From NCBI RefSeq assembly GCF_009914755.1, contig NC_060931.1: 64,000 bases of DNA; one strand, written 5' to 3'. Below, piece after piece: positions 1 to 64,000 of this stretch (the stretch's first letter is position 1; each line of letters opens with the position of its first letter). Origin of the DNA: the human T2T-CHM13v2.0 reference genome, Homo sapiens. The translations under genes were made by a program, and so were the position numbers. The notes beneath the pieces are model-generated. The model was given only the letters and a program-made list of their open reading frames with translations, was not told the origin of the DNA and searched no databases.

Positions 1-448
1 AAACAAACATGTCCAGTAAATAATGAAATGAATTGTGATATAGTCATATAATTGAATATTATTCAGCAAGTAAAATGAATTAACTAGATCTGTGTGTATC
101 ATCATGAATAGAAGCATAATATTGAGTGAAAAATGTAAGTTGCAGGATGCTGTGCTCAATACTATCCCATTCATGGAAATAACACACAACTTAATACTAT
201 TATATGTGTATATGTATTGTGTTTTATATAATATAAAAAATAAGATTTTAAAAAAATGCACACTGAATTAATGATAGTAGTAGTACCTTGGAAGAGAGGA
301 TAGAAAATGGAATTGAAAATGATAAGAGAAGAAGCTTCCATTTTATCTAGAGATTCTATTTATTTTATATTACAAAATAAGGCACAAATTAGTTTGGGGT
401 GTTGAGTGCATAACATTTATTATTCTTCGTACTTTTCTATATTTTTAA
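1..448 (+). mobile_element. Old L1 (L1ME-like) 3' end fragment
   Basis: AT-rich sequence with L1M 3'UTR-type motifs (gaatattattcagca..., atattgagtgaaaaatgtaagttgcag, cccattcatggaaat). Confidence 0.65.
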
Positions 449-584
449 ACCAAAGAAGGAGGAGAAGGAGGAGGAAGAAACGAAAGAAAAGAGTGAAGGA
501 AAGAGGGAAGAAAGAATAATACCTAAAGTTTCTATTGTTTCTTACAGATAAATAAGCTCAAGGTACATTTCTCCTTGAAATCAG

Positions 585-585
<1 letters not shown>

Positions 586-622
<37 letters not shown>
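586..622. repeat. (CA)n microsatellite, ~18 units
   Basis: Direct reading. Confidence 0.98.
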
Positions 623-623
<1 letters not shown>

Positions 624-1358
624 AAGAGACACTCATAACATGATTTTAAAAGCTAATTAATTATTTAAAAATTATTATCATTAGATAATGAGAACTGTGT
701 TTCCTTTTTATGCATTACCTGCTAGGAAATGCAGCTAAATTTTAGCCTTGGCAGTGATAATTAACTCATTTCAAGTGCTTGATAATCTCTATTTGTCTGA
801 TCCTTTTGTATGTGCTTTTTTCCCCTCCATTATCCTATTTCATACACTATCTCATTTCACAGCCATTTCAAATGAACTTGGGAAGTAATCAGGGAACAAA
901 TCCTTAACTTAAAATAGCTACTTTATTCTCTAATTCTAACATTTCTGAACTTGAATAGTAAAACAGGAGGGTGTCATTGGTATAATCTTAAAAACTGGGT
1001 TCTGGCACGTAGTTTGGTATACCTGCTCTTAAAACATCTTTGCTTTGTACCTTGGAGCTTGCTTGGGCATTAGAAGAGAGTAGGTGCAGGGTGGGGAAAC
1101 AGTGGGAGGCAGGTAGATGCTTGCCCTCCACTATTGGGCACTGTGGATTTTATTTGGGTGGCAGCATGTTTTGTTTGCAATAAGATGCTATTATGCACAA
1201 TAGCTTACCCAACAGAGCTCAGAATTAGGTATCAAGGCTCTTAGCAGAACCTGCTTCTGGGCCTGATTCCACCACTGATTTGTTCTATGACATTGGTCAA
1301 TGAACACAATAACGACCATTAAAAAAATGGGCTTTGAGGTCATATATACTTGGCAGGA

Positions 1359-1979
1359 TGTCTTAGTCCATTTTGTGATGCTATAACAGAATACCACAGA
1401 TGGGGTAATTTACAATGAACAGAAATTTATTGGGTCAGATTTCTAGAGGCTGGGAAGTCCAAGATCAACAGTCTGGAACCTGATGATGGGGAGGAACCCA
1501 TCATTTTACAAGGAACCCACTCCTGTGATAAGGACCACACTCCCACAATAATGGCTTTAATTCATTCATGGGCAGAGCCATCATGGCCTAATTGCCTCTC
1601 ATTAGGCCCCACCTCAAACCCTGTTGTACCAGAATTAAGTTTCAAATGCATATTTTTATTTTTTTTAGGCTGAGTCTCTGTCGCCAGGCTGAAGTGCAGT
1701 GGCACGATCTCAGCTCACTGCAACCTCTGCCTCCTGGGTTCAAGCGATTCCCTGACCCAGCCTCCTGAGTAGCTGAGACCACAGGTACGTCCACCACACC
1801 CAGCTAAGTTTTGTATTTTTAGTAGAGCTGGGTTTCACTATGCTGACCAGGCTGGTCTTGAACTCCTGACCTTGTGATCCACCCTTTTCGGCCTCCCAAA
1901 GTGCTGGGATTACAGGCATGAGCCACCGCACCGGGTCATCGAATGCATACATTTTGGGGAACACATTAAAACCATGACA
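1359..1979 (-). mobile_element. MaLR LTR (MLT1A/MSTC-like), split by an Alu
   Basis: Starts tgtcttagtccattttgtgatgctataacagaataccacaga...ctgggaagtccaagatcaa; resumes after the Alu with attttggggaacacattaaaccatgaca. Confidence 0.85.
1654..1936 (-). mobile_element. AluS element
   Basis: Poly(T) plus dimeric Alu in reverse; AATGCATA repeated on both flanks (TSD-like). Confidence 0.95.
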
Positions 1980-1984
1980 GTTAG

Positions 1985-2165
1985 AATCTGAGTATTGCCA
2001 TGACGACTTAGGTGACAGTGGACGAGTTATCCTTTCTAACCCCTAATTTCTTAATTTACAACTAAAGATACTATTTCTCATAAAATGTATGTGAGGATTA
2101 AATGACATTGCTTGTCCTGTGCACAGTGCCTGGCAATATTGGAGACCAGGTAAATACTAGCTCCT
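1985..2165 (+). mobile_element. MIR
   Basis: MIR core and 3' motifs (gtgaggattaaatga, cacagtgcctggca). Confidence 0.7.
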
Positions 2166-2610
2166 ATTTTGCCTTTCACTTTTACTATGCCTACCAGATA
2201 GCATAGCTGTAAGGATAAAATATAATAAAGGCATGCAAACAATCTTTGAAGGAAATGCAGATAACTATTTTAAAATGCAAAGCATTATTATTATGGTGAA
2301 TAGTTTCTGCTTCCAAAGCAAATTTTATCAGTAATTTTAGTTTATTTGTGTTATGGAAGCTGACTTCTTCTTTGACCTCAGAAGCGACTGCACAGAAAAT
2401 ATGGTGTGATTATCTGTTGTTCTTTCAGAATTTTCTTCCAGAAATTCTGAATTTGCCAGCATAGACTTGGGTTCAAACTCTGGGAAGCTTCTACTTTCTT
2501 GCATCCTATCTATCCTGGCCCCACCCTACCTGTTGAGCCAGGCATTCTTCCTCTCTTGACTTTGAAACCCACTCACTGCTGATATGACTACATAACTAGA
2601 GATTTGCCAA

Positions 2611-2613
2611 ATT

Positions 2614-2648
<35 letters not shown>

Positions 2649-2653
2649 TTTTT
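2611..2653. repeat. (TTTA)n microsatellite
   Basis: Direct reading. Confidence 0.95.
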
Positions 2654-3284
2654 GCCCAGAAACTAAGAAGAGAACTTAAATAGGATCCACGCACATTTTC
2701 CAGAATGTCAGTGAGGTGCTAAGAGAGTTTCCACTGGAGGATGTTCAAATCAGGCTTGTGAAGAGTCTTGATGCTCTTCTTTTTCTCACAGCTGCAAGTT
2801 GAGGGGAACCAACATGTTTTTTCTCCCTGCAGTAGGTCTGTCCCCAAAAGAAAGCCATACAACCAGTCAGCCCCCAAGGAAAAGCTGATTCCCTCTGACA
2901 TAGCTCATTCTCAGGCCTACCTGGCAACATCAGATTCCTGAGAGTGGTTTGTGAGTCAGTGCTACAATATTACTACCTCATTTCCCAAATAAAGAACCAA
3001 TACTCTTTCTCACATATACACACCACCACTCCCACTGCCAACACCACTATCACCACCACCAAGACCAGCCAGCTCCAACCAAGTCTTAAAATCTAATTCG
3101 TTTCCTGAACAGGTGGGCTTATGACATTGTTTCCCAGGGACTGTCTCCAGATGATAGTTATGTAGAGTAGGAGAGAAACATATTTAGAGAAAAAAAGGGA
3201 AAGAGGGGAAGATTTTAGGGTATCTATTTCCCAAGTTTTTGTCTGGTTCCTAGAGAGGGTATAAGCAAAGTTAAGGGAACCTTG

Positions 3285-3672
3285 CATTAGATTGCACTAA
3301 GTTATATTGTGGGGAAAAAAATCTCAGTGGTTTGCACATAACAGTTTATTTTCTCTAAGTCAACAACTGCCCATTTCCAAGGCTACTTCCTTCTGTAAGG
3401 TGACTTGAGAATGCTGGTCACTTGAAACTTGCCCAGCCCCTGGGACACGTGTCACCCACATCTTTATAGAAAGAGAATCAAGTGTGGAGAACTCACAGTC
3501 TCTCCTTGATGATTTGGCCCAGAAGTTACACACACCTAATTTCCCTCATAGACCAATGGTCACGACTAGTCATATGGCTCCAACTTAATTCCAAAGAAGC
3601 TTGGAAATGCAGTCTTCCCATGTTCCCAGGACAGTAAAAGGGGCATGGTGAACCCAGGACATGGTCTCTGCA
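3285..3672 (-). mobile_element. Old MaLR LTR (MLT1J/K-like)
   Basis: aatctcagtggtttg...cagtttattttct and ctagtcatatggctccaacttaattccaaagaagcttggaaatgcagtct motifs. Confidence 0.65.
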
Positions 3673-4589
3673 ATGAAATATTCCCAGGAAGGATACAAAC
3701 AGTGCTACACCAGGGCCCAGGTGACAAGAGCAGCAAGGGCTAGTCTTGCTGTTCTGGGCAGAAATGATGTCTCCGTCAGGCTGAGGGGAGGTAGCCCTGC
3801 TGGCACTTTCAGGGTTTTGGAGCTATAGGAGCACAGGGAGATGGCCCCTGGCCAGGAAAGTAATATCTTCTGAATATACCAACATCAGTAGCTACTGGAA
3901 CAGTTTCCTAAAGCCTGGGGCAAAGAACTTTCCCCTGGGAAATGAAGAAGCAATAATTTAGTTTTGTCTGAGGCCCATGTTTCTGCCTAACTGATCTGAT
4001 TAAGTATCTGAAATGGAACAGGTCACTTGCATTTTCTCTCCCATCTCTCTTCCCTTACTTTGGCCTTGGGAGGGGTCTGTGAAGCACTGTGACTCAGCTG
4101 CGGCTTCTATAGGCTGATGACAGAGGACCCCAAAAATGAATTTTGAATGTTGCAGAGAGCCTACAAGGGGTCCCTAAGTAGCTCAGAACCCACCACAACC
4201 CTGGGAACACAGATTCTTTCCTGACTTGTAAGGTCTCCTTGGGGTCATGGATTTTAGTTAAAATCCTAGGGAGGGTCTAATTGCTGGCTCTCCTCTCCTT
4301 GGTTCTGGGGTTATAACTTTGCTCCATCTATTGTAAATATTTGGTGAGAACTTGAGCTTAGGATTTAAGTTTGGAAGACCCAGGTTTACTCAGACTTGCC
4401 AGCAATGTGCTACTACCCTATTCTATAATCTCTCAGTGCTACCATAACCCCTACTGAAAAAATCAAAAAATGAAGAAAGCATCACTTCTTTTACATGTTA
4501 GGAGAATTAAATGGCATAAACACGTGGGAGCCCTCGGAATGGTGCCAAGAAGTGCCAACTTACCATTCTCCTCTTGTTTTGAATTTTTT

Positions 4590-4880
4590 AAAAAAACATG
4601 TACAGAAGAGTGCATAAAGTACAACTCAATGAATTTTTCACATACTGAGTGCACCCAAGCAACCAGCTCTCAGATTAAGGAAAGAACATTGCCAGCATCC
4701 CCAAGGCCGCTGGGGTCCCCTCCAGGCACCACCACTGGCCCTCCCTTGAAAGATAACCATTATCATGACTTCAAACCCCCATAAATTAGTTTGCTTGCCT
4801 TAAAATTTTATATAAATGGATTCATACAGAGCTCTTTTGTGTCTGGCTTTTTTCATTCAATATTATGTTTATAAGGCCAT
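4590..4880 (-). mobile_element. Old L1M 3' fragment
   Basis: agaacattgccagcatcccc...tttatataaatggattcatacag...cttttgtgtctggctttt is typical of reverse L1ME/MB. Confidence 0.75.
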
Positions 4881-5804
4881 GTACTTCTTCATTTATATTT
4901 TGATGCTTAATTATATCAATTTTAATAGTTTGTAACATCTTGTACTGTCCACTCTCTGCCTCATATTTTATGTCCACAAAATACTTATTTGTGTCCTGCA
5001 AAGCTAGACATCTGATGGACTATGGAGATTATCACCTACTATGATGCTTTCTCCATCTACCCATGCCTTTAAATGAAATGAGAACTGTGGGTGTTCAGAG
5101 GACAGTAGCCAGACTGCTTAGGTGGCTGGATACTCACTGAGCCAATGTCCTCAGATACACTGTTCCTCAGCCCTAGAGGACAATACTTCTGCTGTCCTGT
5201 TCTAGGCCACTGCTTATTCCCAAGGAAATCCAGCCCAAAGAGGACTGCTTCAAAGCTCTTCCTCTCTTCTTAGCAAGACTGAAACACCTTCTCTCCAAAA
5301 GCCATGGGATAAATAATAGATAAAATCATTGCATTTAAATAGGATAGCCCTCAGGACCTTGGAATATTTTACTGAGGCATTAAAGGAAAATTCTCTTCTC
5401 CATACCCTATGGTGGTGAATAGGGGACAGAGCATATCTTTGCTCAGTGCTTTGGTGTCTGCAGAAGCAGAATGAAAATGAGACACAGGATCCTGGACCAC
5501 TTTTTTTCTTGTTGGTTAGGGGAAATATATCCTTGTGCCACAGGGCACCCTGAGTCACACCTAAAAGGTTTAGCAAAAATGAGGGCTGTGTGGGCACCCA
5601 TTAAATTTCTATTTCTTTATATCCTGCGTTCCAGCTGTAGCCCTGCACTCACTAGCTCATAGGCAAAGGAAAAGTGAACCACAGCTTCTACAGCTTCAGA
5701 AATCAATGACTCTGCTATTTTGCCTTAGGGACCTCTCAATACTGACTCTTCACTGGCTAGGGTTTGATGTCAATGAAGTTATGACATTGATTTTTTAGGA
5801 CAGC

Positions 5805-6330
5805 AAGATCATAGGTGCCAGGATTTTAGTGTTCGAATGTCCCTCAAGTAGCCTAGTTCGTTACTTGTTGCACATGTCCTCTTCACTGCATCCTTGAAAA
5901 ATTAGTTACCTGTTTTTTTAAATTTTCCAGCAAAGAGAAGCCTGCTCCTACCCCCCACCCTCCTTCAAGACAGCCTGTTTTCTTGCTAAACAACTGTAGT
6001 CGTTAGAAAAGCTCTTTAATAAGCCACAATTTTCCTCTAGTAATTTCCACCCATTTTCCCTAGTTGTATCCTCTAGAGTCACTCAGATCTATTCCAATCC
6101 ATATAACAGAACTTTAACTATTTGAAAAATAGCTGTGATATATCCCTTTAGGTTACTTATTGAATTCCTACTTTTGACAAGAATTGAGTCCTCTCTTCTC
6201 AAAGTTAAACATTCTTAGTTTTAAAAATATTTATTACATGAAGTGGTTTTCTAGCTCCACTTTTGAGTGCTTTCTGGTTTGTCAATGTTCTTGAAATGTA
6301 ATGTCCCACATTAGAATGTATTATTCAATT
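5805..6330 (-). mobile_element. L3/CR1 LINE fragment
   Basis: gttagaaaagctctt, aatttccacccattttccctagtt, tcttctcaaagttaaacattcttagtt motifs. Confidence 0.6.
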
Positions 6331-7600
6331 ATAAAAATTAGAGGATTGCAATAGTAACATATTAGTTGGACAGATCAATGAATTTCAATAAACACCCAGA
6401 AATAGTCCCAAATATATATATATATATATATGATTCTAGTATGTGATAAGAGTTCTATCTTGGATAATTTATCATGATAAATTCTAGATGAATTAAAGAT
6501 TTCAATGTAAATATCCTAAAAGAAAAATTGTTATAGTTACATAATCTTAGGGTGTAGCATGACTATGTAAGTATAATTCAAAAGGCATCAACCATGAAGA
6601 AAAAGATAAATTTGATGACATTAATGCATTGTGTATGTGAAAATATCAGCAAATAAAGAGGCAAATAATAAGCTGAAAAACATTTTTGTAACGTTCGTAT
6701 CAAACAAAAGATGAATATATTTACTATAGAAAGAGCTCCTAAATTAATTTTTAAATAAAAGATGAATTATTTTAATAGAACAAAGCAAAGGAAATAAACA
6801 GGCAATTTAAAAGGAAATTTAACATGGTTACTATATGAAAAATGTTCAACTCCATGCGTAGAGGAGGATATTCTCATTAAACCAAAATATTGTTATTCAT
6901 CTATAAAACTTTTAAATATGGGATTAAAAACTCCACTAACTATAGTCAGTGTTAGCAGATTATGGATGTGAGAGTATACGCTCACATTCTGCAGCTTTGA
7001 GGGTGCATTGGTACAGCCCTTCTGGAGAATTAGTTGAAATATTGATGCTATGAATCAGAAATTTTAAAAATATGTGCATATTTTGATCTAGCAATTCTAC
7101 TTCTGAGTAAATTTCTTGAGTAAATAATAAGTATTATGCCAAATATATATATACTCATTAAAGCATTATTCATAATAGTACCCTCCAGACTTTAAAGTCA
7201 TATATCCCTATCAGTAAAAAACAACTAAGTAAAATTAAGCATGTACGCTAATCTATCTATATATTTTTAATAAATTACTTACGCGTAGCATCATAATAAT
7301 ATAGAACTTGTAAACATATGAAATAGATATGTTAAAAGTTGAGTTAAGTAGAAACAAAAAGACATACTAATATGTATGTTTCCCAGCAAACAAAAGGAAT
7401 TATCTTGTGTAATTCCTGCAGTGGAAACTCCTGACTCTGGAAACCACAAATTTTATTATATCAAAAGCTGGAAACATCTTAAATGTCTACCAATAGTTAA
7501 GTGTTACATAAGTTTTGTTTGATATAATGGCCAATATGATGGAATAATGTATAGCATTTTAACAGTACAGTGTAGAAAGAAATGGATTCGAAAGCACTAT
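6330..7600 (+). mobile_element. Old L1ME ORF2/3' region fragments, containing (AT)n at ~6411-6430
   Basis: aattctagatgaattaaagat, aatgttcaactc, attggtacagcccttctggag, gatctagcaattctacttctg motifs. Confidence 0.7.
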
Positions 7601-7619
7601 AAGGAATGATTCCACTTCC

Positions 7620-8595
7620 CTGTAGTGGTAAAACCGCTTTTAGTAGACTAACTCGTGTACGAGTTAAAATATTAAAAAAACAACAATTTGAAGGAGCTGG
7701 AGAAGGATCAAAGACAGGCATGGTTAGAGGGGAATTGACTCTTGAAAGTAGGGAACTGTGCAGGGAGAGATTCACGTTTATGGCTTAGTCCCTAGGCCAC
7801 TCCCAGGCACTCAACCTGACATAGAGCTGGAGTCCTGGCAGAAGCTGAGAAGCACCGCTTGCAGCATCAGGAGACAGAGTTCACGGTAGCCAGAACAACT
7901 ACAAAGTCATGGTGGAAATCTCAGAGAAGGGGTCCAGAGAAGAAGGAGCCCCAAAATCTACATATAAACTTTGACCAAATTCTTGGAGGACCCCTGAATT
8001 TGGCACCAAGGACCCCAGCAAAAAGTGCAACTGGAAGGTTGAAAGAACTGAGCAGAGATTTCTGGTGCTGCCCCCTGCAGGAGAGACAGGATTTGGAGTT
8101 TGAGTCCAGTCAATTGAAGTCACTGCTGGAATGAAAATAACACTCTTCAGAGAAAGAAGAATCCAAGATTCTGCAACGTATCACTCTCAATGCCCGGCAC
8201 AGAATAAAAAACTATCAGACATGGAAGAAACAGGAAAATATAACCCACAGCCAAGAGAAAAAGAAGTCCATAGAGAAATAACCCAACACAGTAAATGCAA
8301 AATGTGTAAGAACTTGAAGTCAAATATGATTCTAATGAACAGATGAGGAATTGCTGCAGAGAAATGAAAAAGGAAAAAAAAAAAGAACAAAATAGAAATG
8401 CTAGAACTAAAAAAGAAGATCTGATTTAGAGAATTCACTGGATGGGCTTAGCAGTCGATTGGAATGAGAAAAGAAAAAGTTATTGAACTTGAAGATAAAT
8501 AAACAGAAATGATGTAATCTGAAGAATGAAGAGAAAAGATATTGGAAAAAAATAAATACAGCCCCAGTGGTCCATGGGGCCATATCAAGTGATAT
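7620..8595 (+). mobile_element. Old L1M 5'/ORF1 fragment
   Basis: ORF1 coiled-coil-type sequence: aatagaaatgctagaact..., aattcactggatgggcttagcagtcgattgga, gaacttgaagataaa. Confidence 0.75.
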
Positions 8596-8959
8596 AGTGT
8601 AGATGCTCTATGATCAAATGCAACGCTTGAAAGGTTTATCTGACCTATCCTTCCTGGTGAGCATAATTGTTACTGTATTGTCTGGTTATAGACACCAAGG
8701 GGAACCACTGCACCTATAAGCGTATGTTTGATTTTTATATTCATATACCCAGCCCAGTGATATTTTACCTTCTGTCTGCTCATACTGTCAGTTCCCCAAT
8801 ATTACTTATTGACATTACTGGTAGTAGAAGTTTTCACTGAAGCCATGCACTGTGTAACCATTATTGGGAGATGGTTCTCATCTGATGTCTTGTTTTTCTG
8901 TACATCTTGTGCGCAGAGGTACTGATTACTTTTGTTCTGAAATATCTTTTGAGTGATTT

Positions 8960-9375
8960 TTATATAGGAAACACCTTTGGAAGATATAGTTTTTCTTTGC
9001 ACTGCAAAGGGGGAGGCTGATTTACTGTCCAGTATAACGATTATGTCTCCCTCTAGGACAAAGGTCAGGCAGGTTTAGAATGGATTACAATCGGCTAATA
9101 ATTGCCCGATAGAAATTGATTCGAGTTTCCCAGTTGTCAGGGCTTTCTTCTGTGACTCAATCCACTGATTGTGTGGGTGTCACATAGCCCTCTTTATTCC
9201 TGTGGAAATTGAGCCTTGGGGACCTGGTGCAAATGGTGACATCCTGGCTATTGCTATTAATAAGAGAGACCTTTGTCCCTCACCTAGAATACCTTGAGTC
9301 TTCTGCCAGCACCCATGAAATTGTGGCAGGTTAACTGGTTAGCTTGCAGGGAGGGTAAAACCTCATACGCTTCAA
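8960..9375 (+). mobile_element. ERVL-class LTR (MER73/MER74/LTR47-like)
   Basis: 3' motif tcttctgccagcacccatgaaattgtggcaggttaactggttagcttgcagggagggtaaaa. Confidence 0.65.
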
Positions 9376-9384
9376 TCTTCAATT

Positions 9385-9550
<166 letters not shown>

Positions 9551-11247
9551 CCCCTCCTGTCCTATGGGCATCTGCCAGCTTCAGCTCCTTATTCTGTGGC
9601 TTTGCTCTTTTCAGCAGCTGGAGTTCTGATCGCTCGGCTTGACCCTAAGATGTAAACAAGAAGAGCACAGTGGGGCAGGTCCAGGCCCAGATGGGTGGGA
9701 AGAGCTGGGCAGCACAGCTAGTATTTAAATCTGACAGTGGGACAGAGCCAGGCTGCTGCCTATTTCCCTTCATTCCCACCATTATTCATCCAGGCTCCAT
9801 TCTTGCCAAAGGACGAAAGCAGAAACAGACCCTGGCTGTTGTATTAAAAAAAGAAGAATACTATTTCTGACATTTGAGTCCAGTTCCCTTCACAAAATGA
9901 GACGTGAACTCCATCATAGAGAAAGTGAAATTTCCTGACACTTGGAAATTAAGATTTGGTAAAGACGAGCAGCAAGTGATGGATTTTCTGGCTCTGGACA
10001 TAAGGGCATGGACTGCTGGAGGGAGATCAAGGACAGCGTGGCTGTGAGGGGCTCCAGGGAGGCAAGAGGACAGACGGTGGCAATTGTCCTGGTGCTGATC
10101 TACACAGACTTTCTCTCTGTGATCTCTGCAGGGGCCCAGGATAAGGATGCCCTTCCTGGTCCCAGGCCCAGGAGCAGCAGGAGTGACTTAGCCTGGTGCA
10201 TGACCTGCATGAACCCACTCCCCTGTGCTGGAGGGCTGTCTCTTGTTTTTGGCCTGCAAAGGCTTCTGAGGGTCAGATGGCATAGTATAAGTGGCAGGAG
10301 GCTGTGCCATTTCTCAGTGGAGAAAATTAGGATCAGAACTCAATACCAGGGTTCACGAAAGCTTTTCCTGGATGCTTAGAAAATCATTGTGTGTCACAGG
10401 GAAACTCAGAGACGAGGGCTTTTAGAGACCCCATAATCAGAAGCAGAAAAGAGTTTGCTTTTTGTTACTGAGGTTTCTTTGGGGAGGGAGTGGGGGAGAT
10501 TCAGCAAATCAGGATTCTGAATCTTTCATATCCATCTGAAGGTGTTATCATCCTTGTACTTTCAAGCAAATTGACAAATGCAGATTCCACCCACTACCCC
10601 TGCCTATTATCATCCTTCATTAGGATCAAACTGCCCACAAACAATGTACAAAGGACTTTCTGCCCCTTTCCAATGTCCTTTCCAACAAGTGACATCAGGG
10701 GATTATAGCAGAATGGGAAACAGAGGGAGATACTTTCTCCCATTGAGGGAGAGAAATGGGAGATTCTCTCATTCTGTCCCTGAATTGACTGCTTGGATCC
10801 CATTAGTAGTCCAGGCCCCATTCAGAGTTTCCTCTCATAGGATGTCTGTCACTGCCTGATCAGTCAGAGCCCAGAACAAGGAGGGGGTGGCCAGTCCACA
10901 CCAAACCCCTACTCAGAGGAACTGAGCCTGATTTGGTGAAGCCTGGCCACCAGCTAGGCTCAGCAGCTAGACTTCTCTCTTGGTACTTTAAACTAAGAGA
11001 AGCAGAACTTTCTAGTTGGAGGTTGTTTGTGTTGAAAGATTGTCAAAGTGTAGGGTGGAGGCACCCATGCTGAACTGTGGGCATATCAGCAGGAGTGGAC
11101 CCTATGAGTTTATCCAAGGTCCATATGGCTCTGCAGGGTCCAGTCCCACGAACTCCTGGTTTCGCTTCCCACCATCCATCCTTTGCCCTCTTTTTGTCAG
11201 TTGCTCTTGTCTCCTGACTCTTCCTTAAACATGCAGCATTAGCCACT

Positions 11248-11588
11248 TGATATGGTTTGGCTGCGTTCCCACACAAATCTCATCTTGAATTGTGGGAGGA
11301 AACTGATAAGAGGTAATTGAATCATGGGGAAGGGTCTTCCCCATGCTGTTCTCATAATAGTGAATAACTCTCAAGATCTGATGGTTTTTATAAGGGAGAG
11401 TTTCCCTCCACAAGTTCTCTCTTTGCCCACTGCCATCCATGTAAGACATTACTTGCTCCCCCTTGCCTTCTGCCATGATTGTAAGGCCTCCCCAGCCATG
11501 TGGAACTGTGAGTCCATTAAACCTCTTTCCTGTACGAATTACCCAGTCTTGGATATGTCTTTATTAGCAGCGTGAAAATCTACTAACA
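11248..11588 (+). mobile_element. THE1 (THE1B-like) solo LTR
   Basis: TGATATGGTTTGG...ACTAACA termini; 5-bp TSD CCACT/TCACT. Confidence 0.93.
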
Positions 11589-12519
11589 TCACTTCTTCCC
11601 ACTAGAGAGGAAATGTGTTCAATGCAGATATTTGTTTATTCATTACTGGATTGCCCCAGCACCCAACACCCAGTAGGCATCCAAGGAATATTGGTTGAAA
11701 TGATCTGAACAAGTGTTAGCCACCATTGCCTGCTCTCCTTTTGCTTTCTTCTAGTTTGGGCTGGGACCTAGGTAGGGTGGAGTGGGATGGATGGGTCTTT
11801 AGGTATGTTTGAAGCCATAAAGCTGTTAGAGTGACTTGACAACATGAAATCACTGTCTAGTTATTGTACCCCATGAAAAATGATCTAGAGCCTGTCCTGC
11901 CTTGTTCTAGGTAATGCCTTATGCAGATCCTAAAAGCTTTCCAGTTTGAGCCCATCTCTTTCATGGGTGGGAGTGGGATGGGGCTTATAACAACTGACTG
12001 CTCCCCCAAAGGGGCAAGAAGCCAGTGGGCTGCATAAGAGAGCAAGGAGTGGGTGCCAAGCGGGTGCAACAGGCTCCTGGCTGCTCTTCTTGGCGACCTC
12101 TTCATTCCTTCTGCTGACATGTGAGACTGTGACCAGGCTCCAGGACCTCTGCAGCTCAGCTGCAGCCAAATTGCCTTCTTGAGAATAAACAATAAGAAAA
12201 TTACCAGGCTGTCTGATGATGGTGCTTGTGGTTCCCATGTCTGGCCAGAGATTGCCTGGCAGGGCCTGAAACTTGCTGAACGTTGAAGTGAAGGTCAGGC
12301 TGACTGGAGACCACAGACAGGGGTGGCAAAGGGGAGAGGAATTCCAGTGAGAGGAGGGGGAAGAAGAGGGGAGGGAGGCAGGGAAGGAAAGCAGTATTCA
12401 GGGGAAGAGGAGGCAAAGAGATAGAATGAGGAAGGGGTGGGGAGTGATGAAGGAGAGGAAGAGCAGGCAGGAGAGGTGGGAATAGGCACAGACCAGGACG
12501 AGGAGAAGGAATATGTGTT

Positions 12520-12670
12520 ATAGTAGGGATTCTCCACATTTCTGAGAATTTGGTGAAAGCTGCGGATCCCCTCCACACACACTTACACACACCAACATGC
12601 ACAAATATGATGGTGGCATACATTTCAGTGGGTTCACGGAATCCCTAAAGCCCTGTCTATGGACCAGAGA
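12520..12670. mobile_element. hAT-Charlie-type MER fragment
   Basis: ctgagaatttggtgaaagctgcggatccc...ggttcacggaatccctaaagccctgtctatggacc resembles small hAT MERs. Confidence 0.5.
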
Positions 12671-13269
12671 ACACAGGCTAAAGACCCCCAAATTAACAGG
12701 GAAAATGGTGTGGAACAGTGAAGAGTAACAGTGGTGAGATGAAGGAATCTAAATGGAAAAGGACTCCTTGAGCTTGTCTCCTTACCAACTCTTCTCCCCA
12801 GTGTGTGCTGGAGAGGAGGCAACATGCATGTTCTGTAGGGGTTCGCTCCAATGTAAGGACCAGCTAGTATCTGTTCCTATAATATCCCTCATTCAAGAGT
12901 CTATTACTGTTATACCCACTATCCTTATCTCTATGTTTGAGGAAAAGCTAAAATGTACAATGCAACACAATTTTGATGATACATTGAGTTCCTGAACTAA
13001 TGGAACATTAGTTACCAGCTAATTAACCAGTGTGAAAAATTCAGCTTTGTGTCTGAGTGATGTTCATCATCAATAGTTCAGACAACAGCAGCAGATGTCT
13101 GAACTATTGTAAGCATTGCCTTGTTGATATTCAGAAGTGAGCTTTTCCCTGTGTCTCTTTAGCCTGGCCCTTTCAATATGATTCTTTAGCCTGGCCCTTT
13201 CAATATGAACTTAGCTATACAAGAAGAAGCAACCCAGCCGTGAGAGATACATGGACACTATCTGTCACC

Positions 13270-13480
13270 CCAGTACACAGCCTGGTGGCAGACGTACCTG
13301 GGTTGAGATCTCACTTTGCCAGTTTCCACTTATGTCATCTTGGATAAGCTCATTAACTTCCCTGGGACTCAGTTTCTTCATCTGTACAAGGGATACAACC
13401 TATCTCACAGGATGTTTGATGCCAAATCAAACAACAGACATAAAGATCTACCCTAGATTCTGCCACATGATAGGTTCTGG
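13270..13480 (+). mobile_element. MIR
   Basis: cctgggttgagatctcact...ctcagtttcttcatctgtacaagggata core. Confidence 0.75.
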
Positions 13481-15389
13481 GCATACCAGTCTGTATGCTT
13501 TGTTCTTTTATGAAAGTGTGTTGCACTTGTCTATGTTTTTAACTAGCTTTTAAAAATCAGACAATATCTGCACATGTTAAAAACATGAAAAGTACAGAAA
13601 AATATAAAGAAGGAAAAAAAATCATCCATAATCCTAACACCCAGAAGCAACCGCTGTTGGCCCTCTGGTATATGTTTCCTTCTGTGCTATTTTTAAAATT
13701 TGGCAGCAGCTCCATTTCGGTATGTTGATCCCATGTTGAAGTTCAGCCATTGTGCCTCCTGTAGCTGAGAAATAATTTAAACGTGAGCGTGAGGAGCTTC
13801 GTGAGTGCATCCTCTAGAGAGGGGGGAGACTGTATTGATGGTTTCCTATTGTTTTCATCTCTGCAAGTTGGGAAAAGCAAAAGCTTCCTGAGAGAATAAC
13901 ATTTTACTTTTAAAAGAAAATAAACACAGATATCATTGTGCAGAGATGGGCAACCGAGTCCCTCAGCCTCCCTTCCTCAGCTCCCCGACTGGCTGCTGTC
14001 CCTTATTTCTTATCGTTGGAAAGTTCTCTGGCTGAAACCACCAACCCTGTTGCTTAGCAGTTCATCTGCTCCTGCCTGTTCCCCTCCTGTCCCCAGGAAC
14101 TCGGGGCCATGTGTTCCCTTGGCCCATATGCTGACAAGCATCCTCCCACCCAACCTGCCACCAACCCAGGCACCAGCCAGGGCCACCTGCTCCATGGCTG
14201 CCCCTCCCTGACTTCACAAGAGTTGGGGGTGGAAGGGGAATGGAGAGAGGTGGAGAAAAAGACAAAAGGGCTCCAGGGCCTTCTACAGACCTCCTTCCCC
14301 AATCCCTCCTGTGTTCCTTGCCCCTACTTTTAATTGATCTCTTCTTGGAGGATGCTTCAGGAAACAAAAACAGCCAAAAGTGGAGCTAGGCAAAGAAGGA
14401 CATTGCTGCAGGGAGAATCTAAACTACCAATCCTTCATTGACCAGGCAGGTGATGCTGGAGGCTGGGCCACACCTCAACACCACCTGGCTTCTCTCCTAG
14501 GTATGGCTCTTATATATAGGGGGTATATATACATATGAGAAATGCTGTCTTTCTTAGCCTAGCATAGGGCTACCTGAGTTACCCTCTAAATTGGGCAATT
14601 TTATAGATGGTAGAAAGCCACTTTTATGTAGTCAGGGTATAAAAATACCTCTTACAACCCAAGCAAATATGCCTTTACTGGAATTGGAAAAGCTAGTCAC
14701 TGATGAACTTGACTTGGTTTTCCAAAGAAGCACAGAGGACCTTCTGGGTAGGGAGGACAGACACCCCAATCCCTACTTCCTGAAATTCAAAGCCAGAAAG
14801 GCCTGTCAAGAATAGAATAGAGAGTTTCCCATCAAGTCCTGGTGTCAGTAAGGGTAACGAGGGTCCAGAAATAGACTAGAGGAAAAAAGGAACATAGACT
14901 AATGAGGAAGAGCCCAGAGCAGTGGAGGGGAAGGCTTGTGTATAGTGTGTGGCTGATGCCAGAATCCCATTAGACCCAGCAGCATGGCACAGCACTTGGG
15001 CCCCAAGAGCATGTAGGGCTATAACTAGGGTGGGGGTGGAAACTGAAGAGGGATTCTAGGCAGGGAGTGCCCTCGGATCATACTCCCTTGATGGCTACTG
15101 TGAGAACATGGATCAAGCAGGCACCATGACAAGGGACCCATGGGCAACTGCCAGCCCGGGCAGGCCCAGTGCTGAAGAGCATTCTTGGAATACGAAGAGA
15201 AGTGGGGCAGCTTCAGACTACTCAGAAAGCAGTAACATTTCCATCTGGGTGTGGATGTCAAATGGATGTTCCTTTGAGATAGTGTAAGCCCACCAAGTTT
15301 CTGAGAAGGAAGAAAATCGAAAGAGCATCATAGATTTTCTGCTTATTTGGCATTTGGGATTTTACCAAGTTTTAACTTACTTGGAATAT

Positions 15390-17654
15390 TGATATGGTTT
15401 GGCTGCGTCCCTACCCAAATCACATCTTGAAATTCCCACATGTTGTGGGAGGGACCTGGTGGGAGGTAATTCAATCACAGGGGCGGATCTTACCTGTGCT
15501 ATTCTCATCATAGTGAGTAAATCTCATGGGATCTGATGGTTATTAAAAGGGAATGTTTTCCTGTACAAGCTCTCTTCTCTTGTCTGCCACCATGTGAGAT
15601 GTGCCTTTCACCTTCTGCCATGATTGTGAGACTTCCCCAGCCATGTGGAACTGTGAGTTCTCCATTGAACTTCTTTCCTTTGTAAATTGCCCAGTCTCAG
15701 GTATGTCTTTATCAGCAGTGTGAAAACAGACTAATACAGTAAATTGGTACCAGTAGAGTGGGTGCTGCTGGAAAGATACCCAAAAATGTGGAAACAACTT
15801 TGGAACTGGGTAACAGGTGGGGGTCGGAACAGTTTGGAGAGCTCAGAAGAAGACAGGGAAAATTGGGAAAGTTCGGAACATCCTAGAGACTTGTTGAATG
15901 GCTTTGCCCAAAATGCTGATAGTGAAATGGACAATAAAGTCCAGGCTGAAGCGGTCTCAGACGGAAATGAGGAACTTTTTGGGAACGGGAGCAGAGGTGT
16001 CTCTCATTATATTTTAGCAAAGAGACTGGCAGCATTTTTGCCCCTGCCCTGGAGATCTGTGGAACTTTGAACTCGAGAGAGATGATTTAGGGTATCTGGC
16101 AGAAGAAATTTCTAAGCAGCAAAGCATTCAAGAGGTGACTTGAGTGCTGTTAAAGGCTTTCAGTTTTATAAGCAGAACATAAAAGTTAGGAAAATTTGTA
16201 GCCTGACAATGCAGTAGAAAAGAAAATCCCATTTTCTGAGGAGAAAGTCAAGCCGGCTGCAGAAATTTGCATAAGTAATGAGGAGCCAAATGTTAATCCC
16301 CAAGACAATGGGGAAAATTACTCCAGAATATATCAGGGGTCTTCACAGCAGCCCCTCCCATCATAGGCCTGGAGGCCTAGGAGAAAAAAGTGGTTTTGTG
16401 GGCTGGGCCCAGGGTCCCCGTGCTGTGTACAGCCTAGGGACTTGGTGCCTTGCGTCCCAGCCACTCCAGCCATGGCTGAAAGCGGCCAATGTAGAGCTCA
16501 GACGTGGTTTCAGAGGGTGCAATCCTCAAGCCTTGGCAACTTCCACATGGTGGTGAAGCCAGCAAGTGCACAGAACTCAAGAATTGAGGTTTGGGAATCT
16601 CCGCCTAGATTTCAGAAGATGTATGGAAACACCTGGATGCCCAGGCAGAAGTTTGCTGCAGGGGTGGGGTCCTCATGCAGAAACTGCCAGGGCAGTGTGG
16701 AAGGGAAATGAGGGGTTGGAGACCTCACACAGAGCTCCTACTGGGACACTGCCTAGTGGAGCTATGAGAAGAGGGCCACCATCCTCCAGGCCCAAGAATG
16801 ATAGATCCACCAAAGCTTGCACCATGCACCTGGAAAAGATGCAGACAGTCAATGCCAGCTCACAAAACCAGCGAGAAGGGAGGATTTACCCTGCAAAGCC
16901 ACAGGGGAGGAGCTAACCAAGACCATGGGAACCCACCTCTTGCATCAGCATGACTTGGATGTGAGACATAGAGTCAAAGGGGATCATTTTGGAGCTTTAA
17001 GATTTGACTGCCCTGCTGGATTTTGGATTTGCGTGGGGCCTGTAGACCCTTTGTTTTGGCCAATTTCTCCTATTTGGAATGGCTATATTTTTCCAATGCC
17101 TGTACCCCCATTGTATCTAGGAAGTATCTAACTTGCTTTTGATTTTATAGGCTTATAGGCAGAAGGGACTTGCCTTGTCTTGGATCAGACTTTGGACTAT
17201 GGACTTGTGAGTTAATGCTGAAATGACTTACGGCTTTGGGGGACTGTTGGGAAGGCATGATTGATTTTGAAATGTGAGGACATGAGATTTGGGAGGGGCT
17301 GGAGTGGAATGATATGATTTGACTGTGTTCCCACCCAAATCTCATCTTGAATTCCCACGTGTTGTGGGAGGGACCCAGTGGGAGGTAATTGAATCATGAG
17401 GGCAGGTCTTTCTCATGCAGTTCTCATGATAGTGAGTAAGTCCCATGAGATCTGACAGTTATTATAAGGGGAACTTTTCCTGCACAAGCTCTCTTCTCGT
17501 CTGCTGCCATATGAGACATGCCTTTCACCTTCCACCACGATTGTGGGGCTTCCCCAACCACATGAAACTATGAGTTCTCCTTTAAACCTCTTTTCTTTGT
17601 AAACTGCCCAGTCTAGGTATGTCTTTATCAGCAGTGTGAAGATGGACTAATACA
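15390..17654 (+). mobile_element. Full-length THE1 (THE1C-like) MaLR: 5' LTR 15390-15738, internal 15739-17309, 3' LTR 17310-17654
   Basis: Two TG...CA LTRs; internal region begins gtaaattggtaccag; polypurine tract before the 3' LTR; perfect 5-bp TSD AATAT (15385-15389 and 17655-17659). Confidence 0.97.
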
Positions 17655-20087
17655 AATATCAAAAGAGATGTGTCACCTTGAGTGTCATAGGACACTCGGG
17701 ACACAGGACTTGCACCCTGAGTGTTGTGGTGAACTTTATATTCATCACATATATTATACAAGAAATAATGTTAGCTCTAGGAAATACAAATCAAAACAAG
17801 AAAATAAGAATGGCCCATACTTTCCTTTTCAGCGATTTAATGGTTTTAACATTTTAGTGTATTTTTCTTCTAGTCTGTTTTCTATATAATAGGACAGTGC
17901 ATACTATTTTCTAACCTGTCTTTTACACTTAAAAGTGATATTGACATTTCTCTGTATAATTTACAAATTTCCCACACTATCTTTTAAAATAGCTGCACCC
18001 CATTCCACTGCGTTGTTGTACCACGGTCTAGTTAACAAAGCCCTTACCTCAAGACCCTGGGATAGTGGCCGACTCTTTTTGAGCTCCGATTTTGTGTATG
18101 ACTCTGGGCCAGGCTCTAGAGTGCAGGCATACACTACATGAAGCATGAGAATGAGACATGGTTCCTGTCCTTAGTTTACAATTTGAGGACTTCCAGTTCA
18201 ATATGGCAGACTGCATGGATATGGAAAAATGTTCCTTCCATCCAAATGTATATAAATCTGCATGCAATATAACAAAACTAAATTCAAGGACACACAGAGC
18301 TCTGAGGAAAGAGAGAGAATGTCCCAGCATCAGTGATGAAGCAGGAACTCAAGCCCGGGTGTTGGTGGGAGCCGAGACCATAACAGCCTAAAGAGGGTTT
18401 CGCACTCAGACACAGGCTGAATTTCTCTTATTGGGATGTTCATGTCCACCCAAGGACAGAACTTAAGCCCTCAAATCTAGGTTAGTTGAGAGGCAGGGAT
18501 AAATGCACACTTGGCATAGTTGGGAGCCTCTGAGGGGATTAAAAAAGCTCAGCAAATCTGTTTGGGGAAATTTCAAGAAAGTTTGCTGTCCATGTAGGCC
18601 TTGGGTGGGAAAGAGTCATATAGCAGAAATTTGAAATCTAAGCCTGCACTACCTGCACAAATTCATACTACATAGGTAATGCCTAGAAACTAACATACTG
18701 GTCCACAACTGGTAAAACTAGTGGGGTGTTAGCGAGGTGAAAAAAAAGTCTTATAAAGAAAGATGTCGCCACCATTCATAGAGAGGAAATAAGTTTCTCA
18801 AAGGAAATTAACTTCACTGAAGAACTCCCAGTAAAAATTAGAAACTATGACAAATACAAGGTATGATGAGAGACACTTAGAAGCAGCAGCAAATAGGATA
18901 ATTAGCATTCCAAGATCTAGGGAAAATAAAACAATCCTAGACAGATTATAATTAAACTATTTTTAAAATGTTTAAAAATTTAAAAGCATGAATAAGAATG
19001 ACAAAGGGCGGAATAACACAGAAATGAATTTGGAAATTTAGGCAAATACTGCTAGAAATAAAAATGATATTACAAAAAATTGTTGTATGTGTAAAGTAGT
19101 ATATTGGACATGGTCAAAGACAAAATTAAGATATATTGATACTGTCACTCAGAAATTGGAATAGAAAATATGAAAGAGAGCTTCACAAATATATGCTTAA
19201 AATACTAAGGTCAAAATATGTCTAATCAAGTACCAGGAGAAGATAACAGAGTATATATTAAAGGGGCAAAATTTGAAAAGATATTGGCTGAGAGCTTTCT
19301 AGAATTAGACATTTAAATTTTTAAATGGAAAAATATCAGCTTCCAAGAAGAAGTAAAAGTAAACGCACACCTAGGCATTTGGTAGATACACTGCAGGAAA
19401 AAAGTTGTAAAAAGTTCCACAGATAAAAGTCAGATTACCTCAAAGGAATGACAATTCAACTAAAAGCAAATTTATCATCAGGAAAAATATATAATGGTAG
19501 GAAATACACCTTCAAATTGCTGTAGGACAACAACTAACACCTTAAAATTTGAATTCTAAATCAATACTTATTTAAAAATGAGGAGAAAAGGATTTTAATA
19601 CAAACATATTCCAAGGGAATTTATTACTTACAGCTCTTACTAGTTGAAAGACTGACTAGAGAATACATTTTGGTGAGGTGGACACTGCACTGGGTGGAAG
19701 GTGTAGAATGTCAGAAGCAATTATGAGAAGCATAACAGTGAAAAGATGAACCTTTTGATAAATCTAAATATGCAGTGACTGTAACAATAACAAGAACAAC
19801 AAAAGTACATTAAAAGCAACGTTAAAATGTTGAATAATAATAAGTAACATGGAAGATGAGCATGAGGGTGGGGAATGGGGAAGCAGTTTTCTTGTCTGGA
19901 AAAGGGATGGAGATATTAATTAATTTCAAACTTTTTAGAGTCAGATGTGCTTAATTTAGTGTTAACCATTAAAATAAAAGAAATATGATGCAACACTTTT
20001 AAAATAGGAGAGGCTGAAAATAAAGAATCACTCTGATCATCAGAGGCATGATATGAGGAAATAAGGAGAAAACAACCATGGTCATTA

Positions 20088-20500
20088 TTGTTGAGTCTGT
20101 GAAGCTGAAGTTTGATTTTACCCTACTTCCAAGCTAATAAATTAGCCTGTTGCTGTTTCATGGATGCTGTCAGAAGGCATGAGATGCCTGGGTCAAAGGA
20201 CTTTAATATACACAGCAACCACCATAAGCCTCACATGTGCTCCAGTTCCCCTTGCTTGCTAAGTTTCACGGGCGTGACACATGCAATGAATGTTGCATGT
20301 GTAATGGGTTTGTGTTGCTGCCAATGAAGACTGAACTTGGGAAATCCACCTCTTTCTTAGCAGACAGTGAGCCTTCTCTAGGACTCAAAGGGAGACATCA
20401 CCTCAGTTTGCAAGGGTTTTTGGTGCAAATGCAACCCTGAGAAATGACCCAGGTGAGCAGTCAGATCCTTGCCTTGTTGGCATGCCCAGCAAGAGACAAA
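20088..20500 (-). mobile_element. ERVL-class LTR, same family as 8960-9375, reverse orientation
   Basis: gattttaccctacttccaagctaataaattagcctg...tttcatggatgctgtcagaag is the reverse complement of the same LTR 3' motif. Confidence 0.65.
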
Positions 20501-20687
20501 GCAGCATGAGAAACCCACCAAAGAGTTTCTCTTCAAACAATTATAAAACACAAAACAAGATGATAGAAATGGATCAAAACACATCAGCAATCATAATAAA
20601 CAGAATAGATTAAACTTGCCTTTTTAAAGATAGAAACTCCAAGTTTAGGCATAAGAAATGCAATTTATAAGAAACATGTAAAATAGA

Positions 20688-20893
20688 GCTTGTTCTTTTG
20701 GCCTTAGTGATTTGGCTGTGTTATATTTTGGCACATGTCTGGCTGCCTGTAAAATACAAATTTGTGTGTCTGTGTGTGTGTGTGTGTGTGTGTGTCGAAT
20801 GTGATATGGTAGCATCAGGGCACAGCTAATTCCTCTCATTTTCCCCTCCTTCCTTATCCTCTGTCAAATCCATTCACACCTTTGCAAGACAGA
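20688..20893 (+). repeat. Local direct duplication, copy 1 (partner 21727-21909); contains (TG)n
   Basis: Shared gcttgttcttttg.ccttagtg and tcctctgt.aaatccattcacacctttgcaagacaga. Confidence 0.9.
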
Positions 20894-21726
20894 CACAGAA
20901 AGTTTGAAAGTAGAAGGAATGAAGAATGGCATACTCTGCAAGTACCACCAAAACAAAACTGATGCATCAAAACAAATATTAGAAAAAATATACTTAAGGC
21001 AAAAAAACCCATCAACCTCCCCATTAATTCTGAAAAAAGCACATCATTGCTTTGTGACAAACAGAACAATCTAGCTGAGAGGAAACATAAAAAATTAAAT
21101 ACCAACATAAGGCAGCATGAGATGAATGTTAAGTGAGAAGTTCAAACAACAAGTGCTGTGGATTCAGAGGAGGAGGACGTGGATCTGACCTGAAGCCATC
21201 CAGAAATCGATTCTGGATAAAGAACATGCTGCTTTAGGTAGATTTGACATGAGGGTGGGCCATGAAGCAAGCGACAAGTAAATTGCAGCTTGTTTGAGAC
21301 GCTGAAATATGAATTTTGGGACTTTATAAACAAAGAGCAGAAACAAATGCTGGGTAGACCTCGGTGGTTGGGCAGCTCTTGATCTTGGTGCTGGTGGGCC
21401 AAGGGCAGCAATCTCATCCCTGTAAAGCCTATGTGTCTGCCTCTGCTCCCCACATCTATTAATATAATAAATCCCATCTCTAGCCAGCCTCCTGTGAATG
21501 AATAGCCTAGGATGGGCCTGAGTGTTTAGTTACAGGTGGCCTGCAACAGCCATTGTGTTCTTCTGGAAAACTATGGATGACTAACCCTGGGAAGAAGGAC
21601 TCTCAAGTTCAGAGAAATGAAGTACCTGGCCTAATGTCAGCTAGCTCAGTACAGAATTGGGACCAGAAGCCCAATCTCTTGATTCTTTCTAGACATCACA
21701 AATCACAGGGGGCGTGCTTTTGCCTG

Positions 21727-21909
21727 GCTTGTTCTTTTGACCTTAGTGGTTGGCTGCCCGTATGAGAGTAAGAATTTGTGTGTTAGGGGTGGGGATTGGG
21801 CAGGGAGAGTGGTAACAGTGATGTGATACTAGGGGGTACAGTTAATTTCTCTCCTTTTTCTCTCCTTCCTTGTCCTCTGTAAAATCCATTCACACCTTTG
21901 CAAGACAGA
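21727..21909 (+). repeat. Local direct duplication, copy 2 (partner 20688-20893)
   Basis: Same shared blocks as copy 1. Confidence 0.9.
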
Positions 21910-24234
21910 TGGAAAAAGGAACTTAGGGTGGGGGCTGTGCTTTAAAACCTGGCTCCCTGGACATGGGGCCTGGGGAGTTTGGTGCCCACGTGATAGGGAC
22001 TGCTAGAGAGGCCCCAGAGCATCTGTCTGGGGACACTGTGGACACATGTCCTGAGAATACCCCCTCAGGGGCTGAGGCGGGGCATCATACCATCTTGGGA
22101 GCCCAAAGCCATGTGCTAACAAGCTGTTGGCAGAGGACTAGAGAAAGACATTTTCAAAAACAACAGCAACAAAAATTGCAAGCCACTCCATCCGGGCTGC
22201 AGACCCCTCCCTGCATCTCATTAGCGCCTGGGGTGGGAGGAGAGGGGGCTGGCAGGCACTGCCTACACCTACGTGTCCTGAAAACCAATGCATGCCCACA
22301 GAGGTGGGCGGGTGGGAGGCGCAGAGTGGCCCAGCTCCCAGCCTAGGAAAGATCTTTCCAATGCTCTGCTTGTCATTTGTTCCCTTGTGTGTGAATTTTT
22401 AGAACAGGTATCAGATTCTTTCTGTGTAGGACACTTTTTGTTTGTTTTTGGAGTCAATGCTCTAAGGTCTCTTCCGTGTCTTTAAAACTTGGGTTTTGAA
22501 TATGATTTCTATGAAGAAAAGCGAGTCATCAGAATCCTGTCTTTGTGGACTGTTGACATCATAGCTGAGACTGCCACAGTTGGTGCTGCAGACTCAAAGT
22601 CAAGTGCTCCCATAGACGCCCCACTCGCTGCCATAGTGAAGACCCCCATTTGCCTCCAGAGGTCAAACTTCCTTGTCCAAGTTGGAAAGTAGACAAGAAA
22701 ATCCTCAGCCACTTCCCCCATTTCTTTTCTCACTTGCTCCTCATCCCTTCATGTTTGTATTCCCAAGATCTCAGGCTTCTAAGAAAGCTCATCTTAGCCT
22801 TCTAAGAAAGCTCATCAAGTTGGGAGTGAGACCTGCCATGGCTGTGGTCATGTCTGTCCTGTCACTCAGGAGGAGCAGAGGCTTCTCCTCCTGGGGACAC
22901 TCTGCCCTCCCAGGCTCTCCCAGACTTCCCCTACCCACTTGTTTTACAATAGCAGTAACTATCGCACATCATCCTACTCTACTTGAGTCTCAGAATCAGA
23001 CACATGTCTGTCTCTATAAAATGGGAACGGCGGTGGAGGTGGGACTTTCACAGACAGAGGGGATGGCAGCCCCTAAGAAAGAAGTACAGGTGGCTTCTCT
23101 TAATGACTCTTATTCCCAGCAAAGACAAACAGTGATGCCATCATTTGCAGTTGGATTCTGAGGCCCCGCCTACCTGGGAGGCAGGACACATTGGGGACCA
23201 GCCATCCTAGTGTGACAAATAATTGAGTTTCATAATGACCTTGTAGAGCCAGATTCCTGGAAATGGCATAAACCTACCTGTGATTGTTGTCAAACTCTAA
23301 GATGCTTTGTTACCATTGCTCACTCCAGGAGGGGAAGCCATGGTTCATGAAGTTCATTAGGTGGGTGGTAAACAGGATTTTGGTAGTTGTTGAAGGTTGG
23401 GGCTCAAGACCCTCTCTGGAGGCCCAGGCTGGCTGGTTAAAGACATTCTGACCTCCCAACATTAGAGCAACACATCAGAAGGCATTCGAGGCTGTGGGGC
23501 TTCTAGAGCCAGAATTCTCAGGTCATCGCCCTCAGCACCAGTGCTGTAGGGTTCCACCTGCCTGCAGCTTGGGGAAGAAGAAAGGCTGGCTGCCCAGAGT
23601 CATGGCCTAGCTTGGCTGGGAGGAAGATAGAGGAGCTGTCTCCTCTTCCTCACTTGTCTTCCCTGTGCCTGCTCCTGGTCCAGCTGGGTGAGATGGAAAC
23701 TATCTCACATGGAGAGATGTTAAGGCAATTCTGGCAAAGCAAGCGCTAATAAAGTGCTGGGAACTTCCCCATCTCTGCCTCTTGAGGGAACTGAGCATGC
23801 TCTGAAGGGCATGGCCAGGTTTGCCTTTGGTGGAGGAACCAGAGGCTTGGTTTGGTCTTGGGGCAGGCTGGGCAAAATCGCTGAGTATGAGTGTTTCCTC
23901 CTGAGCATCCTCGGGGAGGGGAGCCCCTCCCTTCTCTACATCCTCCCCCACTGGCTCCTTCATTTCCGGGCACTTTGCCTTCTTATTTCTGTTCTCTCCT
24001 CTGAACCAGAGAAAGAAAGATGATTAAACGCTTCTGCTATGTGGATGCCCATGACTCACTGGCAGGAATGGCCTCTCCAGGCAGGCTGTGCTTTCTGTCT
24101 CCTTCCCTCATTTCACCCTCCACTTTCCCCTCCCCTGCCTTGCCCCTTGCATCAAAATGAAGTCATGTAAGACCAATTCAAATTGATTTCTCTTTTCCTT
24201 CTATTAGAATATCAGCTCCATAAAATCAGGATAA

Positions 24235-24465
24235 GAATTTGTGGTCTGGAGTCTGAAGACAGGGATTGGAGTCCTGGCTTTTCTGCCCACTAGGTGTGGT
24301 TTTGAGTGGTTATTTACCTTCCATAAGTCTTTGTTTATTTGGTCATAAAATAGGGAAAATGATAGAGCCAGCCTTTCAGGGTTATTGTGGGGATCAGCGG
24401 AAATAATATTAAGTGTGAACTGGTATTGTCTGTAACACATAGTGCATGCCATGAGCCAGGCACCA
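24235..24465 (+). mobile_element. MIR
   Basis: gtctggagtctgaagacagggattggagtcctggct...taaaatagggaaaatgatag...gggttattgtggggatca. Confidence 0.75.
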
Positions 24466-25674
24466 TGGGGATCAGACTGGAATTCGCTCCAGTGTGTAAC
24501 AGGCAGATCCAGTGACAAAGAAGGAGAGAAATAAGCCAGCCTTGGTACCATCAAAGGAGCACCCAGCCTTCCCCCTGTGCCCCACTGAGCAAATGGCTAA
24601 TACCACATAGCACAGGCCAGGGGGACAGATGCCTTTGTATGGAAGAGCTAGTACTGGTAGCCAGGGACCTGGCCACACGGGGAGGCACAATTGAATTTTT
24701 CCCTTCCATCTGACAGTTCAGGACTGGATGTTACTTTCCAAATGAAAGCGGTTCTGGAAGGTCGTTGGGAACAGTGAATTGTGATTATGCTGGCACATTT
24801 TTAATTCTGTCTCATTACAGCTGCTGTTAAGGCTGCATTATAATAATTGCTTTAGTTCTGCTTTGGTATTTGCAGGCTCCTTTAATGTAGCTGTAATCTA
24901 TGTGTATATTAAAGTAAGCAGAGCCAAAGAGCAGGGGCAGCCTTATTAGACTGGAGAAATGCATGTTGGGGGTGGCGGTGAAGCAGACAGGCAGACGGGA
25001 GCAGGGTCCTGGCGGGGGAACCTCGGGACAGCATGCGGAGTGGAAGTTCTGGCCTCAGGCCCAATGCAGACTCACGCTGTGACTTTGAGCAAGTTGAAGC
25101 TGCCTGTCTCAGCTCTCCCATCCATTATATGAGTTACAAAGTCTGTCTTGGAGGTGCTTAAAAGTTCTTAGGAGAAAAACCGTTACTGGCAAAGAGCCCA
25201 GGGAGATGGCTGCATTGGGCCCTCAGAGCAGCCAGAGTGGAGCCCAGCAGGAGCCTCCTCGGCCGCCCACGGTGGAGCAGCCAGGCGACCCCTCGGCAAG
25301 GACAGTCATCAAATAAATGGCATGCAGACACCCCCAATTCCCAGGGAAAATTTGGCTCTGGTCTTCCTGCGATCACTCCCTGTTCTGGTTTCTTCTTTAA
25401 AATTCGGTTTGTTTGAACTGTTGCCACTCCCTGCACGGTCCTGTACACACAGCATTTCAGCCACTTGATGGAGGTCTTACTGCTGTCCTTGAATACTATG
25501 GCTCTCCTTTTTCCCCTTCAAGGGCAGTGGGTGTCAGTTTCAAGGACAGAATGCAAGGGCTGTCCTGGACCAGACCACTCACCAAGTACTCACTATGAAC
25601 GGCATTCACCTCCTAGCTGTTATTTTGGGATAGGAATTCATATTGTGCTCACACCAGTCATATGAGCTAAGTAG

Positions 25675-25995
<321 letters not shown>

Positions 25996-26639
25996 TCATG
26001 TTCTTTATAGATGAGTGAACTGAGGCCAGTGAAGTCCCACATACCTAGTGAGTGGCAGAGCTAGACATGGAGCCCAGACCATGCAGAGGCTGACCCACGA
26101 TTTTAGCACTACCTCAGGCTGCCTCCCCCTCGTCCTCTCTCCCTCCTCAAGAATCATCCATTTTTCTGTGCTGATTCAGAGCTCGCCACTGAATTCAGAT
26201 TGGTCTGGGGATCAGTGGAAGGATCAGAAGGTTCTCTCAGGACCAGAGACACAGGCCTGGGTAGATGCATGGGAAGAGACCACGGCCAAAGTGTGGACAA
26301 GGGCAAATCAGAGCCATTGAACAAAACGTGTCTTTGGCTCCTCAGCTCTCCCAAATGATGCCTTTGCCTTGTAACAGTGGGTGTTGCAAAGGGAGTGAGA
26401 ATGAGGCAGAACTCTTGGTGTTCCTATGCACCTGTACCCCCCACCTTGTACGTGGGCCATGAAACACCCAGATATTCCCAGAAGGATTCCTGTTTTGCCT
26501 CTTCCCATTTCTAAAGACTTCTACATGAAGAAGATTTCAGACTTTCTCAGCACCTTGCCCTATTGCTTCTGCAGGGAGAATACTCTTCATCGTATGCAAC
26601 TGAAATGCAGCCTGCTACAGCTCAAAATCTACCAGGTTC

Positions 26640-27060
26640 ATTGAATCCCAATGTTTAAGGGAACTTAAACATTCCTCCCACTGCAGAAATTCCTTTCAAG
26701 CACCTCTGATTGTTGCCCCATAGCCTTGGGTCTAAGATGCAGGAAGATGGGTGCCAACCCACCCCCTTCCTTCTCACCAGATAGCCTGTTTCATTTCTTG
26801 AATAGTTCTAATAATTAAAACGTTCTTCTTTACTTTGGATCAATGTCTCCCTCCTGATACCTTCCACCAATTAATCCTAGTTTGATCTCCTGGAATTAAT
26901 CCATTCCGTTTTTCAAGTGATAGTATTCTGAATTTATGAAGGCAGAAGTTCCTCTGGAGTCTTCTTTATCCTTCAGCATCCTTCAGTTCTTTTTCTGTTA
27001 CTTCTATTCAGATATTCCTCAAAGAGAAAAAACATATCAAAAGGTCCTAGATTGTCTCCA
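26640..27060 (-). mobile_element. L3/CR1 fragment
   Basis: agatagcctgtttcatttcttgaatagttctaataattaaaacgttcttc...cttccaccaattaatcctagtt motifs. Confidence 0.6.
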
Positions 27061-29589
27061 GCATAAATTAGTCTCATGCAAATGTTTCCTCTTCTTCATC
27101 TACTGTATTCCAGTCCAAATGTTTGGGTAACTACCAATACTACATATTCTCCTGAGAGCTGAGAAATATTAAGAAAATAAGATGTGGTCTCTGCTCTTGG
27201 TTGTATAACAGTAGCATTAACAACTAAATTCTGACTGTGGACAAACTGCCTCCTCCTTCCTATAGTACTTTATGGTTGGAATGGTAAATGCACTTATGTG
27301 CAAAGTGTCCTGTTTTGACTGTAAGGAGAACTGTGGAACTCACTTCCTGCCATGCTATCTCCATCTTGTTCCTGCCTCTGTCCCACACCATCTTCTGGGT
27401 CTGCTCTCTCTGTGTCTTTATCTCTATTATTGGTTTTTCTTAATTGGCCCATCCAAGAGCCCTCTCCAGTCCTCCCATCCTTTCCTACAGGATCAGGGAA
27501 ATACTCCCCCCTAAATACTGTCCTTAATTAGTTAATAAAATCTCCCTCCACGACACAGGCAGCTCTCCCCCGAGAAAAACCAGTGACAGATACGAACACC
27601 ATTTGGTCTAATTAGTTCTGATATTTCACACAACATATTTGTGAGGTTTTTTGGAAGGAGGAGAGGAAGGCAGCAAAATGCTTCTGTTAAAAGAACAGCA
27701 GGTTGGCTCGGATGACAGGAGGGACAGAGTTTGGGGTCTTCTTTTGTAGCTGCAAATAGAGCCTTGGTGAAATCAGTACCACCTGGCCTAGTGACACTTG
27801 CACCTGTAGTTCTCCTTGCACCTCTGTCTGACTGCACTGGCCTTCCTGGGTCTGAGACCATATCCTTTCCTTATTCTAGTGAAGCAAAGTTCCTGATTGA
27901 GTGACCTTTTCTTTTATGATGACAGAAATCTATGCAGAGTGAGGTAACGTGAGAGGAGCTTAACACTAGAGACCTGGGGATTTGGATTTGGGGCACAGCA
28001 TTCTATATCTGTCCTGCCTTTGGCTTGCTCTGTGACCTTGGAATGATTATTGAACTCTAAGGCCTTTTTTCAGTCTAAGGGCTACATAGGGGAGAGGAGG
28101 GAGGGGGTTAAACTCATATCTTATATTGCTAGAATAGATGTCTCTCAAGATATGGAATACTGGCTATTAGAGAGTATATAAATTAGGAGTAGCTGTTGAC
28201 ATAGAAAATCAATCCTATATTCCTCTGTCACATTTGCTGTCATCTGTTTATAACCTGCAAGTTTTAAGAGGTATGTTTACTGCTCCAGAGAGCCCAATGT
28301 GCACCTTGCATATCCAGCAACATGGGTTCAATCTCATGAACCCCATTGTAAGTCTGTAGCTGAGATTGGAAATCAACTCCAGGCTTTTCAGACACTGACA
28401 TTTATCACAGTGTCTAACCCAAAGTAGATTTCCATAAAGGTTGATAGGACCAGAATCCCGAGCCTTATGATGATGCTATGGGAAGAGCCCTGGAGGGGGA
28501 GGAAGAATGCTTGGGTTTGCAGCCAGGTTCTGTCACCACATAGTTTAGTGACCTTAGGTAGTTTATTCACCTCTCTAGTCCCATTTACTCATCTCTAAGA
28601 CCAGAGAGTTAAATAACTCTCTAAGCTTTATAGTTCTAATGTCTACAGTTTTGTGACCAAACATAGCAAAAGGAAATGAGGGTATTTTAATAAACTTATT
28701 GGCTTAGGGAATGGGTAAAGCCAATAGAATGAGTCTGAGCTCCAAGCTGGAGGGATCCCTGAGGGGGTCCTGCAAGCTTCTCCCATGGGCTGCCTCTGTG
28801 TGACTCTCTCGGGAATCATTGCTTGGGCTTGCCTGCCCCCCGCCCACCCTCCCCTCCGCCACCCAGGCTGCTGTACATCTCACCTCTGGTTACTTGGCCA
28901 GGTGGACACCTGTCCTGGTCCTTGTTTACCCTGCTCTTGTCCCATCCCAATTTCTGCTATGATCTGAGCATTGTCCTATGGTGAGCTCCACCTATACTAG
29001 CCGTCTGTCCTAGCCATTCCTGGGAGACAGACAGACTGCCTTCTCATGAAGCAGGAGGACAGAGTGAAATCGCCCACTCTAGTGGCTGCTGCTGAAGATT
29101 GTGGGCTGTGAAGTCAGCCTGGATGTGAATCCCAGCTCTGCTGTCACCAACCTTCATCCTGGTGTCTCTGTGTCAGTTTCTAATGAAATGGAAATTTAAA
29201 AAACAAAAAACAAAAAACCCAAACCATGTAAAGTACTTAGCACCATGTCTGGCCTTTGGTAAGAACTCAATAAGTGTTAGTTGTCATTGTGTTGATGTTG
29301 TTATTTGTGAGTTCCGAATCCCTTCAGAAATAGACCAGACATGAGGTAGAGATTTTTTTTTTTTAAATTAGATTAATCTTTGGCAAAGCTGGATTAGGAA
29401 AAAAAAAAGCGGACCCAAGGACATGTCTTCCAAATACTTTCCCCCAATTCTAGACCTTAAGGCAAAGATCCCGCCCTTGCCCGTCCAACTCAGAGAGGGA
29501 CCCCAGACAGGGAGAGAGGCCCGAGGTGTGCGCCATCTTAAACAAGGTAACTCTGCTGGGAGCAGATGAACCGATCCCAGGAGATGTGA

Positions 29590-30210
<621 letters not shown>

Positions 30211-31765
30211 TAACATACCTTTGAATCATAAAAGTAACATGGTAATTGTGAAAAATTGAAACATGAAATATATAATATATATGGTGAAGGTCTGTAATCA
30301 ATGTCTTCTACCTCTCTCCCTACCAAAACTTCATAAACAGTTTTGTGTTCACAAAACATTTTAAAACAATGTCTATCAGCAAGGTTTGTGAATCAGGGGT
30401 AAGCTAATTATGTCTCACATTCTTGCTAAGTCAATGTGATGTAGAAAGACTCCGGTTCAAGTGCCCTAGGCCGGGTGGTTTGGGAAGTCATGCCCTACTT
30501 TGTCCATAGTGGGTTCTGGTATCTGTGCTCCTGCACAGTGTCAGGGCTGTTTGCCTTGGGCTAGATTTCTGCATCTCCAGGGTGATCTGTGTATTTCTAA
30601 AGGACAACTACTTCTAGAGAGTCCCAGGAGCAGACCTTAAGCTATGACATTGCTGTATTTTAAGCCCACTATGACCTCTGGGAGAAGTGCTAAGACTTCA
30701 GGGTTCCACCAGTACGTCTCTGTCCCCATCTATACCAGTCCTGACCATTCTGCTGCCCTGAGTTCAGACCAAGGAGTATATACTTCCTAGGAAGGGCCCC
30801 TGCCCCACGGCCTGGGAGAGTTTGGAAACAACCTACTGCCCCATCCCTTGGGCTCCTCATGCCCTTTTCCTCCTCCTCTCTTCCCATGGCAGGGGTTGCG
30901 CCCTACCCCTGAGCCGCAGACTCCTAACCCCCTTTGCCTCATTTATTTCCCAGAGCTGGGTTCAGTTTCTGGGATTTCCCCTCATCAGCCCTACTAAGTG
31001 GCCTGAACGTCCCCTTGATGCTAGCACCATCTGTCTCCAGAAGTCTTATCATAGCATCCTGGGTTTCCACTCAGGTCAGCCTCTGGCTCATTGACAGCAG
31101 TCTGGACATACCTTGACCTTGGCTCTTCTGCCCCACTCCTAGACCTTGTTCTCTGCCCTATCTAGACAGAGGGCTCTAGGCTGCAGGCAGCCTCCACAGT
31201 GGGTGGCCCATTCTCCCAGCCTTGACCTTCCCTGCCTGGCTGTCCTTGGCCTGACTGCCTCTCCCAGCAGGAGCCCCTCATATATTGTGCAATTGAGGCC
31301 ACATCATTGGTGACATGTTCAGTTGTCACTGCTATTTCCCATGAGAACTTTAACTGTCATTCAAATACTGAGCTGTCCTGCTAGTCTGCAGTCCTATTTG
31401 GCAATTTATTTATTGTCACTAATACTCTGTCAGAAAAATATTATTGATCTTTTAAATATGTGATTTTTAACAGGCTTTCTCTAGGGATTTTCTTGTATTT
31501 GAGGGCACATTTTCCCCCTAACAGACACAACCCTAATTTTATCCTGAAATCGAATAAGAAATCAGATGCATGTCATAGCAACTTATTTCATAGGCAACAT
31601 CCTTAGGTCACAGAGTACACCTGCACATACATGGCAGGAGCTGGGGGCCATGAGGACACCCAAGTCACTTATAGCGTGCAAGTGTGGTTGTCCTCTTCAC
31701 TCCTTTCCAGTGTTACCCATAAAGAAATGCCTGGCTGAAAAACATTCCTGCCTTTCATTTCAGGC

Positions 31766-32478
31766 CTCTCTCTCCCCCTCCCCTTCCCCCCTTCCCCCCT
31801 TCCCTTCCCCCCTTCCCTTCCCCCCTTCCCTTCCCCCCTTCCCTTCCCCCCTTCCCCCTTCTCTTCCCCCTTCCCCCTTCCCTTCCCCCCTTCCCTTCCC
31901 CTTCCCTTCCCCCTTCCCTTCCCCCTTCCCTTCCCCCCTTCCCCCTTCCCTTCCCCCCTTCCCCCTTCCCTTCCCCCTTCCCCCTTCTCTTCCCCCTTCC
32001 CTTCCCCCTTCCCCCTTCCCCTTCCCTTCCCCCTTCCCCCTTCCCCTTCCCTTCCCCCTTCCCCCTTCCCCTTCCCCTTCCCTTCCCCCTTCCCCCTTCC
32101 CCCTTCCCCTTCCCTTCCCCCATCCCCCCTTCCCTTCCCCCCTTCCCCCCTTCCCTTCCCCCTCCCTTCCCCCTCCCTTCCCCCTCCCCTTCCCCCTTCC
32201 CCCCTTCCCTTTCCCCTTCCCCCCTTCCCCCCTTCCCTTCCCCCTTCCCTTCCCCCTCCCCTCCCCCTCCCCTCCCCCTCCCCTCCCCCTCCCCTCCCCC
32301 TCCCCTCCCCCTCCCCTCCCCCTCCCCTCCCCCTCCCCCCTCCCCTCCCCCTCCCCTCCCCCTCCCCCCTCCCCCTCCCCCCTCCCCCTCCCCCCTCCCC
32401 CTCCCCTTCCCCTTCCTTTCTTTCCCCCTCCCTCCCCCCCTCCACCCTTCCCTCCCCTCTCCTTTTTTCTTTTCTTCC
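31766..32478. repeat. ~710-bp polypyrimidine tract: (CCCTT/CCCCCTT)n grading to (CCCCT/CCCT)n; (AAGGG)n-like on the minus strand
   Basis: Almost purely C/T; abuts the tail end of a reverse AluJ. Confidence 0.98.
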
Positions 32479-32748
32479 TGTCACCCAGGCTGGAGTGTAA
32501 TGGCATAGTCTCAGCCCACTGCAACCTCAGCCTCCTGGGCTCAGGTGATCCTCCCACCTCAGCCTCCTGAGCAGCTGGGACTACAGGCATATGCCACTAT
32601 ACCTAGCTATTTTTTTTTTTAGTATTTTTGTAGAGACAGGGTCTCCCTACGTTGGCCGGGCTGGTCTCAAACTCCTGGGCTCGAAAGATCCTTCTGCCTT
32701 GGCCTCCCAAAGTGTTGGGATTATAGGTGTGAGACACCGCACCAGGCT
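32479..32748 (-). mobile_element. AluJ element whose tail is replaced by the CT-rich tract
   Basis: J diagnostics (gggctcaggtgatcctcccacc, gtagagacagggtctc); the last ~20 nt of the Alu are missing. Confidence 0.93.
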
Positions 32749-32779
32749 CAGGGCTTAATTTTCTTGGTTATATCAGACT

Positions 32780-33020
32780 TATTTAGTTTATTGAACACTT
32801 CTATAGCATTTTCTATGCCAGGCACTGTTCTAAACACTTCCAAATATTCATCTACCAAACTCTTAGACAGCTTTACAAGGTGAATGTTATTAATCTCTCC
32901 ATTTCACAGATGGAAAACTGAGGGAGAGGTTAATGAAATTGCTCAAGGTCACACATTGAGTGAGCAGCAGAAGTGAGATTTAAACCAAGGCCATGTAGTG
33001 CCTGAATCTGTGTGCCTGCC
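32780..33020 (-). mobile_element. MIR
   Basis: atgccaggcactgttctaaacactt...ccatttcacagatggaaaactgagg...ttgctcaaggtcacaca. Confidence 0.85.
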
Positions 33021-36000
33021 CCCCAGGCCACACCCAGACCCGGGGCCTGCTCTCTGTGCTGTGGACAATCTCCTCGGGCTCAGGCCCTCAGGAGAGTCAT
33101 GTCTCACTCTCATTCTGCGGGACATTGCATGTGTCAGGATGCACACCACATCCGTGCTGCCTGCCATGCAGGAGTTTTCCTTCTGGAATCCATTTCCTCC
33201 ACCTGGAAAGATGAATTGAACGGCAGAGTCAATTCCGTGTAAGTGCAGTGTCTGATTTGTCCTCGAATGAACTTGTAACAAAACCAGCATCACGCCAGTC
33301 CACTTGGCTGCCACGCGTTGTTTCCAGTTCTGGTCAAAGACCTTCATTGATTGTCCTTTTCATCCTGTCCTCGAGCCACCTCAAGGCAGTTCATGCTTCT
33401 GGGAATCCAGACAGGCGCTCTCATCAGTCCGTCTACTCCCCTGACATCCGATGACATTCCTGGCCCCCTTATTTACGCACCCTGAATTCCTTGTGTTATA
33501 CTAGTCCCCACAGTTGATGTCCTTATTTCACAATTTGGCGGTGCCAAGGGACCATGTAATTTGAAAAGGGAAGAAGAAGTGGTGGAGCTGGAGGCTGAGA
33601 TCAGAATACTCTGTGTACTAGCAAAGCCCAGAGCCCCATCCTGCTTCTTGTGACCAGTGTGGTAGGGCCATACCTTGGGTGGTCAGGGAAGATGACAGAG
33701 GGATCTGGGGCACCTTTGTGCTTGCATAGCTTGCGTCTAAAGCAGCAGCAGGACATGGAGGAGTAAACTGGAAATAAGGAGAAGAGAGTTCTAGTACCTG
33801 GCCTCAGTTTCCTTACCTGTATAACAAGGGACTTGGGCCAGACACTTGGGCTTGGCTCCCTGGGCTCAGATTGAAGAGGTATGCATGACAGGGGTCAGTG
33901 GCATGACAGGGAGGCCGGGAAGGTGCTCCACCCCTGGAATCCCACCACATGGAGCCAATTTGCTAAGGCCAGAGGCTGCTGAGGCCTCGGCTCTGCTCAG
34001 AGGCAAGGGGAGAGATATAGGCAGGCAATTAAGTTAGAATTGGCATTTCAGGTGGCTGGCTCTGGTTTAATTAACAAGGCTCCTGATTAATAGATCAAAT
34101 GACATTTCCACATTTCCCTCCCGCCATGTTCCACTCCCTCCACTACCTGCCACCCCAACTTTCAAGGTGCTTCTTAGTGGCTTCATTCTCTAACAACAAG
34201 TGGGGCTTGATGGGGGCTCAAGGGCTGGAGAAGGAAGGTCCTGATCAGTGATGGCCAGGACAGGACTGTTCTCAGTGCCCAGCACACTGGCATTTAATTA
34301 AAAGTCGCTTATTGAATGGGGCATGTCAGATTAGTGCATTCCCAGAAGATGCAAAGAAGGACTGTGGTACAGGGACCCTCAGAGCTTTTTATTTAAGAAG
34401 GCAACTAACTGCAGAGGTGATGGGGTGGTTCACAAGACCCTCTGCTGTGAAACTGAGTGACCTAAGGGACAGCGCCCAGGTGTGGGTTCCCCCGCAACAG
34501 CAACAAAGGGCAGCCCTTCCCTTTCCTCCTCTCCTGCCCAGCCACCCCCTACCAGCTCCCCTTCCCTGACCGGGCCACTGTCAGGCTCCCCACCCATGAT
34601 GGATTTTTCAGGCTTCATTTAGTGACATAACCATCCCAGTAAAACGTACAAATGGTCCAACTGTGGATCCTAATGTGCAGTAAACGGTTTTTCACCTCAT
34701 ATCATTTTTTATGGGGAGAAATTGGCTGTGTGCTTCCCCCTGCAGCCCCCTCCCCACTGCAGGTGGACTCTGGCAGGGGGTGGGGTTGCCTCTGTTCCTT
34801 CATCTGCCAGGCTGTCAGCTCCGCTCCAAACACCACTCACTCACTGGGGTGGGGGGCGGTTCAGCTTTGATTAACTGTCCCATACGATATTAATTTCCGA
34901 CAAGAAGCTCACTCTGCTGTCTCTGCAGGAACAGGGAGGTGGGGCAGTGGCGGGGGCAGGGAGAGAGTGCATTTCCTGATTGGCTTTCCTTCTTTGCCTA
35001 TTTGCCTGTTCCTTTTCAGAAGGCACTGCCCTCTGCAGTAGCCCTTTCTTCCTGTGTCCTGCGGCCCTTGCTAGGCGTCCTTGGCCCCTTACTTGGTCTT
35101 TCCTATGTCCTTTCACCTATGAAAGGGGATGCTTGGTGCTTCTCTCTGTTTGCCACATGGCAAGATTGGAGGGGATCTTTAAGCTCTCTGGTTAAGGAGA
35201 CAAAATGACTGGGGGACTCTGTGGACCTCAGGAGGGAGGGCTTGGTGATGCTGAACTCAATATCTTCCAATCTAAGCTCTACCACTGGGTCCTGGCAAGG
35301 TCCGTTAACCTACATCTCTGCGCAGACTCCTCTCAAAACTGTCCCCATGCTCTTTCTGCCCCTCCACACCGTACTGCCCAGGCTTCTCCAGTGGCTTCAT
35401 TACCTCCCCTCTGTGCTGACCTGGGGGCATCTCTTTGGACTCCTCTCGGGGCCATCCGTCCTTTCCTAGATCATTTCCAGTGGACATTTCTGGAAGCACA
35501 GCCAAGGAGCGAGTACTTTGGGGAGGGCAGGCGATGTGCCGAAAAGGAGTCGGGTGATAATCTGACATCCCTTCCCCAACGTGGACTCACCCTGCTCTCT
35601 CAGCAGCAAGCTCCTATCTTCCCTGCCTCTCCTCTTGCTGCCTTCCAACCAGCTGCCTCCTGTGTTCCTTGGAAGGCACGGGAGGCAGCAGGAGTGTGAT
35701 GCCGCAGCAGCTTCCTTCCTCTTCCTGTGAATGCTGGCTCTGCCTCCATGGCCAAAGAGGCAGCTGGTCCTCTCTGCTGCACCACCAGCAGAGCTGGGGG
35801 AACATGTCTGCATGTGTGCGTCTTCCAGTCCACAGGTCAAACTCCACGTAGTGGCCTGGACTGTTGGTTGTCACTTCACCATGTGGCCAGCTTAGGGGCA
35901 GGGATCGCTGCATGCCCAGCACAGAGAGATGTGCATGTGTGTAGATCCAAGCGTGCATCCATGCATGCAAATATTCATTTTGGAACAATGTCTGCACATT

Positions 36001-37909
36001 TGGCTCCCAGGCACAGAATAAGCATACCTAGTGCTTAAGAGATACTCTGGTGCCGAGATGCTGCGTTGGCAGGATAATTGCACCTGAACAAAGGGAAAGT
36101 ACTTTGAAAATGTCAAGAAGTTCTATAGAAATGTCAGGGCTGGTAGTAATGATGATTATTCTAAGACCTCTATTACTCACACTGGCATCAGACCACATCT
36201 CCATGGTGAGCCTCAGAAAGGACTAAAATGAGGGAGAGAGATCAGCTGGTGCTTCTAGCCAGCTTGGACACTTGAGATGTGTCCATTCTGAGCCCACCTT
36301 CTCCGGTGAATAAAAGCAAGCCAGCAGGTGCTCGGGGAGTGTGGCTGGAGTGGAGGGGAACTAGACCCTGCAAGGATTACTCCTAAGAGCTGTGAGGCTT
36401 GGCCTGCAGAGGAGATGGTGGTTGTCAACCAAGGTGGTTGTGTGGAAAATCAGTCAGTTCCAAGTTTCTCCAGAGGGCAAAACTAGGACGGATGTAGCAT
36501 AAGGTTAGAGGTAGATTTCCTCCCAGTTTTTGACCTTCCCCAATCTTACAAGTTACCTTGCTTTTCCCTGTCGAGAGGGAGCAGGCAGTGGCCTGAGACC
36601 AGCTGTCAGGAATGCTGAAGGACTCCTGCTCTAAGAGGAAGGTCCTGTGTGACTTCATTAAGGGTCTTCCCCACTTTCAGGAGTCTGGAGTTCCAAGTAA
36701 TTATCCTCCAGAGAGCACATTCGAACCCAGAACTACAGACACAAGGAGGAGTTCCTATGATATCTAGAACTTGAGACCCCTCAAATCTGTACTGCCTCAA
36801 GTCCCCACGACCTCTTGGACCCCAGAAAACCAAAACTAAATGGACTGTATGTCCTGCAGGAGCCTTGGACACCTACTTGCAAGTCCTCAGGAGGATAGGC
36901 TATTGGAGATCTGGGTTCCAAACACAGAGATACTGGAATGAAGAAGACAGCGGCTCTCTGATGAGCTTTCTGGGGTTTGGAAGAGTTCAGGTGAGTCCTT
37001 CCTGTCACCTAGCCCATGCCGTATCCTGATTTTTCTTGCTTCTCTGTGGCCTGGCTTCACTCTTCATCCATCTCACAGGGGACAAGACCACAAACAGGAG
37101 CCGGACAAAGGAGGTAGGGGCAACTAAACCCCTGATTTAGGAGACAAAAAGCACGGCAGTGAAAACAAATCTATTTAGAAGCCTCCAGCAGATTTGAGAC
37201 ACCTTGATTAATCATAACTTGCTACACATTATTTCCCTATAAACAAACTACAATGTTACTCATATAAACAGCTTTATCTTGACAGCTGCAAAATGTCAGG
37301 ATTTAATGTAGAATGAGCAGAGATACACCATATGTTACCACTCTGGGCCTGGAACACACTAATTCACAGCATATTGCCTCACACCGAAGAGGTGATTACA
37401 AAAGAGGGCTAGGCTTTTGCCTGGCCACGGTTGTGCGCGCCATCTCCACGTTCCAGCCACTTCTTGCCCAAGCTGTCATGTCTTAGAGCAGTATGGAGAA
37501 AGGCTCTGAGGGTTGCAAGCAGTGAGTGAAACAGCAACCCGGAAAGTGTGGAAGCAGTTGTATTGTTGTATTTCTAAAAATTGACTCCAATAAATACAGG
37601 TGTACCACACCAGGAAACCTGTGGTTACAGTGCAATTTTTTCAAAAAACAGTCAATACGTGCCTGGTATCCTGCTGAGGAGAACTGTGGCTACCTTTGCC
37701 AGAATGAAAGGCTTACAAAACACACCAAACAAATAGAACCCACTTCAGAAACAAACAATTAAGAAACAAGTTGAATGCATGAAGAAACAGAACTTAATGC
37801 TTGTGAAAAGGAAGTTTGTAAAAGGGATGCTTTGCCTGGGAGTGTCCCAAAGAGGAAAAATGTAGAGAATTTTTTCCCCATAGGACGCACTTAGCATGAC
37901 AGCCCATAG

Positions 37910-38234
<325 letters not shown>

Positions 38235-38334
38235 AGGACGTGGTTTTATAGACAGACCAGTTTCTGGTTTGATCTCTTTCCTTTCAGTTTCCTAACCTTC
38301 TGTATTTATCTTATGCCCTAATATGGCTCTAAAC

Positions 38335-38531
38335 CAGGGGTCAATCGGGCCCACTATATGTTTTTATTAATACAGCTTTCCTGGCAAGCAGTAAAGACAT
38401 TGGTCTACGTGTGGTCTGTCTGCTTTGGGCTATAACAGCCAAGTTGAGTAGCTGCCTTAGAGACCATATGATCCACAAGGCTGAAAATATTTACTCTCTG
38501 GCCATTTACAGGAAAAGTTAGCTGATCCCTG
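38335..38531 (+). mobile_element. MER58A hAT-Charlie non-autonomous DNA transposon
   Basis: TIRs CAGGGGTC...GATCCCTG; internal aaaatatttactctctggccatttacaggaaaagtt. Confidence 0.85.
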
Positions 38532-38619
38532 CACTGTGTGTTTGTCATTTTCTGGCTTAAACACTAGAGGCACACAAGTATCAAGCTCTGGCAGCACCTG
38601 CGTCAATCCCCTTCTGGTT

Positions 38620-38985
38620 CTAGAACCCTGATTTCCTTTTGGGGAAGCACCACCCACAGTGGATGATCTTGGTGAGACTGCCAACCAGGAGGCGGGCATG
38701 TGACCCCAGCCCTGTGTCAGACTCTTCCCTGGACTGTGGCTGGCCAGTGGAGTGGGGTGAAATTGACTTGTCCTGGGGGCAACAGCTCCTTGAAGACATT
38801 GTGGCCTGTTCCTGCAGTCTGCAGTCCAGGCCAGCCCTGATTCCAGTCCCTTCCCTACACTCCTCATTCTCCAACAGGTGTGGGAACCACCTGTTTTCCC
38901 TCTATGACATGTTTTTTTTTTCTTGTTTAAGTAAGTGAGAACTTGTTTCTGTTGCTTATAACCAAAGAAGCCTAATCAATGTCAA
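38620..38985 (+). mobile_element. Old MaLR LTR (MLT1K/L-like)
   Basis: 3' end ttgtttaag...tttctgttgcttataaccaaagaagcctaat. Confidence 0.5.
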
Positions 38986-39169
38986 CAGACTCTCAATGGT
39001 CCCTTGCCACCTGTGCGTCAGGTCCACACTCAGACCAGCTATGCTGACTCTCCCTGACTTGGTCCTGTCCTCTCTCTCCTCTCCTCCCCTCCTCCTGTCC
39101 CTCTGCTTCTCCTCTAAGGACCCCTCCTACCAATGCTCCGTACTCTGATGATGTGCCACCGTCCTGCAC

Positions 39170-39512
39170 AGAGCTCTGCTTTTGCCCATGGTGTTCTCTC
39201 TGTTGTTTGGAATGCCTGCCTCTCTTTCCAACAGAGGAACCTGGTATTCATCATTCAAAACACAGTTCAAAATATCTCTGTCTCTGTGCAGCCTTCCCCA
39301 GGATTCCCAGGCAGAGTTAATGGCCCCTTCCTTGAAGCTCCCATAGTACTTTGAGCCTCTTTATCCTAAAGCATTCCAGTTGCTCTGTTAAAATGTTGAG
39401 TTTACAGGGCTGTTTTCCTCCAGCTTTCTGTGAGCTCCTTGCCATAAGGGAATAGTTTTATTTATCTGTACCCCTGGAGCATAGCAAGATTGTTGAATGT
39501 TAGAAGAATGAA
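39170..39512 (-). mobile_element. L2 3' fragment
   Basis: gcttttgcccatggtgttctctctgttgtttggaatgcc...ctgtgagctcctt...tgttgaatg. Confidence 0.75.
39286..39379 (+). repeat. 94-bp direct duplication, donor copy inside L2 (partner 40650-40743)
   Basis: 4 mismatches over 94 bp by hand alignment. Confidence 0.95.
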
Positions 39513-40649
39513 CCCCTTATGTTTACCATTATTGTTGTTTTTGACTGTTAAGTTATAATCTCGGTCCTAGCCCAGTAGTTTTCCAACCCAACTCAGTGTC
39601 TAATTGCCCTTTCTTCTCCCACTCTGACTTTATTCCCTGGCTTCAGATACTGGCCTCTGGGCTTGGTCCATTCAAGCCCCAGAAACAGTTTTGTACCAGC
39701 TCTTTGGAGCTCATGGCTAGAGCCCTGCTTCCTGATACTAGACAGGACAATATCCACCCCTCAAAGCCCTCAAGGGAGGCATGAACCTTCCAGATGTTTC
39801 CTGCCCTCTTGAATTGCTTTCCTGGCCTTCTCGCTTCTGATCTACCCTTGTCCACACCTGGATCCAGTAATCCTTGAGTGGCTTATCTTGCTGCTGACCT
39901 CTTGCCAGGCACCCTCTGGCAGGAGGTTGGTTTTGCTTCAGTGGCACACACAGCCAGGGCAGAAGTGTGTGCTAAAGGCCATTGTGATCCTCTTACTGGA
40001 AGGAGAGTCTTTAATTCTTTCTCTTTACAGAGAGGGAAGTACTTCTTTGGGGAGCACACAGCTGACAAGCTTTAGTAGGACGGTTAAAGCTCAAATCCCA
40101 GTGTGTCTGGTGCAGCTCCTTTCTCCTGGGCTGCATGTATGGGGCCATCTTGGAATCTGGAACTCTTAGTAAAGCAGGATCACCTAGAAGAGATAAGCAT
40201 TGTGAAGCTGTGCAGGCTCCTTGGGGAGGAAGATAAATCACTCTCTGACCCATTTCCCATTGCTGCCTACTTTCATGGTGGGCCAGAGTTTTCAGAGCGC
40301 ATGATCCTGTCTGGACGCCAGAGTCTTCAACATTAATACTAGTGAATTCTCTCCAAAGCTCTTATGCCAGAATGGCTCCTGGAATGTGCAAAACATCCCA
40401 CATCCTGATCCTGCTGCCTGGGTTGTGAAAGGTACTTGGTTTCTCTCCAGTTGGTGGAGTCATCCAAAGAAGCAGATTGTCCTACACCCAGCCCTGGTAC
40501 CTCCAAACACAGAAGCCTAATTATGCCCAAATAAGGCTTAATTCTCAAGAGAAAGGTTTGTTTCTGGATTTCTGAGCTCATTTCAGAAGGCAATTGGCAG
40601 ACAACTGGTTCCTGCTGCCAGGAACTCCTCCAGGAACCATGAGGTCAAA

Positions 40650-40743
40650 GTGCAGCCTTCCCCAGAATTCCCAGGCAGAGTTAACGGCCCCTTCCTTGAA
40701 GCTCCCGTAGTACTTTGAGCCTCTTTATCCTAAAGCACTCCAG
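40650..40743 (+). repeat. 94-bp direct duplication, inserted copy (partner 39286-39379)
   Basis: 4 mismatches over 94 bp by hand alignment. Confidence 0.95.
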
Positions 40744-43700
40744 ACACATCTGGTGAGTGAGAAGTGAATTTGGTGTAGAGGATGAACAAACATCCCAAAG
40801 TGTTCAGGACAGGTCTACGCTGTCAAACAGGCTGCTGGATTGTTTCTGCAAAGTTTCGGAAAGTCCTTAAATTCTGAAACTTCTAGTCCACAAACTGCAT
40901 CTCCAAGACTGTCTCTTACACTCAGAATGCACAGAATCTTTGCCTGACCACCTGCCTTGTATTGGACTTGACCACTGAAGCCTGTGGTCCTGGTGTCCTT
41001 GCCAGAGTAAAGTGCAGTCTGAGCTCAGCCTCCAGGAGCCCTCTCCTCCTGGAGCCCCATTCTGCCCCGGACTTGGCCAGCTTATTTCCCTTGCTCTATG
41101 AGGCTGCCATGATGGCATCAGAAAACATAAACAATGAGTGAGATGCTGTCTGCAATCCAGCTCCTGCACCCAGCTCTGAGTTCCTGGCAGAATCCAGCCC
41201 ATACGTTACCTTTTCTGTCACTGGCCTTTTCTCCCATTTCAGTAACTTAACTCTAGAGCTCAAGAGACTCCTGGAACTTAAAATAAAATATCTAAGGGAG
41301 CAAAAAGCAGCAACCAATCATCCCAAGCAAAGCTGGCTTCCTGTCTGTGTGGGCCTGGGGCCCAGGGATACTGTAAGACATAGACTTGGGTTTGAAGAGA
41401 GTAACTGAAATATTAACACCCATACTCAGCAATGATATTACTCTGGGATATTATAATCTCTCACACTTGCTGTGTTCATGCACGTGTGTGTACGGTGACA
41501 GAGTGAGAGCACAAAATGAGTTTCAAAGAAACCTATCCCCAGATACTGATGACCTGATGCTGAGTACTAACTCTAACATTTGTCCCCTCTGAGTACACAA
41601 ATAATGGATAACAGTACATTCAACCCCATGGGGAAACACTAGGCTTTGGGTGACTGCTGGGAGTGTTAAATTTGCTTTAAAGGATTTTATGGATTCCACA
41701 GTTACCTCCTGGTTAGCAGAGCTGATGGAGGTGAACACTAGCACAAGTAACCCAAAGCCAGTGGATAATCCCTAAATCATTACCATCTGTTTTGAAATGT
41801 ACCATTTGATCATTCCTGGGAGCTGATTTGCCTTCCTAATTATGTTCTCCTTGGGCTGATGTTAAACTAACATTTCTTTCCAATAAAAATAAAACCGGCT
41901 CTTAATACTTTGTTAAATCCACTGCATATGATAACAAGACCTTGAAAAAAAAATAAAAAGGAGGCAATAAAAGACCAAAAGACAAAGAAGAAAAAGGAGG
42001 AAGGAGCCTCGTCTTTGCTTCTTATTGATTTTTCTTGCAACAGCTCATGAAGGAATTAAAAGTAGAGCCAGATCTCAGGATCTAAGCCTCCTGCATGTTC
42101 TCTACTCAGAGGAAAAAACTGCTTTCCCACCTCTAACTTGTGTATGGATACCTGTGCGTGTACACACGGCAGAGTGGCTGAGCCAGGCTCCATGCGGCTC
42201 CGTGCGTGGGATGCTGTTGACTTTCACAGTTCTAACCTGTTTCCCCTGGAGCTCCCTAACTCCTTTTAGCCCTGGTTCTTGGTCCTAATCAGTACTTCTT
42301 CCATCTGTTATTATTTTTAATGCTTCATTTGTTCAAATGGCTAATACTTGTATACGGTATGAAAGTCAAAATATACATGGAGTCGGTCTCCCTCCCCCAC
42401 CCCGTAGCCCCACTTGTTCCTCTCTGGTGGCGGCAGCTGTTACCAACGCAGCACTTTCTGCAAGTGTGTCTGGGGGCTCTGGGGGGACCAGCTCTTCTTG
42501 CTGCCCGTTGGAGTCAGCTGCTTGGGTCCAGTCCTCACAGTCACTGAGCTCTGATGTCGTGCATCCCCTTGGCATCTGAACAAGAGCTTCGAGCACACCT
42601 GTCCTCTTGGGCCTTCTGTGCCCGAGGAAAGGCACGTTCTGGCTTTGCTTCCAGCAGCCCCAATGCTGCTCCCACTCCAAGGCTGCCGCTTCTCCCTTCT
42701 CCTCTGCTCTGTGACCTCCAGTTCATGACCCCAAAGGCCTTGTCCTAGCCTCTGTCCCCTCCACTCTCATAGCAGTGTAGACTACAAGTGTGCCTCAATT
42801 TTCCCTCTGGAACTCTTAGTCCCAGGCTCAGCCCTGGCCACCTGATCCTCCTGCCACCTCTCTGAGTGTCCCTCTCCATCCCTGCTGCGTCATGCTAACT
42901 TCCTCCACGCATGCTCCAGGCATTTCTCTTCCCCTCTCTGGTTTCATTCATGCACTCCTCATCTCCATTGTGGAGGCGATGCTCAGATCCGGAACTCTAC
43001 AATCGACCCTTTTGTCAAACTCCAGACTTTATTTGCAACTCTTAGGGACAGTGCCACCAGATTGTCCCTGGCCAGATGTTGTCTAAGAGTTTAAATCCCA
43101 GCTTGTGTTCTCTCTGACACTATCCCCTCCTCTGAAGTTTAGGATTTCTAAACATAGTTTCATCATTCCTCCAGTTACCTTTACCCCTCCACACATTTCC
43201 CTCTTCCCCAGGACTGCTCATTTCTTCCTTCACACTTCCTGCCATAACCTCCCTTTTATTTCAATCCCTACGGCGACCATCTCATGCCGAGACCTTTCTG
43301 GGCCAGCATGTGAATGATGTCAGAAACCTCTTACTGGTTTTTCTTTAGCTCTCTGCCTCTCTCCTCGGGTTACTTGACAGATCATCTTCGAGACAAAGTC
43401 CCCCAGTAGGGTTTTCTCAGGCCCTTCCCCTAAACAGGGTTTTGGTTTTTGTAGCCTTGATGAGCTGTTATGAAACAGACAAGGTTCTAAAAATCCATAC
43501 CTATCCTGGCTTTCTGGTCTCAACTACTAAAACAAAATACTTGTATATACGTTTCTTGAAAACCACATTGCTGAAAGAAAACAATTATTTAGCCTGACAT
43601 GACATCCAATTCAATCTCAAACAGCTCCCGATTTACCTTTTCCACATGTCTGCTGTCTGATTTTGGTTTTACCATGCAGGGATTATAGCGTAGTTTCTGA

Positions 43701-43845
43701 GACAAAGAACCCTGGACTCATTCTGCCCAACTTTGCATCCCAGATCTTCCAAATACCTGCTGTGTCACCTTGCAAAAGTTTTAAAAAACCCTTCCAAACT
43801 TTAATTTGTACACGTGTTAATTTAAAATGGTAATGATGACACCTA

Positions 43846-44461
43846 TGAGGCAGGAAAATAGGGTCTGGAGGCGGGGAACCTAAGTCTGTTTCACATGGAC
43901 TTCCTTGAACTAAATTGAAAGGAATTACTTTCACACCTAAGTATCAAAAGGACCAGAGGCTACTACTTTTGCAAACCCCCCACCTTTTTACCTAGCAGAT
44001 GGGAAATTGGCTGTCCGCAACCAATCAGACTGATTGCAGGCGGAATCTTCGTTTGGATAGAAGTGCAACTTTGTAAGTTCACCTTAGCCTCTGATTGGTT
44101 TGCACAGGAATGTGACCTTTGTAACTTCACTTCAGCCTCTGATAGGTTGCTTTCTGCAACCAATCAGACCGATTGCAGGCCACCACTTCATTTACATGAG
44201 GTGAGCATGAAGTGGCCAATGGGAAGCCTCTCAGAGGTATTTGGATCCGAGAAGATCCTGTATCTGGGCCCTTGAGCTGTCACTCAGGCCTGCTCCCGCA
44301 CACTCCCGCACTGTGGAGTGTACTTTCGTTTTCAATAAATTCCTGCTTCTGTTCTTTCATTGCTTCATTCTTTCCTTGCTTTATTGTGCAATTTGCCCAA
44401 TTCTTTGTTCAAAACACCAAGAACCTGGACAACTTGCAGTCAAGACCCTCTACCAGTAATA
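43846..44461 (+). mobile_element. MER51 (ERV1) solo LTR inserted into a MIR
   Basis: Starts TGAGGCAGGAAAATAGGGTCTGGAGGC; repeated CCAATCAG boxes; AATAAA; 4-bp TSD CCTA; MIR halves at ~43700-43845 and 44462-44560. Confidence 0.92.
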
Positions 44462-44697
44462 CCTATATTATAAATTATGCTGTGGATTAAATGAAATAAT
44501 CAATATAAAATGTTTATCAGTTGCCTGGCATATAATAGTGCCAAATTAGTGTTCACTCTCAGTGTCACCTTTCCAAATATGAACCTCTGGTTAAGACAGA
44601 GCGACATACCCACTATCTGTCAAATAATGCTTTGTACATTCTTTCTTTTTTGGTTTTATTTGTGGTTCTTGGTCTATCTGAAAATCTGATCCCCACC

Positions 44698-45049
44698 TTT
44701 TTTTTTTTTTTTGAGACAGGGTCTTGCTCTGTTGCCCAGGCTGGACTGCAGTGACTCCACCATAGCTCACTGCAGCCTCTTACTCTTGAGCTCAAGGGAT
44801 CCTTCTGTCTCAGCCTCCCAAGTAGCTAGAATTATAGGTGCATACCACTGTGACCATATATCTATATATCTATATCTATATATCTATATCTATATCTATA
44901 TCTATATCTATATCTATATCTATGTCTATATTAGAGTCAGTGTCTCACTTTGTTTCCCAGGCTGCTCTCGAACTCCTAGGCTCATGTGATCCTCCTGCCT
45001 TGGCTTCCTAAAGTGTTGGGATTATAGATGTGAGCCATCATGCCTGGCC
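44698..45049 (-). mobile_element. AluJ with (TATATC)n expansion in the central linker (~44856-44931)
   Basis: Both Alu arms in reverse, separated by a hexamer microsatellite. Confidence 0.93.
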
Positions 45050-45109
45050 TCTCTTTTTAAAGTCCAAATTATATTTAGACTTCATGAAACCTTTCTCTGA
45101 TTCCCACTC

Positions 45110-45237
45110 CAGTGGAACAGCTCTGTATGGAATGGTAGTGGTGAAAAGGTGTCCTCATACCATTGTCCAAACCTATAGAATGTACAACAAAAGGAGTGAG
45201 CCCCAGTGTTAACTGTGAGCTTTCGTTCACAATAATG
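45110..45237 (+). mobile_element. L1MC-type 3' end, left part (host of the retrocopy)
   Basis: ttgtccaaacctatagaatgtacaacaaaaggagtgagccccagtgttaactgtgagcttt...aataatg; continues collinearly at 48515. Confidence 0.8.
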
Positions 45238-45580
45238 CACTGCCTTTCCTCCACCCTCTCCTGTCCAGTGCGCCCGAGGGAGGTGGGTGTGGAGGAATTG
45301 GAGTTTTTGGTAGCATGCACTGCAGCACTGCTTCTAGCAAATGCTGACCCTCCTGCACTCTGGCTCTGGCCCTGGTGTCTCCACAGCAATCATTGCAGTG
45401 AAGTTCTAGAGTTCTGCACAGGAGAAGGAATAAGAGGACAGGAAGAAGAGAGAGGGTAGAATGGAAGACTCCCACTTAAATCCTAACTTGTATGTCTGGC
45501 CTTGCATCCCCACCATCTCAGGGCCAATTGAGAACACCATGCTTGTCAGCAGGATGGAGGCTGAGCCCTCACCAGCTGTG

Positions 45581-45899
45581 GCCTCTTTTTTTTAAGGAAA
45601 AAAAAAGAGAGATAAAAATGCTGTGTCCAGAGGACAGGGTGGAGGAAAAAAAGGACAAAAATAAATAAAACATCAAATATGAAGATTCTCAGAGATAATG
45701 CATTTATAAACACAGAAACAGTTACAACAAAGACAGCCATGATGAGTGGGTATATACATATGTATACATGTATATGTGCAAATCCTTGTCCAGCAACCAA
45801 CCAAGGCATCTAGGGAGCTAAGGCCAGTCTTTGCATTTGCCCTGAAGGCTCCCTTCTCCACAGCACCCCTCGTTTTGGGGTTTCATGAAGAACATAAAG
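45581..45899 (-). repeat. Inverted copy of the retrocopy's distal 3'UTR inserted in its CDS (inverted-repeat arm A)
   Basis: Reverse complement aligns to 48042-48354 at ~92%; ORF track 45546+ mirrors 48141+ and 45673- mirrors 48080+. Confidence 0.97.
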
Positions 45900-48041
45900 C
45901 TCCATCTCTCCATTCTGCCCTGCTGGGAGCACCTGCCCCTGGGCCCTGGGTCCTGGACCCCTCCCTGCCCTCGGGATGGGTGTGGATGGAGGCCAAGTCA
46001 GAGCAGCTTAGCCCACGCATCCTGGTGGTCCCCATGCTGTTCACGGGGCTGACCCCTGCCAGTCCAGTCCCCTCAGGCTTTCTTGGGGCTACAGCCTGAT
46101 CGGCTCTGAACCTCCCCATCTGGCTTCCCATGATTGTCTTTGCTCCTCCCTCTGCCTCACAAGTCCTGCAGGTGGTTCGTGACCTCTCCAAGAAGATGGT
46201 GTTGGCCTAACGAGAGGGAGGTAGAAGGTGATGGAAGTGGCAGTGTGGTTTCTAATCTCCCATCCCCCACCCCAACCCCTGCCCACACAGAGGGCCAAAA
46301 GAAGCAGCAATGCTGGAATCAGGGTTGCCTGAGATAAATGAACCTTAGGCCCTCTTCCCTACGGAGAATGATGACCATCAGAAAGATGGAATGACTTACG
46401 AGAGTGAAGGGAACTGTGGCAAAAGGAAATGGACAGAGCCTTGGGTTCCTGGATTCAGATCTCAGCTCTATCACGAACTTATTATATGACCATGGGTGTA
46501 CCCTGCTTTATACAATAAGAGGGCTTCTGGAAAATGTTGACATCATATTATAAAGGTGCCAATGTGCTCACTAACATCCTACTGGAAGTTAGAGATGCTG
46601 ATGTGCTCCAAGCCCCACACCAAGGTAAGCCCCACAGGTCCCACATTCCTCCAAGACCTTTGCCAACAGCTGCTACCCCTCCAGTACCTCTGTATTCACT
46701 CAGGGCCAAGCCCTACCACTGCTCCAACTGCCAGGGGGCTTCCCACCTCCAGCAGCACACACAGATCCAGGCCAGGGATGGTCCATGTGCATGTGCCCCC
46801 GGGATGTGAGAAGGCCTTCACATACCCTCTAGCTCACTGCCTCACACACAGCAGCACAGCAGACACTAGCCCTCCAAGTGCCACAGCTATCATCCAGCAT
46901 GCATGGATGTGGCCTCATAGAGGGGCACCTGTCTACCTGTCTATGCTACAGTGAAGCACACCAAGGAGGACACCCAACTCTCTGCAGTTGGGCCTGTCCG
47001 TCTGAAACATCCCTTAGGAAACACAGGCACAAACACAGCCCTCCTGATCTCCAGCAGCATGGGCAGGTGGCAGTGACAGCAGCGGTGGCTCAGGCCCAGG
47101 TCCAGGCCTCCCAGACATAGCAGTAGCAGCCTTAGCCACCACCCATCCAGTCCCCTGCAGTATCCTCCCAGGATAGGGACAGCAATCAACCTTCCATCCC
47201 AGAGTCCCTTGACTTGACTCCCAGCAAGGTAGAGGGGCATCATAAGGACATCTGTTTCACTGTCACCACCGGCATCCTCCAGATGAGCACCTGGCCAGCT
47301 GCTCGTTGCTGGAAAGAGGAGAAAGAAGTTCTAGTCTCTTCTTTCTCCAGCATCTCTTGCTGGGAAAAGTCCTCTCCCTCCTTGACAGGTGCTGGCTCCA
47401 TCCTTGGGCTTGAGGCATGGTCTTCCTTTAAAGGGTTCCAGCCTCATCCTCATTCTCTACCCTTCTCCAAAAGGAACATCAGCCCTCCTGGCTGGCCCAG
47501 GAGCACCGGGATGGTGGTGTCATCGAGCAACCTCCCTGCCCAAGCAAAGCTTTAAAATTGGGGCTTGGTGCTCCAGGGAGGAATTTGCTGTGACTTCATA
47601 GAAAAGTCAAGTGTTAGCACTGACCCCCTACCCCCTCTTCCTCAAGGTTTGGGCCTATGGAGGACTAGCGGCTGGCCTTCCCCGATATCAGACAGAAGGA
47701 AACCCTAATGCAGCCAGCTTCCTCTTCTGCTCTTGCCTACAAAAGAACAGAGGTTTCTCATGTGCCCCAACCCCGGGACCCATTTTCTTCCCCTCACAAT
47801 CTCCCCTTACTTCCTACCTGCTCTGGAAGAAGGAGATTTGGGTGGGGAATAGATCTCCTTTTTATCTGTAAAGGGACAAGGGCTATGATATGGTTCCCAA
47901 GGGGCCAAGATTCCCAGGGTGGTCAAGGGTGTCTTAGAAGTGTGGGTTATGGTTTTCCTTGGATCCTCCCTCTCCCTTTTCTGCCAGCCAAGACCTTCTC
48001 ATCTCAATATCCCCCGCCCAGCCCCCAAGGAGCTGAGGGAG

Positions 48042-48354
48042 TTTTATGTACTCCATGAAACCCCAGAAAAGGGGCTGCTGTGGAGAAGGGAGCCTTCAGG
48101 ACAAATACAAAGACTGGCCTTAGCTCCCTAGATGCCATAGTTGGTTGCTGGGCAAGGATTTCTACATATATATGTGTACATATGTATATACCCACTCATC
48201 ATGGCTGTCTTTGTTGTAACCATTTCTGTGTTTATAAATGCATTATCTCTGAGAATCTTCATATTTGATGTTTTATTTATTTTTGTCTTTTTTTCTCCAC
48301 CCTGTCCTCTAGACACAGCATTTTTATTTCTCTTTTTTCCCTTAAAAAAAAGGC
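48042..48354 (+). repeat. Inverted-repeat arm B (native 3'UTR position)
   Basis: Partner of 45581-45899. Confidence 0.97.
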
Positions 48355-48514
48355 AGATTTCAGAGAACAGCCCAAATGAAAAAAAAAAGCAAAAAAAAAA
48401 AAGCAAGAAACCAGTTGTTATAAGGCAATTTAAAAATGAAGGGAAAGAATTTACACACAAACCGAGGGGTGATTTTAGAATATCGTATGGAAATAAATTT
48501 GTGCAGAAGAAAAA

Positions 48515-48680
48515 TGTATAGTATATCAATTTTGCCTCATCAATCGTAACAAATATACCACACCAGTGCAAGATGTTAATAATAGGATGGACAAGGAGGG
48601 GTATATGGAAGCTGTCTGTACTTTTCACTCAATTTTTCTGTAAACCTAAAACTGCTCTAAAAAACAACGTCGATTAAAAA
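48515..48680 (+). mobile_element. L1MC-type 3' end, right part
   Basis: tatcaat...catcaatcgtaacaaatataccacaccagtgcaagatgttaataatagg...ttttctgtaaacctaaaactgctctaaaaa. Confidence 0.85.
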
Positions 48681-48858
48681 CAAAGATCTGACTTGTCTCC
48701 ATGTGAGCTCCTCCAAGGCAGGGATTATTTTTACTCATTTCTTTATCTTCAGCCTGAGGCTGGTCTGGCTTGAGGATACATAAAGGACACCCTTCATCAC
48801 ATCATGTTGTGAATTCTTCTACTGTCTTTTAATCCTACAGTCAAGAGACAACGTAGTG

Positions 48859-49459
<601 letters not shown>

Positions 49460-49694
49460 AGCTTTATTTCTTTATTGCCAATTGACTTATCGAAGGAACA
49501 AGTTCTTGATAAAATATTATAAAAACAAAGAAGAGGTGATTGCTTTCTTGACCAAAAAGTGTGGCCAGAATTGGAAAGAAGGTCAGATTATTTTGTGATG
49601 AGGATAGACATAGAGAGCATCTTCAGATATGTTATTGCCTATAACATGGACTAAGCTCTGCAAATGGTAGCTGAATCTGAAATACTGTTGCATA

Positions 49695-50000
49695 ATTGTG
49701 TTAGTGGTTAGTGTTTAGTGTACAAAGGTTTTCACTTAAGTCTTCATCTTGCAGACACAACGTCTGAAACACATGACCTCTAAGGTCACTGTGGTAGAAG
49801 ATCAGGCCTAGAAATGTCTTGCATCATGTCCATTCATCCTATTGGTAGAGCTCATTCATTCATATCCATTCATCCTATTGGTAGAACTCATTCACGTGGC
49901 CCTGGCCTTACTGCAAGGGAGCCTGGGAAATAAGATTTTCCTTTGTGTGTTTAGAAAGTGGAAATGGAGTAGTAAGCACAGAGCACAGTCTCCACACGAT
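49695..50000 (-). mobile_element. Old MaLR LTR (MLT1-like) fragment
   Basis: cctattggtagaactcattcacgtggccc...actgcaagggagcctgggaaat motif. Confidence 0.6.
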
Positions 50001-51149
50001 CATCCTAACAAAAGCCTTCAGTTTCGAAAATGATTTTTTCAATTCAATTCTGTACTGGTGCAAATGAAAATGTCTAAGTGCTTTTGCTTGAAAATAAGAT
50101 ATTGATTATTTCAAATAGTGGCTGAATTGAAAGACCAAGAAGAGAAAGGGTGATCTCCCTGTAATTGAAAGAGAGAAGACCAGTTTCTTCTATAATAAAT
50201 TATTTGAAGTAGGGCTTCGACATTTTAATAATGATAAAGAAAACCGTCTCGTTCACTTCAGCCAATCCCCAAAGAAAATGGTCTTCTCTGAAACTATGGA
50301 AAAAAATGTCAAAAGTGAAAATCCATCTCTGTCTGCAAGTTAAAAGTGAAGAATGATATAATTTTGCCAAAGAACCAAAGCCAGAAGTCACTGTGAGATG
50401 TGGAACTAGAATAACTGGAGGAACTTCCCAAGTTTAGACCACACTCAACACACACATTCACTTCACTCCTTGGTAGAAGTTCATTAAAACAATTGGATTG
50501 ACAGATGACCAGATCAGTGTTTTCATCTTTAGCCCGCATAGTCCAAAGCAAATACATAAATCAATGAGAACATCTTGAGGAACCAAGTGGTCTGGAATCC
50601 TTTGGTTTATCAGAATTTCAATTACTCTTATTATTTGTTTGATTTAGCAAAGCCAGCCTAATTTAATTTGTACATTTATGATAATACTCTTTTGGTGCTA
50701 GATAATCATCTTGTAGCTCATTAGGTAATTTTCATAACAAATATTTATCATCAAACCTACTCAATCCCAGCCCAGCCAGCGGAGGTGCAGAGGTGACCAG
50801 CGTGCCTCTTGTTCCCCACCCTCTGTTCACACACAGAGCCCAGGCACAGGACTGGGTCCATGGAACAGGCCAGATGCAATGGTCTTCTTTCTATTTGTGC
50901 ACGATTTCTTCCTCAAGTACTCATCTCCTCCCTCTTACTAGCTGTTGAAAGCAGAATCATAGCTTCCTCACTCACAAACTATCCAGAGAGTTACAGAGAT
51001 TTTTATAAACCTTTTGGCATGGTGACTCCCTTGTTGTAAACTCTGTTATTATTTGCTTCCTCTCCTGTTTCCCATGATATCATAGTTTGGAAAGGGGGCT
51101 CCCAAGGGCAACAGCTAAGCCTTCCAGAGGCCATGAAAGGAAGACAAAG

Positions 51150-51410
51150 GAAATGAAGCACTCACTGAGCACCTTTCATGGGCCAAAGATCTCAGCCACA
51201 TCTGCTTCAGATTCAGGATTCCCTTTATCCTCTGCAGGAAGCTGAGGGAGAAGGTATTATCTTCCTCTTGCAGATGAAGAGTTTGAGGCTTAAAGAGGGT
51301 GAGAGTCTTGATCAAGGTCAAGGTCACACAGCTGGTAGGCTAGAGCTGGGATTAGATCTTATATCCACAGAGTTCCGTGGCCAGTGCTCTTTCTGCTACT
51401 CTCTGCTGCA
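51150..51410 (-). mobile_element. MIR
   Basis: ttgcagatgaagagtttgaggcttaaagagggtga...aaggtcacacagct. Confidence 0.8.
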
Positions 51411-54400
51411 TCCCCCGAAGGCAGCAGTGACACAGGTGGAAGGATGAGGTGGCAGCAACCACACCTGGCCCTGTGAACAGTGCAGTCCCAGAGGGGAGTG
51501 GCTTCCTAACGCCAGCCTGCCTCCAGGAATCTGCTCACCTGCCACACACTTCACCCACCCGAGGGCCTCTGCTCCTCACCATGGAGTCCCATCTGCTCTC
51601 TGACCTGGAGAGCCCCAGGAGGATCTGCAGCTGGTCATACCTGTTAGCTTCAAGGCAGCCTCCTCTTGCTGGCTGTGATCTGGGAGTCCTGCTGGGTTTG
51701 GAGGGAGCCGTGCTGGGCAAAGCAGAGGCCGGTAGCTGCACCTGGAGGAAGGCCATGCTAGGGACCCCTTCCCCTGGCTGCACAGTCCCTACCCCGCCAC
51801 TCTGTCCCTGTGAGTTGTTCCATGGGAAAGGACATTGCATTTGTGTCTCCAGGCCGGAAAGGGAGGAGAGAGTGAAAGGTCCTGAAGGGGAAAGCCTCCA
51901 GTGCAGAGGGACCCATTTGTTCCCACTTAGACCCCCGTCCTTGGCACAGCCTTGGGCACTGTTGTTGGCTGAATAAACCTTTTCTAAGGGTCTTCTGAAT
52001 TCACCCTCCTCCACACTCTCTGGCTCTGTCTGCATACACAGTTTACTTCTTCTCTGTTATTTCTGTTTGTGTAGGAGATTTTGGGGGTCAGTGGGGGTAA
52101 GGGCCAGTGAGTTAGAGGAATCCAGGAGGGGACAGTGGGGAGAAAAGAGGAACCTGGGCCTCTCTAATCGCCTTTGCTTTCCCCTGAAATCTGGCTTGGA
52201 TCCTGCTGTTTCGCTACCCAAGTTTCATGGGGCTGTTAGGTGGCCACTTCGCTGTGATCCATGGAAGTCTCCACACATTCCATAGCTGAGAGCTTAGGAG
52301 CTCAAGAGTCCAGTGGTGCACTGAGCCTTATCCTCACGGAGCACCACGGAGCAGAGCGGGGAGCAGCTGCTGAGGTGGTTGCAGGGAACTGGGCTCCAGC
52401 CCAGGCCTCACGTCCTCCCTCTCTGCCTCTCTTCTCTCACCGGCAGTCTCTCATCTGTAGGTGGAGGGGTTCACCAGGTGATTTCTGAGGTCCCTCCCAA
52501 CCCCAGTATTTCTTAATTTCTGAGCTTCCTTAAGAGGTACACTGCAGCCCTTGCATTCCTTTGACTGGAGGCGACACAACTCTTCAAAGCTACAACCGTG
52601 TTCTTGTAAATCAACCTGCAGCCTCTCTAGAGTACATATGGACACATAGGTATCCTTTAAATTCCTGTGAACATTTTACATGTATTTTCTTAGAATTGGC
52701 ATTGGCCCTCACATGAGGCCATGCCCTCACTATGAACCCAGCCCTTTAATCTCTTTCTTTGTCCTTGCAGCCCAGCCTAAGGGCTGTCTCTCCATTTCCA
52801 GGTACTGCTGCCACCGTTTATGTATCCAAGTCACTGCAGAGCCAGTTGCTGTTGACCAGCTAATCCAGTACAGCTTGATTCAGCATATATCCAACACCTG
52901 TATGTGTAATTCACTGGTTTAGGGCTCGGAGTTATCAAAGAGAGCTGTGCATGGTCCCAGCCCTTGAGGAACCCACAGCCTGGTAAGGATTGGACAGTGA
53001 CAGAGGTGGCATGTGGGAGGGAATAAGGCAATGCACAGACAACCTAATTCTAGGAAATCAAGGACTCTCTTTTCCAAAATTTTTATGGGTCCCATTCCCA
53101 CTGGCCATGCTGGGCCTGGAGCATGTGTGGATGTGGCCACATAGGACCCTCTGTCCAAAGCAGAAAATAGGAGCTCATTCATGGCCCTGGGGCTGGAGAC
53201 ATGGCTTCTACCTGCCTTTTCCACTTGTCACAGCGAGAGAGGCTTCTACCACATATTTTGCTGGGGTGAGACCATATACTGCACATCTGTGGGGTGTGGT
53301 GGAAGGAGCTCCAGAGGGCAGCCTGGAGGTCCAAGACCCAGCCCGGCCTTTGCACTCACTGGCCGTGTTAGCTTCGTCATGTCCTGACCTCTCTAGCATG
53401 TCCTGACCTCTCTAGGACAGCATACATGTCCTCATCTGTGCACAAAGTGGTTGGAAGAGTTCATTTCTGAGGTCCCCTCTGGATTTGCTGCTGTGGCTAC
53501 CCAAACTCTGTTCAACCCCATGAGCTCCCGACTTCATGCACAAGGGGAAAACCCTCAGCCTCCAGCCTCCCCTTGAGCCTCCAGCTCCCTCTTCTAGGTG
53601 GGAGGGTCCCTCTCTTTGGGCTCCTGTGGGAAAGAAGCAAACACTATCAACCCTTACTGGTCTCCTGGAAAATGGTCCCTCCAGGCTTCTTTTTGTCCCA
53701 GCCTGGCTTCCTTCCCTCCTCTCAGTACACCTGTGCACATGCTTGCCTTCTCCCTAACCTCATCCCAAGTGCCACTGTGAATCAGGGAATTGAAACCGTT
53801 TTTCATATTAAGCAAAGCATCTGCCACAAAATCCCATCGCACCTTTAAAATCCAATTAGCAGTGATTTGGGAGGATGTTCTTTTTTAGGACTGGATCATC
53901 CATTTGCTCCATTAGAATAATTGCAAGTTGACTTGAACAGGCACTGAGATCCCCAATGTAAAGCCCTGTCAGGGCCCTTTAGGAGCCACCTCTATGAGAA
54001 AGATGACGTTGATGTGGATAAGCAAAGTGCAATGGAGACCCGGTGGCACAATGAAGTTATGAAGAAGTTACTTCATAGCTTTTTATTGGGCAGTGGTCTT
54101 GTGAATGTCTCAGGTAGGGAGGTACTATTGGGGATAATGGCACCTGTTAGGACAGTGGATGCTGGTGTGTGTGCATATGTGTGTGCATTCATGTGCGTGT
54201 GTATGAGTATGTGTGTTTGTGAAGTTAGAAAGAATGTGGTTGGTTAGGGCTTCCAGGCTTCCAAATGCCTGGAAGAAGGTGAGTTTTTATATCAGCTCCA
54301 GCATCTGTAGGAAAGCCGGAGAAGAACACTAGCATCCCCAGCATCCCTTCTGTGGAGCTGAACCCCTCAGCCTCTCCAGATAGGGGATCCTTGTTTTCAT

Positions 54401-55112
54401 CCCTGGAGACCCAGCCCTCTTGCAAATGGCTCTCCATAGAGGCAATGTCTCCAGAGAGACTTAATTGGCAATGCTTCACTGAGCACAGAAACCTGGGATA
54501 TGACAGTTCCTGCTCTTTAAATTGTCAAGGAAGGCAATGTGCTCTGAACTGCAGCTGCTGGGAGTGCAGGGGGACCCATCTTAGAGTCTCCTCCGCCTTC
54601 CAGCCTCTGCTTCTGAATGTTCTGGGAACAAGAAACAGCAACAGAGAAATGAACAGGTAGATGGAGCACGATGAGCAACATAAGCTCAACTAGCCTTTTT
54701 ATGGTCAGGCCATGAGGATCCTGGGGAAGGCAAACCTGGCTTTGCTATCCAGTGCCAGGACCATGTGAACTGAGTGCAGCTGACACTCTGTGGGCACAGC
54801 CGGGGCTGAGCCATGTTTTGGCTGTTTCCCCATGGTTCTGCCCCTTGAAGCATAAAGTTGTGTCACCTGGTGATCCAAGTCTTGATGATTCAGGGCTCTT
54901 TCTGGGGTGAGACTTCATCTGAACAGCTGTCCTAGGGCTGGGATGATAGGGAGCCAGGAGGCACATGTGTGGAGACCTCTCTAGGTTTTCCCACTAAGGG
55001 AAGGAGAGTCCTGGACAGGGCTGGGGAAAGGAAGGAATGTGATAGCGGACAGATGAAATCAGGAGCAGAGGCAGCAAAAGATTAGGACTTGGGTGAAGAA
55101 AGGTAGAAATAG

Positions 55113-55410
55113 GGCCATGTGCGGTAGCTCATGCCTGTAATCCCAGCACTTTGGGAGGTTGAGGTGGGCAGATCATGAGGTCAGGAGTTGGAGACCAGCC
55201 TGACCAACATGGTGAAACCCCATCTCTACTAAAAAACAAAAATTAGCCAGGGGTGGTGGCACGCGCCTTTAATCCCAGCTACTCAGGAGGCCAAAGCAGG
55301 AGAATAGCTTGAACCTGGGATGTGGAGGTTGCAGTGAGCCAAGATTGCACCACTGCACACCAGCCTGGGTGGAAGAGCGAGACTCCATCTCAAAAAAAAA
55401 AAAAAAAAAA
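55113..55410 (+). mobile_element. AluS (Sg-like)
   Basis: Full Alu with poly(A); TSD AAGGTAGAAATAG (55100-55112 and 55411-55423). Confidence 0.97.
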
Positions 55411-56744
55411 AAGGTAGAAATAGGTGAGGTCGTGAGTAAATCCTAAAGAAAGTTTTCCTAGAGGGTTCTTAATTGAGAAGGATACCATGGAAGGCTAGGA
55501 TCAGTTCATGACCTTGACATATTTACTCGGAGCTTGGACCAGTCCATTATTTTCTATTTCATATGCCACATCTGAAACACTTTTGATTCATCCAGTTTAT
55601 TTCTTAGCCTGACCTTTGTTAGTAATTTCCTTGAGGACAGTTGTTATGTGTGCATTTATTATGCAGCCAGGGCATAGGAAGCAGGGAAATGCCCATTCCA
55701 CTCTTCCCTTCCTCTTGCCGTAGTTTTTAAATAATAAGGCTCCTTCTGTTTTCTGTTTTTGTGCATTGTCTTCTGAAAGCAGATGGGGGAAATAAATCAG
55801 GTAGGGAAATAGGAAGAAAGTAAACTGCTGTTCTTCAATTAGATTAGGACAGAGTACTTCCTGGGACAGCATACAAAGTAATTATATATTTGTTGAATGA
55901 AGTATCCAGAGATCCCAGGATCAAATTTGGGAATGTATAGCCAAAAGGACATAGAAAAAAAATCATCTTTTTTGGTCTCCCACTGACTTGCCCTTGGCCT
56001 CTATGTAAAGTTGCTGGTGCATCCTCAACTGCCAACTGCTGTAGTTTTATTTCACATGTCTGTTGTGTGTGCGGGACTCCTAGCCTCACCACTCTATCTT
56101 GTGAAGCTGGGGCTTTCACAATGTGGTTCATGCCTCCAGGACACACAGTCCTAGAGCTTTAATGTATACCAACCTATGACACTCCTCAATTCATCCTTGC
56201 TAATCAATTGGTCTCTAATTACCTCCATTAGCATTCTTATTAGCTCCACATCAGGAACTCTGAACCTGTGGACTCTTCTCTTTAGCGATCTCTGCACCTG
56301 CGGTCCTATCAAAGCAAGATCTGGGCCTTAATATTTATAAACATTAGGCTAATTTCAATTAGCTCTCTCCTGCTCCTTTTCCTCTTCTTCTTCCTCCTTC
56401 CTGCTCCCCGTCATTGCCCGTGTGGATTAACATTTACACTCTTCTGGCTTAACTTCTACTGTGGATATCCAGTCTTATCCAGCCGTGAGATACAGGCATA
56501 GGAGTTTCCAAAAAAATCTTCACTTTACAGCAGGTTGATTTAGACCCAGCAAGGGCTGGCCAGGCTCACATGGACAGCACACCTCTATTCAGTGAGCTTT
56601 CTCAGTCTTCTTAGAACCCATAGTACCAAACACCATTTACAACAGAGTAGGTGCTCCATAAATCTGTGGCTGTACTGCAAAATATTGGAATATGTTCTCT
56701 CTTGGAAATATTCTGTTCTTCAGCATCTTCTCCTTAATCCCCAT

Positions 56745-56810
56745 ATGATCATGACCATCATCATCATCACCACCACCACCACCACCACTGCCACCACTAT
56801 CTTCATCATC
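56745..56810. repeat. (CAT)n/(CAC)n compound trinucleotide repeat
   Basis: Direct reading. Confidence 0.9.
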
Positions 56811-57699
56811 TTAGAGCTCCATAGTGCTGAAACTCACAGCCATAGTGGCTGATGGAAAAATCCATGCACAGGGAGGAAATGTGACTATCTCAGCTGATAG
56901 CCCTCTGCATCTGAGGCAGAGCATCCTGCCCTGACACGTCTGTGTAGCTGTGGCACCGCCATCTGGATGCCTCTTCTCCCACCTTTAATGCTGTCAGCCA
57001 AGCTAGTTGATTAGTTTCTTCCATTCAGTTGCATCCTGCCGCTCTCTTGCTGCAAAAATGTTCAGAGAACAGATTGCATAGATGAGCACATTTCAGAACT
57101 TGGTCTGTTTACTTCCCTCTGTTTCCCATCCTGTGCTGGTGGGTGGTCTTATGCGACAAGCAAGGTTAACAACGCCTTCCTTGGGCTGATCCCTCCTATA
57201 GTGAGCACGGGGAGAATGAGGCATCTCTCCCTAGTTACAAATGCTGCAGGCCTCTCCTACCTTAGTTCAGATTCAAGGACCGAGAACCGAAGGTGGAATG
57301 CCCACAGTCCTCCATGGTGAACAGATAAAGCAAATAGGATCCAGCTGGGTTTCCATGAGCCCAAGTGGCTTGTGTACCCTGATTCCTAACCTTGAGCACA
57401 ACTGTACCCAAGAAGACGCTTGGAACTCTGGAAGATCCAGATGCTAATTAAGTAGGGAAGGGCTATGGGGAGCCACCATGATGATCATTCAACCTAGATA
57501 TTCCCTATGTTCTCACAAGCCTCTTTTGTACTGGACAACTCCACAAAACCATCCAGCATAAGCACTGATGATCAGAGAACTCTGATCTTTATGGGGAGTA
57601 AGCAAACTCCACATTTTCTAGATCCAGGCAAGGAACAATACTTAAGTATTGCCTACACTGAATGGGGCTAGAGGTTAGCTTATTTTGCAATTAAAATGA

Positions 57700-58232
57700 A
57701 GTGTGGTTCTATTTATATAAAGTTCTAGAACAGACTAAGAGTCTATTGCAGAAAAGGTCAAGAAGGTGGTTGCCTTGAGGTATCCGGGGGAGGGAGGAGG
57801 GAATTCCTGAAGAAGGGCCACTAGAGAATTTTCAAGGGTGTTGGCAAAGTTCTGTATCTTCATGTGGATTTGGGTTGCAACAGGTATCTGCATTTATCAA
57901 CATTTAGCAAATGTACTCTTAAGATTTGTGCATTTTATCATATGTAAATTGTACCTCAAAGGAAATCTGTAACAAATCTTGAAATCTAGTTAATGATATC
58001 CATGCTGGAGTATTTAGGGAGAAGTGTGCTAATGCTTATAATTTATTTTAAAATGCATCAAAAATAGGACAGAGTGATGGATGGATAGAGGGATGTACAG
58101 ACGGACAGGAACATGAGAATGCACATATAGGAAAATGTTAATGGAAGAATTTAGTTGGTGGAGAGATGTGTGTTTGTTGTAAAATCCTGTCAACTTTGCC
58201 TTATGTGTGACTTTTCATAATAAAATGTGGGG
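57700..58232 (+). mobile_element. Old L1M (L1ME/MD-like) 3' end
   Basis: ttctatttatataaagttctagaacag, gttctgtatctt, cttaagatttgtgcatttta, ttttcataataaaatgt. Confidence 0.8.
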
Positions 58233-58686
58233 ATGAGAATAAGATGGGGCAACTTGAAGGAGGACAGAAGTCTTTTCCTAATTATTTTCACTTTTGTGTA
58301 TCACTGCTGAAACAGTTTTAAATTCATAATTATCCCAGCTTCACTGGATTCAAAAGGGTCAGATGCCACAATTTTATTTTAAAGCATCAAGTACCAACAA
58401 CAGACACTGAAGACAAAACTGCTTCTTCATCTCATTAAGGGATAAATGTACCTGGAATGAAAATAAATCCCAAGGCCCCAAGTGGCTCATTCAGTGCAAC
58501 CTCAAAGTCAGAGAAATCAGGGAGATGCTATGAAGGCAGCATTACACCTTGCAGGAGAATGCAGGGTTTGGAACAGAATGTTCCAGGTGGCATCATGTGA
58601 GATCACGAAATCAAGATACTTCAAAAAATATCCTTTATGAAGCTGAGAAATTTGTTTTCATCCTAACCTCAATAAAACTGACTCTA

Positions 58687-58985
58687 GCCAGATGCAGTAG
58701 CTCACGCCTGTAATCCTAGCACTTTGGGAGGCTGAGGCCAGCAGATTGCCTGAGCTCAGGAGTTTGAGACCAGCCAGGGCAACATGGTGAAACCTCATCT
58801 CTATTAAAATACAAAAAATTAGCCGGGTGTTGTGGCGCATGCCTATAATCCCAGCTACTTGGGAGGCTGAGACAGGAGAATTGCTTGGACCTGCGAGGCA
58901 GAGGTTGCAGTGAGCCAGCCTGGTCCATCCTGGGTGATAGAATGAGACCCTGTCTCAAGAAACAACAACAACAAAAACAACAACA
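58687..58985 (+). mobile_element. AluS with a 3' internal deletion and (AAC)n tail
   Basis: TSD AAAACTGACTCTA (58674-58686 and 58986-58998). Confidence 0.96.
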
Positions 58986-60512
58986 AAAACTGACTCTACT
59001 AAGAAACTGGAATCCTTGCTAGGCGATGAGAGAATGCCAATGTCTGGCCTGTTCAGATTCACTCGAGGTAACTGCTCTGCCCCTCTGGCTAGTATCTGAC
59101 CCTCCTGTACACCTTTGCAGATGTGACTCTAGTAGCTGGGTTGTCATGGAGAAGTTGTGCTCTTTGCTCTTGACTCAAGTCTAGAATAAAGTTTGAAATT
59201 TTTCATGCAGTTTGCATCTTAGATCCAAAATGAGTCTTGCTATGTCACCTGAATAATTGTGGATCCTTACAGCTCAGTCTCTCTACAGAATTGCATGTAA
59301 AAAGGTACAGAAAGACATCAGTAAAATGGCAATATAGAAGGAATTTCAGACTTTACTTGTATCTCTCAAAGAACATCTCTTTAATGTTTAACACATTCTC
59401 AAACCCATAGCAATTATTGAAAGCTCTTTGTTTCTGTTCAATTAATTCTTGTTTATTTTGTACCTCTCCAGAACCTACAAACAAATCCCCCAAACTCTCT
59501 CCTTTTTATTTTTGTCTCTTTCTTTTCTAGTTTTTTAAAAAAATGTATAGGATCTTAGCCTTTCTGGCTCAGATCTTCCTGCTTCCCCTCACCTCTAACC
59601 TCTCTGATTCTATCCACCTATTTTCCTGATTGCATCTAAAAAGATGTGAGAACCTGGCTGAAAATTTTTCCTTTGGAGTTTATATGTGTGTGCAGGGGTA
59701 GTGAGAGGGCAGGTGGTTGTGAGGGATAGAGGGAGTTGTGGGGGCAGTGGGAGAGAACAGAGGCAGTTCTGGATGACCAGAAGTTTGAAGGGTAAGAGAG
59801 AGGCGATGAAATGATGGGGTAATAAACATTATTTTTATAGTGTGTACAAGTTGTCTTTCCCAACACTTTATACAAGGTAAACACTCAAGGACAGTTCCTT
59901 CTTCCCAGCCGCTTCCTTTGTCTTCTCTTACTTTAAGGTGAATCTCTCCCCTAGAGCATATTAATTGTTCAGTTTCTAGAGATGTTTTTGTTCAGTGGCT
60001 TCCCTGGGACCATATCATTATAACTCCTGGTACCAAAACGATCACAAGCAGTTGGAGTCTTCTCTTCCTTTTTCTAAGAAACCCCAACCGAGATCATGGA
60101 GGTGGCCTCAAGAGATGAGTATCTCTCTCCACCAGCTGTGAGCTGATCAGAGTGAGAGTGGAAGTTGTTGCAAAAAAGAAAGAATTGATTTGGTTGTCCA
60201 ATAGTGAGCAAGATAAAAAGCTACTGACTTGAGAGCCTGACTTTCTTTGATCAGGGCTAAAGCTCCCTTCACGGACCCTCATTCCTAGACTCGGCCATCT
60301 GCATCTCCTGGCTGGTGGCGTAGGGAAGGGCAGGCAGCGGGCAATGGGAAGGCCTTGCCTTGCTGGTTCTGTGAGTCACGCTAAGGGGCTGGGGCTGAGC
60401 ATCGGTTCTCAATCTTTCCATGAGACAGTGAAAGTCCTTGGCAGCCTGGAAAAGATGAGGAATTGAACAGGAATCATCAGAGCCTGGTGTTTATTATATT
60501 CAGCTTCTTGCC

Positions 60513-60858
60513 TGTATTAGTCCATTTTCATGCTGCTGATAAAGACACACCTGAGACTGAATAATTTATTTAAAAAAAGAGGTTTAATGGACTCACAGTT
60601 CCACGTGGCTGGGAAGGCCTCACAATCATGGCAGAAGGCAAAGGCACATCTTACATGGCGACAGGGAGAATGCGAGCCAAGCGAAAGGGGAAACACCTTA
60701 TAAAATCTCATGAGACTTATTCACTACCACAAGAACACTATGGGGGAAACCGCCCCCATGATTCAATTATCTCCCACAGTGCCCTCCCACAACACTTAGG
60801 AATTATGGGAGCTCTAATTCAAGATGAGATTTGAGGGGGGAACAGCCAAACCATATCA
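60513..60858 (-). mobile_element. THE1 (THE1C-like) solo LTR
   Basis: TGTATTAGTCC...CCATATCA termini; perfect 5-bp TSD TTGCC. Confidence 0.96.
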
Positions 60859-63670
60859 TTGCCCATTCCCTCTTTCTACCAGCTTCAGAGCCATTTTCCT
60901 TTTCTTGCAGCAGGGATGGTTTGCAGCAAGTTGCTGCAACGAGATGACTTGGCTGGGGCTGGAGAGATGAAGGGACTGGTGGGGGCAAAAATCCTCCTGC
61001 TCACTGATGATTTCTAATTTGAGGGAAGCTGAGTCTGTGTAGGGCAAAGTACCTGAACTGTGATTGGTTTGATGTGTTTGCCCATGATGTGGTTTCCCCC
61101 AAGAAGCCCATTCAAGCTGAGAAGAGGACCGGTAGGATGGCAAGGTCAAAATAGACTGCAGGTATTTAAAAGAGAACGAAACAAACAAACAAAAACCACA
61201 CCACCATGTCTTGGAGGGGCTACTTTCAAAACTGAGAATGACATGTTAGCCTAACTCAGAGAAATTCTGTGGGCCCGATCCAGAGGTGCCACCATTTTGG
61301 ATCAGATGGGTGAGAAGAGAAAAATTCTGGCTCGGTGAGGTGGACCTGGAGTCCAGACAGAAAGGATATATCTTCACCCTGAATAGAAGAGCTTTGAGAA
61401 AGAGGCTCACTAGGGCCGAGGGAAGTAGAACAGGAAAATTAAGAAAGTAAAACTGGGAATGGCAGTAAAAATCCAATTTATATGGTAATCTATGCCAGGC
61501 TAACAAGCTGACATGGGCACAGCTGGGACCAGACCACTGATTTATTTGGGTGCAGCATGCGCCCTGACAGCTCCATGCCTACCCTCAATAGGAGGCTCTA
61601 CAGTCCAGGGTGCCAAAGCCTGGTAGGGGAATACCTCTGAGAGGCCTGGGGGAGGGCATGGGGTTCAGGGAGCAGAAGATCTTGATCTCATGAGTGGGAG
61701 GCAGCCTCAAGGGTAATGCCAAGCTGGGGAGGCAGGCATGGGGGCTGGCCCAGTCGCTGTAAGACTCCTCACCCTACCCCCGCCCTCCGCGGGGGTGGGC
61801 ACGGCCACTGGCAAGACCCCGTCCTGTGCTGGCCTCCCTTCTGTTTGGGTCTGTGAATCAAGGAGGCCCGGGTAACCATGGCTCGACTCCCCCAGCCCCA
61901 GGAATCTGAGTGTCCTCTTGTGTGACTTCAGGAGAGCAGAGCCCGTGTGCACCTGCTGGATCCCGTCACTTCTGCTCAGGATCTCACTTGGAAGTCAGTG
62001 GGAAGGGTGGCTGTGAGCTAGTTTTGTTTTTTTCTTTCTATTGGGTCCCTTTGGTTTTAGTAACTTGTTTCCCAAAATGTTGTTCTCCAGAGAATCCCAG
62101 TTCCCTTTCAGGGTCTCTGGGCCTGTGTTCCACCTTTCTGAGGCATAGCCAGCTACCAAAATGGGAGGAGGCTTTCTGGCCCTCACTAGTGACCAGGCCG
62201 GCTCCGGTCTCCCTGCTGTGATCCTGCCCCAGCCAGCCTGCCTGGCTTTCTGGAGCAGGGTACCTTCTGTCACACCTCCAGGGAGGGGTTGCCCTGGAGA
62301 CGGAGGACGGGGTGTTAACAGCCACCTGAGACAGCCGGATTTCACCGAGTTTGGCGGAGCTGGGCTCTCTCATATGTATTTAGAAGTGACAGCTGTAATG
62401 CAGGGAGGCAAGGGAACATGAGTAGCAATTTTCTCCTGTGTCTCTTGCTTTCTGCACCCCCACGCCTGGATGTGAGGGAGCACACGAAGAGGGAGCAGCA
62501 CAAAGAGTGTATGCCCCCAGCTGTTGGCGAGTGGGAGGAAAGAAGGAGGCTGAGGGGCTCTCCTAAGGGAGAGAGGTGTCCAAGGAAAGACCCCAGAGAT
62601 CCACACTAGGGCTTTGTTGAAAACCCTTCCTCCTGTCCCTCCACCACCAGGGACAGGTGACGGAACACCACAAGGCAAAGGGAGAGAGGAAGACCCCAGA
62701 GGCCATGACTGGGGCAAGCAGGAAGTGAAGGCTCTAATGTTAGACCTGCCTCAACTGTTGACCTTGGGCAATGTCTTGATTCTCCCAGATGTCAGGGCCT
62801 AAGTGTCTATGGCCGAGCAGGGGGACGGGTTTTCTGAGCTCTGGGTGACTGCTGATTTTCTCTGATGGGTTCAATAACCTTCTATATTCTCTGTGTAACT
62901 TATCTACCCTCCAAGATGCAGCTCAAATCTCGGCTTCTCTGAAGAGACTTTGCTGTCTGCTCCATCTGTGGAGTTCCTATGGCAATGATACTTTTCCTGT
63001 TCATTTGGCAATTCATCATGAACTGTCTTGTAGCATTTCTTTCTGCCACCATCAAAGTGCAGCCAAGTCATCTGTTTAACTTTCACCATGTTTATGGTCT
63101 ATTTAGTTATGCCATAAGCTCTGAAGGGCAAAGTCCAGGCCTTCTATGGTCTAGTATGTTCTATACCCAGAACAGTGAAGATTCTATATTTAATGGGAAG
63201 GCAAAGCAAATGCCAATTCTATGTCACAGCCTCTTTGGAAAAGCCTTGTCTGGGTCGGAGACGGGGTGCAGACAACCTTCCTTCTTGCTGAGTTGATGGG
63301 AAGTTGAGTTGAGGGCAAGATTATCTTTCCTGGCTGTCTCTCAGGTCACATTCTCTGCTAGGAGAATGCCCCGAGCTGGCAGCAGGGGCAGGACTGGCCT
63401 CAATGCACCTCTTGCATCCCATCCCATATTTCTGCAGTTCCCACTGGTGAGGGCTGGGCAGTGGGGAAGGGGGGCTCTCTCCCATTGGCTTTGCCCCAGA
63501 TGACCGCTTGCTCTCAGGTGTCCATGACTGGAGTCTTACCTTTATTCAGTACCTCCCTCCCACCCCACCTGCCCATGCAGGCTGTTAGCTTGATTCCAGA
63601 AGAAAAGAGTTACACTTTCCATAAAATTTTGTGGAAAGAGATTCTAGTTGATGCAATAATTCTATTTTTA

Positions 63671-63975
<305 letters not shown>

Positions 63976-64000
63976 ATAGAAGAAGAAACTTTCAGACAAT

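What the first reader, a model, noticed from the sequence alone, without database searches (positions are those of the whole stretch)
45581..48354. ZNF384 retrocopy with an inverted copy of its own 3'UTR: a built-in long-hairpin (dsRNA) pseudogene
Seen: 45581-45899 is the reverse complement of 48042-48354 (~315 bp, ~24 differences by hand, ~92%). This includes 109/111 identity over 48177-48287 and a 65-bp perfect run, with a ~2.1-kb spacer holding most of the decayed CDS. A transcript from either strand would fold into a long stem whose sequence is the ZNF384 distal 3'UTR. Established: inverted-repeat pseudogenes can give endo-siRNAs against the parent gene (the Rangap1 pseudogene Au76 in mouse oocytes), and long non-Alu stems are ADAR/Dicer/PKR substrates. 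Inference: this could be an undescribed hairpin-RNA locus acting in trans on ZNF384. Whether it is transcribed cannot be seen from the sequence.
Basis: partly seen in the sequence, partly recalled or inferred. Interest (0 to 1): 0.85.

Follow-up and report, generated by a model that had tools for sequence, protein, structure and literature searches.

The report
Old ZNF384 pseudogene with self-copied inverted arm
An ancient, dead retrocopy of the ZNF384 gene later had about 313 bases of its own tail copied backwards into its front end, so it could fold into a long RNA hairpin if transcribed, but nothing here suggests that it is transcribed or does anything.

Summary
Arms 45584-45906 and 48035-48352 are reverse complements: 298 matches, 18 mismatches and 8 gap columns (92%), with a 65-nt perfect run and 109/111 identity in the core.

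The host is a full-length ZNF384 processed pseudogene, about 45240-48514. RefSeq annotates only 47119-48509. It is about 76% identical to the chr12 parent and is riddled with stops.

A three-way alignment shows 38 substitutions and 16 gap columns shared by both arms against the parent, versus 13 and 14 arm-private changes. The inverted arm was therefore copied from the pseudogene itself, long after retroposition. That rules out twin priming and a second retrocopy.

The insert sits cleanly inside exon-3 coding sequence. There is no target-site duplication and at most 2 nt of target change, and short microhomology is possible at both junctions. This fits a DNA template-switch (MMBIR-like) insertion.

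If transcribed, either strand folds into the stem, and perfect 21-mers against ZNF384 exist. But no transcript is annotated, CpGs are strongly depleted, and endo-siRNAs were reported undetectable in non-mouse mammalian oocytes (PMC10964541).

One loose end remains: the 111-nt core has evolved about 3 times slower than the rest of the pseudogene. Verdict: a real structure that is most likely a neutral relic.

The parts
45240..48514 (+). Full extent of the ZNF384 processed pseudogene (retrocopy); RefSeq LOC100533635 covers only 47119-48509
   Evidence: Exon-by-exon collinear matches to chr12 without introns. Both flanks are a dispersed repeat that is contiguous in other genomic copies.
45353..45454 (+). 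5'UTR homology to parent exon 1; 45240-45352 has no detectable parent match
   Evidence: Local alignment to chr12 locus L013, 72% identity. BLAST hit 45401-45454 at 83%.
45455..45583 (+). Parent exon 2 (ATG at 45461) and the first part of exon 3, up to the insertion point
   Evidence: The frame from the ATG hits its first stop at 45593, inside the insert.
45584..45906 (-). L arm: inverted copy of retrocopy 3'UTR segment 48035-48352, inserted into exon-3 coding sequence. The last ~8 nt (45898-45906) are ambiguous between insert and target.
   Evidence: It is 82% identical to the parent but 92% identical to the R arm.
45898..47303 (+). Rest of the decayed coding sequence (exon 3b to the position of the parent stop codon)
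   Evidence: There are 11-13 stops in each of the three frames.
47304..48509 (+). 3'UTR of the retrocopy, ending 12 nt after the AATAAA at 48492-48497
48035..48352 (+). R arm: the in-place 3'UTR segment that served as template for the L arm
   Evidence: It is collinear with the parent 3'UTR. It shares 38 derived substitutions with the L arm.
48177..48287 (+). Slow-evolving core of the arms (partner 45654-45764)
   Evidence: 8 of 111 differences to the parent versus 27.7 expected. 109/111 identity between the arms. 49-nt perfect run with the parent.
48510..48519 (+). A5 remnant of the poly(A) tail (48510-48514), overlapping the imperfect 3' target-site duplication at 48511-48519 (partner 45232-45240)
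   Evidence: Sequence read. In another copy of the flanking repeat the two flanks overlap by 6 nt (L019).

Best explanation
This is a neutral structural relic made in two steps. Step 1: a full-length ZNF384 mRNA, a long isoform, was retroposed into an old dispersed repeat and decayed to about 76% identity with the parent. Step 2 came much later, in roughly the last 20-40% of the retrocopy's lifetime. A 313-bp stretch of the retrocopy's own 3'UTR, lying 2.1-2.7 kb away, was copied in inverted orientation into exon-3 coding sequence. The copying was a DNA-level template switch: replication or break-repair synthesis left the template at short microhomology, copied the opposite strand nearby, and returned to the same point (MMBIR/FoSTeS-like templated insertion). 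The two arms have since drifted to 92% identity. The locus can form a ~315-bp imperfect stem with a 2.1-kb loop if an RNA spans it, but it is most likely silent and without function. What is shown: the structure, the order of events and the clean junctions. What is inferred: the polymerase template-switch mechanism and the lack of function.
For: Retrocopy status:
- Collinear intronless matches to 8 parent exon blocks on chr12.
- Stops in all frames.
- The flanking repeat is contiguous in other copies.

Order of events:
- In 305 ungapped columns of the three-way alignment, 38 substitutions and 16 gap columns are shared by both arms against the parent. Only 13 are L-private and 14 R-private.
- P(X>=38 | 13.5) = 3.6e-8.
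- Arm-to-parent K2P is 0.20, versus 0.06-0.10 between the arms.
- Outside the core, the arms are as diverged from the parent (19-24%) as the rest of the 3'UTR.

DNA-level copy from a nearby template:
- The parent reads continuously across the insertion point, so at most 2 nt of target were lost or gained, and there is no target-site duplication.
- The target has no T-rich L1 nick site.
- Possible microhomology is GCC(T) at the outer junction and 5-8 nt (CTCC.TC / AGCTCC) at the inner junction.
- The outer junction lies at an A8/T8 tract.
- Published MMBIR signatures are inverted copies of nearby templates flanked by microhomology (PMC8421209, passages).

No sign of activity:
- The supplied RefSeq table has no transcript here.
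- CpG o/e is 0.03-0.22, and none of the 500-nt windows in the 64 kb is CpG-island-like.
- No Rfam family reaches its gathering score in 44500-49500.
- G:U-compatible mismatches show no strand bias, 6 versus 8, with 4 transversions.
Against: - The microhomologies are short and blurred by later mutation, so plain end-joining of a captured fragment cannot be told apart from polymerase template switching.
- Described human templated insertions are mostly tens of bp with templates within about 100 bp (PMC8421209 search settings). A 313-bp copy from more than 2 kb away is at the large end.
- The 111-nt core is anomalously conserved. It has 8 differences to the parent versus 27.7 expected (P = 1e-5), or P = 5e-4 against the 18.8% coding-region average. 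P rises to 0.066 if the parent lineage carries half of the outside divergence. Between the arms the core has 2/111 differences versus 16/205 outside (Fisher p = 0.039). A purely neutral account does not predict this.
- Absence of transcription is not shown, only not annotated.
Confidence: 0.75

Rival explanations
1. RNA-mediated self-insertion. A transcript of the pseudogene, or a fragment of one, was reverse-transcribed from the internal A8 tract. The cDNA was then captured at a double-strand break in the pseudogene's own 5' part, as an endonuclease-independent L1-type insertion.
For: In its own sense, the insert ends exactly at an A8 run (48345-48352), as expected for internal priming on an A-rich tract. 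Lack of a target-site duplication and a non-canonical target are features I recall for endonuclease-independent insertions; that recollection was not checked in a paper here. The insert carries the pseudogene's derived changes, so the template was the pseudogene and not ZNF384 mRNA.
Against: It needs the pseudogene to be transcribed in the germline, and the cDNA to land by chance within 2.5 kb of its own source out of 3.1 Gb. A DNA template switch explains the proximity directly. No untemplated poly(A) is present. Microhomology is possible at both junctions.
Confidence: 0.1
2. The inverted arm arose during the original retroposition, by a reverse-transcriptase template jump onto the nascent cDNA (twin-priming-like). 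It looks young only because gene conversion between the arms has kept them alike.
For: Inverted repeats 2 kb apart can convert each other (general knowledge, not tested). The near-identical 136-nt middle stretch, with 2 mismatches, could be a conversion tract.
Against: - The shared derived changes (38 substitutions and 16 gap columns) are spread along the whole arm, not in one tract.
- Private changes are balanced, 13 versus 14.
- No sub-stretch shows the ~35-40% arm-to-arm divergence expected for unconverted ancient copies.
- Classical twin priming puts a non-duplicated inverted segment at the 5' end of the insertion. Here a duplicated segment sits inside otherwise collinear sequence.
Confidence: 0.05
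3. One reading: the locus is a transcribed hairpin-RNA gene. Its stem gives siRNAs, or acts as an ADAR/PKR/MDA5 substrate, and acts in trans on ZNF384 through the conserved 3'UTR core.
For: - The stem is predicted to form on either strand, with arm duplex about -508 and -511 kcal/mol.
- There are 16 perfect antisense and 29 perfect sense 21-mers against the parent.
- The best-pairing core is also the part that stayed closest to ZNF384 and to the other arm. Target-matched selection would predict this.
- Precedents exist. Mouse Au76/Rangap1 is described in a review passage (PMC6223193). The human psiPPM1K pseudogene has inverted repeats and reported esiRNAs (PMC3616710, abstract and passages).
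Against: - No annotated transcript; strong CpG depletion and no CpG island.
- No strand bias in wobble-compatible changes.
- 8% mismatches plus bulges.
- Endo-siRNAs were reported as mouse-specific among the oocytes of 12 species profiled (PMC10964541).
- Core conservation has cheaper explanations: no change on the parent side in a conserved element, arm-to-arm conversion, or chance. P is only 0.066 under the generous null.
Confidence: 0.05

Closest known systems
Inverted-repeat (hairpin) pseudogenes that feed endo-siRNAs: mouse oocyte Au76/Rangap1 and human psiPPM1K
   Same: A retro-derived pseudogene carries an internal inverted duplication able to fold into a hairpin, with stretches perfectly matching the parent mRNA (PMC3616710; PMC6223193).
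   Different: No evidence of transcription or small RNAs here. The arms are 3'UTR only, 92% paired, with a 2.1-kb loop. The host species is reported to lack detectable oocyte endo-siRNAs (PMC10964541).
MMBIR / FoSTeS templated inverted insertions (template-switch mutations)
   Same: An inverted copy of a nearby template is inserted without loss of target sequence, short microhomology is possible at both junctions, and a junction lies at a poly(dA:dT) tract (PMC8421209; PMC7954356).
   Different: At 313 bp, copied from 2.1-2.7 kb away, it is larger and more distant than the short-range events those papers catalogue. It is an ancient fixed event, so the junctions are blurred.
L1 twin-priming 5' inversions in L1 and processed-pseudogene insertions (recalled, not read here)
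   Same: A retro-inserted sequence contains an inverted portion of the same RNA.
   Different: Twin priming acts at insertion time and inverts, rather than duplicates, the 5' segment. Here the segment is duplicated, internal, and shares 38 post-retroposition substitutions with its template.
Genome-wide predicted non-repetitive dsRNAs (dsRNAscan catalogue, PMC11838218)
   Same: An inverted repeat within a 10-kb span, made of non-transposon sequence, with more than 70% pairing. It would qualify as one of the sparse (~2 per Mb) non-repetitive predicted dsRNAs.
   Different: It falls below that paper's 'long, highly paired' class (>300 bp and >96% paired). Whether this locus is in their tables could not be checked, because bioRxiv supplements are closed.

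Membership tests
Processed pseudogene (retrocopy) of ZNF384 | Parent exons present in order, without introns | tested here: met
   Exon 1, exon 2, exon 3 and at least 5 further exon blocks plus the 3'UTR of the chr12 gene map collinearly to 45353-48509.
Processed pseudogene (retrocopy) of ZNF384 | Poly(A) tail and target-site duplication at the ends | tested here: inconclusive
   Only an A5 remnant is left (48510-48514). A ~6-9 nt imperfect duplication is present (45232-45240 / 48511-48519). The flanks overlap by 6 nt in another copy of the host repeat.
Processed pseudogene (retrocopy) of ZNF384 | Disabled reading frame | tested here: met
   The first stop is at codon 45, inside the insert. 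There are 11-13 stops in each frame of 45898-47130.
Hairpin-RNA / endo-siRNA pseudogene locus | Inverted duplication able to form a long intramolecular stem | tested here: met
   300 of 304 (+ strand) and 297 of 302 (- strand) L-arm pairs go to the R arm in the MFE fold of 45238-48514.
Hairpin-RNA / endo-siRNA pseudogene locus | Perfect complementarity of at least 21 nt to the parent mRNA | tested here: met
   The L arm gives 16 perfect antisense 21-mers (runs of 34 and 22 nt) and the R arm gives 29 sense 21-mers.
Hairpin-RNA / endo-siRNA pseudogene locus | One transcript spanning both arms | not testable with these tools
   No expression data are available. The supplied RefSeq table gives no exons. 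There is no CpG island in the window.
Hairpin-RNA / endo-siRNA pseudogene locus | Dicer-dependent 21-23-nt reads from the arms, and an effect on the parent | not testable with these tools
   No small-RNA data are available. The literature reports endo-siRNAs undetectable in non-mouse mammalian oocytes (PMC10964541).
L1 twin-priming inversion | The inverted segment is formed at insertion time, from sequence not otherwise present in the insert | tested here: not met
   The segment is a duplicate of 48035-48352 and shares 38 substitutions and 16 gap columns with it against the parent. It lies inside collinear coding sequence.
MMBIR-type templated insertion | Insert is an inverted copy of a nearby template in cis | tested here: met
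   The template lies 2.1-2.7 kb downstream in the same retrocopy. Only 3 copies of the core exist in the genome: the two arms and the parent.
MMBIR-type templated insertion | Microhomology at both junctions | tested here: inconclusive
   GCC(T) at the outer junction and 5-8 nt at the inner junction are compatible, but imperfect after later mutation. An empty-site ortholog is needed.

The most novel reading that the evidence does not exclude
The inverted insertion created a primate-specific hairpin-RNA gene. Its 111-nt core (48177-48287 / 45654-45764) has been held by selection. The core is close to the conserved ZNF384 3'UTR element, with 8/111 differences where 21-28 are expected. It is also close to its partner arm, with 2/111 differences. 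On this reading, dsRNA or small RNAs from it act on ZNF384 in some tissue.
Probability: 0.04. Interest if true: 0.75.

Novelty: new member of a known kind. Interest (0 to 1): 0.25.

Why it matters
As it stands, the finding matters modestly, in four ways.
- It more than doubles the real extent of an annotated pseudogene.
- It gives a clean, datable example of how a hairpin-capable locus can arise from a dead retrocopy by a DNA template switch rather than by retrotransposition.
- It predicts a presence/absence pattern across primates that would expose the exact junctions.
- If the slow-evolving core turned out to be constrained, this would be a rare non-Alu, non-rodent candidate for a pseudogene hairpin acting on its parent. 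The present evidence makes that unlikely.

Tried and rejected
- **Twin priming or a second independent ZNF384 retrocopy as the source of the L arm:** rejected by the shared derived changes.
- **A MIR-like insert at 46400-46600:** I suspected this by eye. It is rejected, because the stretch matches two further chr12 ZNF384 exon blocks at 82% and 80%.
- **Low mutability of AT-rich sequence as the cause of core conservation:** rejected. Parent A/T and G/C sites outside the core differ equally, 25.2% versus 24.5%. Neighbouring AT-rich windows are 19-24% diverged.
- **Selection for pairing on one strand:** not supported. G:U-compatible mismatches are 6 versus 8.
- **A known RNA family in the hairpin:** none. 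Of the 11 matches in 44500-49500 with E up to 1, none reaches its gathering score. The best matches are SRP/Alu-type hits outside the retrocopy.
- **Confirming the host repeat as L1 through ORF2 domains:** 0 Pfam families in the 7 upstream stop-to-stop frames I chose out of the 38 listed. 'L1 3' end' therefore stays a recollection.
- **Literature search on ZNF384 + pseudogene:** 48 papers hold both words and 15 were listed. None of the 15 titles concerns a ZNF384 pseudogene. The one I opened mentions ZNF384 only as a motif.
Full report
**1.
- The repeat finder on 44500-49500 finds an inverted pair 45647-45906 / 48035-48294 (260 nt, 92% complementary, 2128 nt apart). Two weaker extensions reach out to 45585 / 48352.
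- A gapped local alignment gives 298 matches, 18 mismatches and 8 gap columns over 45585-45906 versus 48035-48352 (92.0%). It contains a 65-nt perfect run and 109/111 identity for 48177-48287.
- In a search of the whole assembly, the arm pair scores E = 1.5e-123.

**2. What the host sequence is.**
- Searching the window's own genome with 47119-48514 finds three places: itself, chr12:6676846-6678273 on the minus strand (76% identity over 1381 nt), and the L arm (91%).
- Searching with 45200-47130 finds 11 places:
  - itself;
  - the R arm;
  - the parent 3'UTR, matched by the L arm at 82%;
  - seven further blocks on chr12 between 6.6827 and 6.6986 Mb, in order and on one strand, at 73-83% identity;
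  - one weaker hit on chr1, which I recall is where the paralogue ZNF362 lies (not checked).
- Translations of the chr12 blocks are open zinc-finger coding exons.
- The retrocopy therefore runs as follows:
  - exon-1 5'UTR, with homology detectable from 45353;
  - the ATG at 45461;
  - coding sequence to the position of the parent stop codon, about 47303;
  - the 3'UTR to 48509, 12 nt past an AATAAA;
  - an A5 remnant after that.
- It includes two blocks (46402-46496 and 46495-46560) that match chr12:6687520-6687613 and 6687136-6687206, so it derives from a long isoform.
- The frame from the ATG stops at codon 45, and every frame of 45898-47130 has 11-13 stops.
- RefSeq's LOC100533635 (47119-48509) covers only the 3' 42% of it.

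**3. Boundaries.**
- The flanks 45060-45240 and 48505-48720 are dispersed repeats, with 216 and 1690 first-look candidates and 40 scored each.
- In other copies the two flanks are contiguous. In L029, 1400-1499 is followed by 1501-1639. In L019 the two matches overlap by 6 nt.
- So the retrocopy inserted into a pre-existing repeat at about 45240 / 48514, with a short imperfect target-site duplication.
- From memory the repeat looks like an L1 3' end. This was not confirmed: 0 Pfam hits in 7 upstream frames.

**4. Order of events.**
- A three-way alignment of parent, R arm and reverse-complemented L arm has 305 ungapped columns in the arm. They break down as follows:

| Column type | Count |
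|---|---|
| Identical in all three | 239 |
| L = R, different from parent | 38 |
| L-private | 13 |
| R-private | 14 |
| All three different | 1 |

- In addition, 16 gap columns are shared by L and R, and 3 gap columns are of other kinds.
- If the L arm had come from ZNF384 mRNA, as a second retrocopy or by a template jump at insertion, the shared class would contain only parent-lineage changes. It should then be no larger than a private class. Instead it is about three times larger (P = 3.6e-8).
- Outside the core, the arms are as far from the parent (19-24%) as the rest of the 3'UTR.
- The L arm was therefore copied from the already decayed retrocopy.
- Coding-region divergence averages 18.8% (133 of 706 sites, from the 4 of 7 exon blocks whose parent frame was unambiguous). 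It is 23.5% at second codon positions, where the parent should hardly change. Most of the 24.5% UTR divergence therefore lies on the pseudogene branch.
- This puts the duplication in roughly the last 20-40% of the retrocopy's lifetime.
- With recalled primate neutral rates, an arm-to-arm divergence of 5.7% to K2P 0.10 means very roughly 20-40 Myr. The retrocopy itself is on the order of 100 Myr old.
- These absolute dates are inference, not measurement.

**5. How the copy was made.**
- The parent exon 3 reads straight across the insertion point. The retrocopy's left flank ends on the bases aligned to ...GCTGTGGTCT. Its right flank resumes at the next parent bases, GGCCCCACCTC. So at most 2 nt of target were gained or lost, and there is no target-site duplication.
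- The target has no T-rich L1 nick motif.
- At the outer junction, target and template share GCC(T), next to the template's A8/T8 run.
- At the inner junction, 5-8 nt (CTCC.TC or AGCTCC) can be assigned to either target or template.
- The signature is thus an inverted copy of a template a few kb away in cis, a clean return to the departure point, and short junctional homology. This matches replication or repair template switching of the MMBIR/FoSTeS type (signature as described in PMC8421209, passages).
- A section heading of PMC7954356 reports enrichment of poly(dA:dT) around template-switch sites (outline only).
- At 313 bp and more than 2 kb, the event is larger and longer-range than the events those papers catalogue.
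- An RNA-mediated capture primed on the A8 run cannot be excluded. It requires transcription plus a chance landing next to its own source, so I give it about 0.1.

**6. Could it work as a hairpin?**
- Physically it could. The MFE fold of 45238-48514 pairs 300 of 304 paired L-arm bases with the R arm on the + strand (MFE -1407.6 kcal/mol). On the - strand the figure is 297 of 302 (MFE -1525.8 kcal/mol). The arm duplex alone is about -508 and -511 kcal/mol.
- The arms also still match ZNF384. The R arm has 49- and 17-nt perfect runs, and the L arm has 34-, 22- and 17-nt runs. A + strand transcript would therefore carry 16 perfect antisense 21-mers.

**7. Evidence against a working hairpin.**
- The supplied RefSeq table shows no exons or transcript.
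- CpG o/e is 0.03-0.22 across the retrocopy. No 500-nt window in all 64 kb reaches GC >= 0.5 with o/e >= 0.6. This is the pattern of long-methylated, promoter-less DNA.
- No Rfam family reaches its threshold. The only notable sub-threshold hits are SRP/Alu-type matches at 44711-45048 and 49177-49458, outside the retrocopy.
- The 18 mismatches show no bias toward G:U on either strand: 6 on +, 8 on -, and 4 transversions.
- The mouse precedent rests on an oocyte pathway. A 12-species survey reports that pathway as mouse-specific, with endo-siRNAs undetectable in the other 10 mammals (PMC10964541, abstract and passages).
- A human precedent for an inverted-repeat pseudogene with reported esiRNAs does exist (psiPPM1K, PMC3616710, abstract and passages). 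The idea is therefore not absurd, only unsupported here.
- Predicted non-repetitive dsRNAs are estimated at about 2 per Mb of the human genome (PMC11838218, passages). Such structures are uncommon but not exceptional. I could not see that paper's tables.

**8. One thing a neutral account does not explain well.**
- The core 48177-48287 has 8 differences to the parent in 111 aligned sites. The class-specific expectation from the rest of the 3'UTR is 27.7 (Poisson P = 1e-5).
- The next-lowest non-overlapping 111-column window has 20 differences.
- AT-richness is not the reason. A/T and G/C sites outside the core differ at 25.2% and 24.5%.
- If the parent lineage contributed half of the outside divergence and none in the core, P rises to 0.066.
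- Against the coding-region average of 18.8%, P is 5e-4. That is before correcting for the roughly 13-30 windows one could have picked.
- Between the arms, the core has 2/111 differences versus 16/205 outside (Fisher p = 0.039).
- Possible causes are chance plus parent-side conservation, an arm-to-arm conversion tract, a short ectopic conversion from chr12, or real constraint. Only cross-species data can decide.

**9. Verdict.**
- The structure is real, and its anatomy and history can be worked out in some detail.
- It is best filed as a new example of two known kinds: an inverted-repeat pseudogene, and a templated inverted insertion.
- A regulatory role is possible in principle but has no positive evidence, and I put it at about 5%.
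- Interest is low to moderate.

Noticed in passing
window 45240-47118: RefSeq's pseudogene LOC100533635 (47119-48509) omits the 5' 58% of the retrocopy: the 5'UTR, the ATG at 45461 and nearly all the coding exons.
   Followed up: yes
window 48177-48287 and 45654-45764: The core of the arms evolved about 3 times slower than the rest of the pseudogene, both against the parent (8/111 versus 27.7 expected) and between the arms (2/111 versus 16/205). The cause is unresolved.
   Followed up: partly
window 46402-46560: The retrocopy contains two blocks matching chr12:6687520-6687613 and 6687136-6687206 (82% and 80%), placed between the exon ending ...KTY and the first zinc-finger exon. So it was made from a long ZNF384 isoform. 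By eye the first block had looked MIR-like.
   Followed up: partly
window 45240-45352: About 113 nt lie between the host repeat and the first detectable exon-1 homology, and they match nothing in the parent locus at E <= 10. They may be an upstream or alternative 5'UTR, or too decayed to detect.
   Followed up: no
window 44711-45048 and 49177-49458: Two Alu-like elements, seen as sub-threshold SRP RNA hits on the minus strand, bracket the retrocopy in the same orientation. The sub-threshold mir-1268 and mir-3135 hits lie inside them. A (TATATC)n-like microsatellite splits the left one at 44834-44943.
   Followed up: no
retrocopy coding exons, window 46069-47100: Differences to the parent are lower at first codon positions (30/236, 12.7%) than at second (56/238, 23.5%) or third (47/232, 20.3%). 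This is an odd pattern for a long-dead pseudogene. It was computed on only 4 of 7 blocks.
   Followed up: no
window 45060-45239 and 48515-48720: The retrocopy interrupts an old dispersed repeat, 70-82% identical to other copies. I recall this as an L1 3' end. No ORF2-like domain was found in 7 upstream frames.
   Followed up: partly
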